IMG/VR virus record: IMGVR_UViG_3300045801_000012
Span: 1 to 30,747 of that record
From: a virus
Lineage: Duplodnaviria; Caudoviricetes
Length of the DNA stretch: 30,747 nt
Reading direction: 5' to 3' (one strand)
Shown piece by piece: positions 1 to 30,747 of the stretch; within the stretch, counting starts at the first letter, position 1, and the number at the start of each line of letters is the position of its first letter. The position numbers and the translations under genes were made by a program. The notes beneath the pieces were generated by a model. It did not search any database and was not told the DNA's origin. It was given only the letters and a program-made list of their open reading frames with translations.

Positions 1-182
1 CGCTCGTCGCCATCCTCGTCGTCTCCGATGAACTGTTCGGCGAAGTCGGCTATCTCACGCAGCGCCGCCTCCAGCGCGGCTATGTGGGCTTCGGCCTTTT
101 CCGCCCTACGCATCCATTTGTGCAGGTCCATGGAGCCAGACTCATAGCCTTCGGCGTAATAACGATCAGTTTGTGTTGTCAT
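1..182 (-). CDS. Hypothetical phage protein, partial (runs off the left edge)
   Basis: ATG at 182 in an ATGA overlap; reads MTTQTDRYYAEGYESGSMDLHKWMRRAEKAEAHIAALEAALREIAD... with no stop before base 1; coiled-coil-like. Confidence 0.65.
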   Translation of the reverse strand, partial: MTTQTDRYYAEGYESGSMDLHKWMRRAEKAEAHIAALEAALREIADFAEQFIGDDEDGDE

Positions 183-222
183 GGCTTGGAGTCTCTTTGC
201 GGTGCTGATCCCACGTAGCACA

Positions 223-363
223 TCACTCGCGCCCCGCCAAAACACGTGCCAGCGTCACCAAGAACAGCATCGTGGTCAGCCCAACAAAGGCCAGCCCCAT
301 GCAGACGGCGATCACGACAGCGGACACCAAGATATCGGCCACCCACCAGAATGCGTTCTTCAT
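223..363 (-). CDS. Small membrane protein (46 aa)
   Basis: MKNAFWWVADILVSAVVIAVCMGLAFVGLTTMLFLVTLARVLAGRE; ATGA overlap with the stop of the 360-569 gene; hydrophobic. Confidence 0.6.
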   Translation of the reverse strand: MKNAFWWVADILVSAVVIAVCMGLAFVGLTTMLFLVTLARVLAGRE

Positions 364-569
364 GGCTTGACTCCTGCCGCCTCGAACTGCGTGTAGGCGA
401 CGAACAGCTGGTTAAGGGACCTGGCGAGCTCAACGTCAGGCAGGTACATCAGGTCGTGCGCGTCGCCGAGCGCGTGCCCGATGATCTGCCCCAAACGCAT
501 GTTAGGATAACGCTCGGCCAAGATACCGAGCGTCTCCACCGTCGTCTTACGAAGCGCAAGACTGTCCAC
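360..569 (-). CDS. Small hypothetical phage protein (YPxMRLGQII...DLMY type)
   Basis: Compact ORF in the coupled minus-strand operon; the motif resembles a recurrent small phage protein family. Confidence 0.7.
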   Translation of the reverse strand: MDSLALRKTTVETLGILAERYPNMRLGQIIGHALGDAHDLMYLPDVELARSLNQLFVAYTQFEAAGVKP

Positions 570-574
570 GGGCG

Positions 575-820
575 CTACTCAGCTTGCCTTTTGAGAAACG
601 CCGGCAGATCGTCTGAGCTGCTGACGCAGGGGCTCAAGGAGCCCGGGTGCGCCGCGCGCCGCGCGGCCTCGCGCTGGTTGTCCAAATTCTCGAAGTGCGC
701 CTCAAGGGCCGCGGCTGCGTCGCGCAGGCCGGCGTTACGGGCGGCCTCGCAGGCGTTCCACCGGCCCGACGCGATTGCGGCGGCGACGATCTGGGTCAGG
801 ATAGTCTCGTAGCGGTTCAC
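575..820 (-). CDS. Hypothetical protein
   Basis: GTGA overlap with the upstream gene; C-terminal DDLPAFLKRQAE tail. Confidence 0.65.
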   Translation of the reverse strand: MNRYETILTQIVAAAIASGRWNACEAARNAGLRDAAAALEAHFENLDNQREAARRAAHPGSLSPCVSSSDDLPAFLKRQAE

Positions 821-1128
821 GACGCACCTCCGACGATCTCAACAGTGAAAAGTGGCTCCGGTTTCAAGGTATGCGCCGAGCTGCGCGCGACAACTTTCTC
901 GGTGCGCTGGTTGATGAGCCACATCCGCACGACGTAGTACCGATTACCGCTGTCCTTGTTCAGCTGGCGTCGCATCTGCTCCAGCTCGTTCGATGAGAGC
1001 TTCGTGTCGCGGCCAAAAAGCTCCACGCGGCCGGGCCCGGTCTGCTCTAGTTCATAGCGGTAGTTGTAGGCTTTGTCTTTCATTGTCGGCTCCAAGCTTC
1101 GGGTACGTGCGGCAATCATCTCAGACAA
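817..1128 (-). CDS. Hypothetical protein (start may be further downstream, at MKDKAY)
   Basis: Protein-like composition; tiles within the operon. Confidence 0.6.
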   Translation of the reverse strand: MSEMIAARTRSLEPTMKDKAYNYRYELEQTGPGRVELFGRDTKLSSNELEQMRRQLNKDSGNRYYVVRMWLINQRTEKVVARSSAHTLKPEPLFTVEIVGGAS

Positions 1129-1152
1129 TTACGACGCGCGCAAGCTTTTTCT

Positions 1153-1419
1153 CTATTTGACAATATCGGACGCGGCCGGCGCCGGGGTGCCCGTTTCCGC
1201 TTTTCGAATCGCCGCTTCAATCTTCGCCTGCAGTGCGGCCTCATACTCTTCGAGCCGCTGCACGATCAGCTCGGCGGCGTGCTTCAGGTTCACCTCGCCC
1301 GTCACGTTCAAGAAGAACGGGTTCGGGTGACTGTTCACACTCGAGCCCGGGCTCCCCGACGTCTGCAGCGACTGCTTGATCGCGTTCACGACCGTAATCA
1401 GCTTGGCATCGATACTCAT
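1153..1419 (-). CDS. Hypothetical protein
   Basis: ATGA overlap with the sigma-factor stop; helical C-terminus. Confidence 0.7.
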   Translation of the reverse strand: MSIDAKLITVVNAIKQSLQTSGSPGSSVNSHPNPFFLNVTGEVNLKHAAELIVQRLEEYEAALQAKIEAAIRKAETGTPAPAASDIVK

Positions 1420-2192
1420 TTTCCGTACCTCACTTGTTGTGCGATCTCGATCTTGCGCGCCTCGGTGTCCTTCACCGCCGCGCGCACCTCTACGTCTACA
1501 ATCTCCAGCCGCGTGTCAAGCTTCCCGCTCGGCATGAAGCCCTCGAACCACATGCACCTGAAGCAGGGCGGACAGTCCTTGCCCGCGTGCGGCGCAAAGT
1601 CCAAGCGCGCGATCTCGATATCGATCCGCGAGGGCTGCGACTGCGGCGCCTCGTCTAGTTCGTCCAAGTTCGGGGCGCGCGAACTGCGCGCAGTTGAGCG
1701 GATGAAGTCGCGCAGCTCCCGTTCTGGGAGGAGTCGGCGCAGCTGTTTGATCCGCTGGTGCGCGTCGCGCACGGTGCGCTCGGGGTACCCGCGCTTGAAT
1801 ATCTCCCGGTATGTGTAACCTGCCATCGTCAGCTGCGCGATCTCGCGATCGATCGGCGTCAGCGCCTCAACAAGCGCCTGCGCGGAGGACGCCGCCGCCG
1901 CGCTCTGGTAGGTCGTGTCAGCTGTGTGCGCTTGCGCGGTGCTGTCCTCTTCGCTTGGCAGCTGCATCTTGGTAAACTTCTTGTAGGCGTCCCGCACCGC
2001 GTTCATGAACCATGTCTCCAATGTCGTCGTCAAACTGTATTGCGCCCGATGCGCCCAGCACCACCCCAGCGCCTCCATGATCACATCGTCACGGTCCGCC
2101 TTCTGTAGCCCGCGCGCGTGCAGGAACCGGTTCGCGATCTTGCCGGCCGCCCGCGCCAGCTGCATCGTGAAAACCTCCTCAGCGTTGATCAT
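1416..2192 (-). CDS. ECF-type sigma-70 family RNA polymerase sigma factor with a C-terminal Cys-rich extension (258 aa)
   Basis: Region 2-like DRDDVIMEALGWCW...LETWFMNAVRD and region 4-like LVEALTPIDREIAQLTMAGYTYREI...ERTVRDAHQRI. Start placed at ATG 2192, which overlaps the primase stop (ATGA). Confidence 0.75.
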   Translation of the reverse strand: MINAEEVFTMQLARAAGKIANRFLHARGLQKADRDDVIMEALGWCWAHRAQYSLTTTLETWFMNAVRDAYKKFTKMQLPSEEDSTAQAHTADTTYQSAAAASSAQALVEALTPIDREIAQLTMAGYTYREIFKRGYPERTVRDAHQRIKQLRRLLPERELRDFIRSTARSSRAPNLDELDEAPQSQPSRIDIEIARLDFAPHAGKDCPPCFRCMWFEGFMPSGKLDTRLEIVDVEVRAAVKDTEARKIEIAQQVRYGK

Positions 2193-4750
2193 GTGAGGCC
2201 GTACCCGTCGCCCGCGCGCTGCAAACGCCACCGCACACCGAACTTGCTGTGCCCGTCGTGCACCAGCTTCCAGCCCGACCCGATTTTGTCCTTCGAGGCG
2301 CGCAACCAGTAGCCGAGCTTCACCGGGTTGTTGGGCTCCGCGCACCCCATCTGCATCAGCGCGTCGCTGAGCTCGTTACGTTCATCCGATAGGCTACCCA
2401 CCATACGCGCCACATCGCCCGCGGTAAAGGTCCGCTCGCCAAAGTTCTCCGCGAGCCGCTCGAAGATGGGTCCGACGTTACGTGTCTCGTCGTCGGTTTC
2501 GTTCAGCTGCGTCACGACCGGGTCCGCCATCCCAAGCCAGATCAGCGGCTCGCGCGCGATCTGCGACCAGCGCTCGAAGCTCGGGAGCGGGACCGGCATC
2601 ACGGGGCCCGGCACCTCGGCGAGGTAGGCCCTGATGATCGTGAGCGCATCCACCAGCAGCTGCGCGCGGTGCGCCATCACGTACCGGCGCGGGTTCTCGA
2701 TCTTGAAGACACGCTCGCGCAGATGCTCGGTGTTGGCGTCGAGCCGGATCACGATACTACGCCGCGCGAGCGCGGAGACTGGCGTCAGGTTGTTGCCGGA
2801 CGCGACGAGCACCGTCTTGTTGGCGATCCCCGTCGTCACGCTCTCGCCAAGCTTCCGGTCCTTCCAGACCGCGCTCGTCAGGAACGCCTCGAGGACAGAG
2901 GAACGGACCTTGATACCGTCGGGCACGTTGTCGAACCAGATCGAGCGATCGCCCGCCATCAGGCACGCGTAGAGCGCCTTCCGTAGCTCGTCCTCGTCGG
3001 GCACCCAGGGCCGCAGCGCAGGCTCGGTCCCGTGCGCGATGCGCGCCGCCATCTCCTGCAGCGTCGACTTGCCGGTCCCCGCCATCGGCGCGTCATAGAA
3101 ATACATCGGGCACCGCTCCATCGCGAGACGTCCCGCTTCCGCGAGCACATGCGACACGAACGCGGCCTCAGATGCTGCTTCCTTCCACGGGAACTCGCTG
3201 AAGGGCTCGCGCAGTCGCTTCAAAGCGACCAGCGCATCGGCCCGGGTGGGCCGCTCAAGGAGCGGCGGGTACTCGGTGCCGGGGACGTAGAGCGTACGGC
3301 TCGCAGCGTCGTAGCCTGCCGTGTCGCAGATCGAGCCATCCTCACGCAAAAACGGCGCCCGCGCGATCGCATCAAGCGGCCGCAACGTCGTCCAGCTCCC
3401 GAGCCCGAGCACCGCCCCGATATGATCCGCGGGCGGCGCGGCGGGCACCCAGTCCTTCGCCCACCGCTGAAAGTTGCAGAGCTGCCCGAACCGCTTGCGG
3501 GCCCATTCCCGGGTCGCTGGGACCAACATCATCGACTCCCCGCTCCGCTGGATCGCGCCGTCGCTGTGCGCCTCGGTCGTGCGCACGAGGTGCGCGCCCT
3601 GCGTGTAGACGTAAGGGCTCAGGGTCTCCTCGAGCTCGTCCAGGATCTCCGAGAAGCGTCCCTCTGAGAGCCGTATCAGGCGCTGGTCAGGAGGAACTAC
3701 CTCCGGGGGTATCACGTCCACTAGGTCATCGTGGACCGGCCCAAAGGCCGCAGGGTCGGCCACCCGCTGCTTGCCGCGCTGCCGCGCGAGGTTGAAGATG
3801 TGCCGGTAGTCGGCGCGCGGTTCCTGCCCCTTATGGGCCTGCCACCACGCCTCGGCGGCGCCGGGCTCGTAGCCTACAGCCTTCCTCGAAAAGTCCAACC
3901 ACAGCTGCTCAGCGGGCCGGGAACCTTGCAGGGAGAGGAGCGAGTAGCCCACCGCGCTCCAGCTGTCGTTGTCTTGAACCTTGTCGAGCAGGAACCGTAG
4001 GCACTCGATGAGGTACTGCCAATCGCTTTCGGATATTGCTCGCTGAACCTCCGACGGCCCAGTCGCCGACCCCGTCGCCGCCGCAGTCGGCTGGCCGGTC
4101 GTCGATGTAGTCGTCGCATAGGAGGTAGTCAAGGTCGACCAGATCTGGTTCAGCTGATCCAGACTGATCTTCGGAATCGTAGAAGGCAGCCCAAGATCCC
4201 ACAGGTACCGCACACCAGACGCATGCGAGCCACACGCAACGAACTGCTGCCCGTCGGCGAGCAGCTCGATCGCGGGACCGCGCGGGTTGTCGTCGAGCTT
4301 GATCTTCCGTTTTTTGCATTCACCCTCCATACGGAACACGAGCAATGCTTTCTTGCTGTTCTCGCGCCAACGACGCGGGAGCATCATGTGCCCGCGCAGT
4401 GTCATCTCTATCAACGCGTGTACGGCGACAGCGCGCTCGTCGTCGATGTCGATGTCAAACGCGTACAGCCCGCTGATGGGGCCGGTCCTGACGCACAGAT
4501 TTAGGCGCCGGTCGTTCGACCACTGTGTCACCTCCCACGGCGCGATCTCGCGCTTCTGCCAATCCTTCAGTCCGTGCGCCTCGCCGGCGCCGTTGATCGC
4601 GGAAGGTATCTTGCCTAATTTGCCGGCGAGCTGACTGCCCTCCACGACCTTGACATCCAGCCCCGCGGGCACGCAAGGTAATAGATTGTTGCCTAGATCC
4701 AGCACCAGATCGAAGTGCAGCCACTCCTCAAGCGTCGCCCCTAAACTCAT
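2189..4750 (-). CDS. DNA primase-polymerase / helicase fusion (Prim-Pol + PriCT-2 + P-loop ATPase)
   Basis: N-terminal AEP motifs (NLCVRTG..GLYAFDIDID; IELLADGQQFVACGSHASG), PriCT-2-like DSWSAVGYSL...LWLDFSRK, Walker A DAPMAGTGKS, Walker B IWFDN and motif C ASGNN. Confidence 0.88.
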   Translation of the reverse strand: MSLGATLEEWLHFDLVLDLGNNLLPCVPAGLDVKVVEGSQLAGKLGKIPSAINGAGEAHGLKDWQKREIAPWEVTQWSNDRRLNLCVRTGPISGLYAFDIDIDDERAVAVHALIEMTLRGHMMLPRRWRENSKKALLVFRMEGECKKRKIKLDDNPRGPAIELLADGQQFVACGSHASGVRYLWDLGLPSTIPKISLDQLNQIWSTLTTSYATTTSTTGQPTAAATGSATGPSEVQRAISESDWQYLIECLRFLLDKVQDNDSWSAVGYSLLSLQGSRPAEQLWLDFSRKAVGYEPGAAEAWWQAHKGQEPRADYRHIFNLARQRGKQRVADPAAFGPVHDDLVDVIPPEVVPPDQRLIRLSEGRFSEILDELEETLSPYVYTQGAHLVRTTEAHSDGAIQRSGESMMLVPATREWARKRFGQLCNFQRWAKDWVPAAPPADHIGAVLGLGSWTTLRPLDAIARAPFLREDGSICDTAGYDAASRTLYVPGTEYPPLLERPTRADALVALKRLREPFSEFPWKEAASEAAFVSHVLAEAGRLAMERCPMYFYDAPMAGTGKSTLQEMAARIAHGTEPALRPWVPDEDELRKALYACLMAGDRSIWFDNVPDGIKVRSSVLEAFLTSAVWKDRKLGESVTTGIANKTVLVASGNNLTPVSALARRSIVIRLDANTEHLRERVFKIENPRRYVMAHRAQLLVDALTIIRAYLAEVPGPVMPVPLPSFERWSQIAREPLIWLGMADPVVTQLNETDDETRNVGPIFERLAENFGERTFTAGDVARMVGSLSDERNELSDALMQMGCAEPNNPVKLGYWLRASKDKIGSGWKLVHDGHSKFGVRWRLQRAGDGYGLT

Positions 4751-4932
4751 GTGCGGTTGCCGCGGAGCCCTTCGGCTATCTTGATCAGGGCCGCGGCCTG
4801 GACCTGCATCACCATGAACGCGGCGCGGTTGTAGGCCACCTCATCGGCAAAGAACACGAGCGCAATAACGAGCCCGGCAACACAGTAGATGTGGACAAGG
4901 GCGCGATCAAGCGCGCGTAGGAAGGTTCGCAT
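4747..4932 (-). CDS. Small membrane protein
   Basis: RBS AGGAG upstream; one hydrophobic segment; ATGA-coupled to the primase. Confidence 0.65.
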   Translation of the reverse strand: MRTFLRALDRALVHIYCVAGLVIALVFFADEVAYNRAAFMVMQVQAAALIKIAEGLRGNRT

Positions 4933-4958
4933 GCAGTAGTCTCCTGCCAGGGACCGTC

Positions 4959-4986
4959 AGATTAACATAGGTCGGCGGCGTGTCAA
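4959..4986 (-). promoter_or_regulatory. Sigma70-type promoter for the primase operon
   Basis: TTGACA (4986-4981), 16 nt spacer, extended -10 TG-T-TAATCT (4964-4959). Confidence 0.6.
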
Positions 4987-5447
4987 TCGCGCGTTGCCGG
5001 GTACGGATAGCTCTCGGCAACGCGCAGCGCCTGGGAAGGCGGCAACGCACGTCGGACGCTCCGGTAAATCATCGTTTGCGTGTCGGTCAGCTTAACGAAA
5101 CGGGCCATCTCACCAACCGTCAGCAGCTTGTGCAGGGGCTCCACTTGCACCTCCGGCGCGCCATACACCGGCTCCGGGTCGTGCTCGGCCTGCACCCACC
5201 CGCGAGCGACCATTCCCTCGACGCTGTACTTGCTGGGCTCCTCGCGGAGCAAGTTTAGGTGCTGCAGGAGCGCGGCCCGGCCGCGGCCGTAACGGTCCGC
5301 ACCCGCCTGCGGCGCGAGCCCGAGCTCGGGCGCGGCGGCCGCCTGCGCGATCGCCTCATCGATCGTGTCGACGCCACCAAAGACCGTGCCCATGTAGCGC
5401 GCGTCGTGGCTCAAGGGGCGAACGTCACCGTGAAATGTCTGGCTCAT
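4983..5447 (-). CDS. Hypothetical protein, possible C-terminal HTH-like domain
   Basis: Strong RBS TAGGAG; C-terminal LLTVGEMARFVKLTDTQTMIYR is HTH-like (weak). Confidence 0.65.
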   Translation of the reverse strand: MSQTFHGDVRPLSHDARYMGTVFGGVDTIDEAIAQAAAAPELGLAPQAGADRYGRGRAALLQHLNLLREEPSKYSVEGMVARGWVQAEHDPEPVYGAPEVQVEPLHKLLTVGEMARFVKLTDTQTMIYRSVRRALPPSQALRVAESYPYPATRD

Positions 5448-5477
5448 GATTTAGCTCCTAGTGTTTGTGGTGCGCGC

Positions 5478-5486
5478 ATTGTAGCA
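5478..5486 (-). promoter_or_regulatory. Extended -10 promoter element
   Basis: TG-C-TACAAT about 30 nt upstream of the 5447 start and RBS. Confidence 0.45.
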
Positions 5487-5488
5487 CG

Positions 5489-5899
5489 TTAGAATCGTAC
5501 CGATAGCCCGGTGTGAAAATTGTGGTCGACCCAGTAAATCTCCATCCCAATCGTGCCGGCCTCCCAAGCCCAAGCAGTTTTCTCGAAGCCGTGCTGCACG
5601 AGCTCGTACGTGATCGCGGCGTGCGCGAGGCCGGTCACCGCGAAGTACGTGTAGACGCGACCTTCGCGCGGATAGCCGCGCCCAATGATTGGGTTCGACT
5701 CGTAGCCGTCAGCGTGCCGGTGTATGTCGAGCGTCGTCAGCATGTCGGCGAGCGCCGCACCTTGATAGGCGCCTTCTGCGATGTACACGTTGTCGGCCGC
5801 GTGCACGGATACGGTCAGCGCAGCCCAAATAATCAGTGCCCAGAGGATAACGCCGGCGGGAATCGCAAGCTTCAGGCAGCGCGCAAAGTTCTCGTTCAT
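5489..5899 (-). CDS. Exported or membrane protein with a DxxTT...GYESNP motif (DUF5658-like)
   Basis: Start MNENFAR after GGAG; N-terminal hydrophobic signal ending VHA; ADMLTTLD...GYESNPIIG; C-terminal Phe. Confidence 0.65.
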   Translation of the reverse strand: MNENFARCLKLAIPAGVILWALIIWAALTVSVHAADNVYIAEGAYQGAALADMLTTLDIHRHADGYESNPIIGRGYPREGRVYTYFAVTGLAHAAITYELVQHGFEKTAWAWEAGTIGMEIYWVDHNFHTGLSVRF

Positions 5900-5900
5900 G

Positions 5901-6155
5901 TCAGCTCTCCAGTTTCGGGCGGTACGCGGCCAGCATATCATAAGGCACGCCGTAGCCGGGCGTGGGACGCGCTTGCATGAACGTGGTAGTCTGCTTCATG
6001 TATGCGGCGGCGAGCTTCGCCTGGTGCGCGGCCGCGTACTGCGCCGTGAGCGCAGGTGCGCGGTGCACGAGGCGCGGCGGCGGCGGGGCTGGCCTTCGGC
6101 ACTTTAGCGCGAGCGCCAACAAAATGATCGCAGCAATCCAGAGGAGCCCGGTCAC
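5901..6155 (-). CDS. Small protein with an N-terminal membrane anchor and Pro-rich linker
   Basis: GTG start in a GTGA overlap; MTGLLWIAAIILLALALKCRRPAPPPP... Confidence 0.55.
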   Translation of the reverse strand: MTGLLWIAAIILLALALKCRRPAPPPPRLVHRAPALTAQYAAAHQAKLAAAYMKQTTTFMQARPTPGYGVPYDMLAAYRPKLES

Positions 6156-6319
6156 AGCGAGTCCCCGGGGTCGCCGTCTTGTTGCGACAGGTGCAGCGGG
6201 TGTAAACGGTACTCGCGCCTGCCGTCGCGAAAGTCGGGCCACGACTCGGACAGCGCGTCGAATTGCGCCGCCACGATCGCAGGCGCGTCGATGATCGGCG
6301 AGGTTATGGGGACTATCAC
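6152..6319 (-). CDS. Hypothetical protein (55 aa)
   Basis: MIVPITSPIIDAPAIVAAQFDALSESWPDFRDG...; GTGA overlaps at both ends. Confidence 0.55.
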   Translation of the reverse strand: MIVPITSPIIDAPAIVAAQFDALSESWPDFRDGRREYRLHPLHLSQQDGDPGDSL

Positions 6320-6522
6320 AGCGCACCCGCCTCGGCGGCCAAGCGCGCCGCCCGTTTCGCGGCGATCACATCCATCTTAGCCAGCACCTTGGCGCAACGA
6401 GCGCAGCGGCGACCTTCGGTGCGGAACTCATCAATCTTGACAAACATATGCGCCGTGCGATTTTTGCAAGCTACCGCGCCGTTAAGGTTTAAGTGAAAGA
6501 TGCCTTGATTGTTTGCTGACAT
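6316..6522 (-). CDS. Small putative zinc-binding protein
   Basis: RBS TAGGAG; H..C..H..CARC pattern; first gene after a strong promoter. Confidence 0.7.
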   Translation of the reverse strand: MSANNQGIFHLNLNGAVACKNRTAHMFVKIDEFRTEGRRCARCAKVLAKMDVIAAKRAARLAAEAGAL

Positions 6523-6555
6523 TTTCTAGCTCCTAATTTCGTTGACCGTGTGAGA

Positions 6556-6600
6556 AGTATACGCCTCCTGGTACAGGTTGCAACTATGACGTGCGTCACA
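6556..6600 (-). promoter_or_regulatory. Sigma70 promoter with an adjacent CRP/FNR-like palindrome
   Basis: TTGCAA (6583-6578), 16 nt spacer, TATACT (6561-6556); TGTGA-cgcacg-TCATA at 6600-6585. Confidence 0.6.
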
Positions 6601-7069
6601 GTCCTATCAGGTCAAGGTTCTCAGGGCCGTACTTACGCCTTAGCCGCAGCCGGCGCATGCCTTCGATCTCGCGCCGCCTGCGCTCTGCTGCGCGTGCGAT
6701 TGGGTCGGCAGGGAGCGTGCTCCGCTTGTAAGGGCTTGGCGGCACATCGTTTGGGTTGCGGCGCATCTCTAGCCGCTGCGCTGCTAGGCGCCCTATCTCC
6801 GCAAGTGCGTCAGCCAGCTCCGGGTGCGCCTGCTTCACCATGTTGGTGTGCTTCTGACGCCACCCGTTCAGGCGGTGCGGCAGCTCCCACATACCGCACC
6901 ACGTTGTGGGGGTTCTGATGTGGTGTGCATCTATGCGCTCACGCAGCCTGCTGAAGGCACGGGCCTGGCGCCTCCAAGCGACCTGCCTAGCTGCACTCAG
7001 CCTCGCTCGATCGGCCTGCCCGTCGCCGTCGTCGTACGTCAGCCCGCCCTCAACGTTTGTTCTGCTCAT
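6596..7069 (-). CDS. Basic hypothetical protein, probably translated from a leaderless mRNA
   Basis: 157-aa ORF; ATG lies 6 nt after a -10-like hexamer and has no SD sequence. Confidence 0.65.
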   Translation of the reverse strand: MSRTNVEGGLTYDDGDGQADRARLSAARQVAWRRQARAFSRLRERIDAHHIRTPTTWCGMWELPHRLNGWRQKHTNMVKQAHPELADALAEIGRLAAQRLEMRRNPNDVPPSPYKRSTLPADPIARAAERRRREIEGMRRLRLRRKYGPENLDLIGL

Positions 7070-7075
7070 ACCGTC

Positions 7076-7105
7076 AGCTTAACGCTACCAAGAGCTGACA
7101 GTCAA
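7076..7105 (-). promoter_or_regulatory. Sigma70-type promoter overlapped by an inverted repeat
   Basis: TTGACT (7105-7100), 18 nt spacer, TAAGCT (7081-7076); GTCAGCT/AGCTGAC arms at 7073-7079 and 7093-7099. Confidence 0.45.
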
Positions 7106-7115
7106 CATCGGGTGA

Positions 7116-7235
7116 GGTGACGATGGTTATGATAGTTATGACCGTCTAGCCCCTACGCGGGAAAGAAAGTTTTTTTTTCTATATTGGTGGGGCGGTAGGA
7201 AGGAGACAGTCAACATTATCACAATCATCGTCACC
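7116..7235. repeat. 32-bp imperfect inverted repeat flanking an A/T-rich core
   Basis: ggtgacgatggttatgatagttatgaccgtct (7116-7147) versus agacagtcaacattatcacaatcatcgtcacc (7204-7235); the core contains gaaagaaag and a T-run. Confidence 0.85.
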
Positions 7236-7240
7236 CGAGA

Positions 7241-7296
7241 CTGGCCGTCGGGCTATCCACTGCTGGCCGTCGGGCTATCCACTGCTGGCCGTCGGG
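7241..7296. repeat. 22-bp tandem repeat, about 2.5 copies
   Basis: ctggccgtcgggctatccactg at 7241 and 7263, partial at 7285; the 10-nt core recurs at 7445. Confidence 0.95.
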
Positions 7297-7595
7297 ACCA
7301 CCAGAGGTGGCAAGCCCGCAACTTTGCTGCACTGCAGTCAAAGATCATGCATTTCATTCATCCAATTTTAGGTTTCAATGAATCGGATTCATACTCAGAC
7401 CACGATACGACCGTTTCGTGGTCCAAGCGGCCGCTCGCTTGCGCCTGGCCGTCGAGCTCTGCGCGGCTAGGGGTACCCCAGATCCTGGAATGCTGGCATA
7501 GAACCCAAAACCCCCACAGGGATCGGCCAGTACCGGTACGTCCCGTTCGTCGCGGCGCGGGCAAAAACCGTTTAGATCCTACGGCGCACCCCCAG

Positions 7596-7653
7596 GATCG
7601 TCACCATCGTCACCTACCTTTAGTAACTTGCAACTGATCGTCACCATCGTCAC
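7596..7653. repeat. 18-bp direct repeat (iteron-like)
   Basis: gatcgtcaccatcgtcac at 7596-7613 and 7636-7653, each holding two ATCGTCAC cores that are also present in the inverted-repeat arms. Confidence 0.9.
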
Positions 7654-7732
7654 ACCGAAATATGTCCACAAACTCGCGCCGATCTCCCTAATCAGTGTGG
7701 AGGGGCTATTAACTTCACCCCCGGTGAGAACC

Positions 7733-7966
7733 ATGACCGAAGAGATCGCGATTTACCAGCCGCCGACCGCGGCGACGATGTACACCCGAGAGAACCTGAC
7801 CGCGCTATTCAAGTGCAGCCACGGCGAGCTCGGGCGACTGCTATCGCGCAAGATGGCGCCGCTTCCGGTGCGGATCGACGGCCAGATCCTCTGGTACGTC
7901 GACGAGGTACAGAACGCGACCGCGCAGGTGCTGCGCACTCTCGAGCGATGGAAGACACGCCGATGA
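7733..7966 (+). CDS. AlpA/excisionase-like winged-HTH DNA-binding protein
   Basis: MYTRENLTALFKCSHGELGRLLSRKMAPLPVRIDGQILWYVDEV fits the Xis/AlpA pattern (P.P+RI.G..+W...EV). Confidence 0.7.
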   Translation: MTEEIAIYQPPTAATMYTRENLTALFKCSHGELGRLLSRKMAPLPVRIDGQILWYVDEVQNATAQVLRTLERWKTRR

Positions 7967-8163
7967 CGCTCCTGCAGCTGGATCCTCCGATCCCTTTGCA
8001 CGTCAAGGGTCACAACGCGCTTGCGCATGCGCTGATTGATTACGGTGCGGAGTTTGACCTGCTCTGGGTCTGCTTCCTCGACAACGGCGAGTGCTGGACG
8101 GTCGCGAACCCTGACGTTCGCGCGCAAGAGAACTGGACCTTCAAGCGAAGGAAGGCGCCATGA
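7963..8163 (+). CDS. Conserved-looking small hypothetical protein
   Basis: MTLLQLDPPIPL...LIDYGAEFDLLWVCFLDNGECWTVANPDVRAQ; ATGA overlaps at both ends. Confidence 0.75.
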   Translation: MTLLQLDPPIPLHVKGHNALAHALIDYGAEFDLLWVCFLDNGECWTVANPDVRAQENWTFKRRKAP

Positions 8164-8327
8164 GCGACAAGAAAAAGTCAGCGGACTGGTGCGCGAACGG
8201 CCGGCCCGGCTACGACATCGATACGGGCAAGCCCTACAACGTCTCGCCGCCGTGCCAGTCGCCGGCCCGCCCTGGGCACATCTACTGCGACCGGTGCCGG
8301 GTGGCGGCGGGCGGGCGGCCGCGATGA
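8160..8327 (+). CDS. Small four-Cys zinc-finger-like protein (55 aa)
   Basis: MSDKKKSADWC...PPCQSPARPGHIYCDRC...; ATGA overlaps at both ends; absent from the ORF track. Confidence 0.6.
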   Translation: MSDKKKSADWCANGRPGYDIDTGKPYNVSPPCQSPARPGHIYCDRCRVAAGGRPR

Positions 8328-8605
8328 GCACCGTCAAGATGCAAGTCGTCTGGCACCTGAAGGATGCGTACTGGATTGAGGAACAACCGGAGATGGACAC
8401 GATCTCGGTCCTGCTTCAGGCGGGCGGGGAAGAGTACGCAGTGGCGTGTTCGGGTCCCAAGGGCATGACCTCGAACCAGTTCATTTCGGCACTGCGCGCT
8501 GCGACCGCGGGCCTGATCCGAGCGACCGGCGGTGACATGTCGGTGGTCGGGGTCGGCACCCTTGAGGACGCAACATTTGACACGGGCGCCCAGCGCCCAA
8601 GCTGA
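8324..8605 (+). CDS. Hypothetical protein (93 aa)
   Basis: MSTVKMQVVWHL...; coupled start. Confidence 0.65.
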   Translation: MSTVKMQVVWHLKDAYWIEEQPEMDTISVLLQAGGEEYAVACSGPKGMTSNQFISALRAATAGLIRATGGDMSVVGVGTLEDATFDTGAQRPS

Positions 8606-8630
8606 CGACGATTTTTTTTGGAGGATACCC

Positions 8631-8861
8631 ATGCCGATGCCAACCAGACCCCAGATGGGTATCAACCCTGCCGCGGTGCAAGCAGCAATCGCCGGACAGG
8701 GCGAAGGTGCGCGGCCAGTGGTCGCACCCCCGCAGATGAGCAACACGGCGCAGCGGTTGAACCCGATGCTTGACCGGACCGCGGCGGTCGCGGGTTACGC
8801 GGACGGCAGCATGCCGACCATGCGCGGGCCGGGGCAGATTCCAAGGAATTTCAGCGCCTGA
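8631..8861 (+). CDS. Pro/Met-rich low-complexity protein (76 aa)
   Basis: GGAGG RBS before ATG 8631; MPMPTRPQMGINPAAVQAAIAGQ... Confidence 0.7.
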   Translation: MPMPTRPQMGINPAAVQAAIAGQGEGARPVVAPPQMSNTAQRLNPMLDRTAAVAGYADGSMPTMRGPGQIPRNFSA

Positions 8862-8875
8862 CGGCGCACAGATTT

Positions 8876-8941
8876 TCCGCCTTCGTCTAAGTGCCGGACG
8901 CCCCGCACACTGGGGAAATGTAGCATGCTCCTACAGGCGGA
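8876..8941 (+). ncRNA. Candidate structured RNA: cloverleaf / four-way junction (strand uncertain)
   Basis: Closing stem tccgcc/ggcgga and three hairpins (cgtct/ggacg, cccc/gggg, tgtag/ctaca), each with a 7-nt loop; intergenic; followed by a T-run. Confidence 0.55.
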
Positions 8942-9002
8942 TTTTTCAGATGGGTGGTGAGATACCCGACGACGATGCAATTTTTACAGAAGGAGTCTCA
9001 CC

Positions 9003-9455
9003 GTGACCTGGGGAAATAATGGCGCCGGACCTGTTGGTGTACCGCCCGTTGGGCCGAACCCGCTCGCCGGCCAAGTGATCGGCAGCGGTGGCGCGGCGTA
9101 CCCGCCCTACTATCAGGCGAGCTTTGAGTCTGTGCTGGCGGCGGTCTCGCGCGGCGAGGTGTCGCTGAACCAGCTCGTCGCGAGCGGCAGCCAGTTCGGT
9201 GGCAACAACCCTGCCGCGCAGCAAGGGAACCCGACCCTGCTCCAAGGCTTCAGTCAAGGCTTGGGTCAGAACGGCACGAACGGATTGAACGGTATCGGCG
9301 CCGGCGGCGGGACCGTGAACTCCAGCATCGCGAGCGTGAACTCTGCTCCGGGCAGCTTCGGCGTTTCCGGCCAGACGAACACGATCAACCCGAAGCTGCC
9401 ACTGAGCGACCCGGGCGTGGCGCTGGCGTCCCCCATTCAATACGGTGGCAATTGA
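9003..9455 (+). CDS. G/N/Q/P-rich low-complexity protein A
   Basis: AAGGAG RBS and GTG start; 5 charged residues in 150 aa; motif ESVLAAVSRGEVSL. Confidence 0.8.
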   Translation: MTWGNNGAGPVGVPPVGPNPLAGQVIGSGGAAYPPYYQASFESVLAAVSRGEVSLNQLVASGSQFGGNNPAAQQGNPTLLQGFSQGLGQNGTNGLNGIGAGGGTVNSSIASVNSAPGSFGVSGQTNTINPKLPLSDPGVALASPIQYGGN

Positions 9456-9456
9456 G

Positions 9457-9978
9457 ATGACGATCTACGTACAGCAAGGCCCTGCGGTAGGGCAGCCGAT
9501 GTCGCCGTTTTTCGGCGCACAGAACGGTCTCGGTGCGACGCCGGTGATCCAGCAGCCGACGACCGCACCGACCGCGGGCGGGATGCAGGCGACCGGCGTG
9601 CAGATGTCGCTCCTTGAGGCGGCATCGCGCGGGATCATTCCGCGGAACGCGCTCCTTGCGACCATCGCCGGCCAGGCCGTGAGCGCGGGCGTCAGCAACC
9701 TGCAGGGCGACGGTCTGACGCTCGACGAAGGGTTCGGTTCCGGCAACGGCGCGCAGGTGAACTTGGGCGTACCGGTGCCGCCGAACGCGGGCAACAACGT
9801 GGCGACGACCACAGCCGGCGTCAACAACCAGCTGTTCGTTGAGGGTACCGCAAACGCGAACGATTCGCTGTCGACGGGACCGACACCGACCAACACCGAG
9901 TCGATGGTCAGCGCGCCGCTAGCGGCGTCGACCACGACCGCGAACGTGACGCTGATCACGGGAGGGTTCCAAGGGTGA
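9457..9978 (+). CDS. G/N/Q/T-rich low-complexity protein B
   Basis: ATG 1 nt after the previous stop (alternative GTG at 9445); no Lys; motif SLLEAASRGII. Confidence 0.8.
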   Translation: MTIYVQQGPAVGQPMSPFFGAQNGLGATPVIQQPTTAPTAGGMQATGVQMSLLEAASRGIIPRNALLATIAGQAVSAGVSNLQGDGLTLDEGFGSGNGAQVNLGVPVPPNAGNNVATTTAGVNNQLFVEGTANANDSLSTGPTPTNTESMVSAPLAASTTTANVTLITGGFQG

Positions 9979-10436
9979 CCACCTTCGGTACGCCGGGCGG
10001 CTCGCCGCTCAATTACACGGGATTTCAGGGCACGCAGCCCGGGAACCCCGTTCAGGCCACGCTCTCGCCAGTGCAACCTGGGGTCGGGCTCTTTCCACCG
10101 AACTCGGACAACCGCAGCGGCGACACGATTATGGCGTCCGTCTCGCGGGCCGCGTGCCCGGCGAACGTTGACATCACGAACGCCGGCACTCGCGACTCGC
10201 GCCCCGGCCGGACCGTGCTCGAGAGCTTTGCGGACGCGAATGCGACCGGTACCGGTACCGCGATCCAGACCGTCTTCGGCGGCAGCGCGAACGTCGGCCC
10301 CGCGGGCGGGGGCGGCTTTGGTGCCGGCGGATTCAACCAGACCAACTCACCCAGCTCGGGTGACGCGCACATCTTGCCCGCGAACGCGGACGTGAAGGTG
10401 CCAGCCATCCCGGCCGCGCCACAGTACCAGGGGTAG
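9975..10436 (+). CDS. G/P/T-rich low-complexity protein C
   Basis: GGAGG upstream and GTGA overlap; motif DTIMASVSRAA. Confidence 0.8.
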   Translation: MTTFGTPGGSPLNYTGFQGTQPGNPVQATLSPVQPGVGLFPPNSDNRSGDTIMASVSRAACPANVDITNAGTRDSRPGRTVLESFADANATGTGTAIQTVFGGSANVGPAGGGGFGAGGFNQTNSPSSGDAHILPANADVKVPAIPAAPQYQG

Positions 10437-10439
10437 CTC

Positions 10440-10859
10440 ATGACAAATTTTTTTGGACCTTCGGCCGCCGTTGACACGAACGTAGGGTTTCCTGGCGCGG
10501 CCCCTTTGGGCACGCAGATGCAAGGGAACCCAAACCTACCGAGCGGCCAGCCGCAGCAGGCGTTGCCCGGCAACCAGAACGCGGTCCAGCAGCTGACGGG
10601 AACGCAGCTCTCAAACGGCAACATTATTGCGAGCTCCGTGCCGACAAACGTGTTGAGCCAGCCGGGGACCGACTCCTTGCTGGCGCAAATCGCGCGTGGG
10701 CAGGTGATGCTGGGCGACTCGACCTACGGGCAGAGCGCGTTCATTCCTGCAAACGGCGGGGCGGCGAACCCGAACATTGCGGCGGCGACGCCGGTCACGG
10801 CCCGGGTCGCGAGCACGCTCACGTACCCGGCGACGCAGCAGAACTACACGGGCAACTAG
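10440..10859 (+). CDS. Q/N/P-rich low-complexity protein D
   Basis: 5 charged residues in 139 aa; motif DSLLAQIARGQVML. Confidence 0.8.
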   Translation: MTNFFGPSAAVDTNVGFPGAAPLGTQMQGNPNLPSGQPQQALPGNQNAVQQLTGTQLSNGNIIASSVPTNVLSQPGTDSLLAQIARGQVMLGDSTYGQSAFIPANGGAANPNIAAATPVTARVASTLTYPATQQNYTGN

Positions 10860-11246
10860 GTGACGACGCCGACGGGCCCGGGGATCACGTCCCCGATCAC
10901 GACGACCACCTACGCGGGCGGCGTCCGGCAGCAGAATCCGGTCGGGCAGAACCTGACCGCGAACCCGAACGTCTATGCGCCGGCGCGTGGTTACGGCGAC
11001 ATCTGGGGCGCAAACGGCGGCGACCAGAACGCGATCGGTGGCGGCGCGACGGACCAGACCGGCTACGTCAAGCCGATGGCGATCACGCTCTCGAGCTGCG
11101 AATCGGCGACGACGTACCTGGACGCGACCGGATCGACGACCAACCGCGCGAACCCTGGTAGCCGGCTGGGACGACTGAACAACGATGCGTTGTCTGGGCA
11201 GACGCTGGACCCTATTGGCCCGAGCGTTGGCAACAACGCGGGTTAG
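10860..11246 (+). CDS. G/N/T-rich low-complexity protein E
   Basis: GTG immediately after the TAG of D and in the same frame; same composition and codon usage. Confidence 0.75.
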   Translation: MTTPTGPGITSPITTTTYAGGVRQQNPVGQNLTANPNVYAPARGYGDIWGANGGDQNAIGGGATDQTGYVKPMAITLSSCESATTYLDATGSTTNRANPGSRLGRLNNDALSGQTLDPIGPSVGNNAG

Positions 11247-11255
11247 AATTTTCAT

Positions 11256-11282
11256 GCAGATCGTAGCGTCGCTACGATGTGC
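11256..11282. repeat. Intergenic palindrome / hairpin
   Basis: gca-g-atcgtagcg-t-cgctacgat-g-tgc. Confidence 0.7.
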
Positions 11283-11345
11283 TGCTTATCCGTCAAATAA
11301 CACGACGGCGTTGACGTTGATGCGCGCGAGCGCGAGGTAAATTTC

Positions 11346-11828
11346 ATGACATCATTGGGCGTCTTCCGAGACGATTATTACAATGCGGCCGCGGTGCTGA
11401 CGGAAACGCAGTACACGGTCACCGCGCAAGCGTCGGGCACTTTGTCGGCGGCGGCGATCGCCGGCGCTCGCTCGTGCGTCGTTCTTTCCAGCGGCGCGAC
11501 CGCGCTGACGACCGACAGCGCCGTCAACATCATCGCGCAAGTTCAGAACGCGGTGGCAACTGCGTACAAGGCAGGGCTAGGCTCGTTCGCTGCCGGCGTC
11601 AACCCGCCGATCGGCGCGCCGAACTTGTTCAACGTCACCTGGACGCTGACGATCGTGAACACGAACGCTGGCGCATTGACGTTATCTGGCGCTAACGGCA
11701 CTACAGTAACTAACGGAGCCATCCCCGCTACGTCAATGCGGCAATTTTTGGTTACGATTACGTCCCCTACCAGCGTAACAGTCGCGGGTATGTATTCTGC
11801 AGGCGCTGCGGGCGTGTATACGGCGTAA
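11346..11828 (+). CDS. Putative virion (head decoration-like) protein
   Basis: GAGGT RBS; A/T/G/V-rich beta-type sequence (TWTLTIVNTNAGALTLSG). Confidence 0.7.
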   Translation: MTSLGVFRDDYYNAAAVLTETQYTVTAQASGTLSAAAIAGARSCVVLSSGATALTTDSAVNIIAQVQNAVATAYKAGLGSFAAGVNPPIGAPNLFNVTWTLTIVNTNAGALTLSGANGTTVTNGAIPATSMRQFLVTITSPTSVTVAGMYSAGAAGVYTA

Positions 11829-11832
11829 AAAC

Positions 11833-12264
11833 ATGACGACTATACTAACGACCGTCACTGCAGCCGGAAATATTTACACATCGCAAACGTGGCCCGCACA
11901 GCCGCCAGGACTTCCGCAACCTTCTGCTACAGACGCCGCTTCCGCAGGAGCAGCGCCTATTTTACGTCTTGGATTTGAGACTGTAGCGTTGGTGATAAGC
12001 ACTAGTGTTGCCGGTACTGACACTAATGACGGCACTACCATTACAAACACCGCGGTTATTTCTGGAGTATCTTTACCGGCCAACGCGCAGGTAGGTGATG
12101 TGGTAGTGGTGAAGTATATTTCAGGCCCAGCAGAAGGCGCCAATTTTAATGTTTGGGTTCCTGTTGGGCACTATCTTGGAGGCGGCCCAACACCCACGCT
12201 GAACGGTTACGGCGGTCCAAGCATATACCAGATGGTGTCACCAAGCGTCTGGTACACGATTTAA
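11833..12264 (+). CDS. Putative virion fibre/decoration-like protein
   Basis: VSLPANAQVGDVVVVK motif typical of small phage beta-sandwich modules; AT-richer codons than its neighbours. Confidence 0.65.
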   Translation: MTTILTTVTAAGNIYTSQTWPAQPPGLPQPSATDAASAGAAPILRLGFETVALVISTSVAGTDTNDGTTITNTAVISGVSLPANAQVGDVVVVKYISGPAEGANFNVWVPVGHYLGGGPTPTLNGYGGPSIYQMVSPSVWYTI

Positions 12265-12295
12265 TTTTCGATTCAATCAAGAGGAATTTTCACAC

Positions 12296-12586
12296 ATGGC
12301 AAAACATTCAGACACACGCGGCGATCGGGCCGACATGAAGGGTGAAGAGTATTTGAAGGGTCGTCGGGCCGGCGTCGAGAAGACGTACGGCAAAGAGGGC
12401 GCCCCCTACCGTGGCGTCGGCTCCAAGTGGAGCGGCCAGTCCGCGGAAGCGACGAACCTGTCGAAGGACGACATGCACGACTCCGGCGGCAACGTCGAGC
12501 TTGCGGACGTCGCGCGCAGCCTTTACCAAGATGCCGTGAGCGGCCGCGGTGACAAGCTGGGCGACAAAGCGTTGACCGAAAGATGA
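12296..12586 (+). CDS. Charged hypothetical protein
   Basis: GAGGA RBS; ATGA-coupled to the next gene. Confidence 0.7.
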   Translation: MAKHSDTRGDRADMKGEEYLKGRRAGVEKTYGKEGAPYRGVGSKWSGQSAEATNLSKDDMHDSGGNVELADVARSLYQDAVSGRGDKLGDKALTER

Positions 12587-12741
12587 GCCTGCTCATCATC
12601 GCTATCGTTGTCGGGGTCGCATCGGCCGCCGCGATCATCTATCAGGTGATCAAGGAAAAGAAGGCCGTGACCGTGGCAGACGTCGTGGCGCAGGCCAAGA
12701 CGGACGCTGCCACCGTGCAAGCGGACGTCAAGAAAGTCTGA
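12583..12741 (+). CDS. Small membrane-anchored protein (52 aa)
   Basis: MSLLIIAIVVGVASAAAIIYQVIKEKK...; ATGA and TGATG coupling. Confidence 0.7.
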   Translation: MSLLIIAIVVGVASAAAIIYQVIKEKKAVTVADVVAQAKTDAATVQADVKKV

Positions 12742-12941
12742 TGCCTTCCAAGAGCCCCGCGCAAGCTAAGCTCATGAGAGCGGCCGCTCACGGCTGGGAA
12801 AAACCCGGCGGTGGCGGCCCCTCTGTTGCTGTGGGCAAAGAGTTCATGAAGGCTGACGAGGCCAAACGAAAGGGCGCGCGATCGAAAGATCAGCGCGCCG
12901 ACCGTAAGCGAGACATGGACGCGTGGGCGTCCGGTAAGTAG
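12741..12941 (+). CDS. Small basic phage protein (MPSKSxxQxxLMxAAAH type)
   Basis: N-terminal motif recurrent in small proteins near phage head genes. Confidence 0.75.
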   Translation: MPSKSPAQAKLMRAAAHGWEKPGGGGPSVAVGKEFMKADEAKRKGARSKDQRADRKRDMDAWASGK

Positions 12942-12950
12942 GAGAATACT

Positions 12951-13313
12951 GTGGGCGTGGATACAACGTTCCAGCCGAAGACGCCCACCTACACGGTGGA
13001 CAGCTCGGCCGCGGTGCTAATCGACGGCCGGCAAGCCGGCGTTACGTCGTGGCGCATCCGTGCGCTTGGAGCTACCGGCGCAGCTGCCGGCATTTCTGGA
13101 TTTATCAAGTGGGCGCCGGGCGGGACCGGCAATGCGCCGTCAGCGGCCACCGCTCCCGTGCTTGGCACACCCACACCGAACCAGGTTGGCGTGAACGCCG
13201 GACAGACGCTGTATCTTGAAGGTATGGGCGGCTGGTTATATTTCATCGGAAACGCTGCGTACGCTGCTAGCTCATTTGAAGTGACTGGCGGTCAAGGAGG
13301 TTGCGGTGGCTGA
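12951..13313 (+). CDS. Putative virion protein
   Basis: AGGAG RBS and GTG start; G/A/T-rich beta-type sequence. Confidence 0.7.
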   Translation: MGVDTTFQPKTPTYTVDSSAAVLIDGRQAGVTSWRIRALGATGAAAGISGFIKWAPGGTGNAPSAATAPVLGTPTPNQVGVNAGQTLYLEGMGGWLYFIGNAAYAASSFEVTGGQGGCGG

Positions 13314-13707
13314 TATCGCTCCAATGCTCGGTGCCATCCTCGGCATCAGCAAGACCCCGAAGGGTCAAGACAAGAAACGCGGCGAGAAGCCTACCGCCAA
13401 AGTCAACAAGAAGAAAGGCACCGCCACCTTCAAAACCACGAAGGGCGAGGGCTCCGTCACCGAGCCCCAGCAACAGCACGGCGAGCTCGCCTCTTACGAG
13501 GCGCCGAAGCCGATCCCCGACAAGAAGCTGATCAAAGAGAGCGCGAAGCACACGATGCGGCGCGCGACTGAGGATTGGGTCGAAGGACGCATCTCAACGA
13601 AGGAGCACAAGGCGATGCACGAGCGCGCCAAGCACGTGCTCTCGAACAAGTCGCCGCAGGAGTTCAAAGGCATGAGCGGCGAGCGTTCGTTCAAGAAGAT
13701 GCGATGA
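13306..13707 (+). CDS. Lys-rich basic hypothetical protein
   Basis: AAGGAGG RBS and GTG start. Confidence 0.75.
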   Translation: MADIAPMLGAILGISKTPKGQDKKRGEKPTAKVNKKKGTATFKTTKGEGSVTEPQQQHGELASYEAPKPIPDKKLIKESAKHTMRRATEDWVEGRISTKEHKAMHERAKHVLSNKSPQEFKGMSGERSFKKMR

Positions 13708-13775
13708 TTATCCTTACCAACATCCGTCTGGGCGTTTGCTACTGCTACATCCGCGTCGATCGTTCTTGGCGGTAG
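13704..13775 (+). CDS. Putative 23-aa peptide
   Basis: ATGA-coupled MIILTNIRLGVCYCYIRVDRSWR fills the gap exactly. Confidence 0.4.
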   Translation: MIILTNIRLGVCYCYIRVDRSWR

Positions 13776-13778
13776 ATA

Positions 13779-14189
13779 GTGGGAAAGTACGTAAAAAAGG
13801 GCGCGCTTTCTAAGCGGGTTTTCAGCTATCGCGGAGTTAAATGTTCGGTAGCTGAATGCGCTGTTCAGGCTCGTAAGAATGGCATGTGCAGTACGCATCA
13901 CGCCCAGACAATACGGACTCCTGAATGGTTGGCCGCGCGAAGAGCAAAAGACCTAGCCGCACAAGAAAAAGCAATGGGCAGACCTCGCCCCGAGTTTTGT
14001 GAGGTATGCAATGGGTCTCCCAACGACAGGTGGGGTGTATTGCATTTCGATCACGATCATGTGACAGAAAAGCCGCGAGGCTGGATCTGCCGCAACTGCA
14101 ATGTGATGTTGGGACTGGCTAGAGACAGTGTAGACCGTTTTTTAGATCTGGCGGCGTACGTGGAGAAGCATAATGCCAATCGGAAATAG
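13779..14189 (+). CDS. Endonuclease VII-family (His-Me finger) nuclease, likely a homing endonuclease
   Basis: CEVC...LHFDHDHVTEKPRGWICRNCNVMLGLARDS; N-terminal CSVAEC...GMCSTHH zinc module; lower GC. Confidence 0.88.
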   Translation: MGKYVKKGALSKRVFSYRGVKCSVAECAVQARKNGMCSTHHAQTIRTPEWLAARRAKDLAAQEKAMGRPRPEFCEVCNGSPNDRWGVLHFDHDHVTEKPRGWICRNCNVMLGLARDSVDRFLDLAAYVEKHNANRK

Positions 14190-14616
14190 GTACCTCCAGG
14201 GAACGACCATACTTCCGTACGCCAACGTCAAGGCGTACCCCGGCACGGACATCTTCATGGACCTGAACTTCGTGGACCACACGAACACGCCCGTGATCCC
14301 TACCTCGATCAGCATCGAGATCGACGACATCACGAACAGTGTCGTGATGGCCGGCCCTACGACGCTTAGCGCCACGGGCGCTGTCGGCACTGCCGGCTCG
14401 CCGTTCACGTACCCCGCTTTTGCGGCCTCGATGTATTTGCAGGTGCTTGGCTCCGCATGGGGGATGACGTTTCCGTACACGGGCTCGCAATTGTGCCAGG
14501 TCGGGATGCAGTTCACCGCGGTGGACTCAGTCACGGGCCAGTTATTTACATCGAACGCGGTCGTCGCGGTCATTGAATTGTGCGCGCTCGCTACCGTGAG
14601 CGGCTTGAGTTATTGA
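14173..14616 (+). CDS. Putative virion protein
   Basis: GGAG RBS; beta-rich, low-charge sequence. Confidence 0.7.
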   Translation: MPIGNRYLQGTTILPYANVKAYPGTDIFMDLNFVDHTNTPVIPTSISIEIDDITNSVVMAGPTTLSATGAVGTAGSPFTYPAFAASMYLQVLGSAWGMTFPYTGSQLCQVGMQFTAVDSVTGQLFTSNAVVAVIELCALATVSGLSY

Positions 14617-14653
14617 ACAGCTAAGTTTTTCATTCTGCAGTGAGGTGCGGGAT

Positions 14654-14947
14654 ATGTCGACGCTAGAGTTTGGTCAGACGTTGATGAACGATCTGATCGC
14701 TGTGCATTTGTTGGACAAGGCGGAGGAGGTCATCAAGCTCCCAGACTGGCAGCGTATTTTGCGCGGCAAGGTGGTTGCGGTGGGGCCGGGCCGGATGTTG
14801 CCGCTCGGTGAGCGCGCGCCGATGGAGTGCAAGGTCGGCGACGTCGTGACGTTTGCGGCGACGGCTGGGATGGACGCTGACTTCGGCGTTGGCAAGAAGA
14901 TCCGGCTGATGCGCGACAGCGACGTTGACGCGGTGGTGCTCTCATGA
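14654..14947 (+). CDS. groES: GroES/Cpn10-like co-chaperonin 1
   Basis: LMNDLIAV...IKLPD...RGKVVAVGPGR...MECKVGDVVTF...LMRDSDVDAVV matches Cpn10 motifs; TGAGGTG RBS. Confidence 0.88.
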   Translation: MSTLEFGQTLMNDLIAVHLLDKAEEVIKLPDWQRILRGKVVAVGPGRMLPLGERAPMECKVGDVVTFAATAGMDADFGVGKKIRLMRDSDVDAVVLS

Positions 14948-15489
14948 TGCTCACAGAAGAGCTCGAAGAAATTGGTCGACGCGTACGCGTGCTCCGCGAC
15001 CGGGTGCTTGTCAAGGTGCTCCCTTACGTGCACCCGACGCTGGTGACGCCCGGGATCGAGATCAACAAGGGCGTCGTGATCGCGGTAGGCTACGGTCGCC
15101 GCCAACGCCGCAAGACAGAGTTCAAGCAATCGATCGATGACGGTACGCCGGTCATCGGTCCTGACGGTAAGACCGTCATGAAGTTTGCGAAGAGCAAGCT
15201 CTCGGGCCGCTCGCTGTGGTTTGAGGACGGGCCCGAGACGGGCGCGATCATACCTATGCAAGTGAAGCCGGGCGATGTTATCGAGTTCAGTTTCCGCAAC
15301 ATCACCTTTGTTGACATGGACAAGGTAGGATTCCCCGGCATAGGTGACCTCGCGTTCGTTTGGGAAAAGGCAATCTACAGCGTCGACCCAGACGAGTCGC
15401 TCAACGAGTGCTTGCTCTGGCAGCAGTCCGCAGGGTACGACCGCAACGGGAACTATATGTCAGGCAGCGAAGATTGGCATCGCGCATGA
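14944..15489 (+). CDS. Divergent GroES-like protein 2 with a large roof insertion and C-terminal extension
   Basis: VRVLRDRVLVK...KGVVIAVGYGR-[insertion of about 45 aa]-IIPMQVKPGDVIEF...FVWEKAIYSV. Confidence 0.78.
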   Translation: MMLTEELEEIGRRVRVLRDRVLVKVLPYVHPTLVTPGIEINKGVVIAVGYGRRQRRKTEFKQSIDDGTPVIGPDGKTVMKFAKSKLSGRSLWFEDGPETGAIIPMQVKPGDVIEFSFRNITFVDMDKVGFPGIGDLAFVWEKAIYSVDPDESLNECLLWQQSAGYDRNGNYMSGSEDWHRA

Positions 15490-16571
15490 TAGGCTCTAAA
15501 GAGCAACTGCCGGGAGCCCCCAAGCACCCGTGGGGTAAGTGGCCGAAAATAAACCCCGAGACCGTAGCGCCGCTGCGCAACGGGATCCCGAACATGTACG
15601 ACCACGTACCGACGCGTTTCGTCAGCAAAGCTGAAGCGGAGGCGCGCGGGTGGCAGCATTTTTGGACCGGAGAGGTGTGCGTTACGGGGCACCGCGCCGC
15701 GCGTTACGTTTCTAATATTAGCATGTGCGTAGATTGCGTCCGTATCCAGAAAGGCAAGCTGCCAGTTTACGGTAAGGGTATTCCCGAGCTCGAGGCCGCG
15801 CGCCGGCGTAACTATACGCAGAAGCACACGGCAGCTATCGCGGCGCCCCCTCAGCCGAGCAACGCCGAGAAGCGTTTTCTTGAGCGGTACGCTGAGCACA
15901 AGGACTTTGCGATCGCCGCGGAGTCGCTGGGGCGCACCGAAGCCGAATTTTTGGCGATTTTGAGCTGGAACACGGTGTTCCGTGACGCAGTCAACCGCCT
16001 CGAGGAGAGCCTCGGCATCGCCCGAACGCAATCGCTGACCGATGAGTTCGACTGGACCGACGAAAAACGACGCGCGTTCCTGATCACGTACGCCAACACG
16101 GCCGACGTAAAGCAAGCGCTGCGTGCTGTCGGGGCCACGAACGTGCAGTTTCACAAAGAGTTGGCGACAAATTCCGAATTTCAGAGCGATTTTGACGAGG
16201 CGAACCAGATCGCGCGCAACGTTTTCGATCACGCAGCCTCCGCGGCAGCGACCAAAGGCGACGCGCGCATGCTGGGGCGCATTGCGGCCAACCTGTTCCC
16301 CGAAAAATTCGGCGAGAACATGAAAATGGACCTCAAAGTGACTCAAAATCTCTCACTGGACCAGGCACATGCGCAACTTACCAACCTCATATCAAGATTT
16401 GATCGACAGGGTCTACTCTCCGATGCCGGAGAAGCTGAAGACGCTGTTGAAGAAGCAGAATATCGGGTCCTTGAACCTGCGGGAGACGACGCAGCTGATC
16501 CAGATCCTGAGCGATCGAGCGAAAGTGCAGGATCAGACGCAAATAGTGACCTGGTTTCAGGACCCGTCTGA
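15486..16571 (+). CDS. Putative terminase small subunit with an N-terminal zinc domain and tandem HTH domains (361 aa)
   Basis: Lies just upstream of the large terminase; WTDEKRRAFL...EFQSDFDEA HTH and FPEKFGE oligomerisation-like motif; N-terminal EAEARGWQHFWTGEVCVTGH...CVDC; start at the ATGA overlap. Confidence 0.7.
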   Translation: MIGSKEQLPGAPKHPWGKWPKINPETVAPLRNGIPNMYDHVPTRFVSKAEAEARGWQHFWTGEVCVTGHRAARYVSNISMCVDCVRIQKGKLPVYGKGIPELEAARRRNYTQKHTAAIAAPPQPSNAEKRFLERYAEHKDFAIAAESLGRTEAEFLAILSWNTVFRDAVNRLEESLGIARTQSLTDEFDWTDEKRRAFLITYANTADVKQALRAVGATNVQFHKELATNSEFQSDFDEANQIARNVFDHAASAAATKGDARMLGRIAANLFPEKFGENMKMDLKVTQNLSLDQAHAQLTNLISRFDRQGLLSDAGEAEDAVEEAEYRVLEPAGDDAADPDPERSSESAGSDANSDLVSGPV

Positions 16572-17289
16572 CCATCCGACGCTGAAAAACTGCCCGCTGG
16601 GCCGAAAAAACTACCCGAAGCAAATGCAGTTCTTCGCGTTGGAGCAAACCAGCGACGAGATCGCACTTTTCGGCGGTAACCGAACCGGTAAGACGCACTG
16701 CGGCTGCTTCGCGGACGCACTGCACCTCACCGGGCTCTACCCTAGCTGGTGGCCTGGTAGAAAATTCAATCGGCCCATCAATATGTGGGTCGCGACCGAC
16801 ACCGCGAAGAACACGCGAGACATTTTGCAGGCAAAGTTCTGCGGACCGCCCGGGCAAGAGCAATCGTACGGCACCGGGATGATTCCTGGCGACCTGCTGG
16901 TGCGGCGGACGGTCAAGCACGGTCTTGCGGACGCGTTCGAGACGGTGTTCGTCCGGCACGTGTCCGGCGGCCTTTCGACGTTGCAGTTCAAGTCGTACGA
17001 CCAGGGCCGAGAATCGTTCCAGGGTACGCAACAGGACCGGATCCATCTTGACGAAGAGCCGAAGCTCGAGATCTACACCGAGTGTCTGCTGCGTTTGATG
17101 AGCACCGTGCCCGGGCAACCGAACGGCACGCTGGTGCTCACGGAAACGCCGCTGCTCGGTGTCTCTGAGCTGATGATCAGCTACATGCCGGACCTGGCGC
17201 CAGAGCCGGACGCCGTCGTAGCCGACGCGTGGTCGATGGGCGAAGAAGAGGAGCTTGTTGTCGATGAAAACGCCAATGAGACTGCGTAA
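16369..17289 (+). CDS. terL: Terminase large subunit, ATPase half (P22-like); alternative start at 16423
   Basis: Q motif YPKQMQF, Walker A FGGNRTGKT, FKSYDQGRESFQG, Walker B IHLDEE and coupling motif TETP. Confidence 0.92.
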   Translation: MRNLPTSYQDLIDRVYSPMPEKLKTLLKKQNIGSLNLRETTQLIQILSDRAKVQDQTQIVTWFQDPSDHPTLKNCPLGRKNYPKQMQFFALEQTSDEIALFGGNRTGKTHCGCFADALHLTGLYPSWWPGRKFNRPINMWVATDTAKNTRDILQAKFCGPPGQEQSYGTGMIPGDLLVRRTVKHGLADAFETVFVRHVSGGLSTLQFKSYDQGRESFQGTQQDRIHLDEEPKLEIYTECLLRLMSTVPGQPNGTLVLTETPLLGVSELMISYMPDLAPEPDAVVADAWSMGEEEELVVDENANETA

Positions 17290-18065
17290 TGTCGAAAGCG
17301 GCTGTTTTTTTAGACATGAGTGACGTCCCCCACTTGGGTGAAAAAGAGATGAAGCAGATCCTTGCGGGAGTACCCTCGTGGCAGCTGCAGGCGCGTAAGT
17401 CTGGTATTCCAGGCCACGGCACCGGAGCTATCTACCCGATCCCCGAAGACGTGATGCTGATCCAGCCTTTTGACATCCCGGCGCACTGGCCGCGCTCGTA
17501 CGGCATGGACCCGGGCTGGAACTGCACCGCAGTGATCTGGTTCGCGTGGGACATCGACAACGGGTTCAAGGACGCCAACGGCGTCACGCGGTACCCGGCG
17601 ATCGCGTACGACGAATACTATCGGGGCCAAGCGGACCCGGCAGTGCACGTTGCAGCCATCAACCGCCGCGGTCCGTGGATACACGGCGTCATCGACCCCG
17701 CCGCGCAGAAAGCGCGCGGTACCGACGGCGAGCTCTTGATCGATACGTACTGTCGGCTCGGGCTAAAGGTCAGCAAGGCCGACAACACGGTCGTGACCGG
17801 GCTCGTGCAGACTTGGGACATGCTCTCAACGCAGCAGCTGCGCATATTCAACACGTTGACGAACTGGCGCAAAGAAGTGCGCCTTTACCGTCGTGACGAG
17901 AAGGGAAACATTATCAAGAAAAACGATCACCTTATGGACGCCACACGCTACAACGTGATGTCTGGCTTTGAGGTGGCGCGGGCGCCCCCGGCGAGCGAGG
18001 GCGGCCTGCCCTGGTTTGCTTGGGCGCCGGAGATGGTGACCGCGGGCGGCGTATGGAGTGGGTGA
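17289..18065 (+). CDS. terL: Terminase large subunit, nuclease (RNase H-fold) half
   Basis: DVPHL...ARKSGIPGHGTGAIYP linker, YGMDPGWN, VIDPAA and NDHLMDATRY; TAATG coupling. Confidence 0.92.
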   Translation: MSKAAVFLDMSDVPHLGEKEMKQILAGVPSWQLQARKSGIPGHGTGAIYPIPEDVMLIQPFDIPAHWPRSYGMDPGWNCTAVIWFAWDIDNGFKDANGVTRYPAIAYDEYYRGQADPAVHVAAINRRGPWIHGVIDPAAQKARGTDGELLIDTYCRLGLKVSKADNTVVTGLVQTWDMLSTQQLRIFNTLTNWRKEVRLYRRDEKGNIIKKNDHLMDATRYNVMSGFEVARAPPASEGGLPWFAWAPEMVTAGGVWSG

Positions 18066-18268
18066 TGCCGATCGATCAGCTTGAGGCTGAGTTTCGGCGT
18101 TACGGTGCGTTTTTGCTAGTTGATTTTCAGGGTCGGAAGCTGTGGTACTACGGTGTGAACCGTGACGGCGCCACTAGGAACCGCCTGATCCAGCTCCTTA
18201 AGGGGCGCAACCAAGAGATGGTACTTTTTTTAACGAAGCGCGCGAGCGCGAAGGGTGAGATCACATGA
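18065..18268 (+). CDS. Small hypothetical protein (67 aa)
   Basis: TGATG-coupled start MPIDQLEAEF...; weak resemblance to the TubC N-terminal-like alpha-beta-beta-alpha pattern. Confidence 0.65.
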   Translation: MPIDQLEAEFRRYGAFLLVDFQGRKLWYYGVNRDGATRNRLIQLLKGRNQEMVLFLTKRASAKGEIT

Positions 18269-18807
18269 GCGTTACATTGAAGCTGCAGCACGAGGAGGGT
18301 ATCCGCCTGCGACAGCAAGCGGCCCACAAGGTCGAGCAAACGCACGAGAAGAAGGTAGAGAAGACTGACCCGCTGACGGGCGAGAAAGTTGTCGAGAAGG
18401 TACTCGAGACGGTACACGCCGTGGACTGGCGCTTTGTGAAACGGCCCGCGTCTGACGGCAAGATCGTCGAAGAGTGCCAGCAGGATGAAGATCCGCGGCG
18501 CGTCGACTCGAACGGCCGCAAGGCGCAACTCGGCACCTACACCGTGCACGTCACGGCCGGCATGAACAATTTGGTGATTGAACGCAAGGGCAAGGTTGCC
18601 CCGTACAGCTTCAAGAACCCGGCGATCCGCAACCAGCTCCGCGTGCAGCACCAGCGGCTGGCGGAGAGCGGCCGAAAAACAAAGGACGGTAAGCCCGTGC
18701 ATGAGTGGAAGAACGACGGCGCAGCGAAGTACGTGCCGGCCAACACGTTCGACGGAGTCTTTGTAGGTGACGGTCAGCGCGCTGTGATCGACGAGATGCC
18801 GACGTAA
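18265..18807 (+). CDS. Hypothetical protein between terminase and portal
   Basis: Coupled at both ends; native codon usage. Confidence 0.8.
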   Translation: MSVTLKLQHEEGIRLRQQAAHKVEQTHEKKVEKTDPLTGEKVVEKVLETVHAVDWRFVKRPASDGKIVEECQQDEDPRRVDSNGRKAQLGTYTVHVTAGMNNLVIERKGKVAPYSFKNPAIRNQLRVQHQRLAESGRKTKDGKPVHEWKNDGAAKYVPANTFDGVFVGDGQRAVIDEMPT

Positions 18808-21266
18808 TGACGGGCAACAGCGGCGATAATTGGGACCTCACAGGCAGCATACCGGGACAGCCCGGCGCGCTGCCTGACACGGACGGTTTCGATATCCCCG
18901 ACGCGGGCGCGCTGCTCTCGCGCATCCGCAACTTCTATGACGACGGTGTCGGCGCGTGGGAAGAGAACCGCCGCATGCACTCCGAAGACCTGAACTTCAT
19001 CTACAACAGTGAGGCGATGGGTCAGTGGGACCCCGTGGTGCTCCAGAACCGGCGCGGCAAGCCCTGCTACACCTTCAACCGGTGCCTGCAGCCGGTGAAC
19101 ATGGTGGTCGCCGACATGCGTCAGACACGCCCCGCCGGCAAGGTGCGTCCCGCCTCTGACGGCGCCTCCGAAGCGGTGGCCGACATCTTCGCCGGCCTTT
19201 GCCGTTCCATCGAGCAGTGCAGCCGCGCCGATCAGATTTACAAAGAGCAGTTTAAGTTTGCGGTGGCGGGCGGGTTCGGTGCGTGGCGCATCATGCCCAC
19301 CTACATGCAAGACGACGGCGACGGTGCCTTTGATCAGGTGCTGCGCATCATCAACATCTCGAACCCACAGACGGTCATCTGGGACCCGCAGTGCGCCGAC
19401 GCGTGCGCTGGCGACGCGAACCGGTGCCTCGTGGCGGAGCGCATTTCGGATGAGGTATACGAGGCACTTTACCCGAACGGCAACATGCAGAGCTTCAGCC
19501 TGTCCCGCGACAGTTACGGCTGGTTCACGGACAAAGAGGTTCGGATCGCTGAATACTTTGAGCGCGTCCCGCGCGAGAAGTGGATCGCGAAGATGACGGA
19601 CGGAACCGTGCGCGAGTACGATGAGGCGCTGCGCACGGTTGAGAAGCACTTTGACGAGAAGGGGCTGACGTTCGAGAAAAGCGGCGTCACCCGCATCGCA
19701 ATCAACAAGAAGACCGGCGAGAAGATGATCCGTAAGACCACCAAGTGGCAGGTCATGTGGGTCAAAATCGACGGTTCAACGATCCTCGAGGGTCCGTACT
19801 ATTACGACTGGAAGCGTATCCCTGTCGTTCGGTGCCCTGGCCGCTACATCAACATTGAAGGCCGCAAGAAGTTTCAGTCGCTGATCCGTCATTCCAAGGA
19901 CGCGCAGCGTAGCTACAATTCCCGTGCCTCGGACATGATCGAGCGCAGCGCGCTCCTGCCGAAGGCGCCGTACCTTGTCACTGAGGCGATGATCAAGGGC
20001 TACGAAAACGAGTGGAACCAGGCGAACGTCGCCTCCCGCCCATACCTGCCCTACAACGTCGACAAGAACGCGGAGGGCGGGATGCCGTTCCGCACGCCGC
20101 CGCTCGACCTGCCGCAGGGTGCTATGGCGCTCGCGCAGATGTCGATTCAAGATATTCAAGCCACGATCGGCTACTTTGATCCGGCGCTCGGAAACTCAGA
20201 AGACATGAACCGTGTGTCCGGTAAGGCGCTTGTGCAACACACGAAGCGCTCGGACCTCGGCAGCTTTGAATTTATAGATGGCTTCAGCTCCGCGCTGCAG
20301 CTGACGTGGGAGATGATGGTAGACATGATTCCGACCGTCATGGACGCGGAACGCGTCGAGCGCATCATCGGCCAGGACGGCGTCGAGAAGATGGTCGAGA
20401 TCAACAAGGAGCACGAGCTCACCGGCGACATCATGAACGACCTTTCGAAGGGGTCGTACGACGTTGAGGTGACGATCGGGCCCAGCTTCCAGTCGGCGCG
20501 CCAAGAGGCGCTCGATACGCTGATCTCGTTTGCAGAGGCGATGCCGAGCGCGGCGCCTGTGATTCAGGATCTCATCGCGAAGAACATCGACTCGCCGGAC
20601 GCGCAGGAGATGGCGAACCGCCTGCGGATCCCGCTGATACAGCAGGGTATCATCCAGCCGACCCAGAAAGAGAAAGAGGCCGGCGTTGGCTCGCAGAAGA
20701 GCCAGCAACAGCAGCAACAAGAGCAGGCGCAGCAGCTGCAGATGCAGCTGCTCGAAGCCAAGACGCAGAAGATGGGCGCCGACGCGCAGATCGCGCAGTC
20801 GCGCGCCAAAGTCAGCCCGATCGAGCAAGAGAAGATCGGCTACGAGGCGGCCGGCAAGCACCTCGCCAACATCAAGCTCGCGCACGAGATAGGCGCCAAC
20901 GCGCAGGACCGTCAGCACGAGGCGCAGTCCGCGCAGATGGACCTTGCGGCGAAACACGTCGGAAACCTGCAGGACATGACACACCAGGCGCAGCAGCATC
21001 AGCTAGATCAGCAGAAGCAAGCCGCGCAACACATGCAGGATCAGTCTCTGGCTATGTCTCAGGCGCAAGCCGAAGCGCAACGCGCACGGATGCTGCACGA
21101 GCAAGAGATGCAGCGCGCCGCAGAAGCGCATGAAGCAGAGAAGCGTCGTATGCAAGAGAAACACGCGCTGGCGCTGCAGCACACGAAAGAGTTGAACGAG
21201 CAGAAGGTCGCCGCCGCGAAGGCGCTGAACGCTGCTAAACCGAAGAAGCCGAAAAAGGCTGAGTGA
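18807..21266 (+). CDS. Portal protein (P22-like)
   Basis: DLNF...GQWD...RGKPCYTFN, RIAEYF, IPVV, LIRHSKDAQRSYN, SGKAL and GSYDVEVTIGPSFQSARQE; long Q/A-rich helical C-terminal barrel. Confidence 0.93.
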   Translation: MTGNSGDNWDLTGSIPGQPGALPDTDGFDIPDAGALLSRIRNFYDDGVGAWEENRRMHSEDLNFIYNSEAMGQWDPVVLQNRRGKPCYTFNRCLQPVNMVVADMRQTRPAGKVRPASDGASEAVADIFAGLCRSIEQCSRADQIYKEQFKFAVAGGFGAWRIMPTYMQDDGDGAFDQVLRIINISNPQTVIWDPQCADACAGDANRCLVAERISDEVYEALYPNGNMQSFSLSRDSYGWFTDKEVRIAEYFERVPREKWIAKMTDGTVREYDEALRTVEKHFDEKGLTFEKSGVTRIAINKKTGEKMIRKTTKWQVMWVKIDGSTILEGPYYYDWKRIPVVRCPGRYINIEGRKKFQSLIRHSKDAQRSYNSRASDMIERSALLPKAPYLVTEAMIKGYENEWNQANVASRPYLPYNVDKNAEGGMPFRTPPLDLPQGAMALAQMSIQDIQATIGYFDPALGNSEDMNRVSGKALVQHTKRSDLGSFEFIDGFSSALQLTWEMMVDMIPTVMDAERVERIIGQDGVEKMVEINKEHELTGDIMNDLSKGSYDVEVTIGPSFQSARQEALDTLISFAEAMPSAAPVIQDLIAKNIDSPDAQEMANRLRIPLIQQGIIQPTQKEKEAGVGSQKSQQQQQQEQAQQLQMQLLEAKTQKMGADAQIAQSRAKVSPIEQEKIGYEAAGKHLANIKLAHEIGANAQDRQHEAQSAQMDLAAKHVGNLQDMTHQAQQHQLDQQKQAAQHMQDQSLAMSQAQAEAQRARMLHEQEMQRAAEAHEAEKRRMQEKHALALQHTKELNEQKVAAAKALNAAKPKKPKKAE

Positions 21267-21326
21267 TTCTTAACGTCTGGTGGGACCGCCTCGCTGCAGC
21301 GCATCGCAGTGTAACAGGAGACTATC

Positions 21327-22535
21327 ATGGGTTTTTCACGTGAAGATTTGGAACGGTATGAGAAGCAGCCGCAGAAGCAGGTCGACGACAAGGTCAACCC
21401 CTTCCGCGGCGCTACTCCGGCCCGCGCCGCCGACGCCGCAGCAGTCGCTGCGGTCGCCGCGGGCCAAAATGTTGATGCCACGCCTGGCGGCAGCGCTGCA
21501 CAAGCAGCCCAGGATCCTTTGGTCGACGAAGATGCCCCCATCGTCGATGAAGAAGGAACACTCGGCGACCCGACCGATTCGGGTGAGGGGACTTCGGACG
21601 AAGACGCGGACCCGTCCACCGCATCCGCCGAACTCAGCGGCGAATCAGACCCAAACACCGATCTGACTGGTGACGACGCAGGCGACGAGGAACCTGCGGC
21701 CCGACCGGCGCCGAAGAAGGGATCTGCTGAGGAACGCATAGTAGAGCTGAACGATCTGCTGGAAGGTACCAAGATATTTGGCAAGCACATGCAGGGCCAG
21801 CTGAAGGAAGCTTTAGCTGAGCTGGAACGGCTCAAAGCCGGCGGTACACCAACCGCCGCACAGACCGTCGCTGCAAACGCTCCTCCTGTTGTTGAAGACG
21901 AACCGATGCCAGACATGGCTGACCAGGACATCGCCTTCGATAACGACAAGTATCGGGCCAAGATGCAGAAGTGGGCACGTGATCAGGCGAAGATCGCCGC
22001 TCGCGAGATCATTCGCGAAGAGACGGGCGCAAAAGAGGCGGCGACGCGCCGAGAGATAGTTGAAAAGCGAATCGAAGAATTTGCAAAGACGCACCCTGAT
22101 TACAAGAAGGTGGTGACCCAAAACCCCGTGCTAGCTGCCAACCAGCTGGCCCAGGACGCAGGCGCTGCCGTTGCTCAGTCGGAGCATGTCGCCCGTATCT
22201 TGTACGAGTTTGGTAAGGACCCTGCGCTAGCCGTTCGAACGGCCAAGCAGAGCCCGGCCCAACAGCTCGTCACGATCGGGAAGATCATCGCGAAGATTGA
22301 GCTTGAGGCCTATTCAGGATCCAAGCAGAACGGCTCTAGGCCCGATGCGAAACCAGGGCAACAGAAGTCCATCACCAAGGCGCCTCCTCCGCCAACCCCC
22401 ACCCGGGGCGGCGGCCGTGCGGCCGGGCGAGATATCGTCGACCCTAACATGTCGATGGAAGAATTCGCTCGACTTCACAGAGGAAGCAAGCAGTCAGCCC
22501 GCGAACAGCATCGCAAGATGCGCGGACTGAACTAA
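21327..22535 (+). CDS. Scaffolding protein
   Basis: Between portal and coat; acidic disordered N-terminus, EERIVEL coiled coil, HPDYKKVV, SITKAPPPP and C-terminal MSMEEFARL helix; AGGAG RBS. Confidence 0.85.
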   Translation: MGFSREDLERYEKQPQKQVDDKVNPFRGATPARAADAAAVAAVAAGQNVDATPGGSAAQAAQDPLVDEDAPIVDEEGTLGDPTDSGEGTSDEDADPSTASAELSGESDPNTDLTGDDAGDEEPAARPAPKKGSAEERIVELNDLLEGTKIFGKHMQGQLKEALAELERLKAGGTPTAAQTVAANAPPVVEDEPMPDMADQDIAFDNDKYRAKMQKWARDQAKIAAREIIREETGAKEAATRREIVEKRIEEFAKTHPDYKKVVTQNPVLAANQLAQDAGAAVAQSEHVARILYEFGKDPALAVRTAKQSPAQQLVTIGKIIAKIELEAYSGSKQNGSRPDAKPGQQKSITKAPPPPTPTRGGGRAAGRDIVDPNMSMEEFARLHRGSKQSAREQHRKMRGLN

Positions 22536-22555
22536 AATAAAATCGGAAAGGATAC

Positions 22556-23839
22556 ATGGCAAATTCACTCATCACCGCTCAATGGGTAGCTCGCAAGGCG
22601 CTAGTCTTGCTGCACGCTAAGAGCAACTTCACGGGTCGCACGAACCGTGACTATCAGAGCTTGCTGCCCGGCCCCATCAACGGGGTCATCTTGGGTCAAC
22701 AGCTCTCGATCCGTCTGCCGTTCCAGTACACGCTCCGTACCGGTCCGCAGATGAACGCGCAGAACTCCGTTCAGCGTTTCGCCACCCTGTTGGTCAACCA
22801 ACAGCTCGGCGTCGACATCAACTTCACCTCGGTGGAGCGCGCGATGTTGCTGAACAACTTCGAAGAGCAAGTGCTCGAGCCCGCGATGGCGCGCCTCGCG
22901 GCCGGCATCGAGAACTTCACCACGGGCCAAGTCAACAACGTGCCGAAGTTCACGGGCGCCTTCAACACCACGGCAACCTACGATCAGCTGCTCCAGAACG
23001 AGCAGTATCTGACGGAAGCCTTGGCGCCGGAAGACGACCGTCGCACGTTTACGGCGACCCCGCAAACGTCGCGCTACTTCGTCCGCGACAACAAGGGTCT
23101 GTTCCAGCCCGAGTCGACCGTCTCCGACCAATGGCTCGAAGGCGTGATCTCGGACAAGGCCGCGGGCTACGTCTGCTTCCGTAACACGAAGCTGCCGACG
23201 CACGTGTGCGGAACGTTCAGCACCACGGCGGCCCCGGTCGTCAACGGCGCTGGTCAATCCAACCCTGGCGCGGGCAACGCGTTCGTTTCCACCTTCACGC
23301 TGAACACCAACGGCTGGGCGGCGGGCCTCACGACCTTGAACGCTGGCGACGTGATCAGCATCGCCGGTGTGAACGAGGTTGACCCTGAGACGAAGGCGTC
23401 GCTGGGCCGGCCCAAGCAGTTCGTTGTGACTGCAACCATCAGCGACACCGCTGGTGCCATCGCGATCCCGATCGCGCCGGGCATCATCACCGGTGGCGCG
23501 TACCAGAACGTGGACAACGTTCCGGCTGCGGGCGCTGCGATCAGTGTCTTCGGTCAGAGCGGCGCTGCCGCGATCTCTGCGCTCAACGGCGCGCTGATCA
23601 AGCAGTCCCTCGGCTGGTACCGGGACGCGATCGTGTTTGCGAACCCCCCGATGCTCGACCTCAGCCCCCTCGTCAAGATGACGGCTGCGGAAGCGTTCGA
23701 AGGGTACAACATCCGCTTCGCGCAACAGTGGGATCCGTCGAACGACGTGCTCCCGGCTCGCCTCGATTCGATTGTCGGCGCCGTGCTCGCTTACCCCGAG
23801 CTCGCCGTGCGGAACATCGAAGTCGCGTCGGCTGCCTAA
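22556..23839 (+). CDS. Major capsid protein (P22 gp5-like, HK97 fold)
   Basis: MANSLIT...ARKALVLL...NRDY...LSIRLP...EQVLEPAMARLA...ARLDSIVG...YPELAVR. Confidence 0.93.
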   Translation: MANSLITAQWVARKALVLLHAKSNFTGRTNRDYQSLLPGPINGVILGQQLSIRLPFQYTLRTGPQMNAQNSVQRFATLLVNQQLGVDINFTSVERAMLLNNFEEQVLEPAMARLAAGIENFTTGQVNNVPKFTGAFNTTATYDQLLQNEQYLTEALAPEDDRRTFTATPQTSRYFVRDNKGLFQPESTVSDQWLEGVISDKAAGYVCFRNTKLPTHVCGTFSTTAAPVVNGAGQSNPGAGNAFVSTFTLNTNGWAAGLTTLNAGDVISIAGVNEVDPETKASLGRPKQFVVTATISDTAGAIAIPIAPGIITGGAYQNVDNVPAAGAAISVFGQSGAAAISALNGALIKQSLGWYRDAIVFANPPMLDLSPLVKMTAAEAFEGYNIRFAQQWDPSNDVLPARLDSIVGAVLAYPELAVRNIEVASAA

Positions 23840-23857
23840 CCCATAGGACTATAGAAA

Positions 23858-24271
23858 ATGACTAATATTCAAGTTGGATATGGGCACGGCGATGTGGTTG
23901 GCGTTCCGTTCGATTTCTACGCTGGTGCGACCCTGGTAACAGGGTCGACGATCACGATGCAGACGGCGGTACTGGTCCTTAACCCGACCGGTACGCTGGC
24001 TGCGCTGACCGTCAACCTGCCGTTGAATCCGGTGGACGGGGCGGATGCCTCGATCACCTCGACGGCAACCATCACGTCGTTGACTGTCGCCGCAAACACC
24101 GGAGACGTGATTGTCCCCGGCGTTCTCGGTACGTTGACGACGCTCGTGCCGGTGGCCGCCACCGGTGCTGGCGGCGCTACCGCCACCGTGCGATTCAAGT
24201 ACACCCTGAACGGCTTCCAGCCGGCCAGCGGTGCAGCGGTGAACCCCCGTACGTGGCTCCGCGTGCAATAA
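23858..24271 (+). CDS. Putative capsid decoration / cement protein
   Basis: Directly after the coat gene; LNPTGTLAALTVNLPLNPVDG motif; low charge. Confidence 0.7.
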   Translation: MTNIQVGYGHGDVVGVPFDFYAGATLVTGSTITMQTAVLVLNPTGTLAALTVNLPLNPVDGADASITSTATITSLTVAANTGDVIVPGVLGTLTTLVPVAATGAGGATATVRFKYTLNGFQPASGAAVNPRTWLRVQ

Positions 24272-24391
24272 GAAAAAGCGCCGCCGCCCTCACCCGGTAG
24301 GCGCCAACGGAGAACGTCCTCCTATTTAAGTTAGACGCGACTTCTGGAAACCGTTCAGAGTAACGGAACCACCATATTTTAGAGAGGCGAC

Positions 24392-24826
24392 GTGGCTCAG
24401 ACCAACCAGCAGATCATCACCGAATCGTTTCAGATCCTTGGCGTCGTGCGCGAGGGGCGGCAACCTACGCCCACGCAGTCGTCGAACGGTATCACGATCC
24501 TGAATGATAATCTGCTGACGCAGATGCGCGACGGCTGGGCGAACCTCGGCTGGTACCCGCAGACGGTTGCGAACCTGAACAGCAACGCGCCTCTCAAAGA
24601 CGAAGACATCGCCGACGTCAAGTACCTTTTGGCGGGCTGGCTTTCTGTGCGCTACGGCATCACGATCCCGCCGCCGACGGACCCGGACGGCTTCGATCTC
24701 GGCAGCCTTATCAAGAGCGCCATGCGGCGCATGAACAAGCGCTACCTGCGCTACACCGAGTGCGACCTTGGCGAACTCTCACGCGCCGCCGGCGGCCCGT
24801 GGGGCGGCCCGGGTTTCGGCTTGTAG
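24392..24826 (+). CDS. Head-to-tail adaptor (P22 gp4-like)
   Basis: TNQQIITESFQILGV...GITILNDNL...LAGWLSVRYG; size and position fit. Confidence 0.75.
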   Translation: MAQTNQQIITESFQILGVVREGRQPTPTQSSNGITILNDNLLTQMRDGWANLGWYPQTVANLNSNAPLKDEDIADVKYLLAGWLSVRYGITIPPPTDPDGFDLGSLIKSAMRRMNKRYLRYTECDLGELSRAAGGPWGGPGFGL

Positions 24827-24829
24827 CTG

Positions 24830-26374
24830 ATGGGCGTCGCGCAGCCGACCACGATACCGCTACCGCTCGCATCGTATCAGCTTGCTGATCTTCGCGCGGC
24901 GTCGAAGCGCCTGATCGGGTGCTATCCCGAGCCTGCGCAGCAGACGCAGCCGGACGACATGAAGTCGCAGCAGCCCGCGGTGCTCCGGCGCTGGCCGGGC
25001 ATCACGACCTTCACGCCGAGCGGGCTCACCAGCCCGTTGCGCGGTATCTGGGAAATGGCAGGCGTCGTCTACGCGGTGATCGGTTTCGACTTGTACACGA
25101 TCTCAAGCGCTGGCGCGATCACGCTGGTGCCGGGCTCGACGAGCGGCATCATCGGGAGCGGCTTTGTTCGGATGACGGACAACGGCGCGTGCCTCGTAGT
25201 ATTGGTGCCGGGCACGGACATCTGCTACACCTACACCCCCTTCACGGGCGGTGGCGGCGTGCAGCAGCTGACTAGCTCGTTCTTCTACAATCTCGGCGGC
25301 GCGATCGACTGCTGGTTCGTTGACAGTTACATTGTGTTCCTTGCCAACAATAACAACGGGCAGGGATCCTATACGTTTTTCAACGACGACGGGCGGCAGG
25401 TGTCGGGCAACGGACAGATCACGTTCACGACCGCGGCCTCGTTCAATCGGCAGTTTGGCACGGACCCGTTTTACGGGATGTGCGTCGACCACCGAGAGGT
25501 GCTGATGTTTGGGTCGCGCTCGACGGAGGGCTTCGTCAACACCGGAAACCCAACCGGCTCCCCCTTCAGCGCGGCCTCTGACACCTACATGCCGTACGGT
25601 GTGCACCCTCAGTGCCCCTACAGCATAGCCAATCAAGACAACTCAATTACGTGGGTAGCGAACGATCTAACGGTACGTCGCCGGAACGGACAGACGCCTC
25701 AGCGCATTTCGACGCCAGGCGTTGAGGCGGTCCTTGCAAACGCAAACAAGTACGGTTTGCTTGCCGGCACATATTCTCTAGGATCCCCAGCGGGCGGCCC
25801 TACTTGGAACGGGCACCCGTTCTACATTTTGACTATACCGCTCGCGGAACGTACGCTGGTCTACGACTGCGTCACGCAACAATGGTTTGATCTGGTATCG
25901 GTGCTTGACGGTCAGGAAATTCAGTACCGCGGGCTTGTTTACTTGAATGCTTTCGGTAAGCAGCTGATCGGCGATTCTGAGAGCGGAACTATCGGTTTTT
26001 TGGACGACACCGCGCAAACAGAGTTTGGCAATTCAAACGCACCTGTCGTGTGCGGGTTTACGACGATGCCGCTGTACGAAGGCAACAACCGTTTGATCGT
26101 GCGCCGTGTGGAAGCTGTCGTTACTGCCGGCGCGGGGCCAACGCCCGCTGTCGCGCCGCGTATCGATTTGCTGACGTCCCATAACTGGGGTCAAACTTTC
26201 GACGTGTCAGGGGACGATACGCAGACTCTGGGGGTGCCGGGCGATACAGGCAACCGCGCGGTCTGGTGGAACCTCGGACAGTACTACAGCTTGGTGTGCC
26301 AGTTTCGTGTAACGGACGCATCGCCTACGTTTACTGTAGACGTAACTGCGACCGTAGAAACGTGCAAGTGGTAG
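24830..26374 (+). CDS. Tail hub / packaged-DNA stabilisation protein (P22 gp10-like)
   Basis: LIGCYPE, LRRWPG, VRMTDNG, VDSYIVF, RISTPGVE, GHPFYILTIP...TLVYD...QQW and WWNLG. Confidence 0.88.
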   Translation: MGVAQPTTIPLPLASYQLADLRAASKRLIGCYPEPAQQTQPDDMKSQQPAVLRRWPGITTFTPSGLTSPLRGIWEMAGVVYAVIGFDLYTISSAGAITLVPGSTSGIIGSGFVRMTDNGACLVVLVPGTDICYTYTPFTGGGGVQQLTSSFFYNLGGAIDCWFVDSYIVFLANNNNGQGSYTFFNDDGRQVSGNGQITFTTAASFNRQFGTDPFYGMCVDHREVLMFGSRSTEGFVNTGNPTGSPFSAASDTYMPYGVHPQCPYSIANQDNSITWVANDLTVRRRNGQTPQRISTPGVEAVLANANKYGLLAGTYSLGSPAGGPTWNGHPFYILTIPLAERTLVYDCVTQQWFDLVSVLDGQEIQYRGLVYLNAFGKQLIGDSESGTIGFLDDTAQTEFGNSNAPVVCGFTTMPLYEGNNRLIVRRVEAVVTAGAGPTPAVAPRIDLLTSHNWGQTFDVSGDDTQTLGVPGDTGNRAVWWNLGQYYSLVCQFRVTDASPTFTVDVTATVETCKW

Positions 26375-26375
26375 C

Positions 26376-27521
26376 ATGACTACGTACCTTAAAACGAAGC
26401 CGGGAATGAACGGTGCAAACACCTTATCAATCCCGGCAACGTGGGACGCTAAGTGGTTTCGTAATTTTATCAGCAACACCCTTCAAGGTGGCGATGTTCG
26501 AAACGCTACGGGCACGAACGGCATAACCGTAAGCGGCAACATCGCGAGCCCGTACGCCACGATCAGCGGCGCGGGATTGATCAACACGGTGTCGGGAACG
26601 ACGAACCAAATTGATGTCAGCACGACGTCCGGCGTTGCAACTGTAAGCCTCGACCCGCAGATTGTTTTGTCGGGCGCCACCGGCGGCCCGAAGGGTGCGG
26701 GCACGATCAACGCGGCCGGACTGTACGTCAACGGGGTAGCCGTGACGACCGGAGGTGTGACGTCTGTCGTAGGCACAGCGAACGAGATCGCGGTCAGCAC
26801 CACCGCTGGCGTCGCAACGGTGAGCTTCGCGCCGAACATCGTAGTACCGGCGCCGTCGAGCGGCGTGGCTTTGACGGTGAGCGGCCAAGCGACACCCAAC
26901 GTTTTCCCAGTAAGCATCTATGGAGCAAACTCCGCTGGCAGTTCCAACGGACTGCTTATAAACGCTGGAGTTTCAAATTCAGGCGACCGAGCGTTGGACA
27001 TATTGAATTTCGCAGGAACGACGCGATTGTTCGGCGTGTTTGGAGACGGTAGCTTTGCTCTTGGATACAACGGAACGTCTTCGATTATTGTGGGAGCAGC
27101 CGCTGGAAACGTTACCATCAACGCATCGTCAGCGGCCACTACAACGCTCACCGTCAAGGGCGTCGCCACCTCTACGGGCTTTAATGTTCAGGCCGGGGCA
27201 AGCGGCACCGATTATTGCGCGATCTTCGCAAACGCCACCAATACCGCTCAATACTTTACGATCTATGGCGACGGTGGGGTCGTCGTTGGAACGCCAACGG
27301 GCGGCGACAAAGGGCTTGGCACTCTCAATGCCGCGACCAAATTCTACGTGGCCGGTGTCGCGCAGCCAGTATTCAGCGCCGCCATTACCGGGTACGGCAC
27401 GCCAACAGGCGGATCGCACCAGGCGTCATTCGCAGCGGGCAGCATCACGCTACCAAACCTTGCGGCAGCCGTAGCACAGTTGATTATCGATCTTAAAACG
27501 CAAAACCTGATCGCCGCGTAA
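26376..27521 (+). CDS. Tail fibre / needle-like protein with internal repeats
   Basis: G/T/A/V-rich; repeats INTVSGTTNQIDVS / VTSVVGTANEIAVS and TGGPKGAGTINA / TGGDKGLGTLNA; C-terminal LAAAVAQLIIDLK helix. Confidence 0.8.
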   Translation: MTTYLKTKPGMNGANTLSIPATWDAKWFRNFISNTLQGGDVRNATGTNGITVSGNIASPYATISGAGLINTVSGTTNQIDVSTTSGVATVSLDPQIVLSGATGGPKGAGTINAAGLYVNGVAVTTGGVTSVVGTANEIAVSTTAGVATVSFAPNIVVPAPSSGVALTVSGQATPNVFPVSIYGANSAGSSNGLLINAGVSNSGDRALDILNFAGTTRLFGVFGDGSFALGYNGTSSIIVGAAAGNVTINASSAATTTLTVKGVATSTGFNVQAGASGTDYCAIFANATNTAQYFTIYGDGGVVVGTPTGGDKGLGTLNAATKFYVAGVAQPVFSAAITGYGTPTGGSHQASFAAGSITLPNLAAAVAQLIIDLKTQNLIAA

Positions 27522-27687
27522 TGCAGGAAATAACGGACGTACATTCGCGACCTCCGCGACCACGGGCGCGCAGACGGCGACCTTTAGCGCGACCAATAAA
27601 CCCGGCGCGACGACCCAGACATCCCCGGCCAAGTGGTTGCCCGCGACCTTCGATGGCACGACGTACTACATACCGGCGTACAGTTGA
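27520..27687 (+). pseudogene. Start-less or frameshifted fibre C-terminal module
   Basis: The +1 frame after the fibre stop reads TFATSATTGAQTATFSATNKPGATTQTSPAKWLPATFDGTTYYIPAYS* with native codons and no in-frame start. Confidence 0.65.
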
Positions 27688-27709
27688 TAAATTAACAGTG
27701 AGGTGAGCT

Positions 27710-27994
27710 ATGAACGACGTAGAAGGTCAAACACAAGAGCAGGCATTAGCGCAGCACATCAAAGAGGCGCTGAAGGATCATCCGGCCGCTGAGGTGCGCG
27801 TGAACCCGACAATTCAGGCACCGATCCCGGCGACAATCGCGAACAACTTGCTTGTGTTTTTACAGCGCGCGCAGGCGACGGGTATCGAGTGCATGGCGTG
27901 GGCGGAAGCGTTCCAGTACGTGCAGCAGTACGCGTCGCAGCCGCAACAGGCGCCCCAGGGCGTGCCGTTTGGTGGACTACCGTCGAAAGGATGA
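27710..27994 (+). CDS. Hypothetical protein
   Basis: GAGGTGA RBS; 94 aa. Confidence 0.75.
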   Translation: MNDVEGQTQEQALAQHIKEALKDHPAAEVRVNPTIQAPIPATIANNLLVFLQRAQATGIECMAWAEAFQYVQQYASQPQQAPQGVPFGGLPSKG

Positions 27995-28001
27995 GCGTTA
28001 C

Positions 28002-28295
28002 ATGGCGATGCTGAAGTGGACAGTTGAGTCGGTATGGGCGGGAGCTGCAGTAATACTGACAACTATTGGCGGTCTGTATACAACTAGCTATCATTGGGGC
28101 CAAGTCAACAGCCAAGTCGAAGAGCTGAAGAGCCGGTCTACGATGATCGAATCGCACATCGACAAACACGACGAGCAGCTGACCGAGATCAAACAGCAGA
28201 ACGCCGGGATGGCGCAGTCGCTCAACGACATCAAAGACACTGTCCACGACATTCAGACGCAGGTGAGGAAAAAGAAGCATGACGATAACAACTGA
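28002..28295 (+). CDS. Single-TM plus coiled-coil lysis-region protein (holin/antiholin-like)
   Basis: AAGGA RBS; WAGAAVILTTIGGLY transmembrane segment followed by heptads; directly before the endolysin. Confidence 0.6.
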   Translation: MAMLKWTVESVWAGAAVILTTIGGLYTTSYHWGQVNSQVEELKSRSTMIESHIDKHDEQLTEIKQQNAGMAQSLNDIKDTVHDIQTQVRKKKHDDNN

Positions 28296-28761
28296 GACGG
28301 TGCTCGACCCGTCGATCGATCGACGGCTAGCGGCAGACCTTGACGCCGCCGAAGGCGACCGGCTGGTCGCGTACCTAGACACCGCCGGCATCTGGACCTG
28401 CGGGCGAGGGCATGTCCTCCCGCCCGCGGCGCCGGGCCGCTCGTGGGAAGGGTTTACCGTCGTGCAATCGACCAGCGATCGCTGGTTCAGTCAGGACATC
28501 CTGAACGCGATGGCGCTCGCGCAAAAGTGGCCCGAGTTTGAGTCGTGCGACACCGATTGCCGCAGGAACGCGCTCTACGAACTTGCGTTCAATCTGGGCG
28601 GCCGTTGGGCGCAGTTTACGAACACGCGCGCCGCTATCCAAGAGAAGGACTGGAAGGCGGCGCACGACGGTCTCCTGAACAGCCTCTGGGCGCGTCAGGT
28701 GGGTCCGCACCGCTCGGAGCGCATCGCGGGCTATTTTCTGACGGGCGAGTACCCGTCGTGA
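28279..28761 (+). CDS. Endolysin, GH24 / T4-lysozyme-like muramidase
   Basis: AEGDRLVAYLDTAGIWTCGRGH has the E-x8-D-x5-T triad; ALYELAFNLG and LLNSLWARQVG. Confidence 0.92.
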   Translation: MTITTETVLDPSIDRRLAADLDAAEGDRLVAYLDTAGIWTCGRGHVLPPAAPGRSWEGFTVVQSTSDRWFSQDILNAMALAQKWPEFESCDTDCRRNALYELAFNLGGRWAQFTNTRAAIQEKDWKAAHDGLLNSLWARQVGPHRSERIAGYFLTGEYPS

Positions 28762-28952
28762 AGCTTGAGCTGCGCGACTGGTTCATCCTAGCGCACGTCA
28801 ACATCGCCGGCATCGTTGGCACGACGTACCTGTTCTTGAACCGCACCGACAGCAACTATCTGGCGTGGTGCGGGCTCGTCGCCACCATCGTCGGGACCTA
28901 TCACTGGCTCGTGTTCCGGGACTCAAAGATACCTGACGCGACGGGAGAGTAG
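28758..28952 (+). CDS. Putative two-TM holin (64 aa)
   Basis: GTGA overlap with the endolysin; two hydrophobic helices and a charged tail. Confidence 0.65.
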   Translation: MKLELRDWFILAHVNIAGIVGTTYLFLNRTDSNYLAWCGLVATIVGTYHWLVFRDSKIPDATGE

Positions 28953-28953
28953 C

Positions 28954-29463
28954 ATGTTTACTTTGTTCGGTTGGCAGATCGCGAAGGACTGGGTGTACGG
29001 CGCCGCGATTGTGGCGATCCTAGCGGGCGGTGCGCTGTTCGTGCACCACGAGCGCGTCGTCGGCGCGGATAAAATCAAAGAGGCGGACGCGAAGGTCGTG
29101 GCCGCCAAGATCGTTCATGACAAAGAGGTGGATGATGTCGTCAAAGCAAAAGTCGCGGCAGCTGTCGCAGATTACGAGTCGCTTGCTCCTATTCCTGTCC
29201 CTGCCGCTGTCCCTGTGCTCGTGTGCAAGCAGGCCCATAGCAGCCCCGTGCTACAAGGCCCCGGCACCGCCGGCGGAGGCGTTAGCTCCGGAGCCGGCGT
29301 ACCCGTCGCTGCAGCACAAGATAGTGCAGGATTTGACCCCGCCCCAGCCGTAAGCGCTGACGCGCAAGCCGCTGACGAGGAGATTGAGCACTTACAGAAG
29401 AAAATAGTTCTGTTGCAGGATTTGGTGCGCGCATACCAAGACGCGGGCTTAGTGTCAAAATAA
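28954..29463 (+). CDS. Rz: Inner-membrane spanin (Rz-like)
   Basis: N-terminal TM, coiled coil, linker and C-terminal LQKKIVLLQD helix; position in the lysis cassette. Confidence 0.8.
   Translation: MFTLFGWQIAKDWVYGAAIVAILAGGALFVHHERVVGADKIKEADAKVVAAKIVHDKEVDDVVKAKVAAAVADYESLAPIPVPAAVPVLVCKQAHSSPVLQGPGTAGGGVSSGAGVPVAAAQDSAGFDPAPAVSADAQAADEEIEHLQKKIVLLQDLVRAYQDAGLVSK
29132..29353 (+). CDS. Rz1: Outer-membrane spanin lipoprotein (Rz1-like), embedded in the +1 frame of Rz
   Basis: GAGGTG RBS; MMSSKQK...LLLFLSLPLSLCSC lipobox-like signal followed by a Pro-rich mature part. Confidence 0.8.
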   Translation: MMSSKQKSRQLSQITSRLLLFLSLPLSLCSCASRPIAAPCYKAPAPPAEALAPEPAYPSLQHKIVQDLTPPQP

Positions 29464-29464
29464 A

Positions 29465-30747
29465 ATGGCGCCAAAGCTAGCCAACGACACGGGCGATGTT
29501 GCGCTTAGTCAGAACCCGACGCAAGTAAACCAGAGAAACTCTGGTCAGACGCCTTTGACTGGTGCTGGGGCAGCATACCAAGCCGCCAACGTAACTCCTT
29601 GGGTCACAAACGACCAGAACTCAATGTTTGCTCAATGGGCTGCGGCGCAAGGGTTTTCTTCTACTCAAGCGGCTGTTCAGGCGATTCAGCAAACCCCTAC
29701 CGGTTCCCCGTTGCAGCAAGCTGCCATGCAAGAGGAGCAGCAAGCCGACGAGTACGTCAACAGTATTGCATACGCGCCGGGCACGATGGAGAAACTTGCC
29801 GGTGATTTTGCGCTTGCGGGCACACTTGCAGCTACTGGCGGCGCGGCGGCCGGAGCTATCGCGGCGCCGCTTGCGGCAGCGATTGGCGGCACGGGCGGCA
29901 CTATCGTTGGCGGCGCCGCCGCGGGCGCGGCCAATGGAGCTTTCGGTGCGGCCCTGCAAGGGCAGAGCATTGGCACAGGCGCGCTAACTGGTGCGGTCGG
30001 TGGCGGCCTTAGCGCAGCTGCCGCGCCAGTAACGGGCGCGCTGACAAACGCAGGGCTGCCGTCAGCAGTGGCGTCCGGTATCGTGAAGGGCGGCATCGGC
30101 GCCGCGACCGGCGCGCTAAACGCGGACCTGAACGGTACAAACATTGGGCAGGGCGCGCTGACGGGCGGCGTCAGCGGCGCGCTGAAGGGTGCGGTGGGGT
30201 CGGCAACCGGCAGCTCGACGCTAGGCAACATCGCGGGCACGGTCGGTAAATCGCTGGTAACGCCAACCTCTAGCGGTTCCAGCTCATCGTCTAACGGAAC
30301 GTCTTCGAACGGGTCGCCGTCGATGAGCACCGGGCTTACGTCGTTGAATCCGGTAGTTGCGGGCGCGGCGGGGTACGGTTTAAGCAGTTTGCTCGGAAGC
30401 TCGAGCGGTAGTACAACACAAGGTAGCAATGTGGGCAACTTAGATACATCTCTTTCGGGCACGATCGGCTCCGTGCTGCCGGGCATCGCGCAGGCGGCCA
30501 CGGGCGCCGTCGGCACTCAGGTCGCATCGAACGACATGGTGAACGCGGAAAACAACGCGATCACCACGCAACAAAACAACCTCGGCAACATCAACAACAT
30601 TTGGAGCACGCAGCAGCAGCTCGGTCAGGGCGCGGACACCGCGCTCGGCAGCGCGCTCGGCACCAACGGCCAGCCCGCCAACTACTCAAACTTCGAGAAC
30701 ATGCCCGGCTACCAGTTCGCTGTGGACCAAGGCACCCAAGCTATCCA
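29465..30747 (+). CDS. DNA ejection / transfer protein (P22 gp7-like), partial
   Basis: Open to the window end; G/A-rich glycine-zipper hydrophobic stretch and a terminal NMPGYQFAVDQG motif typical of podovirus ejection proteins. Confidence 0.78.
   Translation, partial: MAPKLANDTGDVALSQNPTQVNQRNSGQTPLTGAGAAYQAANVTPWVTNDQNSMFAQWAAAQGFSSTQAAVQAIQQTPTGSPLQQAAMQEEQQADEYVNSIAYAPGTMEKLAGDFALAGTLAATGGAAAGAIAAPLAAAIGGTGGTIVGGAAAGAANGAFGAALQGQSIGTGALTGAVGGGLSAAAAPVTGALTNAGLPSAVASGIVKGGIGAATGALNADLNGTNIGQGALTGGVSGALKGAVGSATGSSTLGNIAGTVGKSLVTPTSSGSSSSSNGTSSNGSPSMSTGLTSLNPVVAGAAGYGLSSLLGSSSGSTTQGSNVGNLDTSLSGTIGSVLPGIAQAATGAVGTQVASNDMVNAENNAITTQQNNLGNINNIWSTQQQLGQGADTALGSALGTNGQPANYSNFENMPGYQFAVDQGTQAI

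Follow-up and report, generated by a model that had tools for sequence, protein, structure and literature searches.

A 66-nt cloverleaf RNA (positions 8876-8941, plus strand) is encoded in the window, by which is meant the whole stretch of viral DNA analysed here (30,747 nt), a 30.7-kb linear virus record that is 52% complete. The RNA is very likely of tRNA-Glu origin, is in all probability a structure maintained by selection and is almost certainly non-decoding, and the family that it represents, with six distinct sequences in related P22-like phages, is real and apparently undescribed. The favoured reading, held at a probability of roughly 0.45, is of a tRNA-Glu mimic that is released by processing, does not decode and serves as a decoy for a host protein binding tRNA-Glu.

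Parts and Fold of the Cloverleaf

The acceptor-like stem pairs 8876-8882 with 8935-8941 over 7 bp, five of which are changed on both sides among the members, and is followed by the most conserved part of the RNA (8883-8900), comprising U8, C9, a tRNA-Glu-type D arm with a 4-bp stem (8885-8888/8896-8899) and a 7-nt loop (8889-8895), and G26 at 8900. A remnant anticodon arm without an anticodon (8901-8915) keeps its stem, spans 11-17 nt among the members and varies freely in its loop. It leads to a 4-nt variable loop without residue 47 (8916-8919), whose U48 (8919) partners A15, and to a remodelled T arm without TTC (8920-8934), built of a 4-bp stem and a 7-nt loop. Position 73 is T8942 and CCA is not encoded. 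A U-run trailer (8942-8946) follows the stem, as a U-run does in five of the six members, and an AGATTT leader (8870-8875) precedes it, of a type also found before several genuine tRNA genes of related phages. All of these parts lie on the plus strand.

An earlier, sequence-only reading of this stretch had described a closing stem with three hairpins, which is borne out by the sequence and by the minimum free energy (MFE) fold, with the closing stem at 8876-8882/8935-8941, and had remarked on the lack of TTC, D-loop GG and CCA in the window, which is equally correct. That reading had also stacked a last hairpin of 5 bp on the closing stem; the register that fits a tRNA is a 7-bp closing stem with a 4-bp last hairpin rather than 6 + 5, although A8935 is common to both and usable either way. 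Support for the structure comes from homologs. Taken singly, the window sequence folds no better than chance would allow (z −1.45; equalled by 17 of 200 shuffles; neither strand significant), and the centroid structure omits the first hairpin.

Rfam gave no gathering-level match in the window, and within 8600-9100 at E values up to 10 it gave two spurious sub-threshold matches; extended to the window together with the homolog loci, the same search recovered ordinary tRNAs only. ARAGORN did not call the cloverleaf, even at a relaxed setting that produced 34 spurious calls in the window, and a blastn query with 8870-8975 matched none of 50,697 phage records. An HDV-like ribozyme fold drawn by eye with 8863-8869 was dropped; the pairing is absent in the homologous locus L002.

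Homologs and Covariation

Homologs were reached through the protein encoded at 9003, which led to 9 and then 23 viral loci, one genome locus and 75 metagenome loci. One of these loci, L002, showed the same arms by eye, with both partners altered in 6 of 21 pairs relative to the window, and a model built from these two sequences matched L076 (65.9 bits), L120 (49 bits) and L177 (74.1 bits); a five-member model then matched L404 and an identical copy, L406 (54.9 bits). L177 emerged among 120 loci, drawn from 59 of the 64 parts of the collection, that carry a 14-base D-arm pattern. These comprised this one new member, L002 again, two loci of a second cloverleaf type described below and a remainder that apparently matches by chance, while a tight pattern of two arms matched only the contig of L002. 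Four loci with the D-arm string and no cloverleaf (L316, L317, L318, and L320) were dropped.

Across the six distinct sequences, 95.6% of 114 cells are paired and 9 of 19 pairs are changed on both sides, in six related members that were located with structure-aware models and in which most D- and T-stem pairs are invariant. None of 500 shuffles reached the observed pairing, a count that is not a probability because the phages are related, and slid controls gave 34-47%. The seven acceptor pairs are formed in 97.6% of cells, and RNAalifold, run on five members, independently yields the identical four helices. L404, which was located after the structure had been fixed, retains every one of the 15 pairs in the acceptor, D and T stems, with two as G-U. 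Pairing is weakest in the middle stem (83%), and its loop spans 3-9 nt across the members, the arm in L404 being a 7-bp hairpin with a 3-nt loop. Pairwise identity is highest at the unpaired D-arm positions (96%), followed by the T loop (80%), the variable loop (63%) and the middle loop (25%), to be set beside 54% (333/616) and 50% (192/383) at four-fold synonymous sites of two neighbouring genes in the same phages. In DNA run X2, several contigs fit 8877-8946 only and then run into unlike flanks, which suggests further variants of the cloverleaf.

Origin From tRNA-Glu

The tRNA-like character suspected in the sequence-only reading, which had offered a novel non-coding RNA or a tRNA mimic among its options, is upheld by the covariation in six members and sharpened to tRNA-Glu by a blind search. 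For the latter, a model made from the six phage RNAs only was applied to the genomes of 151 bacteria. Apart from G001, the genome containing L076, at least 41 of the 151 genomes gave one match each at 27-36 bits; 33 candidates were scored per genome, so that genomes with no match are uninformative. Inspection of 27 of these matches identified 26 as tRNA-Glu(CUC) and one as an odd tRNA that ARAGORN does not call. In E. coli, the six-member model scored gltT at 28.6 bits vs 19.3 bits for tRNA-Gly. A bacterial tRNA-like gene at L428:1501-1576 (minus strand), likewise uncalled by ARAGORN, has a Glu-type D arm, a normal T loop and an enlarged anticodon arm.

Direct comparisons point the same way. 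Glu ranked first among 63 tRNA calls in a gapped comparison, by a modest margin (19.0 vs 16.8), and over a core of 14 positions (8-15 and 21-26) it ranked first among 48 E. coli tRNAs (11.4/14; next 10.2; median 5.8) and among the 39 tRNAs of G001 (11.2; next 9.0). In a third set of six tRNAs, whose calls are offset by one base, Glu tied with Asp (7.6/14).

According to the available part of one study, U11-A24, U13-G22:A46 and the lack of a residue 47 are major determinants of tRNA-Glu, the anticodon bases are the strong ones, and G1-C72 is a weak one (PMC9976931). U11-A24, U13-G22 and the lack of residue 47 are found in all six members, while position 46 is A in two and G in four. There is no fixed anticodon loop, U34, U35, C36, and A37 being absent as a fixed set, and G1-C72 occurs in none of the six. 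With the anticodon determinants and G1-C72 gone and A46 present in two members, synthetase binding may be weak.

Retained and Lost tRNA Features

Bacterial tRNA-Glu (RF00005; E. coli gltT and actinobacterial tRNA-Glu(CUC)) and the cloverleaf share topology, arm order, a 7-bp acceptor stem with U7-A66, the D stem with U11-A24 and U13-G22, a 4-nt variable loop and the start of the anticodon stem. U7-A66, U8, A14, and A15 with U48 (the Levitt pair) are present in six of six members; the corresponding residues of E. coli tRNA-Glu are G15 and C48. The cloverleaf further differs from tRNA-Glu in a shortened D loop that lacks GG in five of six members, and in a canonical anticodon arm (17 nt, 7-nt loop, U33) that has given way to one of 11-17 nt with a free loop. 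Its T stem has 4 bp instead of 5 bp, its T loop lacks TTC in every member, and the 7-nt loop, which ends in an invariant GCUC, stands in place of nine bases (G53 to C61). CCA is encoded in none of the six, vs 18 of 19 genuine tRNA calls in related phages. Positions 1:72 and 73 vary freely across the members, two of which could form an eighth acceptor pair. An invariant GC in the D loop could pair with an invariant GC in the T loop, a contact on which covariation is uninformative as both are invariant.

An identical 17-nt D arm occurs in a different cloverleaf of an unrelated phage (L314:2493-2568 and L319:2493-2568). In this second type, the middle arm measures 17 nt, the T arm is a different one of 6 bp, and the ends are ACC(A), of which L319 encodes ACCA; the six-member model scores its two sequences, L314 and L319, at 28.7 and 27.1 bits. 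Represented by these two near-identical sequences, it would reflect either shared ancestry or convergence, with the D arm as the common part. After the second-type cloverleaf, L314 carries another stem-closed sequence ending in ACCA (~2595-2648).

Comparison With Known RNAs

Among known RNAs, the allo-tRNAs and irregular polycistronic tRNAs of peat and forest soil share with the cloverleaf a 4-bp T stem, a soil source, an association with tRNA clusters and, in some members, a place outside translation, as described in the available parts of two papers (Mukai et al., 2017, PMC5389517; PMC7609411). They differ in that their branch spans 12 bp (8/4 or 9/3), that most have a long variable arm and that they carry an anticodon, where the cloverleaf has 7/4, a 4-nt variable loop and no anticodon (PMC5389517; PMC7609411). 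YrlA, as far as the available text describes it, is likewise a non-decoding tRNA mimic that also occurs in phages, keeps the Levitt pair and varies hardly at all in its D and T sequences (Chen et al., 2014, PMC4201824). It is reordered (T arm, closed acceptor, D arm) and retains tRNA-type D and T loops, whereas the cloverleaf has the ordinary order and no TTC; YrlA moreover has a module that binds Ro60 and adjoins a Ro60 gene, neither of which is seen for the cloverleaf (PMC4201824, available text). For a Ro60 gene within 4 kb, no Pfam match was obtained among the 45 ORFs of the window, flanking genes included.

The pRNA of phi29 is a multi-way junction in a phage, as is the cloverleaf, which differs in having no conserved loop-loop complementarity and in the type of packaging motor that its phage encodes. 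RNAC and RNAD of T4 lie in the T4 tRNA cluster and are longer than the cloverleaf. As small late phage RNAs to which no function is assigned in the part of the source consulted (PMC9697503), they are likened to it by description only. The cloverleaf is like a tRNA mimic yet does not qualify as a tRNA, YrlA, allo-tRNA or pRNA.

No description of the cloverleaf RNA was found in the published literature as far as its available texts extend, the supplements of PMC10690425 and PMC5389517 being places that could hold one. Neither the motif nor the contig numbers tried were matched in four supplements of PMC10690425, and the available portions of PMC12445682 and PMC12990946 hold nothing relevant to it. 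PMC10690425, in its accessible part, reports 8,495 viral candidate RNAs, and these may include the family.

Genomic Context and Expression

Upstream of the cloverleaf lies a 76-aa ORF with no assigned function (8631-8861, plus strand), a homolog of which precedes the cloverleaf in L120; a search for confirmed relatives of this ORF among viral contigs returned none. Downstream, on the same strand, a 150-aa Gly/Asn-rich gene with a GTG start (9003-9455) is the first of a run of unannotated genes. The cloverleaf is close to tRNA genes in two members, starting 3 nt after the CCA of a tRNA-Met in L076 (called at a relaxed threshold only) and ending 8 nt before a tRNA-Met in L120. Its leader resembles the U-rich leaders found on 13 of 19 genuine phage tRNAs. 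In L177 and L404, it lies between homologs of window genes 14173 and 14645, before a Cpn10-like gene, and starts 4 nt after a stop codon in the latter. It was not found in four relatives of 97-100% completeness. On this distribution, the cloverleaf behaves as a movable, accessory unit of a tRNA slot.

Of four RNA runs, one (X6) covers the cloverleaf. It holds two 151-nt pieces at depth 4, one of which is 8788-8938 and joins the upstream gene to the cloverleaf; the pieces may be precursor RNA or DNA.

Between the cloverleaf and the gene at 9003 stands a GGGT/ACCC hairpin (8952-8968, plus strand) with GGTGAGA in its loop, a family-wide motif separate from the cloverleaf. The sequence-only reading had noticed this hairpin, the U-run before it and the ribosome-binding site (RBS), all of which are confirmed, the hairpin at 8952-8967 and the RBS ahead of the GTG at 9003. 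The near-invariant GGGTGGTGAGA.ACCC motif (window 8952-9002) occurs at ~44 distinct loci of 83 examined, most without a cloverleaf, and in a single copy per genome in the window and in five of five relatives. Its use as a multi-copy late promoter was considered and is unsupported, there being one copy per genome. The hairpin loop is complementary to a CTCAC-type stretch between the RBS and the start codon, so placed that a long hairpin or a pseudoknot could form; in the window, the segment 8991-9005 (plus strand) holds the RBS, TCTCACC (complementary to 8956-8962) and the GTG start of the 150-aa gene, and the predicted fold of the region covers the RBS. The motif may serve translational control of the first late gene or late operon, or be a protein site, and it is independent of the cloverleaf. 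Of the distinct related loci, 41 show 400 nt or more ahead of the motif; within 600 nt of it, 15 of these have a tRNA-Asn or tRNA-Met and three have the cloverleaf. The stem of the motif is shifted in L073.

Proposed Function and Alternatives

Why phages carry tRNAs is an open question, to which current answers, according to the accessible part of PMC10264068, concern functional tRNAs that substitute for ones which host defences have cut; a conserved, non-decoding tRNA-Glu body points to a further use, as a ligand and not as an adaptor. In the favoured reading, the RNA would be co-transcribed with its neighbours, in a tRNA or late transcript, and host tRNA-processing nucleases would release it at the U-rich leader and trailer. 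An L-shaped core held by U8/A14, A15-U48 and the short variable loop would then display the D helix of tRNA-Glu, and a new elbow contact between the invariant D-loop GC and T-loop GC may form. With no fixed anticodon loop and no CCA, the RNA would be neither decoded nor charged, and in some hosts it would tie up either glutamyl-tRNA synthetase or a defence enzyme directed at tRNA.

Three points favour the decoy role: what is conserved is the face of tRNA-Glu that proteins recognise, what has been removed is what tRNA-cutting defences usually target, and the spread of the cloverleaf is patchy. Patchy spread is typical of host-specific counter-defence genes. It counts against the favoured reading that an 11-bp acceptor-T helix with an altered T loop may not be a substrate for RNase P or the CCA enzyme. 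That the cloverleaf is made as a discrete RNA at all is somewhat probable, and a decoy role, granted a discrete RNA, is rather likely. The rebuilt elbow offers a natural test of what a tRNA fold requires, and within 66 nt invisible to ARAGORN and Rfam, the invariant positions provide targets for mutation and pull-down.

A broader and much more speculative proposal, probably not correct, is that phages have repeatedly made tRNA-Glu into small anti-defence or anti-synthetase decoy RNAs, of which this family would be the minimal version. If true, the Glu D helix has been retained, the anticodon and CCA, as enzyme targets, have been removed, and the elbow has been rebuilt by the GC/GC contact; the identical D arm in an unrelated phage would then mark the binding surface.

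The main rival to the decoy is a role in cis as a processing or termination signal, in which the tRNA-like fold would act as a cleavage mark, an exonuclease block or a partial terminator that tunes late-transcript levels. The cloverleaf is indeed always intergenic and sense to transcription, with a U-run directly 3′ of its stem in five of six members, and both its universal lack of CCA, which genuine phage tRNAs so regularly encode, and its position just past a stop codon in L404 agree with such a role. A terminator, however, needs no invariant D loop, A15-U48 or tRNA-Glu identity, and a terminator scan made no call at the cloverleaf, where the U-run follows a branched stem; the tRNA-Met of L120 lies only 8 nt downstream, and the T loop, which RNase P reads, is the remodelled part. 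A role in cis is considered unlikely, if still a serious competitor.

Service as a glutamyl donor outside the ribosome, for which the host would add CCA before charging with glutamate, is improbable. The D-helix determinants in all six members and the ACCA encoded by the second-type L319 would suit such a donor, and irregular tRNAs that are charged and not translated have been reported (PMC5389517, in the part available). Against it stand the lack of CCA in the six members, the freedom of 1:72 and 73 to vary and the loss of the anticodon determinants, and no phage synthetase or transferase was detected among the ORFs scanned. These searches, covering the 45 window ORFs and 74 ORFs of two relatives (partial sets), returned no member of the synthetase, Ro60 or CCA-enzyme families.

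A dead tRNA-Glu gene in slow decay would explain why every decoding feature is lost and why the cloverleaf is absent from four near-complete relatives. This reading is already largely refuted by the nine pairs changed on both sides and by retention of the cloverleaf at two genomic positions; loops that are no longer tRNA-like are more conserved than near-neutral synonymous sites, which argues against a decaying gene, and decay is rated very improbable.

Slightly weaker still is the attenuator leading the low-complexity gene cluster that the sequence-only reading had put forward, here taken as an attenuator or riboswitch for gene 9003 acting jointly with the GGGT/ACCC hairpin. In the window, 10 nt separate the cloverleaf from the hairpin that follows it, and in L002 the two are just as close, but in L076 the distance is ~370 nt, in L120 a tRNA-Met intervenes, and in L177 and L404 the cloverleaf precedes another gene, the Cpn10-like one, with no hairpin downstream. 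The hairpin for its part mostly occurs without the cloverleaf, which lies near it in so few of the 41 loci.

A multimer formed by kissing of loops 1 and 2 in the manner of phi29 pRNA has next to no likelihood, for although the two 4-bp registers reported between these loops exist in the window, none of the five homologs beyond it has a 4-bp register, the middle loop is the least conserved part and shrinks to 3 nt in L404, and the portal and terminase of the phage are of the P22 type. The chance that three random 7-nt loops include a 4-bp match is 19%, and that of two registers against this loop 1 is 0.8%; the complementarity is, as the homologs indicate, a chance feature of the window genome.

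Other Elements of the Slot and of the Phage Genome

In L120, the stretch just before the cloverleaf (407-434) repeats the opening bases of the tRNA-Met that lies downstream, joined to a short segment ending in ACCA, and is possibly a deletion remnant. A stem-closed element of ~55-65 nt lies directly 5′ of the cloverleaf in both L002 (~2790-2843) and L177 (~535-590), which are loci at different genomic positions; it was seen in 2 of 100 loci. L068 has a stem-closed stretch after a tRNA-Met (2788-2848), preceded by a U-run, in which a cloverleaf can be drawn by eye that the MFE fold does not support. Another conserved hairpin occupies the same slot in 9 of 100 loci (L006, L070, L075, L088, L101, L104, L123, L132, and L143), two further motifs occur before the GGGT/ACCC motif in 3 of 100 loci each, and L065 holds there a GNRA-rich structure of ~350 nt. 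These other slot motifs were unmatched by Rfam in the loci tested.

The window carries P22-type portal, coat and terminase genes together with primase-polymerase and lysozyme genes, and the nearest cultured portals are 35% identical to that of the phage. The sequencing runs in which at least half of the words sampled from it occur are metagenomes of permafrost, and one of them may be its source. The large terminase (16369-18065) has its ATPase and nuclease domains in separate ORFs, and two adjacent Cpn10-like genes lie at 14645-15489. L076, a contig of the phage family, is filed in a Solirubrobacterales MAG and is either a prophage or a binning artefact. Between divergent gene blocks, the region 7116-7660 of the window contains an inverted repeat of 41 nt (7116-7156/7195-7235) and tandem repeats of 22 nt (7241-7311) as well as repeated ATCGTCACC, and is a possible origin or packaging region.
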